IMG/VR virus record: IMGVR_UViG_3300029722_000070 | Coordinates: 1-6,005 of that record | Direction: 5' to 3' (one strand) | DNA from: a virus | Lineage: Duplodnaviria; Heunggongvirae; Uroviricota; Caudoviricetes | DNA: 6,005 nt | Shown: one piece after another, positions 1-6,005 of the stretch | Layout: the number at the start of each line of letters is the position of its first letter | Numbering within the stretch: the first letter of the stretch is position 1 | Made by a program: the position numbers and the translations under genes | The notes under the pieces: model-generated | Databases searched by the model: none | Seen by the model: the letters and a program-made list of their open reading frames with translations, nothing else | Told to the model about the DNA's origin: nothing

Positions 1-213
1 CATTTGCGCTGTCACTTTCGGTACCGGTGACACCGGTTCACTTTCACCAGCCTGAATCAGCCACCACATCGAACCCTTGTTATCCGCTTCACCGCGGCGC
101 TTCAGTTTCCACAGTTCGTTGACCGCATCTTCACGGCTGATTCCAAGGCGGGCCGCCACTACCTGTGAAGAGGCTCTTTTCAGTGCTTTCAGTGCGTCAA
201 ATACGGTTTCCAT
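1..213 (-). CDS. Small hypothetical protein, possibly a winged-helix DNA-binding protein at the Ren position downstream of P; the 3' end runs off the left edge of the window
   Basis: ATG at 213-211 (complement) with GGAGGA 7 nt upstream (complement of 221-226). Reading frame is open to position 1. Translation begins METVFDALKALKRASSQVVAARLGISREDAVNELWKLKRRGEADNKGSMWWLIQ. It sits where ren lies in lambda, directly after the P-like gene. Not in the ORF track because no stop falls inside the window. Confidence 0.5.
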   Translation of the reverse strand, partial: METVFDALKALKRASSQVVAARLGISREDAVNELWKLKRRGEADNKGSMWWLIQAGESEPVSPVPKVTAQM

Positions 214-246
214 TAAAATTTCCTCCGACAAAATCGTTTCTCAGAT

Positions 247-909
247 TCAAATAAAACCAGCTGCCTTCCGGCGTTCGTATTCCTGTTTCAGCCGTTCAAT
301 TGGCGTTGGCCCTTGCGGGTGTTTCGCCCCTTCCAGTTGTCGTCGCACTGGCGGAACACTCATCCCGTTACCAACATGCTTTGCCCATTTCGTCAGTTGC
401 CGTTCCGCAAGTCGTTTTAACTCACCCTGCGTCATCTGGCGCTCAATCCCTCTGGTACGCATTTCGAGGCAGATGTGGTACAGCACAGGCTGTGGCCACG
501 GGTATTTATCACTCCCGTCGTATCGCCAGGATTCATTGCGCCAGCGCCGGTACTCTTCCATCACTGCATCCACCGTAAGACCAAATGGATTTGCCCCACT
601 CTCCGAAATCAGTGCAACAAACTCAGCCAGGTCCGGGGGCCACGTTTCACCCGCCCGGCAGCGGTCCATGCACTGACGGCAGACCAGCCGGATTTGCTGT
701 TCAGTCATCGTGCCAATCTGGGCAATCCATAGCTTCGAAGGTGCGGCCCCGTTCTTCTGTGTCCAGCGGTTCGAATACACCTCCCCCATAAGCTCCCACA
801 GCTTCCAGGCCGTTTCCGTTGCTGATAAATCCGTTGTCACGTTCCCACTGTTCGCGTGCTGCCCGGATTTCCTGAACTGCCCGTGATGCCGTGCCACCTG
901 ATGCTGCAT
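247..909 (-). CDS. Replication protein P-like (DnaB helicase loader, lambda P family)
   Basis: 220-aa ORF with AGGGGG Shine-Dalgarno about 7 nt upstream of the ATG at 909. From recalled sequence, the C-terminal half (YPWPQPVLYHICLEMRTRGIERQMTQGELKRLAERQLTKWAKHV) aligns with lambda P (YPWKSNAHYWLVTNLYQNMRANALTDAELRRKAADELVHMTARIN), and the central IGTMTEQQIRLVCRQ segment aligns with lambda P GITTMEQVNAGMRVAR. Position after an O-like gene fits. Confidence 0.78.
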   Translation of the reverse strand: MQHQVARHHGQFRKSGQHANSGNVTTDLSATETAWKLWELMGEVYSNRWTQKNGAAPSKLWIAQIGTMTEQQIRLVCRQCMDRCRAGETWPPDLAEFVALISESGANPFGLTVDAVMEEYRRWRNESWRYDGSDKYPWPQPVLYHICLEMRTRGIERQMTQGELKRLAERQLTKWAKHVGNGMSVPPVRRQLEGAKHPQGPTPIERLKQEYERRKAAGFI

Positions 910-1429
910 GGCTTACCCCCTTGCTGACTGGTTTTACCTGTGCCCTGACGTGCTGCACGTGGCGGGCAAATTTCTGCTCCCACTGAACCTGCGTGAAAAC
1001 CTTCCCCTCCGCCATCCAGTAATCCCGGAATGCGGCAAGCTCTGCAGGTGTAAATTCCGGCTCAGGCAGAGCCATACCCCACACTGCTGCCCGTTGTCGA
1101 AAATCCGACGACGGCTGCCAGACAGTAGTCATCAAAAATTTCCCGATCGGTTCGCTCAGGCCGTCCAGGTATTCAGGTTCGGCTGTCTGCAACGGCGCAC
1201 CATGCGACTCACCGGTTGGAGCACTCTCGCGCATGCGCGTGTTATGTGTGGGGTTTAATTCTGTATCTGTATCTTTATCTGTCGTGACTTGTCGTGACTT
1301 GTCGTGACAGATGCGTGACACGTCGTGACTCATCGTGACAATCAGCATCATATTTCCGCAGCTTTTCGCGCTCCCGCTGCGCTCTCTTGCGCTCTGCCGG
1401 GGATTTTGCCGTTTGCGAAACGTTACCAT
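701..1429 (-). CDS. O-like replication initiator, C-terminal portion; in a different frame from the N-terminal ORF, so probably a frameshifted gene or pseudogene
   Basis: 242-aa ORF. The first 60 or so residues are low-complexity and read through the repeat array, but from about residue 80 the sequence looks protein-like (FLMTTVWQPSSDFRQRAAVWGMALPEPEFTPAELAAFRDYWMAEGKVFTQVQWEQKFARHV). No convincing ribosome-binding site of its own. It overlaps ORF 1275-1754 by 155 nt and overlaps the P start by 209 nt in another frame. Confidence 0.4.
   Translation of the reverse strand: MVTFRKRQNPRQSARERSGSAKSCGNMMLIVTMSHDVSRICHDKSRQVTTDKDTDTELNPTHNTRMRESAPTGESHGAPLQTAEPEYLDGLSEPIGKFLMTTVWQPSSDFRQRAAVWGMALPEPEFTPAELAAFRDYWMAEGKVFTQVQWEQKFARHVQHVRAQVKPVSKGVSHAASGGTASRAVQEIRAAREQWERDNGFISNGNGLEAVGAYGGGVFEPLDTEERGRTFEAMDCPDWHDD
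1260..1283. repeat. Four tandem hexamers (TCTGTA TCTGTA TCTTTA TCTGTC), AT-rich, abutting repeat array A
   Basis: Read directly from the sequence at 1260-1283, preceded by TTTAATT. An AT-rich tract next to iterons is the usual layout for a DNA unwinding element. Confidence 0.5.
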
Positions 1430-1748
1430 TGTCCTCTTTCAGCACCTGACGTTTTTCCCATCCGGAAATAAGGTCACCATCCAGAACCCGCCCCTGCATT
1501 GCATGCAAAATTGAATCAATTACGTCTTCCGTCACATCAAGCGCACTTGCTAAATCTTCCGTCGTGACATCAATGTGACCACGTAGTGACACGCCGTGAC
1601 ATGTCGTGACATTTCGTGACGCACTCACCAGAAGGTGGATATACACCGCCATCACTGTTGCGATTGGCTGTCCTGAGACCCTGGCAATGGTTCGCCATTT
1701 GGGATCATTTGGCATGTCATGCCACAATCTGAGCCAGGCATTAGCCAT
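1275..1748 (-). CDS. O-like replication initiator, N-terminal (putative origin-binding) portion
   Basis: ORF track gives 1275-1754 from a GTG; the in-frame ATG at 1748-1746 has a GAGGTG Shine-Dalgarno just upstream and is preferred. It lies between the CII-position gene and the P-like gene, as O does in lambda. Both repeat arrays fall inside it. It ends at a stop inside repeat array A. Confidence 0.6.
   Translation of the reverse strand: MANAWLRLWHDMPNDPKWRTIARVSGQPIATVMAVYIHLLVSASRNVTTCHGVSLRGHIDVTTEDLASALDVTEDVIDSILHAMQGRVLDGDLISGWEKRQVLKEDNGNVSQTAKSPAERKRAQREREKLRKYDADCHDESRRVTHLSRQVTTSHDR
1284..1339. repeat. Iteron-like array A: six GTGAC cores (consensus TCGTGAC) phased at 10-11 bp
   Basis: GTGAC begins at 1284, 1294, 1304, 1315, 1325 and 1335 (spacings 10, 10, 11, 10, 10). 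The first three units are exact copies of GTCGTGACTT. Helical-turn phasing inside an initiator gene suggests initiator binding sites (ori). Confidence 0.7.
1564..1620. repeat. Iteron-like array B: six GTGAC cores phased at 10-11 bp
   Basis: GTGAC begins at 1564, 1575, 1586, 1596, 1606 and 1616 (spacings 11, 11, 10, 10, 10). Same core and phasing as array A, about 280 bp away, within the N-terminal coding part of the O-like gene. Confidence 0.7.
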
Positions 1749-1816
1749 ACTCACCTCATCTGATACCGAACTTTACCCTCGAACATCCGGAAGAAATCCG
1801 GCATGAATATTGTTGG

Positions 1817-2242
1817 TCAATGCACGACAACAGCATTACCAGGCTGACCACCACTGTTAGTCAGGGTGCCCCAGGCGATCGCCGCTGCGACAAAATCATC
1901 CACATCTTTCACCAGCCGATCCCTCCGTTCGACGATCTCACGGTAATATTCAGAGCTGTGACTGCGCATACGGGCCACCAGCAGAGGCGGCATTGCCTTT
2001 TCGATCGCCGGTAACAGAGCCTGAATTTTTTCAACAGCATCAGGGGTGTCTTTATCCAGCCAACGGAAAATTTTCTGGGTATTACGAGCCAGGGCTTCCG
2101 GATGGCTGTCGTCGTACAGTTCCGGGAACGTCATTCCCAGCTCGAAATACGCTTTGGTAATTTTCGCAGCCGGTACTTTTTCGCCGTCCGGATGCGCCCA
2201 GACATTCATCGCCATGCGGATATGTTCATGTTTGATTTTCAT
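1817..2242 (-). CDS. YdaT-like protein at the CII position
   Basis: 141-aa ORF whose ATG (2242-2240) overlaps the stop of the upstream cro-like gene (2239-2241) by 3 nt, which suggests translational coupling. It occupies the slot between cro and the replication genes. The MKIKHEHI N-terminus and length match my recollection of the YdaT family; this is from memory, not a search. Confidence 0.65.
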   Translation of the reverse strand: MKIKHEHIRMAMNVWAHPDGEKVPAAKITKAYFELGMTFPELYDDSHPEALARNTQKIFRWLDKDTPDAVEKIQALLPAIEKAMPPLLVARMRSHSSEYYREIVERRDRLVKDVDDFVAAAIAWGTLTNSGGQPGNAVVVH

Positions 2243-2454
2243 GAATCATTCTTTCCTTCGTTCGAGGTGCTATCCTGCTTCTTGTAAAGTTCTGGGTTGT
2301 ATTTCAATTCACCGTTAGTAATTTCATCCAGTTCCATTGCGCGAAGTTTGGGAATAACTGCTTTCCACCGCACAACAGCCACATGTGAAATTCCAAGAGC
2401 CTCAGCTACTAGTCGCTTTTTTTTGAAATAGCGCAGAACATCATCTTTGAACAT
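2239..2454 (-). CDS. cro: Cro-like HTH regulator (P22 Cro / YdaS family)
   Basis: 71-aa ORF with AGGAGAG Shine-Dalgarno 5-6 nt upstream of the ATG at 2454. The sequence MFKDDVLRYFKKKRLVAEALGISHVAVVRWKAVIPKLRAMELDEITNGELKYNPELY aligns along its length with P22 Cro as I recall it (MYKKDVIDHFGTQRAVAKALGISDAAVSQWKEVIPEKDAYRLEIVTAGALKYQ). It is divergent from the repressor gene. Confidence 0.85.
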   Translation of the reverse strand: MFKDDVLRYFKKKRLVAEALGISHVAVVRWKAVIPKLRAMELDEITNGELKYNPELYKKQDSTSNEGKNDS

Positions 2455-2483
2455 AAAACTCTCCTGTTATTTCGAGCAGAAGG

Positions 2484-2497
2484 GTAACAATAGTTAC
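2484..2497. promoter_or_regulatory. Candidate operator O1 (GTAAC-AATA-GTTAC)
   Basis: 14-bp site with perfect 5-bp inverted-repeat arms, read directly from the sequence. Confidence 0.55.
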
Positions 2498-2531
2498 ATA
2501 ACAATGTCAACCATAGCAACATCACTTGGTA

Positions 2532-2545
2532 GTAACATTGGTTAC
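2532..2545. promoter_or_regulatory. Candidate operator O2 (GTAAC-ATTG-GTTAC), abutting the repressor start codon
   Basis: Same arms and spacer length as O1, centred 48 bp from it, ending one base before the ATG at 2546. Confidence 0.55.
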
Positions 2546-3220
2546 ATGAAAAACACTATCAGCGAACGTATTCGGAATCGTCGAAAAGACGTTGGATTAA
2601 CCCAACAGCAGGTTGCGAAAGCAATCGGCATATCTCGTGTATCCGTAACAAAATGGGAAAATGGCTCTTCAAAACCTGACGGTGAGAATTTGTATCTACT
2701 GTCAAAATTGCTTTCCAAATCTCCTGAATGGATTCTTTATGGAAAGGACTGTCACGATAAAACCGATGATCTGCGTCTGAATCAGTACCCTTACATTAGT
2801 GACAACATCGCCCGGTTGCCCGTTTTAACGTGGGAACAGGCTGGTTATTGGGATATGAGTTGTCCAGTAACCAAGATTCCTGGTATTAAGAACTGGGTTG
2901 ATGTCATGACAAAAACCGCTGAAAACTCTTTTTTATTGCATGTTGAGGGAGATGCGATGACAAACTCTAACGGCCTCCCAACCATCCCCGACGGATCTAC
3001 CGTGCTGATTACACCATGCTCAAGTAACATTAGAGAACTGGTGGGAAAAATAATCTTAATCCAATTGGAAGGAACGCCAAACGTAACACTAAAAAAAGTT
3101 GCGATTGACGGACCAAACATCTATTTGTTGTCACTGAATCCGCTTTACAAACCCATCGAACTGAATGGTGGTTACACCATTAAAGGTAAAGTTTCACAAA
3201 TACATCAATACTTAGACTGA
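2546..3220 (+). CDS. cI: CI/C2-type immunity repressor (N-terminal HTH, C-terminal LexA-like S24 domain) with Ala at the nucleophile position
   Basis: ORF track gives 2447-3220. I chose the ATG at 2546 because MKNTISERIRNRRKDVGLTQQQVAKAIGISRVSVTKWENGSSKPDGENLYLLSKLLSKSPEWILYGKD aligns from residue 1 with the P22 C2 N-terminus as recalled (MNTQLMGERIRARRKKLKIRQAALGKMVGVSNVAISQWERSETEPNGENLLALSKALQCSPDYLLKGD), and because it leaves both operators intergenic. The C-terminal domain aligns with lambda CI and P22 C2: SFLLHVEGDAMT against SFWLDVQGDSMT, and VTLKKVA against ATFKKLV. No obvious Shine-Dalgarno, which fits a leaderless transcript as for lambda cI. Confidence 0.9.
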   Translation: MKNTISERIRNRRKDVGLTQQQVAKAIGISRVSVTKWENGSSKPDGENLYLLSKLLSKSPEWILYGKDCHDKTDDLRLNQYPYISDNIARLPVLTWEQAGYWDMSCPVTKIPGIKNWVDVMTKTAENSFLLHVEGDAMTNSNGLPTIPDGSTVLITPCSSNIRELVGKIILIQLEGTPNVTLKKVAIDGPNIYLLSLNPLYKPIELNGGYTIKGKVSQIHQYLD

Positions 3221-3225
3221 GTCAG

Positions 3226-3251
3226 AACCCGCATTCATTGCGGGTTTTTTA
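3226..3251 (+). terminator. Rho-independent terminator downstream of the repressor gene
   Basis: Stem AACCCGCA (3226-3233) and TGCGGGTT (3239-3246) with loop TTCAT, followed by TTTT (3247-3250). Begins 6 nt after the repressor stop codon. Confidence 0.75.
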
Positions 3252-3294
3252 TGCCCTCAAATGTACCTTTTGTAACATTGCATTGACTCGAAAG

Positions 3295-3308
3295 GTAACT
3301 CTTGTTAC
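3295..3308. promoter_or_regulatory. Candidate operator O3 (GTAAC-TCTT-GTTAC), OL-like, with a possible rightward early promoter
   Basis: Third copy of the GTAAC-N4-GTTAC palindrome, flanked as GGTAAC...GTTACC. A GTAAC half-site lies at 3272-3276 and a TTGACT hexamer at 3284-3289. It sits after the repressor terminator and upstream of the rightward small gene at 3490, the position OL/PL occupies relative to cI in lambda. Confidence 0.5.
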
Positions 3309-3489
3309 CCTAACAACATACCAACCCACCCCGCCCCACAGAACGCCGGGCAATACTGCGAGTTACCAGGCAGTGGTCAGGGGTTAAGTAGCCAGCCCGA
3401 GGCGTAAGAACATGACGGCAGGGTTCAACTTTAACTATGCAGCAGGTTTTTGTTCCGCTCCCCCGGCGTTAAGGGGAAATGAGGTCAGC

Positions 3490-3642
3490 ATGGATACTAT
3501 CGAGCTTGGCAACAGCGAATCTCTGGTATGCGGCGTGTTTCCCAACCAGGACGGCACGTTTACCGCGATGACGTATACCAGAAGCAAAACGTTTAAAACG
3601 GAAGCTGGCGCGCGTCGCTGGTTAGCAAGAAACTCTGACTGA
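3490..3642 (+). CDS. Small hypothetical protein, YdaF-like (DUF1391-type prophage protein)
   Basis: GAGG at 3481-3484, 5 nt before the ATG at 3490. 50-aa product MDTIELGNSESLVCGVFPNQDGTFTAMTYTRSKTFKTEAGARRWLARNSD. The ORF track starts the same frame at 3412 (76 aa); I prefer the shorter form for its ribosome-binding site and its resemblance to the roughly 50-aa Rac YdaF as I recall it. First gene right of the OL-like operator. Confidence 0.6.
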   Translation: MDTIELGNSESLVCGVFPNQDGTFTAMTYTRSKTFKTEAGARRWLARNSD

Positions 3643-3740
3643 TGAAGGTTAGTAATTAAAGAGTTCTCCACAGGCGAAGTGGAATACGTTCGCCGGACAC
3701 GGGTAAGCATTCGGCATGCTCTTTAACAATCTGGGTATTC

Positions 3741-4187
3741 CTAACCACAAAGGAATCGCATCAATTTGGATTTTGCAGACAGTTTCTCTTGTTGTTCTAC
3801 GGAGATTCCTATTTTGATCTGGGTTTTTAAGATTGCGATATCTTTAAGCGACGACCAAATATTATCATCTGTTTTTTCCAGGAGCTTTAACTGCATTTTC
3901 AATTCCGAATCGGAATATTTTTCTGCATCATCATAAAGCTGCAGATATTCTGCGGATTTTCTCATTGCGTTACCTGACTTTTGTCCGAATCCGTAAATCG
4001 TTTGAACGGTTGCTATCACAACAATGAGAACTCCAGAAACTTCAGGAATAAATCCACCAATGACAGATGAACCGAGGATAATACTCACCACTGAGAAAAG
4101 TTTATCGAGACGACCAGTCGCTACAGAGAATAGTTGTTCAAGAAAATAACCATATAAAACCCTGTCAAGAATATCATCCCGGTCCAT
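3741..4187 (-). CDS. Small membrane protein with two predicted transmembrane helices; candidate superinfection-exclusion protein (SieB-like)
   Basis: 148-aa ORF with AGGTGA 7 nt upstream of the ATG at 4187. Two adjacent hydrophobic segments (LFSVVSIILGSSVIGGFI and VSGVLIVVIATVQTIYGF) followed by a charged, helix-prone C-terminus. It is oriented against its neighbours, as sieB is in the Rac prophage. No competing ORF on the other strand. Confidence 0.6.
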   Translation of the reverse strand: MDRDDILDRVLYGYFLEQLFSVATGRLDKLFSVVSIILGSSVIGGFIPEVSGVLIVVIATVQTIYGFGQKSGNAMRKSAEYLQLYDDAEKYSDSELKMQLKLLEKTDDNIWSSLKDIAILKTQIKIGISVEQQEKLSAKSKLMRFLCG

Positions 4188-4246
4188 ATATCATCACCTG
4201 CTTGTTTGATTGTTGCTGTTCCCCCTCTCCTCTGAAGGAGCTGGAG

Positions 4247-4435
4247 ATGGTTTTGGTCGAATGTTTTTCTCAGGTATATGTTTCCTGGTATTCGGAATGT
4301 CCGCCCTGTCCGCAGGCTTACCAGTACCTGAACAATTCTTTTGAACCACCATATAAAACACCTTCCTGTTGTTGGGGATATCCAGATTATACAGATTTCC
4401 TGTTATTGGGGAATGACGGAAACCACCTCGCCTGA
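4247..4435 (+). CDS. Candidate small cysteine- and aromatic-rich protein (62 aa); uncertain
   Basis: GAAGGAG Shine-Dalgarno (4234-4240) 6 nt before the ATG at 4247. Product MVLVECFSQVYVSWYSECPPCPQAYQYLNNSFEPPYKTPSCCWGYPDYTDFLLLGNDGNHLA has 6 Cys in 62 residues. The ORF track lists the same frame from 4202. No homolog recognised and codon usage looks atypical, so it may be spurious. Confidence 0.2.
   Translation: MVLVECFSQVYVSWYSECPPCPQAYQYLNNSFEPPYKTPSCCWGYPDYTDFLLLGNDGNHLA
4363..4412. repeat. Pair of 16-bp direct repeats TTCCTGTTRTTGGGGA
   Basis: Copies at 4363-4378 (TTCCTGTTGTTGGGGA) and 4397-4412 (TTCCTGTTATTGGGGA), one mismatch, start-to-start spacing 34 bp. They fall in different frames of the 4247 ORF, so this is a DNA-level repeat rather than a peptide repeat. 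Confidence 0.5.
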
Positions 4436-4665
4436 CGTGGTTAAAAGCAGGCACACAACACGAAAGCGCACGGCGAGATTCCTTTGCATATAAGGCTTGT
4501 CGTTAAATTTCTTCGACCGTGCACTTCCGGTTGTGGCAGTCCGCGAAATGGCGCGGCGGTAAGTATGGCTGGGGCTTCCTCCATTGCTCCAGAAAATGCA
4601 CCGGGTCGTCAGGTTGACCATACGCTTAAGTGACAGCCCCGCCACAATACCCATGCGTAGTCTTT

Positions 4666-4709
4666 GGTGGCATCAGTTCTACTCCGTGACTGCTCTGCCA
4701 CCCTTTTTA
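4666..4709 (+). terminator. Candidate intrinsic terminator or RNA 3' hairpin
   Basis: GGTGGCA (4666-4672) pairs with TGCCACC (4696-4702), with an inner CAGT/ACTG pairing, followed by CTTTTT (4703-4708). The loop is long (23 nt), so the call is weak. Confidence 0.3.
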
Positions 4710-4814
4710 AAGTGAATTTTGTGATGCGGTGAATGCGGCTATGCGCACGCGGAACAGTTAAAACCGTAAAGTGGTCTTTTACGGGGCGTAACGGGCATCC
4801 TTCTGTATTCCGGC

Positions 4815-4854
4815 GTTAATTGTTAACTGGTTAACGTCACCTGGAGGCACCAGG
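4815..4854. promoter_or_regulatory. Cluster of GTTAA(C) motifs plus a short hairpin upstream of the 4891 gene; candidate regulatory site
   Basis: GTTAATTGTTAACTGGTTAAC at 4815-4835, with inverted arms TTAAC (4823-4827) and GTTAA (4830-4834). Hairpin CCTGG-AGGCA-CCAGG at 4840-4854. Lies 35-75 bp upstream of the ATG at 4891. Confidence 0.3.
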
Positions 4855-4890
4855 CACTGCATCACAAAATTCATTGTTGAGGACGCGATA

Positions 4891-5079
4891 ATGGAAACGT
4901 TATTACCAAACGTTAATACGTCTGAAGGTTGTTTTGATATTGGAGTTCTGCTCAGTAACCGGGAGTTTACTGAAGATGCCATTAAGATGAGAAAATATGA
5001 ACCTTATCTTCTCAATGATAATTCCATACTTTCCAGAATTGCCCTTCTTGAACTTGGTATTATCGGAGAACAGCAGTGA
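4891..5079 (+). CDS. Small hypothetical protein (62 aa), early-operon gene
   Basis: GAGG at 4879-4882, 8 nt before the ATG. Product METLLPNVNTSEGCFDIGVLLSNREFTEDAIKMRKYEPYLLNDNSILSRIALLELGIIGEQQ. No homolog recognised. Confidence 0.5.
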   Translation: METLLPNVNTSEGCFDIGVLLSNREFTEDAIKMRKYEPYLLNDNSILSRIALLELGIIGEQQ

Positions 5080-5096
5080 CTTCAGCATTTGCACTG

Positions 5097-5240
5097 ATGA
5101 TGACCGTTTTTCTTATAACGGGCGAGCCACAGACTGTGATTACCGGAATTTTTGCCAGTAAAGAATCCCGCCTCCAGGCAAGAGACAAGCAAAAAATTTC
5201 TGGTGAATGCCTCCCGTTAAAAAAGTATCGCTGTACCTGA
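5097..5240 (+). CDS. Candidate small protein (47 aa from the ATG at 5097, or 54 aa from the GTG at 5076), possibly Kil-like
   Basis: The GTG at 5076-5078 overlaps the TGA stop of the preceding gene (5077-5079, GTGA overlap), suggesting translational coupling. Product MMTVFLITGEPQTVITGIFASKESRLQARDKQKISGECLPLKKYRCT has a hydrophobic N-terminus and a basic C-terminus. Absent from the ORF track, presumably for length. The Kil comparison rests only on size and position. Confidence 0.3.
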   Translation: MMTVFLITGEPQTVITGIFASKESRLQARDKQKISGECLPLKKYRCT

Positions 5241-5357
5241 ATAACGAAACACCGGCTGGATAACCCGCCAGCCATATTAACACCATACCAACGGATTAAA
5301 AATGCCAGCAATGGCAGGGATTCGTTCACCCTGAAATCTGTCATGAGGTTAAAACAA

Positions 5358-6005
5358 ATGAGTAAAGTCTTTATTTGCGCCGCTATTCCTGACGAACTGG
5401 CAACAAGGGAAGAAGGCGCTGTGGCTGTAGCCACAGCCATTGAAGCTGGCGACGAACGCCGTGCTCGAGCAAAATTTCACTGGCAGTTCCTGGAACATTA
5501 TCCGGCTGCTCAGGACTGCGCTTATAAATTTATTGTCTGCGAGGATAAACCTGGCATACCCCGCCCTGCCCTCGATTCATGGGATGCTGAATATATGCAG
5601 GAAAACCGCTGGGATGAGGAGTCTGCTTCTTTTGTCCCGGTTGAGACTGAATCCGATCCGATGAACGTCACTTTTGACAAGCTGGCCCCTGAAGTACAGA
5701 ACGCTGTCATGGTTAAGTTCGACACATGTGAAAACATCACCGTTGATATGGTTATTAGCGCACAGGAATTGTTGCAGGAAGACATGGCAACATTCGACGG
5801 ACATATCGTTGAAGCGTTGATGAAAATGCCAGAAGTTAACGCCATGTATCCGGAGCTTAAGTTGCACGCCATTGGGTGGGTTAAGCATAAATGTATTCCT
5901 GGTGCTAAATGGCCCGAAATTCAGGCAGAGATGCGCATCTGGAAAAAACGTCGCGAAGGTGAACGCAAGGAAACCGGAAAATACACGTCTGTTGTTGATC
6001 TCGCC
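5358..6005 (+). CDS. Hypothetical acidic protein, 5' partial view (at least 216 aa, continues past the window)
   Basis: GAGG at 5345-5348, 9 nt before the ATG at 5358. Frame is open through 6005. Product begins MSKVFICAAIPDELATREEGAVAVATAIEAGDERRARAKFHWQFLEHYPAAQDCAYKFIVCEDKPGIPRPALDSWDAEYMQENRWDEE. Not in the ORF track because it has no in-window stop. The listed ORFs 5440-5664, 5522-5872 and 5577-5888 overlap it in other frames and look spurious. Confidence 0.7.
   Translation, partial: MSKVFICAAIPDELATREEGAVAVATAIEAGDERRARAKFHWQFLEHYPAAQDCAYKFIVCEDKPGIPRPALDSWDAEYMQENRWDEESASFVPVETESDPMNVTFDKLAPEVQNAVMVKFDTCENITVDMVISAQELLQEDMATFDGHIVEALMKMPEVNAMYPELKLHAIGWVKHKCIPGAKWPEIQAEMRIWKKRREGERKETGKYTSVVDLA

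Follow-up and report, generated by a model that had tools for sequence, protein, structure and literature searches.

How did a phage replication initiator gene come to be divided between two reading frames beside an array of 10-bp repeats, and what would the division mean for the prophage that carries it? The window, by which we mean the whole stretch of 6,005 nucleotides analysed here, corresponds to the immunity/replication region of a lambdoid prophage of ~45 kb inserted beside ompW, and it matches E. coli SCU-104 at 100% over the positions compared (600-1900). The early replication operon within it runs cro, a ydaT-like gene, an O-like gene, and a P-like gene, and the O-like gene has the following features:

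701-1748, minus strand: O-like replication initiator, a frameshifted pseudogene of 1048 nt (intact alleles are 1038-1068 nt)
1275-1748, minus strand: N-terminal frame, 157 aa plus the stop codon TAA at 1275-1277, ending in ...HLSRQVTTSHDR
701-1273, minus strand: C-terminal frame, +1 relative to the N-terminal frame and open from 1429
1564-1620, minus strand: array B, six units with a GTCAC core every 10-11 bp, in the orientation of array A, within the N-terminal domain coding region
1279-1339, minus strand: array A, also six units with a GTCAC core every 10-11 bp, located in the linker between the domains and presumed to be origin iterons
1256-1279, minus strand: tract of A/T-rich hexamers (GATAAA GATACA GATACA GAATTA) immediately downstream of array A, encoding DKDTDT

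The split between two frames noticed in the initial annotation is real: the N-terminal frame closes at the TAA, while an ORF at 701..1429 (minus strand, 242 aa) has no stop across the repeats. Two of the positions first given for it change. The stop had been placed inside array A and in fact falls just beyond its last unit, in the first hexamer of the A/T-rich tract; the 5' end had been placed at 1754, but the start is likely the ATG at 1748, as in RefSeq, preceded by GAGGTGA at 1751-1757, and the GTG at 1754 (from which the ORF 1275..1754, minus strand, would count 159 aa) sits within this Shine-Dalgarno sequence. The peptide RQVTT is encoded in both frames, as had been seen, because a period of 10 bp moves every successive identical unit into the next frame. 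Since 1048 nt is 1 mod 3, the frame would be restored by losing one unit or gaining two, in line with the earlier expectation that a change of one or two units would fuse the frames. The downstream frame, 701-1273, is real coding sequence, as proposed for 701-1429, and contains a DnaT domain; RefSeq/PGAP labels the SCU-104 copy, 100% identical, as 'DnaT-like ssDNA-binding domain-containing protein, frameshifted'.

The immediate cause of the split is found by comparison with the intact E. coli EC2 allele (1038 nt, 345 aa), from which the window gene differs by one 10-nt insertion and zero substitutions:

1299-1308, or equally 1289-1298 (the copies are identical), minus strand: extra 10-bp unit GTCACGACAA, the sole difference from the EC2 allele

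Deleting one GTCACGACAA from the window gene yields the EC2 allele base for base. Intact homologs, which the initial annotation had named as the reference for repeat number, consist of one gene with one array A unit fewer: the window has six array A units and every intact allele examined has five, among them those of O157, O121, JNE170426, JE86, and E. albertii, whose remaining length differences are multiples of 3. Counted as perfect tandem units, there are two in intact alleles and three in frameshifted ones, and this is seen in two allele backgrounds that are otherwise identical to their intact counterparts, since three O157:H7 genomes carry the O157 allele with the identical 10-bp insertion and are annotated 'frameshifted'. 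The gain of a unit has arisen, or been transferred, at least twice; the presence of the three-unit stretch in two backgrounds could stem from gene conversion rather than from two independent slippages. We consider it very probable that an initiator gene with an intact, single-gene ancestor was broken by one extra iteron-like unit in a decaying prophage, with the P-like gene read from position 909. Slipped-strand inactivation in a decaying prophage had been raised for this locus at the outset, and it gains support from a gene that equals the EC2 allele plus one GTCACGACAA in a SCU-104 prophage that holds other pseudogenes.

The extra unit could instead be a sequencing or assembly error in SCU-104, the gene being truly intact, an option also raised at the outset. 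Assemblers can miscount tandem repeats, and the exact window allele over 261 nt occurs in SCU-104 only, among 5,426 complete E. coli genomes. However, seven independent ENA metagenome and SRA (Logan) contigs from different samples match the window at 99.94-100% and have the identical six-unit array, the exact 157-aa product is found on at least 23 public contigs and indexed in 44 blocks of a public collection, the same gain recurs in a different background in the three O157:H7 assemblies, and a clean whole-unit insertion is untypical of base-calling errors. An artefact is extremely improbable on this evidence, and the six-unit O mutation is being passed on within a circulating E. coli lineage.

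How the allele is distributed bears on a second explanation, a programmed +1 ribosomal frameshift near the AGA-TAA, by which full-length initiator would still be made and the 157-aa product would be a regulated second form. The shift needed is indeed +1, and the N-terminal frame ends in AGA-stop, loosely recalling prfB-type sites, AGA being a rare codon in E. coli. This reading is highly improbable, because only 4 of ~337-370 complete genomes of this array type contain the exact three-unit 53-mer, and the other inspected alleles of the type all have a single uninterrupted ORF and two tandem units; apart from the rare +10-bp alleles, the inspected homologs are all single ORFs. The split allele is an intact allele plus an insertion, so its architecture is unconserved, and there is no slippery P-site codon that could re-pair in +1 (AGA to GAT). 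The genome search found no alleles with one unit fewer or one more, and the three-unit allele was absent from the phage collection, where the sole match was a related intact O gene at 90.7%.

The repeats that gave rise to the lesion have the sequence properties of an iteron-type origin, namely same-orientation, helically phased repeats and an adjoining A/T-rich tract. Twelve GTGAC cores lie in a single orientation at 10-11-bp spacing (1284-1339 and 1564-1620), and exact copies of TCGTGAC number 9 against 0.72 expected, a count reached in 0 of 200 shuffles. TRF reports period-10 arrays at 1280-1339 and 1586-1620 and a period of 6 at 1260-1282, and a local GC minimum (0.325 at 1240-1279) adjoins array A. 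The hexamer tract has 3, 4, 5, or 9 GATAAA/GATACA units depending on the allele, always in frame, and two alleles (L028 and L029) lack two array B units, a difference of 21 bp that is likewise in frame. In phage lambda, iterons forming the origin are embedded in the O gene as direct repeats followed by an A/T-rich tract, and they are longer than the GTCACGA cores described here. The arrays are most likely the putative phage origin, because their layout of iterons followed by A/T-rich sequence matches that of ori-lambda inside the O gene (PMC7466680).

The resemblance to lambda O and ori-lambda extends to the position of the putative origin within the initiator gene, between the N-terminal DNA-binding part and the C-terminal part, to the direct repeats followed by an A/T-rich tract, to a next gene encoding a lambda-P-type helicase loader (PF06992), and to a recombination module boundary at the origin. 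The differences are that the N-terminal part encoded in the window has no match to the lambda O family, that the repeats consist of short GTCACGA cores recurring every 10-11 bp, that the gene has two arrays, one of them inside the N-terminal domain coding region, that the C-terminal domain is DnaT-like, and that O and P overlap by 209 nt. A precedent for the change in repeat number comes from the Stx phages 933W and P27, whose O gene has six iterons rather than four; the additional pair lengthens the protein by 13 aa in frame, and the protein works (PMC7466680). As in those phages, iteron number varies inside the initiator ORF, so protein length follows the origin, but the one extra unit in the window is 10 nt, so that the frame is broken and the protein truncated.

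The intact O analogue is predicted from its sequence to be a single 345-aa protein: a 'replication initiation protein' domain at the N terminus is joined by a hydrophilic linker to a DnaT-like ssDNA-binding domain at the C terminus, and the tail overlaps the start of the P-like helicase loader. The N-terminal frame matches phrog_3729 'replication initiation protein' (E=5e-88) and phrog_1408 (E=3e-36, profile 4-140), and the C-terminal frame matches phrog_1408 (E=2e-76, profile 147-302); the two halves of this profile fall on either side of the frameshift, and residues 1-326 of the intact allele cover profile 4-302. The N-terminal frame presumably encodes a putative iteron-binding domain of this kind and a basic linker. 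The DnaT-like domain is encoded at ~938-1135 (Pfam PF17948, E=4.6e-17, 62 bits against a cut-off of 25), and residues 197-266 of the intact allele match solved DnaT chains such as PDB 4OU6 and 6AEP (E=1e-20). The 157-aa product has zero Pfam matches and the intact 345-aa allele matches DnaT only, leaving the lambda O family model unmatched, and 'O-like' is therefore a label by position and function only; a weak resemblance to the phage replisome organizer TIGR01714 (NCBIfam) over residues 5-131 scores 17.3 bits (E=0.0042) against a cut-off of 49.8. The NCBIfam DnaT equivalog scores 92.6 bits, below its cut-off of 201, so the initiator is not DnaT itself: its ssDNA-binding domain can be aligned with that at the C terminus of E. 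coli DnaT (primosomal protein I), but here it forms the C-terminal half of a phage initiator.

In comparisons with other initiator types, homology to the window gene breaks at the array. The same C-terminal half and P are common to five N-terminal domain types, at least three of which have their own repeats at ~nt 380-490 (ACCCAAA in the PPompW type, GGAAGGGA in the Klebsiella-phage type); for the DUF1376 type, a simple k-mer count gave no clear array. A literature search returned nothing specific to this initiator type, its iterons, or the O/P overlap, only the lambda and Stx iteron work and a survey of defective O157 prophages.

Breakage of the initiator may be pictured as follows. Two perfect tandem units, GTCACGACAA-GTCACGACAg, have become three, likely through replication slippage or misalignment of identical neighbouring units. 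The added 10 bp shifts translation by +1, and the TAA is reached five codons further on, giving a 157-aa N-terminal fragment that would lack the DnaT-like domain and the tail. We infer from the separation of the domains that the initiator is most likely non-functional and that the prophage would be unable to start its own replication, although the two fragments might still work together. In its stronger form, that last idea is a functional split initiator, in which a C-terminal fragment would be translated on its own from an internal start in 701-1429 and would assemble in trans with the N-terminal fragment, so that the origin still fires. On several contigs, gene callers place a second ORF of 206 aa that includes the DnaT domain, and the C-terminal frame is intact and identical to that of the functional allele. 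We nevertheless regard it as very unlikely: by eye, no convincing Shine-Dalgarno sequence precedes the candidate internal starts at ~1319-1351 or the ATG that comes first in frame beyond the stop, a two-gene arrangement occurs in none of the homologs inspected, and the identity of the C-terminal sequence reflects recency rather than selection.

The gene that follows the initiator has these features:

247-909, minus strand: P-like helicase loader, 220 aa from the ATG at 909 (247-708 and 153 aa in RefSeq)
916-922, minus strand: Shine-Dalgarno sequence AAGGGGG, 6 nt upstream of the ATG at 909
701-909, minus strand: dual-coding O/P overlap of 209 nt, the P frame being +1 relative to the O frame

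The initial annotation had read the downstream frame as running 209 nt past the P start, and conservation of the ATG at 909, selection on the P frame, and coverage of PHROG 109 all agree with it. The ATG at 909 and its Shine-Dalgarno sequence are kept in 19/19 homologs from about ten genera, with GGAGG-type equivalents at the same place in other genera. Upstream of the RefSeq ATG at 708, substitutions are silent for P but not for O, which indicates purifying selection on the P frame. The 220-aa form matches PHROG 109 with 211 bits (E=3.6e-62, profile 18-236), the short RefSeq form with 185 bits (profile 74-236), and the 67-aa extension by itself with E=1e-3. The protein also matches Pfam PF06992 (lambda P) with 57.9 bits against a cut-off of 26, but lambda P itself aligns to it only from residue 81/101 on (phmmer; 16-sequence profile). 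Because this alignment settles nothing in the extension, support there comes from PHROG 109 and the substitution pattern. The RefSeq start at 708, which would leave an 8-nt overlap, is rejected on the conservation of the 909 start and the P-frame substitution pattern. Judging from these comparisons, P in this large prophage group probably starts within the initiator gene, ~200 nt before the position given in RefSeq. In the frameshifted allele, where the ATG at 909 is 366 nt downstream of the premature stop, translation of P may persist.

A unit length that is not a multiple of three also invites comparison with phase-variable genes. Surface genes of Neisseria and Haemophilus contain pentamer or tetramer repeats and act as slipped-strand contingency loci, the classical examples having far more repeat units than two or three. 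The O-like gene resembles them in having tandem units that are not a multiple of three in an ORF, whose gain or loss turns the full-length product off or on, and an adaptive, reversible slipped-strand switch of prophage replication is conceivable, in which the OFF fragment occupies the origin and may exclude same-origin phages. The identical gain in two allele backgrounds, the persistence of the OFF allele in a circulating lineage, and the retention of the whole N-terminal domain in the truncated product would all fit, and lambda origin fragments are reported to be able to exclude lambda-replicon phages (PMC3349717). Unlike the contingency loci, however, the gene has only two or three perfect units, and rapid reversible switching is without support: OFF occurs in only 4 of ~337-370 complete genomes and other copy numbers in none, neither mixed populations nor revertants were observed, and the other pseudogenes of the prophage agree with simple decay. 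The likely role of the repeat is DNA binding rather than switching. We therefore find it unlikely that this is a low-frequency reversible iteron switch in which the OFF 157-aa fragment and the iterons silence replication and hinder same-origin superinfection, with the O/P overlap separately coupling synthesis. If true, the switch would explain the persistence of the OFF allele in gut E. coli and its recurrence in O157:H7, and the conserved 209-nt dual-coding segment would couple initiator and helicase-loader synthesis.

Decay through a single extra iteron-like unit, the reading we prefer, fits the condition of the rest of the element. Further lesions in the SCU-104 prophage are tail-fibre fragments, a partial DUF1627 gene, and a frameshifted portal gene, this last known from the SCU-104 assembly alone, so that decay of the prophage as a whole is less firmly established than the lesion in O. 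Lambdoid prophages of O157 Sakai likewise have assorted inactivating lesions, persist, and may be complemented by co-resident prophages (PMC2669165). The prophage described here resembles that pool in having a lambda-type helicase loader and in being defective yet persisting, but an iteron-gain frameshift was not reported in the survey (PMC2669165). By analogy, a co-resident prophage might complement the defect in the initiator.

The lesion is a known kind of event, repeat slippage or iteron-number polymorphism inside an initiator gene; what is new is the instance and the correction of a start site. Because it most likely cannot start its own replication, the ompW-site prophage is best treated as defective or helper-dependent. 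The correction of the P start touches a widespread annotation, is relevant to expressing or modelling these proteins, and implies that a long dual-coding overlap is conserved. An initiator gene with its origin inside appears inherently fragile: its iteron number is free to change only where the length added is divisible by three, and the 10-bp helical phasing required for DNA binding therefore makes any slippage by a single unit a knockout.

The replication initiator (O-like) gene of the window is indeed split across two frames at a repeat array, as the initial annotation held and as RefSeq already flags, and both of the overlapping minus-strand ORFs claimed for it were found (1275..1754 and 701..1429). 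The E. coli SCU-104 chromosome matches window 600-1900 at 100% identity, and its RefSeq annotation gives the following genes.

Genes annotated by RefSeq in SCU-104, in window coordinates where stated
1-213, (-): partial DUF1627 gene
247-708, (-): 'replication protein P'
701-1748, (-): 'DnaT-like ssDNA-binding domain-containing protein', flagged 'frameshifted'
Window (-): YdaT-family protein
Window (-): Cro/CI regulator
Strand opposite to the replication genes: LexA/CI-type repressor

The repeats within the initiator gene exceed chance, with TCGTGAC present in 9 copies against 0.72 expected (0/200 shuffles reach 9). In TRF the period-10 arrays span 1280-1339 and 1586-1620, and the 12 GTGAC cores, in a single orientation and spaced 10-11 bp apart, fall equally into array A (1284-1339) and array B (1564-1620), six in each. 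With a 10-bp period an identical unit is read one frame on, so a two-unit peptide recurs one unit along, in the shifted frame; RQVTT is read in both frames, as described earlier. The premature stop, a TAA at 1275-1277 (-), is also present, but it belongs to the first A/T-rich hexamer, right behind the last unit, and not to array A, where it had been placed. The true start is likely ATG 1748, behind GAGGTGA, which is also the RefSeq start; GTG 1754, formerly taken as the 5' end, sits within the Shine-Dalgarno sequence of this ATG. Array B varies in copy number as well: the intact alleles of comparison loci L028 (E. coli 90-3040) and L029 lack two units (21 bp, 7 aa, 'TCHGVSL') at the equivalent of window ~1575-1600 without loss of frame, so indels are tolerated in this stretch of the N-terminal domain.

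Among the intact alleles aligned (O157 180-PT54, 1044 nt; JNE170426, 1038; EC2, 1038; O121 RM8352, 1068; JE86-ST05, 1038), lengths differ in steps of three nucleotides, the one exception being array A of the window; the in-frame differences are copies of the GATAAA/GATACA hexamer (3, 4, 5 or 9, encoding DK/DT) and one 6-bp indel. The window reads GTCACGACAA-GTCACGACAA-GTCACGACAG where every intact allele aligned reads GTCACGACAA-GTCACGACAG, and array A of E. albertii has five units too. From EC2, which has the same repressor protein and DUF1627 pseudogene as the window prophage, the window allele differs over the whole gene by a single 10-nt insertion and zero substitutions, so the conceptual unit deletion proposed initially restores a known intact protein, the 345-aa product of EC2. 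Mechanistically, the split is explained in these alignments by apparent tandem-repeat slippage that added one 10-bp unit. Programmed +1 frameshifting, an option raised earlier, is extremely unlikely, since an intact single ORF is the norm, the split and intact alleles differ by the insertion alone, and AGA-TAA offers no re-pairing site.

Among 5,426 complete genomes, the exact allele over 261 nt occurs in SCU-104 only, the next-best matches all covering 251 nt, or one unit fewer. Three O157:H7 genomes (ECP19-598, 17B6-2 and G5295) also contain a 53-mer that spans three units; apart from the identical 10-nt insertion, their initiator genes (1054 nt, annotated 'frameshifted') are no different from the usual O157 allele. 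About 337 genomes have this array type; beyond the five- and six-unit forms, no alleles with one unit fewer or one more were found in the complete genomes searched. A 15-billion-protein collection contains the truncated 157-aa product as an exact match (44 index blocks), and the six-unit array recurs in seven contigs (99.94-100% identity to the window) drawn from different ENA gut metagenomes and SRA assemblies. Together with the three O157:H7 genomes, these contigs effectively rule out the sequencing or assembly artefact suggested at first; such repeated occurrence in separate assemblies indicates an allele that is real, heritable and circulating. At least two backgrounds acquired the 10-bp gain, by mutation or by transfer. 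The recurrence and persistence of the six-unit allele are the sole point in favor of a reversible adaptive switch, which is unlikely, and of a functional split protein, which is very unlikely. Other lesions in the same prophage fit ordinary decay.

The window belongs to a ~45-kb lambdoid prophage adjoining ompW, with integrase, excisionase, exonuclease, dicB, lysis, head and tail genes. In SCU-104 the prophage has a portal gene marked as frameshifted and tail-fibre genes in fragments (2168654-2171238 and 2183801-2184985, outside the window; one assembly, in which assembly error is possible), consistent with ordinary prophage decay. A complete DUF1627 gene follows the partial one (SCU-104 2149070-2150178), a local duplication remnant that is older than the initiator frameshift because EC2 has it too. 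The DicF antisense sRNA lies at 4652-4703 (+) (Rfam RF00039, full length, 58.9 bits; gathering score 48), in an otherwise unannotated stretch upstream of dicB (4891-5079, +), a Qin/dic-type arrangement.

The second frame proved as protein-like as first described: its 701-1273 translation matches Pfam DnaT (62 bits, E=4.6e-17), solved DnaT chains match the intact allele at E=1e-20, and PHROG replication-initiation profiles are matched in their first half by the N-terminal frame and in their second half by the C-terminal frame. By these matches the downstream frame is coding, and since the profile halves fall on either side of the shift, the frameshift parts a presumed DNA-binding domain from the DnaT-like domain. 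A local GC minimum (0.325 at 1240-1279) comes after array A, which lies in a hydrophilic linker; the order of iterons then AT-rich tract is common to this region and ori-lambda, and by this analogy we infer that the arrays are putative phage origin iterons. The hexamer tract (1256-1279, -) is both an in-frame microsatellite (3, 4, 5 or 9 units; L002, L003, L005) and the A/T-rich part of the presumed origin. In Stx phages, iteron number varies inside O genes, two extra iterons adding 13 residues in frame (PMC7466680).

Similarity to other initiator types ends at the array, matches to Rac-SA53, PPompW phages and the DUF1376 type starting at query 621-644 (window ~1257-1280). L028 (903-1973) shares the N-terminal domain, iterons and hexamers, and the change to an unrelated C-terminal half comes exactly where the hexamer tract ends; the product is a 356-aa 'phage replisome organizer', with no P gene downstream. 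Across homolog loci L008-L022, from ~ten enterobacterial genera, at least five unrelated N-terminal domain types (MANAWLRLW..., DUF1376 type MAALPYMQLY..., MSIDALRWAKK..., MARIRTVKPEFW..., ...EPYRKVKITMWDDPKF...) precede the same DnaT-like half and P-like loader, at least three with their own short repeats at ~nt 380-490.

RefSeq starts P, the helicase loader gene, at ATG 708, for an 8-nt overlap (ATGACTGA) with the initiator. The P frame is open for 68-85 codons upstream of the equivalent of ATG 708 in 20/20 homolog loci examined (including Citrobacter, Enterobacter, Salmonella, Pluralibacter, Phytobacter, Scandinavium and a Klebsiella phage), and an upstream ATG (window 909) with a Shine-Dalgarno sequence 6-8 nt before it (AAGGGGG in the window, GGAGG elsewhere) occurs in 19/19 sequences analysed, window counted. 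Over the 120 nt before ATG 708, 58% of pairwise codon differences are synonymous in the P frame vs 6.8% in the O frame, and 23/40 P-frame residues are invariant; the unambiguous P-only region gives 65% vs 5-7% in non-coding frames, and from -171 to -121 the balance reverses in favor of the O frame (40% vs 14%). Against PHROG 109 ('P-like helicase loader'), the 220-aa form scores 211 bits (profile 18-236), the 153-aa form 185 bits (profile 74-236), and the 67-residue extension alone E=1e-3. Lambda P aligns from its residue 81 onward only and gives no direct support for the extension; public databases hold 153-, 180- and 220-aa calls. On the open frame, the upstream ATG, the substitution pattern and PHROG 109, an overlap of only 8 nt is rejected, and the 209-nt overlap reported initially was borne out. 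As far as sequence comparison can tell, this overlap is real and conserved, the last ~40 initiator codons evolve under P-frame constraint, and the RefSeq P start is likely mis-set. Synonymous sites in the initiator tail (701-828, -) and its homologs in L008-L022 behave as in a non-coding frame (6.8%) and carry no signature particular to the O frame; even so, the O frame is open to the same stop (ATGAnTGA) in 19/19 sequences; the tail seems to be overprinted on the P N-terminus. In phrog_15931 (482 positions), the initiator matches 1-347 and P matches 279-482, which suggests that this family holds an O-P fusion ORF, needing a +1 shift in the overlap, or mixes both proteins.

Slippage in tandem repeats, polymorphic iterons within an initiator gene and the decay of prophages are kinds of event already known, and what is new is this instance of them; the O/P overlap, with its likely mis-set P start, is a useful by-product.

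Follow-up and report, generated by a model that had tools for sequence, protein, structure and literature searches.

Phased direct-repeat arrays inside a prophage initiator gene as candidate iterons of an embedded replication origin

What purpose is served by two sets of short direct repeats, phased at one turn of the helix, within the gene for a phage replication initiator? The question arose from an earlier note on a 6,005-nucleotide stretch of DNA from a tailed-phage record (IMGVR_UViG_3300029722_000070; hereafter the window), which had reported six GTGAC cores at 10- to 11-bp spacing in each of two arrays. On the plus strand, the cores of array A begin at 1284, 1294, 1304, 1315, 1325, and 1335 (spacings of 10, 10, 11, 10, and 10 bp), and those of array B begin at 1564, 1575, 1586, 1596, 1606, and 1616 (spacings of 11, 11, 10, 10, and 10 bp). 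These positions, together with the period-10 arrays located by Tandem Repeats Finder at 1280-1339 and 1586-1620, bear out the reported pattern. The arrays share one strand and one orientation, their units are arranged head-to-tail, and both lie within the initiator coding region, as had been claimed (Table 1). The coding-strand core reads GTCAC(G) because the initiator gene is on the minus strand. With both strands counted, GTGAC is present 26 times in the window compared to 11.45 ± 3.3 times in dinucleotide shuffles, and none of 200 shuffles contained 26 or more copies. Same-strand GTGAC neighbors at 10-11 bp form 10 pairs in the window; 2000 simulations with a first-order Markov model gave a mean of 0.02 (maximum of 2), and no phased 5-mer in simulated windows, whatever its sequence, exceeded 1-2 pairs. 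Family-wide, the full core comprises 6 bp, GTCACG, with the G at position +6 occurring in 148 of 171 units. The spacing between units across the family is 10 bp (n = 94) or 11 bp (n = 29), with a mean of ∼10.2 bp that fits the placement of all sites on the same face of the DNA, as the note had proposed from the one-turn phasing.

Table 1. Features of the window that bear on the repeat arrays
Feature	Position	Strand	Remarks
Lambda-P-like helicase-loader gene	247..708	-	Overlaps the initiator stop; Pfam Phage_lambda_P PF06992, E 1.4e-15
Initiator ("replisome organizer") gene, frameshifted	701..1748	-	PGAP annotation of a 100% identical record
AT-rich hexamer tract	1245..1282	-	TCTGTA/TCTTTA on + strand; GATACA/GATAAA on coding strand
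Two identical 10-bp units, TGTCGTGACT x2	1280..1299	-	One is an extra unit, missing in intact alleles
Array A	1283..1339	-	Six units; core CGTGAC on + strand, equal to GTCACG on coding strand
Lone core, opposite orientation	1531..1535	+	29 bp from array B; codes for V-T of "LDVTE"
Array B	1563..1620	-	Six units; core (C)GTGAC on + strand
Two-unit in-frame segment, 21 bp	~1583..1603	-	Found in 6-unit array B alleles, missing in 4-unit alleles

A repeated stretch of coding DNA may reflect nothing more than a repeated peptide motif with no function at the DNA level. Consistent with such an explanation, the encoded SR, VT, GH, and CHD show little or no variation in protein alignments. The period of 10-11 bp is not a multiple of 3, however, so that between them the copies of the core occupy all three reading frames, and the synonymous codons are fixed in loci whose GC content ranges from 0.34 to 0.70. 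When codons were counted at protein-anchored positions, those of array B (in a set of 23 genera spanning this GC range) were nearly uniform: serine was encoded by TCA in 22 of 23 cases (background, 16%), valine by GTC in 23 of 23 (22%), ACG was used in 23 of 23 (24%), and GGT in 22 of 22 (17%). Below the cores of array A, histidine was always CAC, serine always TCA, and valine always GTC (18/18 in each case). Array A codes for the interdomain linker "..CHDESRRVTHLSRQVTT" and array B for residues ∼44-62 of the N-domain ("SRNVTTCHGVSLRGHIDVT"). In the AF2 model, the array A-encoded residues are disordered (pLDDT <50 at 138-140 and 148-157) and array B encodes a low-confidence loop (pLDDT <50 for residues 49-54). 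Moreover, the peptide is altered wholesale in homologues wherever the DNA core differs. The earlier note had itself raised the prospect of a codon-level protein repeat lacking conservation of the DNA; this was ruled out by the choice of codons at protein-anchored positions, with synonymous codons fixed across genera, and we consider a mere peptide motif scarcely credible. The arrays are a DNA-level feature under selection. They constitute a case of dual coding, in which a cis-acting DNA signal sets the codons and amino acids of the very protein that presumably reads it.

The DNA next to array A shows a similar constraint. The TCTGTA hexamers that had been noted as adjoining this array were detected by Tandem Repeats Finder as a period-6 array at 1260-1282, and the GC content over 1240-1289 is 0.33-0.37; within the gene, only a dip at 1500-1529 is as low. 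The tract in the window is modest, about 65% AT over about 40 bp. It codes for an (Asp-Thr/Lys)n linker, is purine-skewed, and varies in copy number while remaining in frame. Across the family, a (GATAAA/GATACA)n tract follows array A, with an AT content of 0.60-0.81 in most loci, including those of 60-70% GC. Aspartate is specified by GAT at 62 of 64 tract codons and lysine by AAA at 58 of 65; in the remainder of these genes the corresponding values are 47% and 45%. The AT tract is itself selected at the DNA level, and we propose that it serves as a DNA-unwinding element.

Related prophage initiator genes were found to possess the same phased arrays, with array A at the same gene offset in 23 or more genera, and in every homologue examined the repeats are located within the initiator's own gene. 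GTCAC is located at gene offsets 128, 138, 148, and 159, the positions of array B, and again at ∼388-417, in distant genera with locus GC of 0.34-0.70; the carriers include Shigella, Escherichia albertii, Aquitalea, Entomomonas, Serratia, and Rahnella as well as Bordetella, Pseudomonas, Acidovorax, Stenotrophomonas, and Pseudothauera. The 10-10-11 signature was present in more than 119 IMG/VR viral contigs, most of which have two matches on one strand that are separated by 260 or 271 bp, and the isolated Pseudomonas phage P7869 contains both arrays. A search with the N-domain yielded 975 protein clusters. Of 5426 complete Escherichia coli genomes, 404 contain a match to the array-A segment, and O157:H7 and related strains dominate among the matches listed for this segment. 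The complete genome of phage Evi (40 kb) contains no phased core runs besides the two arrays, and no distant second site comparable to SPP1 oriR was detected there. The lone core in the opposite orientation also has an equivalent in most, not all, loci of the GTCAC class, where a coding-strand GTGAC is found at gene offset 192 (180 in loci where the match begins at residue 5).

More diverged homologues have a core of GTAACG, CGAACG(C), or GCAACG, yet each again has a pair of arrays at the two equivalent positions, and the members of the pair share one core. Even among close relatives, two loci with GTAACG (L032 and L034) differ in both arrays from one with GTCACG (L036); the core switches in concert across both arrays. 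Pseudomonas harbors both the GTCAC and CGAACG classes, and enterobacteria harbor both the GTCAC and GTAAC classes. Because Pseudomonas hosts two classes, we attribute the reader of the core to the element and not to the host. The four classes, GTCACG, GTAACG, CGAACG, and GCAACG, predict replication-specificity groups, and they may also predict cross-activation or interference between co-resident prophages.

The encoded protein offers further clues to the identity of this reader. The earlier note had described the gene as lambda O-like, but the N-terminal ORF exhibited no Pfam match at E ≤ 0.01, Phage_rep_O and RepA_N included, and its fold is perhaps closest to that of DnaD-NTD / RepA_N; the protein is an analogue, not a homologue, of lambda O. 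The AF2 model of the N-domain is of moderate quality (pLDDT of 70.7), a Foldseek comparison of the model to the PDB returned nothing significant (best E of 0.096), and a PDB sequence search found nothing. Two weak PHROG matches were obtained: phrog_10469, labeled "DnaD-like helicase loader", at E 6e-9, and phrog_4880, labeled "replisome organizer", at E 6e-6. NCBI source names in the family include "phage replisome organizer". The Pfam DnaT DNA-binding domain (PF17948, E 7.2e-17) was identified in the 701-1429 frame. Assignment as a full-length equivalog of E. coli DnaT was rejected: the NF002770 score of 94.5 bits compares to a cutoff of 201, and just residues 196-271 align. The family is mosaic, with one N-domain joined to DnaT-like, Phg_2220_C, or unrelated C-domains, and the downstream partner varies among lambda P, DnaB, primase-helicase, and DUF6475; in the window, PGAP names it "replication protein P". 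The arrays were sought and not found in a DUF1376-type initiator whose C-domain and P gene are the same. The N-domain alone always accompanies the arrays, a linkage that is partly by construction since the coding sequence of this domain itself contains them.

The arrays could alternatively be sites for a host protein or some other phage regulator, with a role in regulation or packaging instead of the initiation of replication. The DnaD-NTD winged helix does not itself bind DNA (PMC7145576), and the helix that would normally be expected to contact the DNA (residues 74-84) is acidic, both of which favor a different reader. We reject a host-factor site as the main reading because core class does not track host taxonomy; in addition, the neighboring genes differ between loci (both the downstream partner and the upstream regulators) with no other gene being constantly linked, and the position of the arrays and AT tract matches known in-gene origins. 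Overall, sites for another factor seem quite improbable.

We instead regard it as probable, on the basis of sequence comparisons, that the arrays are cis-acting iterons of a prophage theta-type origin that is embedded in the initiator's own gene. Array A is the proposed origin-proximal iteron array, and array B is a proposed second iteron array. According to this proposal, the N-domain (putatively a DnaD-NTD / RepA_N-like winged helix plus a basic helix) would recognize the 6-bp core GTCACG, and bound protomers would line one DNA face per array since the units recur every 10-11 bp in head-to-tail fashion. The (GATAAA/GATACA)n tract beside array A would be the likely site of unwinding, and the host DnaB helicase would be recruited by the variable C-domain (DnaT-like here) together with the downstream partner (lambda-P-like here). 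Array B, ∼230 bp upstream, could act as another binding array, co-evolving with the first, and strengthen or organize the complex by means of a higher local concentration of initiator, wrapping, or looping. A literature search revealed no paper on these arrays or on an origin for this initiator family, and yielded just the analogous systems cited in this text. The arrays provide a concrete candidate origin for a large, uncharacterized family of temperate-phage replication modules.

Several known origins resemble this arrangement in part. Lambda O is not homologous to the initiator of the window, and the iterons of lambda have internal dyad symmetry. Nevertheless, ori-lambda in gene O, like its counterpart in P22 gene 18, is situated inside the initiator gene at the junction of the DNA-binding N-domain and the partner-binding C-domain, and its iterons are directly followed by an AT-rich tract that codes for a Lys/Asp/Thr-rich linker (PMC3349717; PMC8022706); in gene O this tract is 38 bp long (PMC3349717). 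In the window, a lambda-P-like gene follows the initiator. The layout itself is unlike that of lambda, as the earlier note had recognized: the four iterons of lambda, each of 18 bp, form one cluster (PMC3349717), whereas here there are units of 10-11 bp with a 6-bp core in two direct-repeat arrays that are separated by 209-319 bp. A precedent for one-turn units is gene 18 of the Salmonella P22-like phage L, an O-like gene containing six imprecise 11-bp repeats (TGTCCAACGGA), for which an origin was proposed from sequence alone without family-wide analysis (PMC8022706). That gene shares the one-turn units and the in-gene location, but its core differs and its repeats form a single array; the initiator is described as distantly O-like, and no second array was reported. 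In SPP1, gene 38 includes the oriL boxes to which the organizer G38P binds, next to an AT-rich DUE, and the genes for the helicase loader and the helicase lie downstream (PMC5737612). The likeness to the window is one of architecture, in that a replisome-organizer gene holds its own origin (here a candidate); however, the second G38P region, oriR, is far off in the genome, whereas both arrays described here fall within about 300 bp of one gene. The origins of SaPIs also possess short iterons (penta- or hexanucleotides) in two sets, which are read by a winged-helix domain (PMC9371898). The SaPI initiator acts as a self-loading helicase, and the two sets are oppositely oriented, flank an AT-rich region, and reside downstream of rep; in contrast, the arrays of the window have the same orientation, are on one side of the AT tract that lies beyond array A, and are inside the gene. 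The initiators of RepA_N plasmids and PLEs (pSK41, pTZ2162, and PLE RepA) differ as well, since the window repeats are short and direct and the protein has no Pfam RepA_N match.

Unit numbers vary in both arrays. Array B most often consists of 4 units (67 loci), with 6 units in another 25 loci; the longer alleles contain an in-frame, two-unit segment (alignment columns 397-417) and the corresponding proteins differ by 7 residues. Array A usually has 3-5 units, with no more than 5 in intact E. coli alleles; alleles with six units are rare, occurring in 1 of 100 two-array loci and in 5 of the 404 E. coli genomes. The claim of six cores per array therefore stands as a count in the window, but not as the native design. 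The gaps between the arrays mostly fall on a 10-bp ladder (209, 219, 229, and 239 bp, with outliers of 227, 247, 258, 278, and 319 bp) because units have been gained or lost; the gap is 229 bp in 70 of 100 loci, as in the E. coli relatives of the window. Among 100 two-array loci the helical phase between arrays A and B is not cleanly conserved, and a rigid looping geometry therefore has no clear support.

Function might be split, with array A and the AT tract forming the origin while array B is a control site for the same initiator that lies outside the opening complex. Array B could then participate in autoregulation (by blocking transcription or translation of the initiator gene) or in titration or handcuffing that limits re-initiation. 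Iteron plasmids provide familiar examples of control iterons that are separate from those of the origin, which we count in favor of this explanation. It would also account for the 209-319 bp of ordinary coding DNA between array B and the AT tract, for the occurrence of array B with 4 or 6 units while the reading frame is kept, and for some diverged homologues in which the downstream array alone was detected (L046, L052, L057, L059, L060, and L062). On the other hand, the codons of array B are fixed as strongly as those of array A, its core switches along with that of array A, and roughly three quarters of the examined loci contain it. We view a purely controlling role for array B as a serious but less likely option than its participation in the origin.

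A bolder version of the embedded-origin proposal, which we consider doubtful, is that the arrays represent an undescribed and widespread architecture. In this scheme the co-evolving arrays would form a fixed two-site system, with initiator filaments bridged by a loop or wrap of ∼230-260 bp, and selection on the origin DNA would dictate invariant residues of the initiator, namely "SRNVTRGHVDVT" and "CHDESRNVT". In its strongest form, the array-encoded peptides or the adjacent basic helix, which co-varies with the core class, would read the DNA that encodes them. If true, the specificities of origin and initiator would switch together as one self-referential unit.

The initiator gene of the window is itself disrupted. 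The N-domain ORF extends over 1275-1748, encoding 157 amino acids from an ATG at 1748, and the DnaT-like C-terminal part runs on in another frame to 701; an intact allele (WP_001262402.1) encodes 347 amino acids. Alignment with eight homologues revealed a 10-bp insertion in the window alone, and the frameshift arises because duplication of a 10-bp unit gave array A its sixth copy. This sixth unit is a gene-killing slippage product, and the window copy is a pseudogene. The product of 1275-1748 had been taken by the earlier note to be the N-terminal domain; PGAP calls the identical record frameshifted, and since the gene is a frameshifted pseudogene this product is a truncated protein, not a natural domain. 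As judged from the sequence, the window possesses the candidate origin DNA, and full-length initiator is not made.

Such slippage suggests yet another explanation, in which the repeats are substrates for recombination or slippage, acting either as module-junction DNA for domain shuffling or as an on/off contingency locus. The breakpoint of the N-domain/C-domain mosaic lies directly after the hexamer tract, unit numbers vary, and an allele with an additional 10 bp leaves the gene inactive both in SCU-104 and in one or more O157:H7 strains, all in agreement with this notion. It leaves unexplained, however, the presence of array B inside the N-domain as well as the near-perfect 6-bp core, one-turn spacing, and concerted switching across genera, and the rarity of six-unit array A alleles points to decay rather than a regulated switch. 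We judge this explanation to be highly improbable, and slippage and shuffling are better seen as by-products. The same six-unit allele is annotated "frameshifted; internal stop" in O157:H7 ECP19-598, and the +10-bp allele also occurs in SCU-104, where the gene is inactivated, and in two more O157:H7 genomes. The gain of one 10-bp iteron with the resulting initiator frameshift is a route of prophage decay seen in SCU-104 and these O157:H7 genomes.

The initiator gene lies on the minus strand, so the GTGAC cores read GTCAC on its coding strand. All twelve cores of arrays A and B share one strand and are spaced 10 or 11 bp apart, and the period-10 arrays were detected by Tandem Repeats Finder. 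The window contained 10 same-strand neighbor pairs of GTGAC at 10-11 bp, versus an average of 0.02 and at most 2 in dinucleotide-matched simulations; the best phased 5-mer of whatever sequence in those simulations gave no more than 2 such pairs. The positions, the repeat search, and the simulations together confirm the claim of an earlier note that two one-turn-phased GTGAC arrays reside in the initiator gene, and the TCTGTA hexamers that it placed against array A were recovered as a period-6 array touching it. A lone inverted core (GTCAC on the plus strand, 1531-1535) is located 29 bp from array B, and its equivalent (gene offset 192) occurs in most, not all, GTCAC-class homologues.

Features of the window and their coordinates
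Feature	Position	Strand	Remarks
lambda-P-like gene	247-708	-	
initiator gene	701-1748	-	holds both arrays
frame of DnaT part	701-1429	-	open ~150 nt upstream of frameshift; ATG at 1429
AT tract	1245-1282		
TCTGTA array	1260-1282		period 6
array A	1284-1339		GTGAC at 1284, 1294, 1304, 1315, 1325, 1335
array B	1564-1620		GTGAC at 1564, 1575, 1586, 1596, 1606, 1616
YdaT/cII-position gene	1817-2242	-	
cro	2239-2454	-	
LexA/cI-type repressor	2504-3220	+	
DicF antisense sRNA	4652-4703	+	Rfam RF00039, 58.9 bits, E 2e-11
dicB	4891-5079	+	cell-division inhibitor

Because of the 10-11 bp period, the core is read in all three frames, as GTC-ACG (Val-Thr), xGT-CAC-Gxx (Cys/Gly-His), and xxG-TCA-CGx (Ser-Arg). 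When homologous loci were compared using one genome per species, GTCAC was found at gene offsets 128, 138, 148, and 159 and then at ~388, 398, and 408 across ~23 genera with locus GC contents from 0.34 (Entomomonas) to 0.70 (Pseudothauera). Codons were counted at protein-anchored positions, independently of the motif, with the same codon elsewhere in these genes as background. In array B, the codons were TCA for Ser44 (22/23; background 16%), GTC for Val47 (23/23; 22%), ACG for Thr48 (23/23; 24%), GGT for Gly50 (22/22; 17%), and GTC for Val54 (22/22; 22%); in array A, His was encoded by CAC (background 60%), Ser by TCA (16%), and Val by GTC (22%), each in 18 of 18 cases. This synonymous codon fixation in both arrays rules out a peptide-only repeat, the reading that the earlier note had set against DNA-level conservation across homologues, and the peptides 'SRNVTRGHVDVT' and 'CHDESRNVT' are mere translations of the arrays.

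More diverged homologues without GTCAC possess another core at both array places, identical in both arrays: CGAACG(C) (e.g., loci L039, L043, L045, L055, L053, and L056), GTAACG (L032, L034, L040, L042, L048, and L049), or GCAACG (L061). Both arrays differ at once between L032/L034 (GTAACG) and their close relative L036 (GTCACG). Judged from these sequences, arrays A and B evolve as one. Several core classes occur within one host genus, with Pseudomonas hosting both GTCAC and CGAACG loci, which argues that the core reader is encoded by the element rather than the host. In the Pantoea/Enterobacter/Erwinia subgroup (L032/L034/L036), direct units occur alongside palindromes (GTAACGTTAC and GTCACGTGAC, for example). 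In Lysobacter L063, six GTCAC cores spaced 9-10 bp apart lie close to the N-terminus (gene offsets 56-103), where they encode VTSVTSVTNVT, and a second array runs in the opposite orientation at offsets 373-424.

Pfam revealed a DnaT DNA-binding domain in the C-terminal half of the initiator (PF17948, E 7e-17) and no match to its N-terminal ORF. The AF2 model of the N-domain (pLDDT 70.7) displayed helices at residues 4-14, 16-25, 29-45, 63-70, and 74-84, a beta-hairpin at ~85-95, and a basic helix at 117-134; array B encodes a low-confidence loop between helices 29-45 and 63-70, and array A encodes a disordered tail after the basic helix. In the alignment (residues ~104-134, window ~1350-1440), the basic helix and a neighboring 9-residue insertion vary with core class, the helix motif being 'ERKRxQRERE' for GTCACG, 'R[VA]xx[YF]RE[KR]' for GTAACG, 'ER[AG]KxWRE' for CGAACG, and 'ERSRxHRxRK' for GCAACG. 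Both are candidate specificity elements, with shared ancestry confounding the pattern.

The N-domain and arrays are joined to unrelated C-domains, and the downstream gene variously encodes lambda P, a helicase of the DnaB type, DUF6475, or, in the isolated Pseudomonas phage P7869, a primase-helicase. Among the loci compared, the N-domain is the sole constant companion of the arrays, a linkage that is partly by construction since the arrays lie within or beside its coding sequence. Phased repeats were absent from an E. coli initiator that shares the DnaT-like C-domain and the P gene but has a DUF1376 N-domain, and the complete phage Evi genome contained no phased core runs besides its two arrays. 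A mosaic junction directly follows the hexamer tract (window ~1240-1260; L010 594-1658; L068 1552-2562). DA61218 and phages 606R7 and Evi combine the same N-domain and arrays with an unrelated C-domain and have a DUF977/LygF gene next in place of the P gene; in the converse mosaic, the DnaT-like C-domain and P accompany an array-less DUF1376 N-domain.

Six cores per array, as counted in the earlier note, were present in the window, but the sixth unit of array A is an extra one: alignment of eight homologues revealed an additional 10-bp unit (TGTCGTGACT) within 1280-1299, with five units at most in intact alleles. The extra iteron shifts the initiator reading frame, which stops at 1275 ('...SRQVTTSHDR*') where intact alleles run on '...SRQVTTDKDTDKDTDTE...', and PGAP marked the gene as frameshifted. 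Apart from SCU-104, three O157:H7 genomes carry the six-unit allele, and 5 of 404 matching genomes are at least 99% identical over array A; in ECP19-598 (L066), the single annotation examined of those three, the initiator is a pseudogene. The 157-aa truncated N-domain may nevertheless be produced, and if so could bind the origin and act as an inhibitor. Six units make up array B in the window, against four in other alleles, the difference (seen with L001 and L010) being a 21-bp in-frame indel of two units (10+11) at ~1583-1603 that adds or removes 7 residues in the N-domain loop. Of 100 loci with two arrays, 67 have four units and 25 have six in array B, and 98 have three, four, or five in array A. 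From these alleles, frame-keeping unit changes seem to survive and single-unit changes do not. Hexamer tract copy number also differs among E. coli strains by 6 or 12 bp, always in frame (L003, L004; alignment of the window with eight homologues).

The AT tract, (GATAAA/GATACA)n, is directly 3' of array A on the coding strand, and its GC content of 0.33-0.37 is the gene minimum, tied with a dip at 1500-1529. The tract is family-wide, with an AT content of 0.60-0.81 in most loci even at locus GC of 60-70%; its codons are GAT for 62 of 64 Asp and AAA for 58 of 65 Lys, versus 47% and 45%, respectively, outside the tract in these genes. We infer binding, melting, and origin activity, and consider it likely that the arrays serve as the iterons of a theta-type replication origin: the initiator's own N-domain would read both arrays, with protomers lining one DNA face at one-turn spacing, the AT tract adjoining array A would melt, and the C-domain, together with its partner, would bring in the helicase. 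Array B would be a second array co-evolving with array A, and may help initiation (cooperativity, wrapping, looping) or restrain it (autoregulation, handcuffing). Most inter-array gaps follow a 10-bp ladder, which the gain and loss of units accounts for, and the 229-bp gap of the window recurs in 70 of 100 loci.

An origin within the initiator gene is classical, as in lambda, P22, and SPP1. Array A with its AT tract mirrors both ori-lambda, in which four 18-bp iterons adjoin 38 bp of AT-rich sequence within gene O (PMC3349717), and SPP1 oriL, with repeated boxes and a DUE inside gene 38 (PMC5737612). Gene 18 of phage L contains a six-copy 11-bp array as its proposed origin (PMC8022706). SaPIs possess two short-iteron sets in opposite orientation around an AT region (PMC9371898), whereas arrays A and B share one orientation. 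No published description of the two-array layout, its spread, core switching, or residue fixation was found in the searchable literature. The conserved layout of two arrays of direct one-turn units appears new, as do its spread over Gamma-, Beta-, and Alphaproteobacterial prophages and phages, the concerted core switching in both arrays, and the fixed amino-acid sequence that the arrays thereby impose on the initiator itself.

E. coli SCU-104 carries a lambdoid prophage that includes the window at 100% identity, and the window covers its immunity and replication region. In it, dicB is downstream of the DicF sRNA gene on the same strand, a gene order that is classic for the dicF-dicB pair of Qin/Rac-type prophages.

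Follow-up and report, generated by a model that had tools for sequence, protein, structure and literature searches.

The GTAAC-N4-GTTAC palindromes that flank a lambdoid repressor gene in the DNA analysed here are very probably operators, that is repressor and Cro sites, of a P22-type (immC-like) lysis/lysogeny switch. The whole stretch of 6,005 nucleotides (the window) represents the immunity region of a lambdoid prophage that sits at ompW in E. coli and is present in 702 of 5426 complete genomes (13%), ST131 included. An OR/OL-like operator set had been proposed from three palindromes; the layout is supported, with the number of putative sites raised to five (OR1, OR2, OR3, OL2 and OL1) at P22 spacing.

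The occurrence of the palindrome at this locus is not random. The pattern GTAACNNNNGTTAC matches the window only at 2484-2497 (GTAACAATAGTTAC), 2532-2545 (GTAACATTGGTTAC) and 3295-3308 (GTAACTCTTGTTAC), all three exactly where the original prediction had placed a 14-bp palindrome, and none of 200 dinucleotide-preserving shuffles of the window contains any GTAACNNNNGTTAC match, against the three exact copies observed. Beyond these, no exact copy exists in the prophage and its flank (41.3 kb). A genome-wide count of the 14-mer, proposed as a check, was made for part of the genome and gave zero copies in 200 kb of host chromosome sampled at four places, with a chance expectation for GTAACNNNNGTTAC of about 5 per 5.2 Mb. 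When the 5992 positions of the window were scored with a position weight matrix (PWM) built from relatives only, the three exact sites took ranks 1 to 3, with OR1 first, and OL2 rank 4. In the literature none of six exact operator 14-mers was found in any paper, searches for GTAAC/GTTAC with operator or repressor returned unrelated systems only, and no binding, footprint or reporter work on this repressor was found.

Two of the exact sites lie, as claimed, within the 91 bp that separate the divergent start codons of cro (ATG at 2454, minus strand) and the repressor gene (ATG at 2546). Putative OR1 (2484..2497, GTAAC-AATA-GTTAC) overlaps the spacer of PR (2481..2510, minus strand) and the −10 as far as its third nt; this promoter was read from the sequence as −35 TTGACA (2510..2505), an 18-bp spacer and −10 TACCCT (2486..2481), with cro, a cII-like gene, O and P downstream. 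Putative OR3 (2532..2545, GTAAC-ATTG-GTTAC) has its last base directly before the repressor ATG, an abutment found in all 8 GTAAC-type relatives as well as in mEp390, where the site has a motif of its own, and it includes the likely PRM −10 (TAACAT, 2533-2538). Between them, over the PR −35, a weak putative OR2 (2507..2520, TCAAC-CATA-GCAAC) is assigned by positional homology, at distances of 23 bp to OR1 and 25 bp to OR3. The cro gene itself (2239..2454, minus strand), whose ATG has an AGGAG 6 nt ahead of it, encodes a 71-residue protein of the P22_Cro family (Pfam PF14549, 59.4 bits against a cut-off of 30.2; E = 9.3e-12 to P22 Cro 1RZS over residues 1-59).

The PGAP start of the repressor gene at 2504 was rejected, as OR2, OR3 and the PR −35 would then fall inside coding sequence; the Met of 2546 is the first residue in all homologues, and the 14 codons that PGAP adds diverge freely except at the operator positions. 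No Shine-Dalgarno sequence precedes the ATG, and the repressor mRNA is likely leaderless; for PaaR2, the analogous repressor of prophage CP-933P, a leaderless mRNA was found by 5' RACE (PMC8630535).

The third exact site had been placed after the repressor terminator and ahead of rightward early genes, and it is indeed preceded by an intrinsic terminator of the repressor gene (3224..3252, plus strand), a 10-bp G+C-rich stem followed by UUUUUUAU that folds at −16 kcal/mol (z = −4.55; 0/200 shuffles fold equally well). This putative OL1 (3295..3308, GTAAC-TCTT-GTTAC) sits between the −35 (TTGACT, 3283-3288) and −10 (TACCCT, 3306-3311; TACCTT in most relatives) of PL (3283..3311, plus strand), again a sequence reading, with a 17-bp spacer. 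The additional GTAAC half-site claimed at 3272 is real (3272-3276) and forms the right half of a two-mismatch site, the weak putative OL2 (3263..3276, GTACC-TTTT-GTAAC, GTACCTTTTGTAAC), which lies upstream of the PL −35 and 32 bp from OL1.

The rightward genes are present and can be described more closely as a dicBF-type PL operon, in the order ydfA (DUF1391, 95.4 bits), DicF RNA (Rfam RF00039, 58.9 bits at 4652-4703), dicB (DicB, 129.5 bits in Pfam, as for DUF1391) and a ydfD-like gene, annotated by PGAP as DUF1482 after dicB; exo, xis and int also lie downstream of PL. The PL leader (3318-3492) gave nothing credible in Rfam at a permissive threshold and folds no more stably than its shuffles (z = −0.13), and the 148-aa ORF at 3741-4187 had no match in PADLOC.

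A consensus promoter scan of 2300-3600 called no promoter; PR and PL are therefore predictions that draw on the perfect −35, on spacing and on conservation. The scan demanded 4 of 6 matches per hexamer, which excludes the TACCCT −10 of either promoter (3/6 each), and it also missed an obvious terminator. In eight related phages and in P22 the early promoters have the same frame, TTGAC(A/T), 17-18 bp and TACCCT, where the operator closes with the TAC of the −10; for PL, the −35/N17/−10 arrangement is also found in 733R5, AH07, ZF40, a Hamiltonella phage, 606R7 and P22.

The two weak sites raise the question of whether only the perfect palindromes are functional, such that OR would consist of two sites 48 bp apart, OL of one, and OR2 and OL2 would be chance resemblances. 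By itself OR2 is poor, with 4/10 mismatches, a PWM score of −0.84 (rank 22 of 5992) and polymorphic columns at 2517-2518, and close relatives differ in the right half of OL2 (GTAAC, GCAAC or ACAAC); the GTAAC of the window is a singleton variant among related loci that otherwise have GCAAC or ACAAC, and the majority haplotype (GTACC-TTTT-GCAAC) leaves OL2 degenerate in most E. coli copies. We nevertheless regard this simpler arrangement as unlikely, given that P22 and all relatives examined have a recognisable site at the exact OR2 and OL2 positions. At OR2 the relatives have CAAAC-N4-GTTAC, TCAAC-N4-GGTAC or TCAAC-N4-GTAAC, and P22 has its OR2 at the same 23/25-bp spacing; at OL2 there is a perfect palindrome (GTAAC-AATA-GTTAC) in L094, at 66% identity, there are good sites in 733R5, AH07 and P22, and the window's own copy is its fourth best site. 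Weak middle operators filled by cooperativity are, moreover, the norm in lambda and P22, which also counts against a three-site switch.

Among 84 related loci (59 haplotypes), the half-sites appear to be under purifying selection against a variable intergenic background, with 3/30 half-site columns polymorphic (10%) as against 71/149 other intergenic columns (48%; Fisher p = 8e-5). OR1, its central 4 bp included, is invariant in all but one of the 84 loci, and the half-sites of OL1 are kept in 83, around a presumably uncontacted centre that varies freely (TCTT, TTCT, TATT, CCTT, ACTT); a mutated OR1 or OL1 was found in 2/84. OR3 is invariant in every locus that keeps the site next to the ATG, partly by construction as the site itself served as alignment anchor. 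The PR −35 is likewise invariant, and the −10 variants (TACCCT, TACCTT, TACCAT, TACTCT) all keep T1, A2 and T6.

These figures bear on the suggestion that the sites are conserved remnants of a defunct switch, the palindromes of a cryptic prophage persisting merely through recent divergence of its copies. A frameshift interrupts the O-like replication gene of this copy, and the prophage under the switch may hence be defective; in addition, no isolated phage with the block occurs in 50,697 records and the repressor is without the S24 nucleophile. Recent divergence would, however, spare all intergenic columns alike, which the contrast above does not fit, and the motif is kept across different genera and repressors down to 42% identity, with the repressor ORF intact in all 84 loci. 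Silencing of dicB, DicF and the PR genes would itself be selectable, like that by DicA in Qin (PMC10448788), and we judge a relic improbable.

An operator set in use is further favoured by the way in which the motif follows the DNA-reading helix of the repressor. Relatives whose repressors are only 42-70% identical to this one but have the same helix as SRVSVTKW contain the same motif at the same five positions. Repressors with the helix (S/T)RV(S/T)(V/I)TKW, found in Salmonella and Hamiltonella prophages, E. coli phage 733R5, Pantoea AH07 and Pectobacterium ZF40, are accompanied by GTAAC-N4-G(T/G)TAC at OR1, OR3 and OL1 and by weaker copies at OR2 and OL2; the ZF40 literature consists of papers on Aca2, not on cI operators. 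At corresponding positions mEp390 (helix NRVTVTGW) has GTAGG/GTAAG-N4-CCTAC, 606R7 (TGVTIGYW) has CTAAA-N4-TTTAG, and P22 (SNVAISQW) has TTAAG-N4-CTTAA, as read from its sequence, giving four helix/half-site classes in which operator and helix change together. The original prediction that the sites would differ from P22 operators despite a C2-like repressor, and that this would mean a diverged recognition helix, proved correct on both counts, since operator (GTAAC-N4-GTTAC) and helix (SRVSVTKW) both differ from those of P22. Its view that the sites define the immunity specificity of this prophage needs qualification: the motif is not unique to the prophage, and because same-helix phages with repressors of 42-45% identity use it too, its immunity group may be wider.

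The operators also travel with their regulators. Homology with the heteroimmune phage vB_EcoM-606R7 ends at ~2300 on the left and resumes at ~3320 on the right, delimiting a mosaic immunity module (~2300..3320) that comprises the 5' two-thirds of cro, OR, the repressor gene, its terminator and OL/PL, and the putative operators lie inside this ~1-kb block, which is exchanged together with the repressor and cro HTH between heteroimmune relatives. At the exact OL1 position, behind an identical TTGACT, 606R7 has CTAAA-TACT-TTTAG. This comparison led us to reject two other readings of the palindromes, as targets of a host transcription factor or a YdaT/cII-like protein and as RNA or DNA hairpins, which we consider highly improbable. 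A hairpin of 5 bp with a loop of 4 nt is conceivable in principle, and nothing specific speaks for either; against them, heteroimmune phages with the same PL leader, −35 and cII-like gene have a different palindrome there, changing with the repressor and cro HTH, PL RNA would start downstream of OL1 and so not contain it, and the motif is absent from the sampled host DNA. The block had no near match and no isolated carrier among the phage records searched, and a scan of genome contigs with the repressor returned only two irrelevant Firmicutes HTH matches; the species-representative E. coli genome is evidently without this prophage.

The repressor (2546..3220, plus strand) has 224 residues, with an HTH_3 domain (62.6 bits, residues 9-63) and a Peptidase_S24 fold (PF00717, 61.2 bits, residues 92-216; both Pfam) that aligns to the C-terminal domain of lambda cI (3BDN, E = 1.5e-14 for the repressor). 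Its supposed resemblance to P22 C2 is borne out, at E ~1e-12 for the N-terminal domain and 36% identity overall. The linker contains an Ala-Gly scissile bond (WEQAGYW, aligned to HVQAGMF of lambda), and the catalytic Lys (lambda Lys192) is kept (TLKKV aligned to TFKKL) in a column that is invariant in the family alignment. The catalytic Ser nucleophile is absent, GDAM standing where lambda has GNSM (Ser149, the G-x-S-M motif). Ala (GCG) takes this position in 83 of the 84 related loci, for which reason the repressor is probably not cleavable through RecA; relatives P0003, P0006, P0007, 733R5, AH07 and ZF40 have Ser. A LexA-box search of the prophage for an SOS-controlled antirepressor gave one match, inside a coding region, as chance predicts. 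We tentatively suggest, as a possibility somewhat short of an even chance, that a naturally non-cleavable repressor maintains an SOS-insensitive hold on PR and the dicBF-type PL through five GTAAC operators, leaving the prophage 'locked' or dependent on an antirepressor, and that it might confer cross-immunity against same-helix phages such as vB_EcoS-733R5 and Pantoea AH07 (42-45% repressor identity), the DNA-reading helix being identical in these.

In the switch that we infer, repressor dimers would bind OR1 and OL1 with one helix-turn-helix per GTAAC half-site and exclude RNA polymerase from PR and PL, keeping the cro-cII-O-P and ydfA-DicF-dicB-exo-xis-int operons off. The order of occupancy would run from these strong sites to their weak neighbours, OR2 over the −35 of PR and OL2 a short way upstream of that of PL, which are probably filled cooperatively. 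The PRM transcript would have its 5' end at the A of the repressor start codon or beside it, and because OR3 covers the likely PRM −10, it would be the site both of repressor autoregulation and of Cro turning the repressor off; a P22-type Cro is expected to act on the same sites. With a leaderless start, the centre of OR2 falls near −32 of PRM, over any −35, and a repressor bound there could thus either activate or repress PRM. In lambda the centre of OR2 is at about −42 of PRM.

Our map of five putative operators, three predicted promoters and a corrected repressor start covers a very common E. coli immunity type, including that of the ST131 pandemic lineage, with no characterised phage representative. 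It shows the immC geometry of P22 to be a conserved scaffold on which half-site and recognition helix are exchanged, a help in predicting immunity groups from sequence, and it yields predictions on the phages that this prophage should exclude, on the silencing of the toxic dicB/DicF operon, and on a repressor that may be unresponsive to SOS. None of the principles established for lambdoid switches is altered; what is new is the example, an uncharacterised but common E. coli prophage.

Among known systems, lambda likewise has a tripartite OR flanked by the divergent genes cI and cro, a further operator set (OL) at PL past the 3' end of cI, PRM transcripts of cI that are leaderless, and a repressor composed of HTH and S24-type C-terminal domains, but its operators are 17 bp long and of unrelated sequence, its Cro belongs to a different fold family and its cI has the Ser149 nucleophile. 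The dicA-dicC-dicBp region of the cryptic prophage Qin of E. coli K-12 is similar in its divergent repressor/Cro pair and in the PL-like promoter 3' of the repressor that leads into ydfA, DicF, dicB and ydfD, and operators have been described at both of its promoters (PMC10448788). DicA, however, has 135 residues, has neither S24 domain nor Ala-Gly bond and is under antirepressor control (PMC10448788), whereas the repressor here has 224 residues, a complete S24 fold and the Ala-Gly site; genes for head, lysis and integration remain in the present prophage. The lambdoid prophage CP-933P (PaaR2/YdaS/YdaT) of E. coli O157:H7 has a divergent intergenic region of 97 bp (91 bp here), a cII-like gene of the YdaT family after its Cro-like gene, and repeated palindromic operators over PR/PRM with a further set at a PL-like promoter (PMC8630535). 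It differs in having another, shorter repressor, PaaR2, which is followed by a toxin-antitoxin pair, and in operators that are 18-bp repeats (consensus half GTTTAGTAA) with demonstrated binding (PMC8630535), the sites here being known from sequence.

P22 immC shares with the present region a C2-like HTH_3 + S24 repressor (36% identity), a Cro of the P22_Cro fold and a 14-bp 5-4-5 operator core. Its geometry, measured on the P22 sequence, is identical, with 23 bp from OR1 to OR2, 25 bp from OR2 to OR3 and OR3 by the repressor ATG; OL1 likewise lies between the PL −35 and −10, with OL2 ~35 bp upstream (32 bp here). In P22, on the other hand, the OR3 core ends 2 nt before the ATG (0 nt here) and the S24 Ser is present where this repressor has Ala. 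An N-like gene such as P22 gene 24 was not seen after PL, the dicBF-type operon being found instead, and the P22 half-site TTAAG, with the helix SNVAISQW, is replaced here by GTAAC and SRVSVTKW.

A pattern search of the whole window found three exact copies of the palindrome GTAACNNNNGTTAC, at 2484-2497, 2532-2545 and 3295-3308, just where the original prediction had placed three GTAAC-N4-GTTAC operators for the repressor and Cro, while none of 200 dinucleotide-preserving shuffles contained any copy. Allowing two mismatches adds a site at 3263-3276 (GTACCTTTTGTAAC), whose right half is the GTAAC at 3272, previously noted as an extra half-site. A count of the motif beyond the locus had been suggested: no further exact copy occurs in a 41.3-kb stretch of E. 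coli SCU-104 comprising prophage and flank, 100% identical to the window, nor in 200 kb of the SCU-104 chromosome sampled at four other places.

The most fitting description of the set is five putative operators arranged on a P22 immC scaffold. OR1 (2484-2497) would cover the spacer and -10 of the cro-side early promoter PR, a weak OR2 (2507-2520) its -35, and OR3 (2532-2545) lies against the repressor start; beyond the repressor a weak OL2 (3263-3276) is followed by OL1 (3295-3308), on the spacer and -10 of the second early promoter, PL. Judged from sequence and conservation, PR would be formed on the minus strand by TTGACA (2510..2505) and TACCCT (2486..2481) separated by 18 bp, with AGGAG 6 nt upstream of the cro ATG, and PL on the plus strand by TTGACT (3283-3288) and TACCCT (3306-3311) separated by 17 bp. 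In both the spacer is filled by the palindrome, the final TAC of which supplies the first three bases of the -10. An automatic promoter scan reported neither PR nor PL because their -10 hexamers match at only 3/6 positions. Among related copies the PR -35 never varies and the PL -35 hardly does (TTAACC in three loci), and the -10 occurs as TACCCT, TACCTT, TACCAT, TACTCT or TACATT, with T1, A2 and T6 always kept.

Conservation was assessed over 84 copies of the block: the window itself, three E. coli genomes reaching down to 82% DNA identity, and 80 contigs from IMG/VR. Together these collapse to 59 distinct haplotypes. Polymorphic columns number 3/30 in the half-sites, 3/12 in the central four bases and 71/149 in other intergenic DNA (half-site versus remaining intergenic columns, Fisher p = 8e-5). 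At OL1 the GTAAC and GTTAC halves are kept around a centre that reads TCTT, TTCT, TATT, CCTT or ACTT, as would be expected if the centre is uncontacted. All three half-site changes are confined to two single contigs, one an OL1 mutant (L038, ~2250-2263, reading GTAACTCCTATCAC) and the other an OR1 mutant (L085, 1439-1452, reading GTAACAATAATTAC) in which OR2 is also changed; both retain an intact repressor gene and could be operator-constitutive variants or ones in decay. Only the window has GTAAC at 3272; most copies have GCAAC or ACAAC.

The window belongs to a lambdoid prophage integrated beside ompW. Leftward from the central intergenic region run cro (P22_Cro family, 71 aa, 2239-2454), a CII-like gene (YdaT family, 1817-2242), an O-like replication gene with a DnaT domain, and a lambda-P homologue. 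The O-like gene is split in this copy into overlapping ORFs (701-1429 and 1275-1754) and is marked as frameshifted by PGAP; within it lie two clusters of five GTCGTGAC-type repeats (1281-1339 and 1561-1620), mostly at 10-bp spacing, which account for 10 of the 13 matches in the window (4.3 expected) and are probably origin iterons. Rightward, the repressor gene (2546-3220; HTH_3 and Peptidase_S24 domains) is followed by a strong hairpin terminator (3224-3252, z = -4.55), beyond which come ydfA (DUF1391), the DicF sRNA (4652-4703, plus strand; Rfam RF00039, 58.9 bits), dicB (4891-5079), a ydfD-like gene (DUF1482, 5076-5240), exo, xis and int. With this content the PL operon is a dicBF-type cell-division-inhibition operon, and the rightward unit resembles the dicBF-type operon of Qin, which is under DicA control (PMC10448788). 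An unrelated 148-aa ORF on the opposite strand (3741-4187), between ydfA and DicF, matches phrog_6315 (unknown function), gave no Pfam or PADLOC match and may be a moron-type insertion; phage 606R7 lacks it and has ydfB and ydfC at that place. Heteroimmune phages, among them 606R7, Tritos and Evi, share the PL leader upstream of ydfA (3321-3489) at ~95% identity. Its core, AAGTAGCC...CCGAGGCGTAAGAA, is also present in phage AH07 of Pantoea and, in part, in phage ZF40 of Pectobacterium; the leader has no Rfam match and folds no more stably than shuffled sequence.

The PGAP/RefSeq repressor start at ATG 2504 (238 aa) was rejected, since OR2, OR3 and the PR -35 would then fall within the gene. 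The homologues, those of 219-221 aa among them, all start at the Met encoded at 2546, and the 14 codons upstream show no conservation as protein, close relatives differing freely there except over the stretches that form the operator; the start is therefore taken as 2546, and that at 2504 is likely a mis-annotation propagated to hundreds of database entries. No Shine-Dalgarno sequence precedes ATG 2546, the ATG adjoins OR3 in every GTAAC-type relative and in phage mEp390, and OR3 positions 2-7 (TAACAT) form a TAnnnT hexamer at a distance suiting a transcript start at 2545/2546, so that a leaderless maintenance transcript would be the most economical reading. The centre of OR2 would then lie near -32 of the inferred start of the maintenance promoter PRM, as the same arithmetic gives for P22. 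The lambda cI maintenance transcript is leaderless. So, by 5' RACE, is that of the PaaR2 repressor of prophage CP-933P (PMC8630535).

Alignment of the repressor with lambda cI (3BDN) shows that the Ala-Gly bond (QAG) and the Lys (TLKKV versus TFKKL) are kept, while the nucleophile Ser149 (GNSM) aligns with Ala (GDAM). This Ala codon (GCG, ~2954-2956) is present in 83 of the 84 copies; Ala is also found in relatives 89% and 70% identical, and Ser in those of 88%, 66% and 52% and in all those of 42-45%. Replacement of the nucleophile Ser abolishes self-cleavage in LexA and cI, and on that ground this repressor probably cannot be induced through RecA. Consistent with this, a search of the prophage for a LexA box hinting at an SOS-controlled antirepressor found none that was convincing. 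The immunity block (2300-3330, at least 80% coverage) is carried by 702 of 5426 complete E. coli genomes, many O25b:H4-ST131 strains among them, yet among 50,697 phage records the block (~2300-3320) has no near match, only its flanks do, and the top repressor match there shares 42% identity. That no isolated phage in this collection has an immunity carried by 13% of genomes is also consistent with non-inducibility. Among phages recovered by induction are heteroimmune siblings with the same flanks.

Comparison with related phages links the half-site to the proteins that would read it. Phage vB_EcoM-606R7 (606R7) matches the window at ~94% identity across the cII-like gene, the 3' third of cro and, at PL, both the -35 and the entire leader; homology is lost at ~2300 and regained at ~3320, its repressor and cro HTH differ, and CTAAA-TACT-TTTAG stands at the OL1 position, with four more copies of that motif at the OL2, OR1, OR2 and OR3 equivalents. 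Loci with repressors 88, 70, 66 and 52% identical (E. coli, Salmonella, an unassigned contig and Hamiltonella, respectively) have GTAAC-N4-GTTAC or a one-mismatch version at OR1, OR3 and OL1, except that Salmonella, where the region downstream is unrelated, has no OL site; two perfect palindromes stand at OL in the 66% relative. Even where repressors are only 42-45% identical (E. coli phage vB_EcoS-733R5, AH07 and ZF40), the recognition helix (SRVSVTKW in the first two, SRVTITKW in ZF40) is the same or nearly the same as the window's, and GTAAC-N4-G(T/G)TAC occupies OR1, OR3 and OL1, with weaker or partial OR2 and OL2. In mEp390 (helix NRVTVTGW) the same operator positions read GTAGG/GTAAG-N4-CCTAC. 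The OR1-OR3 distance is exactly 48 bp in every GTAAC-type relative, and a position matrix built from relatives only ranks the window's three sites 1-3, OL2 4th and OR2 22nd of 5992 positions. Inside the repressor gene, a partial operator-like sequence (GTAACCAAGATTCC, 2867-2880) ranks fifth and a half-site, GTAACATT, lies at 3024-3037; nothing about them points beyond chance.

The half-site thus covaries with the recognition helices of both repressor and Cro, which, at the level of sequence, is the classical signature of operator/repressor specificity and supports the interpretation of the palindromes as operators. The further suggestion that the sites would define this prophage's immunity specificity needs one correction: the motif is common to phages with much-diverged repressors that share the DNA-reading helix, and for that reason could be the mark of a whole immunity group and not of this prophage alone. 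The palindromes are genuine and were interpreted correctly in outline, but since they represent a not yet characterised specificity class within a kind of switch that is known in great detail, novelty is modest. What the analysis offers is a sequence-level map of putative operators in an E. coli prophage that is very common, a correction of the gene start, and the predictions that the repressor is SOS-blind and that it gives cross-immunity with phages having the same helix. The proposed divergence of the recognition helix from P22 C2 is borne out, as P22, read from its own sequence, combines the helix SNVAISQW with TTAAG-N4-CTTAA operator cores. In P22, as in the window, OR1-OR2 and OR2-OR3 are 23 and 25 bp apart, OL1 lies between the -35 (TTGACC in P22) and -10, and OR3 ends at the repressor gene (2 nt before the c2 ATG, compared with the base just before the ATG here), while OL2 lies 35 bp upstream of OL1 in P22 and 32 bp in the window.

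Follow-up and report, generated by a model that had tools for sequence, protein, structure and literature searches.

Among S24 repressors, catalytically dead forms have long been known from laboratory mutants. One of them, LexA S119A, can no longer be cleaved but retains the binding of RecA* (PMC3159453). The K178N change in 933W cI, a single substitution of the catalytic lysine, renders the prophage uninducible by mitomycin C, and in lambda CI, ind- mutations that affect serine-protease residues block induction (PMC3610611). In these engineered non-cleavable repressors, repression is stable and is not relieved by DNA damage (PMC3159453; PMC3610611), and the same would be expected of the repressor described here. 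It resembles LexA S119A, lambda cI alleles of the ind-/S149A type and 933W cI ind1 (K178N) in its S24 fold and in the layout of the Ser-Lys dyad and the Ala-Gly bond, and, as in LexA S119A, the altered residue of the dyad is the nucleophile itself. Unlike the laboratory mutants, its allele is natural and present in approximately 13% of complete Escherichia coli genomes, is fixed in the major lineage of its immunity group, and has remained under purifying selection.

Repressors that do not respond to RecA* are also found in natural prophages. PaaR2, from the cryptic prophage CP-933P/Sp12 of E. coli O157:H7, has been reported as unresponsive to mitomycin C (PMC8630535). Both PaaR2 and the protein described here are CI-like repressors of Rac-like prophages whose immunity regions contain ydaS (cro-like) and ydaT (CII-like) genes. 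However, PaaR2 lacks the peptidase motif (PMC8630535), whereas the present protein has lost only the serine and keeps the lysine, the cleavage site, and a complete S24 fold. In the Gifsy-1/2/3, Fels-1, 186 Tum, and P22 Ant systems, the repressor is insensitive to RecA*, and induction, if any, proceeds via another protein. The Gifsy and 186 repressors are not known to have an S24 domain. The control of non-cleavable repressors by antirepressors is established, including in trans between prophages. Unlike in these antirepressor-controlled systems, no linked antirepressor was found here by annotation, and matches to the LexA box occurred only at chance level. In the literature, we found no specific description of a natural Ser-to-Ala prophage repressor, and none that combines an otherwise intact natural allele of this kind with dominance in a widespread E. 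coli immunity group, Ser sisters one nucleotide away, and continued purifying selection.

The repressor gene and its immunity region

The window, that is, the whole stretch of 6,005 nucleotides that was analyzed (positions 1 to 6,005 of IMG/VR record IMGVR_UViG_3300029722_000070), derives from a lambdoid prophage of E. coli, of which it is the immunity region, and is 99.9% identical to the prophage located at ompW in strain SCU-104. The minus strand harbors a lambda-P-like gene, an O-like replication initiator split by a frameshift, a YdaT/CII-like activator gene (1817..2242, minus strand; Pfam YdaT_toxin; phrog_163, "CII-like transcriptional activator," E 5e-47), and a divergent cro of the P22_Cro/YdaS-like type, encoding 71 aa (2239..2454, minus strand; Pfam PF14549, E 2.9e-16). 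The plus strand harbors the repressor, ydfA (DUF1391), the DicF RNA, and dicB, and, outside the window, an exonuclease gene, xis, and int. YdaT has been argued to be a CII analogue (PMC8630535). A downstream ORF of 148 aa gave no match in PADLOC or Pfam.

The coding sequence of the CI-type immunity repressor (2546..3220, plus strand) encodes 224 aa followed by a stop codon, matches Pfam HTH_3 and Peptidase_S24, and is in frame with the ORF at 2447-3220 (plus strand). The start annotated by PGAP is ATG 2504, from which the residue numbered here as Ala137 is residue 151; however, translation probably starts at ATG 2546, a position that matches the MK(T/N) beginning of the homologues. The HTH_3 DNA-binding domain covers residues 9 to 63 (2570..2734, plus strand; Pfam PF01381, E 3.5e-17). 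The S24-fold C-terminal domain, predicted to be catalytically disabled, covers residues 92 to 216 (2819..3193, plus strand; Pfam PF00717, E 9.7e-17), and its match spans 115 of the 116 profile positions. The repressor is 36% identical to P22 C2 over 212 aa. An AlphaFold model of the protein (pLDDT 82.7) was compared with known structures using Foldseek and superimposed on the C-terminal domain of lambda CI (1f39, TM 0.80 and rmsd 1.7 A; 1kca, TM 0.83). The model also matched the CI-RecA complex 8gmu and the C-terminal domains of LexA, and its N-terminal domain matched that of P22 c2 with a TM of 0.94 to 0.97.

Three perfect 14-bp GTAAC-N4-GTTAC palindromes with the appearance of operators accompany the gene, against 0.10 expected, and none of 200 shuffles reached three. 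The first, GTAACAATAGTTAC (2484..2497), lies in the cI-cro intergenic region at offset -62 from ATG 2546. The second, GTAACATTGGTTAC (2532..2545), lies 48 bp from the first and abuts ATG 2546 at offset -14. The third, GTAACTCTTGTTAC (3295..3308), is found downstream of the repressor gene in an OL-like position, beyond a hairpin and where OL/PL would be expected. This hairpin, followed by a U run and resembling a terminator (3223..3252, plus strand), is placed just 3' of the repressor stop codon; its fold has an energy of -16.7 kcal/mol (z -4.4), with none of 200 shuffles equally stable, and it is absent from the list of the consensus terminator scan. At -62, an identical palindrome is present in all the relatives from E. 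coli, Salmonella, and Enterobacter, some of them with as little as 66% protein identity. The -14 palindrome is kept in most of the clade members examined, two of which carry a one-base variant at this place; the O55:H7 locus has such a variant, and the Salmonella locus has only a divergent version. Since the palindromes keep constant offsets of -62 and -14 in the relatives, ATG 2546 is probably the start codon and the whole clade is probably a single immunity group. A scan of positions 2380-3460 with the sigma-70 consensus returned no promoter. By eye, a minus-strand TTGACA was seen between both OR palindromes, conserved in other E. coli and Salmonella loci.

As judged from its sequence, the protein is a CI-type immunity repressor in every feature that can be read this way, namely, the HTH domain, the divergent cro together with a gene position flanked by the replication genes and the PL-side early genes, and the putative operators on both sides. 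Like lambda CI and P22 C2, it combines HTH_3 and S24 domains with a divergent cro and multiple palindromic operators at OR and OL, and its start, immediately 3' of an operator, looks leaderless. Unlike these repressors, it has no nucleophilic serine and its operators are of the 14-bp type described above; unlike in lambda, the partner genes are of the YdaS/YdaT type rather than Cro and CII. This architecture, together with the purifying selection described below, suggests that the protein represses lytic promoters and confers immunity to superinfection.

The nucleophile position

The catalytic residues were read directly and by alignment. The codon at 2954..2956 (plus strand) is GCG, which places Ala137 at the position of the Ser nucleophile (GDAM versus GDSM). 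The codon at 3092..3094 (plus strand) is AAA and retains Lys183 (in TLKKV) at the general-base position of the Ser-Lys dyad. GCT GGT at 2840..2845 (plus strand) encodes Ala99-Gly100 (in EQAGYW), so that the canonical S24 cleavage site is also retained. In a phmmer search against the PDB, "veGDAMt" paired with "veGNSMt" of the lambda repressor and "tlKKv" with "tfKKl." In a MAFFT alignment, Ala137 fell in the column of LexA S119, UmuD S60, CI S149, and the Ser of the P22 C2 GDSM, Lys183 in that of LexA K156, UmuD K97, and CI K192, and Gly100 in that of LexA G85, UmuD G25, and CI G112, with Ala99-Gly100 aligned to CI A111-G112 and LexA A84-G85. For this alignment, P22 C2 was translated from AY121863, and the E. 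coli LexA, UmuD, and lambda CI sequences used are taken as valid because the residue numbers recovered equal those of the published catalytic residues. The Ala99-Gly100 pair is retained in the clade members examined, with the exception of one Salmonella variant (A99V).

A first-pass annotation of this DNA had proposed that Ala stands in place of Ser at the nucleophile column while the partner lysine K183 is kept, and had named LexA, lambda CI, P22 C2, and UmuD as the proteins against which the column should be aligned. The codon itself, the phmmer and MAFFT alignments, and the AlphaFold model concur on the first point, and the four-protein alignment bears out both the column and the lysine. 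It had also pointed out that a single G-to-T step would give TCG, which turned out to be the actual codon of the closest Ser allele, that of O55:H7 CB9615. Within the S24 domain, this Ser allele differs from the window only by K110E, A137S, and G208V; therefore, no compensating nucleophile has arisen, and the comparison revealed no substitute Ser, Thr, or Cys near Ala137. From its sequence alone, the protein is thus best described as an S24-fold homologue which has the fold, the lysine, and the Ala-Gly bond of active S24 peptidases but not their nucleophile.

Frequency and evolution of the Ser and Ala alleles

Of 5426 complete E. coli genomes, 702 carry the repressor coding sequence and 682 the exact 41-mer centered on GCG, although these genome counts are inflated by clonal sampling (e.g., of ST131). 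The same 41-mer with TCG was found in 0 of 5426, and the closest Ser allele (O55:H7 type) in 8 complete E. coli genomes. Because the exact GCG 41-mer occurs in 682 complete genomes, Ala137 is not a sequencing accident. GCG and an intact ORF were present in all of the best 80 IMG/VR matches (at least 98% identity), and 84 of 84 near-identical copies, representing 20 DNA alleles, carried GCG. The carriers of the Ala allele include O25b:H4-ST131, O111 serotypes, ETEC, ML35, and Escherichia albertii.

The repressor is inherited together with cro, whose median identity across 80 loci is 100%. The surroundings of this near-invariant cassette are mosaic, with 8 types of replication region and 17 types of downstream region in approximately 70 loci. 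The cassette is found at no fewer than two attachment sites, at least ompW (SCU-104, ST131) and potC (ML35), and the prophages at ompW and potC have different integrases, Q genes, and head genes. Among isolated phages (50,697 records), no repressor more than 43% identical was found. This absence had been considered as a sign of non-inducibility, but it was downgraded to weak evidence because the Ser lineages of the group are absent as well. A protein scan of genome contigs returned only two irrelevant HTH matches, in Firmicutes MAGs.

Next, the codon was followed across the relatives of the repressor. The closest different allele, found in O55:H7 CB9615 and seven other genomes and 95.4% identical in nucleotides and 94% in amino acids, carries TCG (Ser). 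TCA (Ser) is the codon of alleles from O178:H19 and from Logan contigs, which are 87% identical, and GCG (Ala) is that of an allele at 88% identity. A Salmonella lineage at 68% identity, with more than 10% internal divergence, carries GCA (Ala), and an Enterobacter lineage at 66% identity carries TCG (Ser). The more distant homologues examined all have Ser, except for one degenerate homologue from Arsenophonus (P0016). Five clusters defined at 90% identity are each fixed for one residue (Ala 9/9, Ser 15/15, Ala 15/15, Ser 5/5, and Ala 15/15). Ala is thus fixed in three of these clusters and Ser in the other two.

A neighbor-joining tree of these sequences requires at least three changes between Ser and Ala, which suggests that the site may have switched more than once in evolution. 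Three independent gains of Ala from Ser were considered and not retained as the explanation, since a short gene-conversion tract or a reversion in the O55:H7 allele is equally parsimonious. Only four informative sites group the window with L010 in conflict with the tree. Two of the four are codons 132 and 137, at which both Ala lineages of E. coli have the pair CAT...GCG, separated by 15 nt. Apart from this conflict, 28 and 33 informative sites back the tree.

For the S24 domain, pairwise dN/dS ranges from 0.05 to 0.07, a pair of two Ala sequences included, and within the Ala population (84 sequences) the polymorphic sites of this domain are 13 to 14 synonymous versus 3 nonsynonymous. Therefore, purifying selection on the S24 domain has continued after the loss of Ser, and, together with the absence of a compensating nucleophile, this argues against simple decay. 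Across the HTH-S24 family, Ser is lost at this column in 18 of 106 full-length representatives of clusters at 50% identity (6 Ala, 6 Thr, and 6 other residues); therefore, loss of the nucleophile recurs in the family. As seen in the alignment strings, most of these 18 Ser-less homologues appear to have lost the Ala-Gly site too, whereas the clade described here keeps all but the Ser and has Ser-bearing sisters at 94% identity.

Predicted behavior and competing explanations

Overall, we consider it probable that the protein is a natural and still-functional "ind-" CI-type repressor of a lambdoid (Rac/Qin-like) prophage that is blind to the SOS response. The HTH domain is predicted to bind the 14-bp GTAAC-N4-GTTAC operators at OR and OL, and the S24-fold domain has presumably been retained for dimerization and cooperative binding. 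A single T-to-G codon change would have swapped the catalytic Ser for Ala. The resulting protein would fold, repress, and probably bind RecA*, leaving its own Ala99-Gly100 bond uncut, so that a prophage carrying it would not be directly induced by the SOS response. We infer, soundly in our view, that the protein is not self-cleavable and hence that the prophage is not directly SOS-inducible. Since the Ser and Ala lineages have conserved the same operators, the Ala repressor would also be expected to block homoimmune phages of the Ser type in a trans-dominant manner. The loss of cleavage and the blindness to SOS are thus predictions drawn from homology and the published mutants, and the trans-dominance is a prediction drawn from the shared operators; the residue identities, the fold, the operators, the population frequency, the Ser/Ala alternation, and the purifying selection are results of the analysis itself.

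The state of the host prophage bears on what this repressor may do at present. The SCU-104 prophage, at 54 kb, has a frameshifted replication initiator and a frameshifted portal gene, and its tail-fibre genes are truncated fragments; the split initiator is visible in the window itself. Because the initiator and the portal gene are frameshifted, induction of this copy would not yield phage. Given that no phage would be produced even after derepression, the present role of the repressor would then be to silence early genes (dicB, the exonuclease gene, and others) and to provide immunity. Such damage, seen in a prophage that matches the window at 99.9%, and the IS element in the lysis region of the ST131 copy could instead suggest that Ala137 is neutral decay in a dying prophage whose repressor gene is becoming a pseudogene. 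We regard this as very improbable, the least likely of the explanations weighed here, given that every copy examined has an intact ORF and that purifying selection is strong in both domains, within the Ala population too. Moreover, the catalytic apparatus shows a single change, the most conservative one able to inactivate it, and the same change is fixed in the 68%-identical Salmonella lineage despite its internal divergence.

Two other explanations accept a repressor that does not cut itself and differ from the SOS-blind reading in what they allow to happen afterwards. The conserved Ala-Gly bond and Lys183 would be superfluous if the protein were never cleaved, and the Ala repressor might be a substrate only, cut in trans by a Ser-bearing S24 partner, so that induction would need a second element. 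The partner could be a homoimmune repressor of the Ser type that joins it in mixed oligomers, or a different resident protein resembling CI or LexA. Intermolecular cleavage by LexA and CI fragments and within UmuD dimers is documented, the flanks LPVLTWEQAG.W, the Ala99-Gly100 bond, and Lys183 are constant in the Ala lineages (except for the A99V change of one Salmonella variant), and the Ser lineages have the same operators, which makes mixed occupancy plausible. However, LexA and CI are cleaved in trans only inefficiently in vitro, two copies of the repressor gene were found in only 2 of approximately 700 genomes, and the conservation of the site may equally be due to a recent loss of Ser or to a structural role of the strand. 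Cleavage in trans is considered highly unlikely.

The variety of replication and downstream regions and of attachment sites around the cassette suggests continued movement or recombination of its carriers; this sits uneasily with a strictly non-inducible phage and fits phages that are still inducible. Induction could then depend on an antirepressor or small inactivating protein that binds the repressor and is encoded by the same prophage or by a co-resident one under LexA or other control, resembling Gifsy, 186 Tum, P22 Ant, or TF-small-protein modules. The first-pass annotation had raised an antirepressor as one of two outcomes of a non-cleavable repressor, and the search for one, which was based on annotation and a consensus pattern, came back empty: the annotations of the complete SCU-104 prophage (54 kb) and of the ST131 and ML35 early regions list no gene for an antirepressor, Rha, Bro, or KilA. 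A scan with the LexA-box pattern CTGT-N8-ACAG gave 1 match per locus of 33 to 41 kb, against 0.4 to 0.6 expected, which is chance level. One of the two matches falls within a lysis gene and the other follows that of the autotransporter; no plausible candidate ORF lies downstream of either. We thus consider induction by such a route unlikely, although less so than cleavage in trans.

Going back to the SOS-blind reading, the alternation between Ser and Ala may be more than an accident of descent. It could represent a recurrent and selected toggle between SOS-inducible and SOS-blind states, in which a cassette of cI-Ala, cro, and operators spreads by recombination among lambdoid prophages and is favored at the level of the host; we put this forward tentatively, as an idea with somewhat less than even chances. 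If true, the cassette would "ground" its own prophage and, trans-dominantly, every homoimmune phage of the Ser type, and this would explain why the Ala allele is found in approximately 97% of the complete E. coli genomes that carry the immunity group.

If the loss of self-cleavage holds, approximately 1 in 8 sequenced E. coli, ST131 and O111 EHEC strains as well as E. albertii included in the affected set, would carry a lambdoid prophage whose master switch is blind to DNA damage. This would alter predictions of how prophages respond to SOS-inducing antibiotics (quinolones, mitomycin) and would bear on the mobilization of prophage-borne cargo, which here comprises a SPATE autotransporter, DicB, and DicF. 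Such an allele would also represent a natural, population-scale "grounding" of prophages by a single conservative substitution in a repressor that is otherwise fully functional. The Ser allele of O55:H7, 94% identical to the Ala allele of the window, provides a ready natural allelic pair.

Erosion of the cleavage apparatus in repressor homologues

Compared with the repressor with Ala137, two homologues depart further from the cleavable form. In the homologue P0225 of Salmonella serovar Sarajane, an Ala-type allele from a 90%-identity cluster fixed for Ala, the Ala-Gly cleavage site is replaced by Val-Gly (A99V), the only instance seen of the cleavage apparatus eroding further. The Arsenophonus nasoniae homologue P0016 is 46% identical to the repressor; its HTH and the remainder of the fold still align, but the entire G-D/E-S-M motif is degenerate (VPDDKTDN), as is the Ala-Gly site (HDMKKW). 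In P0016 the protease function was lost earlier and more fully.

Repressor start codon and the cI-cro intergenic region

RefSeq places the repressor start at ATG 2504. However, the N-terminal extension thus created (2504-2545) contains the conserved operator palindrome 2532-2545, which adjoins ATG 2546, and distant homologues begin at the position equivalent to 2546. Therefore, RefSeq probably sets the start 14 codons too far upstream. The minus strand carries a perfect TTGACA (the reverse complement of tgtcaa; window 2500-2512) halfway from one OR palindrome to the other, and this hexamer is kept in the other E. coli and Salmonella loci of the clade. A good -10 hexamer was sought 16 to 18 nt from this TTGACA and none was seen, and the consensus promoter scan found no promoter there.

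Other genes of the window

The replication-initiator gene (O-like, with a DnaT domain; 701-1754, minus strand) is broken: its two ORFs, 1275-1754 and 701-1429, overlap and match the N-terminal and C-terminal parts, respectively, of the same PHROG families. The corresponding gene in E. coli SCU-104 is annotated by PGAP as frameshifted. Judging by comparison with O178:H19, the N-terminal part of the initiator, right of about 1278, has a different origin from the remainder.

On the plus strand, the DicF antisense sRNA was identified at 4652-4703 (Rfam RF00039; its 58.9 bits exceed the gathering score of 48), with dicB downstream (about 4891-5079), the same order as in the Qin prophage. Between ydfA and DicF, on the opposite strand, lies a 148-aa ORF (3741-4187, minus strand) with a hydrophobic central segment, occupying the position that rex has in lambda. 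It matches phrog_6315, a family of unknown function, without a match in Pfam or PADLOC, and is found in only 1 of the 77 loci that have the repressor in common. This ORF looks like a moron, and its product is possibly a membrane protein.

Cargo and insertions in related prophages

At the right end of the SCU-104 prophage (L015 20200-26218), the cargo adjoining attR includes a 1341-aa S6-family (SPATE-type) autotransporter peptidase and an adhesin with a YadA C-terminal domain. In the ST131 ompW prophage, which has the same Ala repressor, the lysis region contains an inserted ISEc52 transposase gene with a frameshift (L098 3627-4796), adjoining the lysozyme gene.

Follow-up and report, generated by a model that had tools for sequence, protein, structure and literature searches.

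A Qin/Rac-like lambdoid prophage of E. coli carries, antisense within its early-left region, a compact cassette in which a 52-aa proline-rich micro-ORF precedes a 148-aa membrane protein behind a predicted promoter of the P22 sieB type. As read from the window (the whole stretch of DNA analysed, 6,005 nucleotides) and its relatives, the functional unit comprises both of these genes rather than one. That this cassette is a lysogen-expressed, two-gene superinfection-exclusion or abortive-infection module occupying a 'sieB slot' is a proposal to which we give about an even chance. The features are as follows.

3283-3311, plus strand: PL-like promoter TTGACT-N17-TACCCT, putative, overlapping an OL-like operator
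3490-3642, plus strand: DUF1391 (YdfA/YdaF family) gene, 50 aa (Pfam PF07151, PHROG 751, WP_000379613.1)
3643-3740, unstranded: conserved flank on the left of the cargo slot, also the 3' UTR of the cassette
3741-4187, minus strand: 148-aa inner-membrane protein, the presumed effector (ORF, hydropathy, AF2 model; WP_000373333.1)
4352-4194, minus strand: 52-aa proline-rich micro-ORF, MVVQKNCSGTGKPADRADIPNTRKHIPEKNIRPKPSPAPSEERGNSNNQTSR, without RefSeq annotation
4359-4415, minus strand: predicted PsieB-type promoter and 5' leader, homologous to the 'sieB: promoter' feature of P22-pbi (AF527608)
4411-4397, minus strand: box 1 of the PsieB-type promoter, CCCCAATAACAGGAA
4391-4386, minus strand: −10 sequence TATAAT of the PsieB-type promoter
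4377-4363, minus strand: box 2, within the PsieB-type leader, CCCCAACAACAGGAA
4366-4359, minus strand: Shine-Dalgarno (SD) sequence of the micro-ORF, within the PsieB-type leader, GGAAGGTG
4421-4452, unstranded: conserved element upstream of the −35, two interleaved stems, read by eye from alignments
4652-4703, plus strand: DicF sRNA gene (Rfam RF00039, 58.9 bits against a gathering score of 48, E 2.2e-11)

The gene order is cI, terminator, OL/PL-like site, DUF1391 gene, cassette (on the opposite strand), DicF and dicB. The initial annotation had placed an OL-like operator beside the module, and one is indeed present: GTAACTCTTGTTAC, at 3295-3308, lies inside the TTGACT-N17-TACCCT promoter-like site and has the palindrome GTAAC-N4-GTTAC in common with two operators between cro and cI (2484-2497 and 2532-2545). 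Transcription from the PL-like promoter would serve the early-left (dicBF-type) operon and run antisense to the cassette. Both ORFs assigned to the module, of 50 aa on the plus strand and 148 aa on the minus strand, exist at the positions listed above. The 50-aa product had been called YdaF-like, and this identity holds (PF07151, E 1.5e-27, 95.4 bits against a cut-off of 27.3, 48 of 48 profile positions; 'DUF1391 family protein' in RefSeq), but its membership of the accessory module does not. The DUF1391 gene is found in 4369 of 5426 E. coli genomes and the cargo in 89; the gene is conserved backbone, the first gene of the early-left (dicBF-type) operon, and not cargo.

The cargo itself is a low-GC insert of ~756 bp (3646-4401, minus strand, two genes) in a region with a GC content of 0.37-0.42 as against ~0.50-0.53 in the flanks. 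Its left flank, 3643-3740, is 83-85% identical to the segment adjoining different cargo in phage Evi (L048) and in the E. coli locus L009, and alternative cargo lies between the conserved slot flanks in mEp460, Evi and L009. No canonical intrinsic terminator was called in this 3' flank, which folds no better than shuffled sequence (z −1.28), and none of the terminator-like sites returned by the scan is relevant, whether for lying on the wrong strand within an ORF or for other reasons. Beyond the cassette lies DicF, with dicB annotated downstream of it, and this position places the cassette inside a dicBF-type operon, in antisense orientation and flanked by the ydfA-like gene and DicF/dicB.

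The initial annotation had also supposed that the 148-aa gene has its own promoter, and such a promoter is now predicted, since the upstream region is homologous to the sieB promoter annotated in P22: across 72 nt, window positions 4384-4455 share 78% identity with the annotated PsieB region of that phage. With the antisense placement in the PL operon, this gives the locus two of the marks by which a SieB locus is defined (the promoter as a prediction), and it upholds at the same level the broader idea of a separately promoted, oppositely oriented accessory gene by the immunity region. A generic sigma-70 scan of 3150-5000 called no promoter, and it missed the PsieB-type promoter because the −35 is weak. 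Promoter and leader retain 82-87% conservation in loci of Enterobacter and Salmonella where protein identity is only 25-58%, and the same promoter cassette stands ahead of unrelated cargo in PhiR29_1, SfIV and a Hafnia phage.

Upstream of the −35, the stems GCCTG (4452-4448)/CAGGC (4434-4430) and AACCAC (4442-4437)/GTGGTT (4426-4421) interleave in an element that was found in P22, mEp460, PhiR29_1, the Hafnia phage and the cassette loci. Serratia (GCCGGG/CCCGGC), Salmonella (CTAC/GTAG) and a Providencia phage (CCTCA/TGAGG) show compensatory variants. The stems were read by eye because automatic stem picking was unreliable and the MAFFT alignment mis-registers three sequences; positions 4421-4452 gave no thermodynamic folding signal.

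All 13 independent loci examined, which range from E. coli to Vibrio, have an equivalent of the micro-ORF, including those with only ~25% identity in the large protein, whereas chance would provide such an ORF at 0.4% per locus. No family in Pfam or PHROG matches it. An 86-aa ORF with a GTG start (4194-4454) was rejected as the reading of this frame: it is only from ATG 4352 onwards that the protein is conserved, with an SD ahead of this start, and the part upstream overlaps the promoter. The TGA stop codon of the micro-ORF (4196-4194) falls within the SD of the 148-aa gene (AGGTGA, 4199-4194), and since the stop sits on this SD the large gene is almost certainly translated in coupling with the micro-ORF. 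At most loci the stop abuts or overlaps the downstream SD. The micro-ORF is under purifying selection (dN/dS 0.25 against L005; range 0.25-0.44), which extends to its non-proline part, IP-x-x-R-x-HIPEKNIRP. Across loci a proline-rich tail of the RPxPxPP type is constant while the remaining peptide varies freely, to the point of a mosaic N-terminus in L028; some versions have runs of PPPP to PPPPPPPP, and the version in the window has no consecutive prolines (PKPSPAPS). Consecutive-proline runs stall ribosomes in the absence of EF-P.

Among IMG/VR loci in which the micro-ORF is deleted, the large gene of two sub-lineages has changes that are likely to be damaging (V61D in TM2 and a frameshift), and no locus with an intact micro-ORF carries such a change. 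In one lineage, L034-L036, the micro-ORF is gone but the large gene remains intact, which means that tolerance of the large gene does not strictly depend on the peptide.

Several of these observations could also be produced if the micro-ORF were only a cis-acting leader, setting the level of a membrane protein that acts alone through slow decoding of the proline-rich stretch and termination atop the downstream SD, with a free peptide that has no function. The position of the stop at most loci, the constant tail beside a freely varying remainder with its mosaic example, the proline runs of some versions and the tolerated loss in one lineage all fit such a leader. However, purifying selection at a dN/dS of 0.25-0.44 also acts on the non-proline part, the window version lacks the consecutive prolines, and micro-ORF loss is associated with lesions in the large gene; we therefore regard the leader explanation as somewhat unlikely. 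The same association, and the placement of a small gene upstream of and coupled to a potentially toxic membrane protein, would suit a toxin-antitoxin or addiction module in which a labile peptide antidote restrains a membrane toxin and the pair stabilises the prophage rather than excluding phages. Against this stand the intact large gene without micro-ORF in L034-L036 and the location in the sieB slot, behind a sieB-type promoter that other exclusion cargo shares. We consider an addiction module very unlikely, although toxin-antitoxin and Abi functions overlap and it is not fully exclusive of the two-gene exclusion module that we favour.

The second gene of this proposed module had been described as encoding a two-helix membrane protein on the opposite strand, with its own ribosome-binding site. 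Hydropathy agrees: the product has a single hydrophobic stretch, residues 30-68 (about 4100-3984), split by Pro48-Glu49 into TM helices 30-47 and 50-68, neither of which contains a charged residue, and the AGGTGA at 4199-4194 lies 6 nt ahead of ATG 4187. The stretch has charged flanks on both sides, which suggests an N-in/C-in hairpin. In the predicted layout an N-terminal helix is followed by the two-TM hairpin and then by a helical C-domain in the cytoplasm, and the AF2 model is all helical (H3-44, H48-65, H67-86, H93-105, H112-125 and H138-147) with a pLDDT of 78.5; it was built from a 45-sequence alignment and replaced a model from a 7-sequence alignment with a pLDDT of 57.6. The gene is under purifying selection (dN/dS 0.08 against L028) and its family comprises 145 clusters at 50% identity.

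The SieB-like assignment of this protein fails as a statement of homology. A Pfam profile search gave no match to PF14163, for which P22 SieB as positive control scores 4.3e-29, and hhalign of the family profile against P22 SieB returned a probability of 0.5%. An uncharacterised family, which the initial annotation had allowed as its alternative, agrees better with the searches: nothing in Pfam matches the protein at E<=1, no PADLOC-DB 2.0 model matches either it or the upstream ORF, and its sole PHROG match is PHROG 6315, of 'unknown function'.

Recurrent sub-threshold HMM matches together with fold matches lead us to see the 148-aa protein as a probable distant SLATT-like protein, resembling the "suicide pore" effectors of bacterial immunity. 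[quoted passage not shown] Among 111 family members, sub-threshold NCBIfam matches (E<=0.01) were obtained to SLATT_4 in 27 and to SLATT_1 in 4. The best, by P0165, covers positions 18-137 of a 154-position SLATT model at E about 5e-5, and the best members reach about 23-24 bits on a SLATT HMM, which is below the cut-off. The 148-aa protein itself scores 15.2 bits on SLATT_4, short of the curated threshold of 55, and matches none of the Pfam SLATT models at E<=1. In a Foldseek search of BFVD most of the named top matches are SLATT-domain proteins, with probabilities of 0.98-1.0 and TM scores of 0.56-0.70 but E-values of only 0.02-0.2. The architecture is that of SLATT proteins, with an N-terminal helix, two adjacent TM segments and C-terminal helices in a domain of ~130-155 aa. 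One relative, P0212, carries the UniRef name SLATT and aligns to the family alignment in hhalign at 95.6%, but it has no Pfam or NCBIfam SLATT match, and we give little weight to a name that neither set of models reproduces. At every locus inspected, no SMODS, SLOG, TIR or RT partner adjoins the cassette.

A small prophage-encoded inner-membrane protein at a putatively lysogen-expressed locus might instead bar DNA injection without killing the cell, as do T4 Imm, HK97 gp15 and P22 SieA, the last an inner-membrane injection blocker (PMC10883804). In sequence and fold, however, the 148-aa protein has affinities only to SLATT effector domains; its periplasmic loop of ~2 residues would expose almost nothing to an incoming ejection apparatus, and the family occurs in prophages that differ in tail type, with lambdoid and P2-like baseplate contexts. 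A non-lethal entry blocker thus seems to us distinctly improbable.

In prophages of Enterobacter, E. coli, Serratia, Providencia and Vibrio, relatives at 20-30% identity likewise lie antisense, with the repressor on one side and the early-left genes on the other, and micro-ORF and large gene co-occur across Enterobacterales and Vibrio prophages. A profile scan of genome contigs with the family alignment confirmed no loci. Several of the 89 complete E. coli genomes with the cassette are STEC O145 or clinical isolates. In 11 family contexts the location is the early-left region, antisense to the early operon. Phage EKP1 differs, with the cassette between a Q-like antiterminator and the holin-lysozyme-Rz genes, and this neighbourhood, taken with the small size and two TM helices of the protein, could speak for a role in the lytic cycle or in lysogeny control (holin/antiholin-like, for example, or a membrane-stress function) with no expression in the lysogen. 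Yet the EKP1 cassette is on the strand opposite the lysis genes, the 11 other contexts are early-left and antisense, and an 80-residue cytoplasmic helical domain with SLATT affinity is not holin-like. Neither in the 11 contexts nor in EKP1 is the gene a lysis-cassette TM protein co-oriented with an endolysin, and we judge a lytic-cycle role extremely unlikely.

The best reading, in our view, is that of a membrane effector with a co-translated peptide regulator, and our confidence in it is evenly divided. The PsieB-type promoter would be active in the lysogen, where PL is repressed by cI. The 148-aa protein would enter the inner membrane as an N-in/C-in hairpin and, on sensing a superinfecting phage, would oligomerise and collapse membrane integrity in the manner of CBASS/DRT SLATT effectors; this collapse would bring macromolecular synthesis to a halt, the classical phenotype of SieB. 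Made at least stoichiometrically through coupling, the proline-rich peptide would restrain or gate the effector as Esc does SieB. Upon prophage induction, PL transcription running antisense through the cassette would silence it and so confer self-immunity (compare the P22 sas RNA).

A bolder form makes one joint claim, which we think quite unlikely as a whole: that the micro-ORF is the sensor or gate of a stand-alone SLATT-like pore borne on a plug-and-play PsieB element. Here the RPxPxPP tail, as nascent or released peptide, would make both the synthesis of the effector and its activation depend on the condition of the translation machinery, so that a phage perturbing host translation would trip the pore. 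The tail resembles the ribosome-tunnel-binding motifs of proline-rich antimicrobial peptides such as pyrrhocoricin and apidaecin. The PsieB element and its interleaved stems would serve many P22-like and lambdoid phages for interchangeable exclusion cargo, silenced by antisense transcription from PL during the phage's own lytic growth.

If the cassette does exclude phages, it would represent a new minimal defence architecture, a stand-alone SLATT-like effector with a peptide of 23-52 aa, and would raise the question of how SLATT effectors are triggered. The sieB locus would then serve P22-like and lambdoid phages as a conserved platform from which exchangeable cargo is expressed and, like the P2/P4 hotspots, would be a practical source of new exclusion genes. 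The micro-ORF would also be a concrete example of a conserved, selected ORF that annotation pipelines have missed in 89 complete E. coli genomes. Should the cassette have no phenotype, it would be one more prophage moron of unknown function.

With the known SLATT effectors (NCBIfam SLATT_1/SLATT_4, Pfam PF18181-PF18186; CBASS, DRT3, DRT10) the 148-aa protein shares the order of N-terminal helix, two-TM hairpin and C-terminal helices in ~150 aa, and the cassette shares their context of biological conflict on a mobile element. Those effectors, however, work with a nucleotide- or DNA-producing partner (SMODS, SLOG or RT), whereas the 148-aa protein stands alone and has the proline-rich peptide as its only conserved partner. 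The activation mechanism of SLATT proteins is stated to be unknown in the DRT10 preprint (bioRxiv 10.64898/2026.04.29.721553), and a literature search found no described stand-alone SLATT, sieB-hotspot or proline-peptide system. The backbone is that of the K-12 Qin dicBF operon (ydfA-ydfB-ydfC-dicF-dicB), with its DUF1391 gene, DicF sRNA, dicB and DUF1482; here the antisense cassette fills the stretch from the ydfA-like gene to DicF, in place of any co-oriented genes of other versions, and mEp460 and Evi have other genes at this point. Like lambda rexAB, the cassette is prophage-encoded by the immunity region, would be expressed in the lysogen and is presumed to act at the membrane to abort superinfection. 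RexB, by contrast, is a 4-TM protein co-transcribed with cI that needs RexA as sensor, and the 148-aa protein has no sequence similarity to it.

A close parallel in organisation is the P22 sieB/esc locus, whose sieB is prophage-expressed and stops macromolecular synthesis in superinfected cells (PMC10883804). The second product of P22 arises from an in-frame internal start, whereas here it would come from a separate upstream proline-rich ORF, and the alignment of close relatives contains no conserved internal Met in the 148-aa protein. In placement the two loci agree: P22 sieB is also found immediately past the immunity region, where it runs antisense to the PL early-left operon that contains it and is flanked by gene 24 and ral. 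Promoter and leader correspond in both CCCC-A/T-AC boxes, in the position of the −10 and in the upstream interleaved-stem element. In SieB and the 148-aa protein alike, two TM helices lie near the N-terminus and a cytoplasmic domain comes after them, and each locus has two products, SieB and its inhibitor Esc in P22 and the predicted membrane protein and micro-ORF peptide here.

The window is identical in the E. coli SCU-104 chromosome (NZ_CP053284.1) and belongs to a lambdoid prophage whose integration site adjoins ompW.

Features of the window
Left part of the window, minus strand: replication genes
1817-2242, minus strand: YdaT/CII-like gene
2239-2454, minus strand: Cro gene
2504-3220, plus strand: LexA/S24-type repressor, as annotated
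Directly after the repressor stop codon: hairpin with a T-run, read from the sequence
3295-3308: palindrome GTAACTCTTGTTAC, contained in a PL-like site, TTGACT-N17-TACCCT
3490-3642, plus strand: 50-aa ORF, full-length DUF1391 (E 1.5e-27)
4187-3741, minus strand: 148-aa ORF (the large gene), two TM helices
4352 (ATG) to 4194 (TGA), minus strand: 52-aa micro-ORF, MVVQKNCSGTGKPADRADIPNTRKHIPEKNIRPKPSPAPSEERGNSNNQTSR, with SD GGAAGGTG 6 nt upstream
4652-4703, plus strand: DicF sRNA (Rfam, 58.9 bits)
4891-5079, plus strand: dicB, from annotation

Given the layout of the DUF1391-type ORF, DicF and dicB beyond the PL-like site, the backbone is a Qin-type dicBF early-left operon with an OL/PL-like control region. 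The initial annotation was correct in placing its segment just outside an OL-like operator, since the palindrome at 3295-3308 (GTAAC-N4-GTTAC) occurs twice more between cro and cI, at 2484-2497 and 2532-2545. With the repressor start annotated at ATG 2504, the latter copy, GTAACATTGGTTAC, falls within the coding sequence; the true start may be ATG 2546, directly 3′ of this copy. A sub-threshold Rfam match to STnc100 (32.4 bits, E 2.7e-4; gathering score 47) occupies 4701-4923 on the plus strand, in the interval from DicF to dicB. The O-like replication gene (DnaT-like ssDNA-binding domain; 701-1754, minus strand) is annotated as frameshifted in RefSeq and is split in the window into a pair of ORFs that overlap (701-1429 and 1275-1754), which raises the possibility of a defective prophage.

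Both the 50-aa and the 148-aa ORFs are present as first described, but the YdaF-like 50-aa gene is not part of the accessory module to which it had been assigned: of 5426 complete E. coli genomes, 4369 carry the DUF1391 segment and only 89 the minus-strand genes, chromosomally in every case. In pairwise alignment, phage mEp460 is homologous to the window across 3452-3645 and again from 4402, with different genes between, and the flank at 3643-3730 is common to the window, phage Evi and an E. coli locus (L009). On these alignments, shared flanks around differing genes place the variable cargo at about 3646-4401, with conserved sequence on both sides and the YdaF-like gene outside. A longer, 76-aa reading of the DUF1391 ORF (3412-3642, plus strand) scores better against PHROG 751 (147.6 versus 120.4 bits, profile positions 2-69 of 70), so translation may begin at 3412 in certain phages, or some other constraint may preserve the 5′ region; the N-terminal 45 residues of this reading match PHROG 37620. 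Several E. coli strains (O145 STEC) carry a truncated cassette copy, for they retain just its first 255 nt, comprising the micro-ORF and the large-gene start (e.g. NZ_CP031347.1 1107682-1107936).

The 148-aa product is, as the initial annotation had proposed, a two-helix membrane protein with its own ribosome-binding site, AGGTGA, 6 nt before the ATG. Its one hydrophobic block (residues 30-68) is broken by Pro48-Glu49 into two uncharged TM helices, and the N- and C-terminal flanks of the block are charged. GC content is 0.37-0.42 over the gene and about 0.50-0.53 in both flanks. The profile search suggested for the SieB-like assignment gave no Pfam match, and we rejected identity with SieB; the other suggestion, an uncharacterised family, held, as the protein also lacks a PADLOC match and its PHROG match, 6315 (6e-24), is of unknown function. 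Searching 1.84 billion representative proteins with a profile yielded 145 clusters, in which the proteins, 145-180 aa long, nearly always stand alone; members with names come from Enterobacter, Serratia, Citrobacter, Providencia, Vibrio, Salmonella and E. coli. Readable contexts place the gene in a prophage early-left region, usually on the opposite strand, between the repressor and exo/kil/dicB-type genes; of two exceptions, one lies beside a baseplate module and one between a Q-like gene and lysis genes. The latter is phage EKP1 (L003, OM284015.1, entered as an Elizabethkingia phage), in which the Q-like antiterminator and the holin-lysozyme-Rz genes flank the cassette and the cassette runs on the opposite strand; this is a second kind of moron slot for the two genes. 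Some distant cassettes have a further small gene (78-154 aa) 3′ of the membrane protein (L009 6583-6843; L054, a metagenomic contig, 3583-3819; related locus L007 6679-7143); the window cassette has none.

SLATT was the only recurrent family signal. NCBIfam SLATT_4 matched the window protein at E 0.014, far below the curated cut-off; among 111 members scanned singly at E<=0.01, 27 matched SLATT_4 and four SLATT_1, again far below curated cut-offs, and one member (P0165) aligned to positions 18-137 of a 154-position SLATT model, also at a score far below the cut-off. The structure prediction called for earlier was run: the AlphaFold model (45-sequence alignment) is all-helical with pLDDT 78.5, and PDB searches found nothing specific. 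On this evidence we describe the protein as SLATT-like, rather than as a SLATT member, and consider that it probably represents an outlying branch of the superfamily.

The micro-ORF is absent from the RefSeq annotation and matched no Pfam or PHROG family; a tiny CDS is annotated directly 5′ of the large-gene homolog in Providencia phage PSTNGR2lys and in EKP1. We surveyed the sequence upstream of every independent family member placeable on a contig, namely loci from Salmonella (L004), E. coli (L005, L009, L028), Enterobacter (L006), Serratia (L050), Providencia (L056) and Vibrio (L049), metagenomic contigs L054 and L055, and both phages. At all 13 loci an upstream ORF, 23-52 codons long, stops 5-18 nt short of the ATG of the large gene and encodes a proline-rich tail of the type R-P-x-P-x-P-P (e.g. 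VPYRPTTPTPRPPAKP, HRPPKPTPPKEDRK and VRPTPPPPVPTK); shuffled upstream sequence gave a comparable ORF in 0.4% of trials. No such ORF was found upstream in a distant co-oriented subfamily in Snodgrassella. At most loci the large gene's SD overlaps the micro-ORF stop codon or follows it immediately (TGAGG, TAAGG; AGG-TGA in the window), and a main alternative to a functional peptide is that the micro-ORF is a translational leader only. Comparison of the window with L005 shows 17 synonymous changes on 32 sites and 22 non-synonymous changes on 109 in the micro-ORF, a dN/dS of 0.25; for the large gene, dN/dS is 0.08 between the window and L028.

In six IMG/VR loci a deletion between two CAAGCAGGTG direct repeats has removed most of the micro-ORF. 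The large gene has V61D in TM2 and E104G in L042 and L043 and is frameshifted in L046, and it is full length in every IMG/VR locus not carrying the deletion, which suggests, on small numbers, a functional link between the two genes. In the lineage of L034-L036 the large gene is intact without the micro-ORF, and this suggests, on equally small numbers, that the peptide is not strictly essential as an antidote. These losses bear on another main alternative, that the pair is an addiction module.

The ~110 nt 5′ of the micro-ORF are much more strongly conserved than the proteins: Enterobacter and Salmonella loci retain 82-87% identity here, against 25-58% in the large protein. In a phage genome search this segment matched 95 records, including P22 and relatives, from Salmonella, Escherichia, Klebsiella, Shigella, Hafnia and Cronobacter hosts; in P22 and its relatives the match coincides with the annotated "sieB: promoter" (AF527608). 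Four features are common to P22 and the window: an upstream element with GCCTG, AACCAC, CAGGC and GTGGTT in this sequence, a CCCC(A/T)AC box at the −35 position, the −10 hexamer (TATAAT, 4391-4386 in the window) and a second CCCC(A/T)AC box in the short 5′ leader. A generic sigma-70 scan did not call this promoter. Since it is homologous to P22 PsieB, we infer that it is active in the lysogen. The genes behind it are unrelated between phages.

Cargo behind the sieB-type promoter cassette
P22 (L057 1801-2487): SieB/Esc
mEp460 (L047 3037-3345): 66-aa protein
PhiR29_1 (L058 1501-2150): ~170-aa protein with coiled-coil and Cys-pair motifs
SfIV (L059 1501-2042): gp36, 144 aa
Hafnia phage (L060 1501-1876): 90-aa protein

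From the same promoter cassette standing ahead of unrelated genes, we conclude that varying cargo occupies the sieB position behind a conserved expression element, the window cassette being one alternative cargo. The promoter cassette has the look of a conserved expression platform that serves a diversity hotspot.

Two complementary pairs, GCCTG...CAGGC and (A)ACCAC...GTGG(TT), interleave in pseudoknot order 5′ of the −35 (4421-4452). The element also occurs in P22 (L057 1804-1836), mEp460, PhiR29_1, the Hafnia phage, the Salmonella, Serratia and Providencia loci L004, L050 and L056, and a further related locus, L002; no Rfam family matched it. Double compensatory variants are seen in Serratia (GCCGGG/CCCGGC), Salmonella (CTAC/GTAG) and a Providencia phage (CCTCA/TGAGG), and one G-U pair in the Providencia stem is compatible with the cassette-sense strand only. 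As it lies upstream of the presumed TSS, the element may act on PL-sense RNA (perhaps sas-like), bind a protein or form alternative hairpins.

The cassette anatomy, conservation, coupling geometry and homologies are observed, and we consider the following sequence of steps most likely. In the lysogen, cI would keep PL off while the PsieB-type promoter transcribes the cassette. Ribosomes on the micro-ORF would terminate on the large gene's SD and re-initiate, and peptide and membrane protein would therefore be made together. The protein would form an N-in/C-in hairpin in the inner membrane and be held inactive by the peptide, directly or indirectly. Infection by a heterologous phage would free it, and loss of membrane integrity would abort the infection; a main alternative here is that the protein stops DNA entry without killing. 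Induction of the resident prophage would drive antisense PL transcription through the cassette and switch it off. The trigger, pore activity, peptide role and antisense self-immunity are proposed by analogy with SieB/Esc/sas and SLATT systems.

Two points give these data most of their value: a conserved micro-ORF that lacks annotation, and evidence that interchangeable cargo genes share the sieB promoter cassette as a common platform. P22 already provides the slot and its promoter, and SLATT-type effectors have been described before; what appears undescribed in the literature searched is a stand-alone SLATT-like family, the conserved proline-rich micro-ORF that accompanies it and its place in the sieB slot. 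In some CBASS systems and in DRT3/DRT10, SLATT proteins are predicted pore-forming effectors (PMC11381338; bioRxiv 10.64898/2026.04.29.721553). Those proteins depend on a nucleotide- or cDNA-producing partner, whereas the window cassette has no such partner. P22 sieB is expressed from the prophage and, when P22-like phages superinfect, halts macromolecular synthesis in the cell (PMC10883804); P22 relies on Esc and the antisense sas RNA for its own protection (PMC12197685). The sieB gene runs antisense to the PL operon between gene 24 and ral, and the window cassette is arranged likewise.

Follow-up and report, generated by a model that had tools for sequence, protein, structure and literature searches.

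Lambdoid phages often carry the antiterminator gene N downstream of PL, and their early-left operons can harbour morons or superinfection-exclusion genes in antisense orientation, such as sieB of lambda and of the Rac prophage. The dicBF operon of the Qin prophage in Escherichia coli K-12 specifies the small RNA DicF (Rfam RF00039; Faubladier 1990; PMC5069750; PMC10448788). Both a terminated (1146-nt) and a read-through (1608-nt) transcript are made in K-12, as well as a 190-nt DicF species whose dependence on RNase III has been shown (PMC10448788); RNase III also yields a 72-nt form of DicF (PMC5069750). A further element is the boxA of rrn-type, Nus-factor antitermination, with the consensus GYTCTTTAANA (PMC5725501), which the site at 3717-3729 described below fits perfectly.

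Here we describe a 6,005-nt stretch of viral DNA (IMG/VR record IMGVR_UViG_3300029722_000070, positions 1-6,005; the window) in which a sequence-only reading had singled out 4188-4890 as a segment of about 700 bp with no convincing gene. Judged from its sequence, the window covers the immunity and early-left part of a lambdoid prophage of E. coli that resembles Qin and Rac. Positions 4443-6005 are collinear with the K-12 Qin dicBF operon at 84% DNA identity, the ydfA region matches that of K-12 at 90%, and the K-12 record has an annotated dicF ncRNA in the corresponding place. By PGAP and Pfam, the segment is flanked by dicB, DUF1482 and DUF1391, identical records carrying the PGAP annotation dicB for the gene at 4891-5079, and PGAP places no feature within 4188-4890.

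This apparent gap very probably consists of two separate things, a plus-strand DicF module and a minus-strand control region for a cargo gene. Its right two-thirds are the known precursor of the DicF small RNA together with the leader of dicB, as carried by an E. coli prophage of Qin/Rac-like type; the remaining third, on the left (4188-4442), is part of a cargo cassette on the minus strand, of which it holds the promoter and a small upstream gene. The locus is largely explained, the main content of 4188-4890 being already known. The reading is based on sequence membership, synteny, conserved structures and a conserved ORF, all observed here, while the processing enzymes and targets of DicF are those suggested by analogy with experiments in K-12. 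The verdict of no convincing gene holds for plus-strand protein genes and is limited to them, because a conserved minus-strand ORF opens at 4352 behind a Shine-Dalgarno (SD) sequence; the segment also contains an ncRNA gene at Rfam threshold. The accompanying suggestion that it may encode a small RNA was right, the hairpin with its T-run being the DicF terminator and the surrounding sequence the DicF processing context and dicB leader. The features of the locus are as follows.

3283-3311, plus strand: probable PL-like early-left promoter, equivalent of K-12 dicBp (TTGACT, 17 nt, TACCCT)
3490-3642, plus strand: ydfA homologue (DUF1391), first gene of a dicBF-type operon (Pfam PF07151, E = 1.5e-27)
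3717-3729, plus strand: putative boxA, TGCTCTTTAACAA, an exact match heading an untranslated stretch of about 1.25 kb in the plus-strand RNA (3643-4890)
3741-4187, minus strand: cargo gene, an ORF for a 148-aa hypothetical protein, inserted antisense in the early-left operon
4194-4352, minus strand: small gene (52 codons and a stop codon; MVVQKN...HIPEKNIRPKPSPAPSEERGNSNNQTSR), with SD GGAAGGTG at 4366-4359
4247-4435, plus strand: Cys-rich ORF, regarded not as a gene but as the antisense shadow of the 52-codon gene with its promoter
4363-4412, minus strand: candidate cargo promoter module, with repeat A TCCCCAATAACAGGAA (4412 to 4397), -10 TATAAT (4391 to 4386) and repeat B TCCCCAACAACAGGAA (4378 to 4363)
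4455-4534, plus strand: P0, a long imperfect stem (4455-4478 with 4512-4534) from the MFE fold
4530-4648, plus strand: conserved folded RNA core of about 120 nt, identified by covariation
4530-4537/4641-4648, plus strand: core helix P1, conserved fold
4541-4545/4552-4556, plus strand: core helix P2, conserved fold
4557-4560/4600-4603, plus strand: core helix P3, conserved fold
within 4569-4592, plus strand: core helix P4, conserved fold
4604-4611/4631-4638, plus strand: core helix P5, conserved fold
4563-4568 with 4618-4623, plus strand: core pseudoknot, identified by covariation
4652-4709, plus strand: DicF sRNA, the RF00039 match (4652-4703) plus U-run
4666-4676/4690-4702, plus strand: DicF terminator stem, followed by UUUUU as in a Rho-independent terminator
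4713-4873, plus strand: dicB leader domain, closed by a 19-nt stem (4713-4731/4855-4873)
4891-5079, plus strand: dicB, cell-division inhibitor gene (Pfam PF05358, E = 3.7e-38)

DicF is matched by RF00039 over the full length of the model (1-52 at 4652-4703), with a score of 58.9 bits against a gathering score of 48 and an E-value of 2e-11 (2.2e-11). Its placement is that of a dicBF-type operon, with ydfA (DUF1391) upstream and the start of dicB 182 nt downstream. The plus-strand hairpin and T-run that had been picked out by eye are confirmed as a stem at 4666-4702 followed by CCCTTTTT, in which GGTGG/CCACC represents a compensatory change with respect to the GGCGG/CCGCC of K-12.

The two arms of this DicF allele differ in what they have retained. 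The 3' region predicted to pair with ftsZ is 1 nt different from K-12, and the corresponding duplex energies are -19.1 here and -19.4 in K-12, values equalled by 9-15% of shuffles; the likely preservation of ftsZ control is suggested by the near-identity of the published pairing region. The 5' arm of K-12 DicF, on the other hand, forms a perfect 10-nt run with xylR (-20.3 kcal/mol, matched by 0.2% of shuffles), whereas the arm in the window has lost this match and reaches -11.4, the shuffle mean. As predicted from these energies, the xylR-pairing arm is lost in this allele, and xylR pairing is an allele-specific target and not a family-defining trait of DicF. The AU-rich segment of about 17 nt that holds the K-12 DicF 5' end is absent, and the mature 5' end at this locus is a predicted one. 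Folding of full-length sRNA-target duplexes was dropped in favour of arm-restricted comparisons, shuffled sequences having scored equally. With its cell-division (ftsZ) arm apparently kept and its xylR arm gone, this allele indicates that DicF copies from different prophages cannot stand in for one another functionally.

Long stems are positioned at the start and at the end of the published RNase III products. P0 lies 190 nt upstream of the equivalent of the K-12 DicF 3' end and is, by analogy, a probable RNase III substrate, cleavage of which at about 4525 would generate the 5' end of the long (190-nt) DicF. On the other side of the terminator is an inverted repeat that had been overlooked, 4713-4731/4855-4873, whose 19-nt arms are 95% complementary and enclose a GTTAAC hairpin (around 4811-4838) and a CCTGG/CCAGG hairpin (4840-4854); the dicB leader of K-12 folds likewise. 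A cut made about 19 nt beyond the terminator for the 72-nt form would fall inside the 5' arm of this stem, and thus fits the K-12 data by analogy. The GTTAAC cluster reported just upstream of dicB stands in so far as two sites, at 4822 and 4830, lie inside hairpins, but the count is not above chance: the window has 3 where 1.56 would be expected, and at least 3 turn up in 39 of 200 shuffles. What is relevant about these sites is that they form hairpin arms, not their number.

Between P0 and DicF lies the folded core, which had also gone unnoticed. Among 93 distinct sequences, 96% of cells pair and 10 pairs have changes on both sides, values attained by none of 500 shuffles (slid controls, 30-54%); a pseudoknot pair occurs as UA in 72 sequences, CG in 15 and UG in 6, with zero mismatches. 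Both the helices and the pseudoknot of 4530-4648 are thereby supported. No Rfam family matches this interval, and ARAGORN finds no tRNA-like element. For the third hairpin, the pairing given by RNAalifold was replaced by an 8-bp GGTTGTCA/TGACAACC stem, preferred because Izhakiella, Citrobacter and P1 have compensatory changes there. Pattern scans with CAGGTTGACCATGCGC and GCGGCGGTAAGCATGG were used after leaving out 33 and 19 unrelated GC-rich chance matches, respectively.

The core recurs in Citrobacter-type prophages and in phage P1. Three settings, unrelated to one another, contain it: lambdoid dicBF operons, the interval from the repressor gene to xis-int of a Citrobacter prophage, and the leader of the P1 ban operon. 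In all three it follows a repressor-controlled promoter and directly precedes an intrinsic terminator, with needed genes beyond; at other loci, the terminator loops after the core are unrelated to DicF, and some contain an SD and an AUG. We tentatively raise the possibility that the core constitutes an autonomous RNA family, as yet unrecognised and missing from Rfam 15, and is a leader of repressor-controlled early operons (lambdoid, Citrobacter/Izhakiella-type and P1-like) that always stands before an intrinsic terminator with a swappable loop "payload", DicF being one such payload; it would either control terminator read-through in the fashion of put RNA or mature and stabilise various phage sRNAs.

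The narrower proposal that the core is a cis-acting leader steering termination or read-through at the following hairpin, like put of HK022, with DicF as one lineage's elaboration of the terminator, draws on the shared promoter-core-terminator layout of the dicBF, Citrobacter and P1 contexts, on the covariation of core structure and pseudoknot, and on the coexistence of terminated and read-through transcripts in K-12 (PMC10448788). We consider it rather unlikely: comparison by eye of the P1 3' strand with the terminator 5' arm revealed no antiterminator pairing that covaries with the terminator arm, the likeness to put is positional only, and a role in processing or stability is enough to explain RNase III/E processing and the stable 190-nt species. 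Many copies of 4443-4890 are 80-100% identical and lambdoid prophages are mosaics, as would be expected if a single module had spread horizontally in recent times and its RNA structure were not under selection. This is very improbable, however, given the double compensatory changes in 10 pairs, which include independent GCAUGG/CCAUGC events in P1-type cores and in one DicF-type core (L221), the occurrence of a C.A mismatch in 0 of 104 distinct cores, and the fact that stems are kept while the variable patches are hairpin loops.

Upstream of the gap, the PL-like promoter at 3283-3311 is overlapped by an operator-like palindrome, GGTAACTCTTGTTACC (3294-3309), and GGTAAC..GTTACC half-sites also occur between the cro-like and cI-like genes (2480-2545). 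A consensus promoter scan of 3200-5100 called nothing; the PL-like promoter was missed because its -10 is weak, and the -35 of the cargo promoter is poor. Each of these two candidates was proposed from inspection by hand and from conservation. As to the putative boxA, 0.13 matches would be expected even when 2 mismatches are allowed. In 38 fetched loci its 13-mer stands 702-845 nt 5' of the core; K-12 does not have it, and its presence is confined to loci with a cargo gene in the slot. It is the sole boxA, of rrn type, with a small hairpin before and not after it. No N-like ORF or family match occurs downstream of the PL-like promoter that would indicate a lambda-type N/nut system, and a regulatory or antitermination role for 4188-4890 is a possibility, in that the conserved core always has an intrinsic terminator after it.

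The sequence-only reading had also entertained the remnant of a deleted gene. K-12 carries ydfB and ydfC between ydfA and dicF, both of which the window lacks, and the position after PL is commonly occupied by N in lambdoid phages, so that a decayed resident gene, such as an N-type antiterminator or ydfB/ydfC, would be a natural candidate for 4188-4890. It is nevertheless an extremely remote one: sensitive blastn of 3715-4442 gives zero similarity to ydfB or ydfC, no ORF of the region matches any Pfam or other family, and the sequence is not decaying but near-invariant among copies, with covarying helices and a conserved ORF; moreover, in K-12, too, dicF is preceded by a 340-nt non-coding stretch, homologous to 4443-4651. 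Scarcely more credible is a genuine small early-operon protein at 4247-4435. The ORF described as encoding 62 aa with 6 Cys does comprise 62 codons, open on the early-operon strand behind a good SD (AAGGAG/GGAG), but it has 5 Cys. E. coli copies of 4188-4442 offered too few substitutions for a coding test to decide, and diverged cargo homologues were examined for that reason. The Cys-rich frame is broken by stops in all three diverged loci (L011, L012 and L013), where the ORF on the other strand is uninterrupted and retains a conserved motif; furthermore, 2 of 3 substitution events among E. coli copies alter the amino acid, no homologues or family matches exist, and the 3' third of the ORF overlaps a promoter module found at loci without the rest of it.

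Contrary to the earlier view that minus-strand ORFs here lack ribosome-binding sites, GGAAGGTG (4366-4359) stands ahead of an internal ATG at 4352. The resulting 52-codon ORF ends 6 nt before the cargo ATG and is kept upstream of cargo homologues at 58-65% identity; its five sequence versions all have the SD and share an invariant H-x-PEK-x-x-R core, whose Arg is encoded by CGA, CGT, AGA or AGG, the synonymous turnover of a small gene. Of 15 distinct upstream sequences, 4 lack it through a clean deletion, so it is not essential to the cargo gene. The 148-aa cargo protein, missing from K-12, has a hydrophobic stretch at residues ~29-68 and matches PHROG 6315, a family with no assigned function (E = 6e-24); PGAP calls it a hypothetical protein, no match was found in Pfam, NCBIfam or PADLOC, and its AlphaFold model has a mean pLDDT of 50.8.

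Expression of the cassette would depend on the module at 4363-4412. The 16-bp direct repeat pair seen earlier at 4363-4378 and 4397-4412 is borne out, with 15 of 16 positions identical, and flanks TATAAT as two CCCCAAYAACA elements. The same layout of repeats and TATAAT is found ahead of four unrelated cargo genes, and diverged loci, including Salmonella ones, share it, which points to promoter activity. Segment 4188-4361 is found only in 85 genomes, those with the full stretch, and 4367-4442 precedes various cargo genes in about 1250.

Taken together, these elements suggest a course of events modelled on K-12. In the lysogen, the two-gene cargo cassette, sitting in a slot that holds different cargo genes in other prophages, is presumably transcribed from its own promoter, with the small upstream gene dispensable. 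Upon loss of the DicA-like, LexA-type repressor, the PL-like promoter would transcribe ydfA and then boxA, and the early-left transcript would cross the cargo gene antisense before entering the structured RNA. RNase III may then cleave P0 at about 4525 to give an RNA of ~185-190 nt consisting of the pseudoknotted core and DicF, from which short DicF would arise by further 5' trimming (by RNase E in K-12). The intrinsic terminator at 4666-4708 would provide the DicF 3' end; in read-through transcripts this end would instead come from RNase III cleavage in the 4713-4731/4855-4873 stem, which would also release dicB mRNA. DicF would repress ftsZ translation via its 3' region.

The main value of this analysis is in clearing up a conspicuous prophage early-operon "gap", made up of the DicF/dicB module, which annotation pipelines leave blank, and of the sequences controlling an antisense cargo gene. 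Beyond this, the presence of a conserved, covarying pseudoknotted domain within the 190-nt long DicF suggests a wider family of leader RNAs in phages, in which the payload of the terminator loop can be exchanged, and a cargo slot that lies between boxA and a promoter flanked by repeats provides a signature for finding morons in such prophages.

Compared with the rrn-type boxA of Nus-factor systems (PMC5725501), the site in the window resembles it as a perfect GYTCTTTAANA match that heads a long transcript, structured and untranslated, but lies outside 4188-4890, is absent from K-12 Qin and is putative in function. The cargo gene recalls morons of the sieB type in being an independently promoted gene on the opposite strand of the PL operon, predicted to encode a small membrane protein, and in that the cargo of the slot varies between prophages; it departs from them in that its product has no sequence similarity to SieB or any defence family, and in a promoter with a conserved direct-repeat pair and an optional small, basic, Pro-rich upstream gene. 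The dicF-dicB spacer (4701-4923), like that of K-12, aligns end to end with STnc100/PasD (RF02076; bioRxiv 10.64898/2026.05.13.724894), including the outer stem and the CCUGGAGGCACCAGG hairpin, but scores 32.4 bits, below the threshold of 47 (K-12, 34.4; related loci, all 28-42), and is a dicB 5' leader instead of a stand-alone sRNA gene.

The "dicF-like region" of P1 (AF234173, 68472-68573), in the C1-controlled leader of the ban operon, shares P2-P5 and the pseudoknot with the window, as well as an intrinsic terminator coming next and a repressor-controlled promoter just upstream. Its terminator, however, is a small hairpin without a DicF seed loop, its closing stem is of other sequence, and tRNAs, tciA and ban lie downstream in place of dicB. 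With respect to K-12 Qin, an antisense cargo cassette and boxA replace ydfB and ydfC, the DicF 5' arm is without the ~17 nt that hold the K-12 5' end and without complementarity to xylR, and the repressor, unlike DicA (PMC10448788), has a LexA-type S24 domain. The window and K-12 Qin have in common the gene order ydfA ... dicF - dicB - ydfD-like - exonuclease, the hairpin of the terminator, a DicF 3' region that departs by 1 nt from the published ftsZ-pairing one, the stem and core that precede DicF, and the long stem around the dicB leader.

The window corresponds to the immunity and early region of a lambdoid prophage of E. coli, integrated beside ompW; strain EC2 carries a 100% identical copy. 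In the PGAP annotation of identical records no feature is placed in 4188-4890, which the sequence-only reading had singled out as a gap of about 700 bp.

Gene order of the prophage region
Minus strand: replication genes, one of them O-like and bearing iterons
Minus strand, after the replication genes: a YdaT-family gene, then a DicC-like cro
2504-3220, plus strand: repressor (DicA-like HTH, LexA-type S24 peptidase domain)
3490-3642, plus strand, after the repressor: ydfA (DUF1391)
4891-5079, plus strand, 3' of the gap: dicB
Plus strand, 3' of dicB: a DUF1482 gene, then an exonuclease gene

Because its DicA-like HTH is joined to a LexA-type S24 peptidase domain, the repressor is probably SOS-cleavable, unlike K-12 DicA. 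Operators of the GGTAAC-N4-GTTACC type are found at the cro/cI divergent region (2470-2545) and at a PL-like promoter (3270-3311), and an Rfam Trp_leader match at 3160-3253 is just the terminator of the repressor gene. Clusters of iteron-like repeats (GTCGTGAC / CGTGACA) at 1275-1345 and 1555-1625, within the minus-strand O-like (DnaT-like domain) replication gene, are expected of a lambdoid origin.

Window positions 4443-6005 are collinear with Qin, the cryptic K-12 prophage carrying the dicBF operon, over a segment that begins upstream of dicF and extends through dicB and ydfD (84% identity). An Rfam search identifies DicF (RF00039) at 4652-4703 on the plus strand, with 58.9 bits (gathering score, 48), at a place homologous to that of the dicF ncRNA annotated in K-12. 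The hairpin with a T-run that had been noticed at 4666-4709 is present and, by Rfam, is the DicF terminator; its stem shows a compensatory change (GGCGG/CCGCC in K-12, GGTGG/CCACC in the window). Whereas the loop and 3' arm are one base apart from K-12, the 5' arm differs, about 17 nt including the K-12 DicF 5' end being missing. Published work assigns pairing with ftsZ and pykA to the DicF 3' region and pairing with xylR to its 5' end (PMC5069750). In an arm-restricted comparison, the K-12 5' arm makes a 10-nt perfect match to xylR at −20.3 kcal/mol, a value reached by 0.2% of shuffles, whereas the window 5' arm has no such match and its −11.4 equals the shuffle mean. On the ftsZ leader the 3' regions of K-12 and the window give −19.4 and −19.1, respectively, energies that by themselves are not significantly better than those of shuffles. 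From the published pairing regions and the arm-restricted duplex energies, we infer that the window allele would still target ftsZ, not xylR.

In K-12, DicF is cut from a polycistronic transcript that starts at dicBp and measures 1146 nt when ending at the dicF terminator or 1608 nt upon read-through; a 190-nt species owes its 5' end to RNase III, the 53-nt form is made by RNase E, and an internal promoter was not found (PMC10448788). A 72-nt DicF results from RNase III processing of the read-through RNA (PMC5069750). In the window, a long imperfect stem termed P0 pairs 4455-4478 with 4512-4534, and its 3' strand coincides with the expected start of the 190-nt species (~4525). Moreover, the whole DicF-dicB spacer is bracketed by a 19-nt inverted repeat that had been overlooked (4713-4731/4855-4873; 95% complementary), which has the same fold in K-12 and ends 17 nt short of the dicB start. 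It begins 4 nt past the U-run, so that a cut about 19 nt beyond the terminator would land in its 5' arm. By analogy, P0 and this stem are the predicted counterparts of both published K-12 RNase III processing features. Both a GTTAAC hairpin and a CCUGG/CCAGG hairpin lie inside the 19-nt stem; two GTTAAC sites occur where a cluster had been reported, and their number is no higher than chance. The spacer also aligns end to end with STnc100, a PasD-related family of prophage sRNAs (bioRxiv 10.64898/2026.05.13.724894), at 32.4 bits against a threshold of 47; K-12 is likewise sub-threshold, and with this score the spacer was not filed as a member.

Upstream, window positions 3715-4442 have no counterpart in K-12; this slot between ydfA and the DicF module houses a minus-strand cargo gene of 148 aa (3741-4187). 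Segment 4188-4361 is confined to the 85 genomes carrying the whole stretch, and segment 4367-4442 occurs in ~1250 genomes, immediately upstream of differing minus-strand genes that elsewhere encode a 171-aa hypothetical protein or an ECs1072-family protein.

Elements preceding the cargo genes
4412 to 4397, minus strand: repeat A, TCCCCAATAACAGGAA
4391 to 4386, minus strand: TATAAT, between repeats A and B
4378 to 4363, minus strand: repeat B, TCCCCAACAACAGGAA, followed by a Shine-Dalgarno sequence and start codon
4366 to 4359, minus strand: Shine-Dalgarno sequence GGAAGGTG, preceding ATG 4352

Since this repeat-TATAAT-repeat layout is retained before four unrelated cargo genes, as well as in Salmonella and other diverged loci, the direct repeats, which do lie where they had been reported, are best read as a conserved feature flanking a predicted cargo promoter. 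In strain 2013C-4830 (L009), a 9-bp tandem duplication, CAGATTATA, at the equivalent of ~4383-4391 doubles the minus-strand TATAAT. Upstream of the promoter, 4420-4452 contains a small conserved element (plus-strand sequence, CCACCTCGCCTGACGTGGTTAAAAGCAGGCA) whose CCAC/GTGG stem covaries to CTAC/GTAG in a Salmonella locus (L011) and in which a crossing second stem, GCCTG/CAGGC, is possible.

The Shine-Dalgarno sequence before ATG 4352 contradicts the claim that minus-strand ORFs here lack ribosome-binding sites. It precedes a 52-codon ORF that ends 6 nt before the ATG (4187) of the 148-aa gene and is found upstream of cargo homologues only 58–65% identical, in five sequence versions sharing an invariant H-x-PEK-x-x-R core written with differing codons (CGA, CGT, AGA or AGG for Arg; CAT or CAC for His). 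In four of the 15 distinct upstream sequences (L169, L177, L179 and L183), the ORF is missing through a deletion between two CAAGCAGGTG repeats, so that the promoter adjoins the cargo gene and a 12-codon stub remains, overlapping the cargo start out of frame. The 52-codon ORF is a genuine accessory gene, although a dispensable one. On the plus strand, the Cys-rich ORF noted in the sequence-only reading exists together with its Shine-Dalgarno sequence, but encodes five Cys rather than six; antisense to the conserved 52-codon ORF and interrupted by in-frame stops in all three diverged loci, it was judged not to be a gene. Residues ~29-68 of the 148-aa protein form a hydrophobic stretch; its sole match is a PHROG with no known function, and the structure prediction is too uncertain for use.

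The suggestion of a deleted N-type antiterminator is unsupported; bearing on antitermination is a 13-nt sequence outside the gap, TGCTCTTTAACAA (3717-3729, plus strand), that perfectly fits the gamma-proteobacterial boxA consensus GYTCTTTAANA (PMC5725501). Located 75 nt past the ydfA stop and preceded by a small hairpin, AGCAT-TCGGC-ATGCT (3705-3721), it heads ~1.25 kb of plus-strand RNA that is untranslated. In 38 fetched loci the exact 13-mer recurs where the cargo slot begins on the left, 702-845 nt upstream of the folded core that precedes DicF, and a cargo gene fills the slot in all five boxA loci inspected (window, L002, L006, L008 and L012). The 13-mer is absent from K-12 Qin; the Izhakiella sequence is CGCTCTTTAACAA. 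Nus-factor binding at the predicted boxA could plausibly protect the long untranslated transcript from Rho.

The core itself (4530-4648, plus strand), between P0 and DicF, is near-invariant in loci that diverge elsewhere; short invariant patterns, scanned against genome and viral collections, yielded >100 distinct copies, and at E up to 1 Rfam holds no family matching the stretch. A fold comprising five helices and a pseudoknot (GUAUGG 4563-4568 / CCAUAC 4618-4623) was tested on 93 distinct sequences, in which 96% of cells pair, compared to 30–54% with slid partners, and ten pairs show double-sided changes; the observed values were reached by none of 500 shuffles. A pseudoknot pair is UA in 72, CG in 15 and UG in 6 of these sequences, with no mismatches. 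When a scan was anchored on the C variant and the loop was unconstrained, 15/15 true cores had the compensating G, among them a DicF-type core (L221) independent of the P1 lineage. A terminator hairpin that keeps the same base but has a wholly different loop follows the core in Citrobacter, Izhakiella and many viral contigs; the Rfam DicF model scores alternative-loop variants below threshold and leaves the Citrobacter type undetected.

Several related elements were also observed. The hairpin after the core is enlarged in L023 (Izhakiella; 2500-2594) and L061 (1359-1440), its loop containing AGGAGG followed by ATG or GTG, as if the start of a tiny ORF were sequestered. Another, recurrent DicF class, unseen by the Rfam model and without the ftsZ-pairing loop, combines a K-12-like 5' arm (UUUUCUGGUGA) with a short terminator hairpin (GGCGGAAAUGGAUAUCCGCC) in L002 (3452-3508), L014, L038, L053, L117 and L125. 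In several related prophages, IsrK and C4 antisense RNA, each scoring above its Rfam threshold, occur together as a pair near the DicF-like element: L012 (2044-2232), L020 (1630-1815), L087 (1171-1359) and L103 (6924-7981; two pairs). Finally, 47 nt of the 254-kb Aeromonas phage AP1 (MT713136.1, 249928-249974) match the DicF terminator hairpin (4663-4709) at 89% identity, with the upstream core absent.

In summary, DicF, its processing context and the dicB leader are already known and simply lack annotation in these genomes, and the cargo promoter with its small gene is ordinary prophage biology, though neatly organized. The core is part of the known 190-nt precursor, but the literature searched appears to contain no description of its conserved fold or wider distribution, and this covarying pseudoknotted element, common to P1 and Citrobacter-type prophages, is the one item possibly worth further work. 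In Citrobacter braakii it is flanked by a LexA-type repressor gene and xis-int; in phage P1, whose GenBank record already carries the label 'dicF-like region', it occupies the leader of the C1-controlled ban operon, with its own small terminator.
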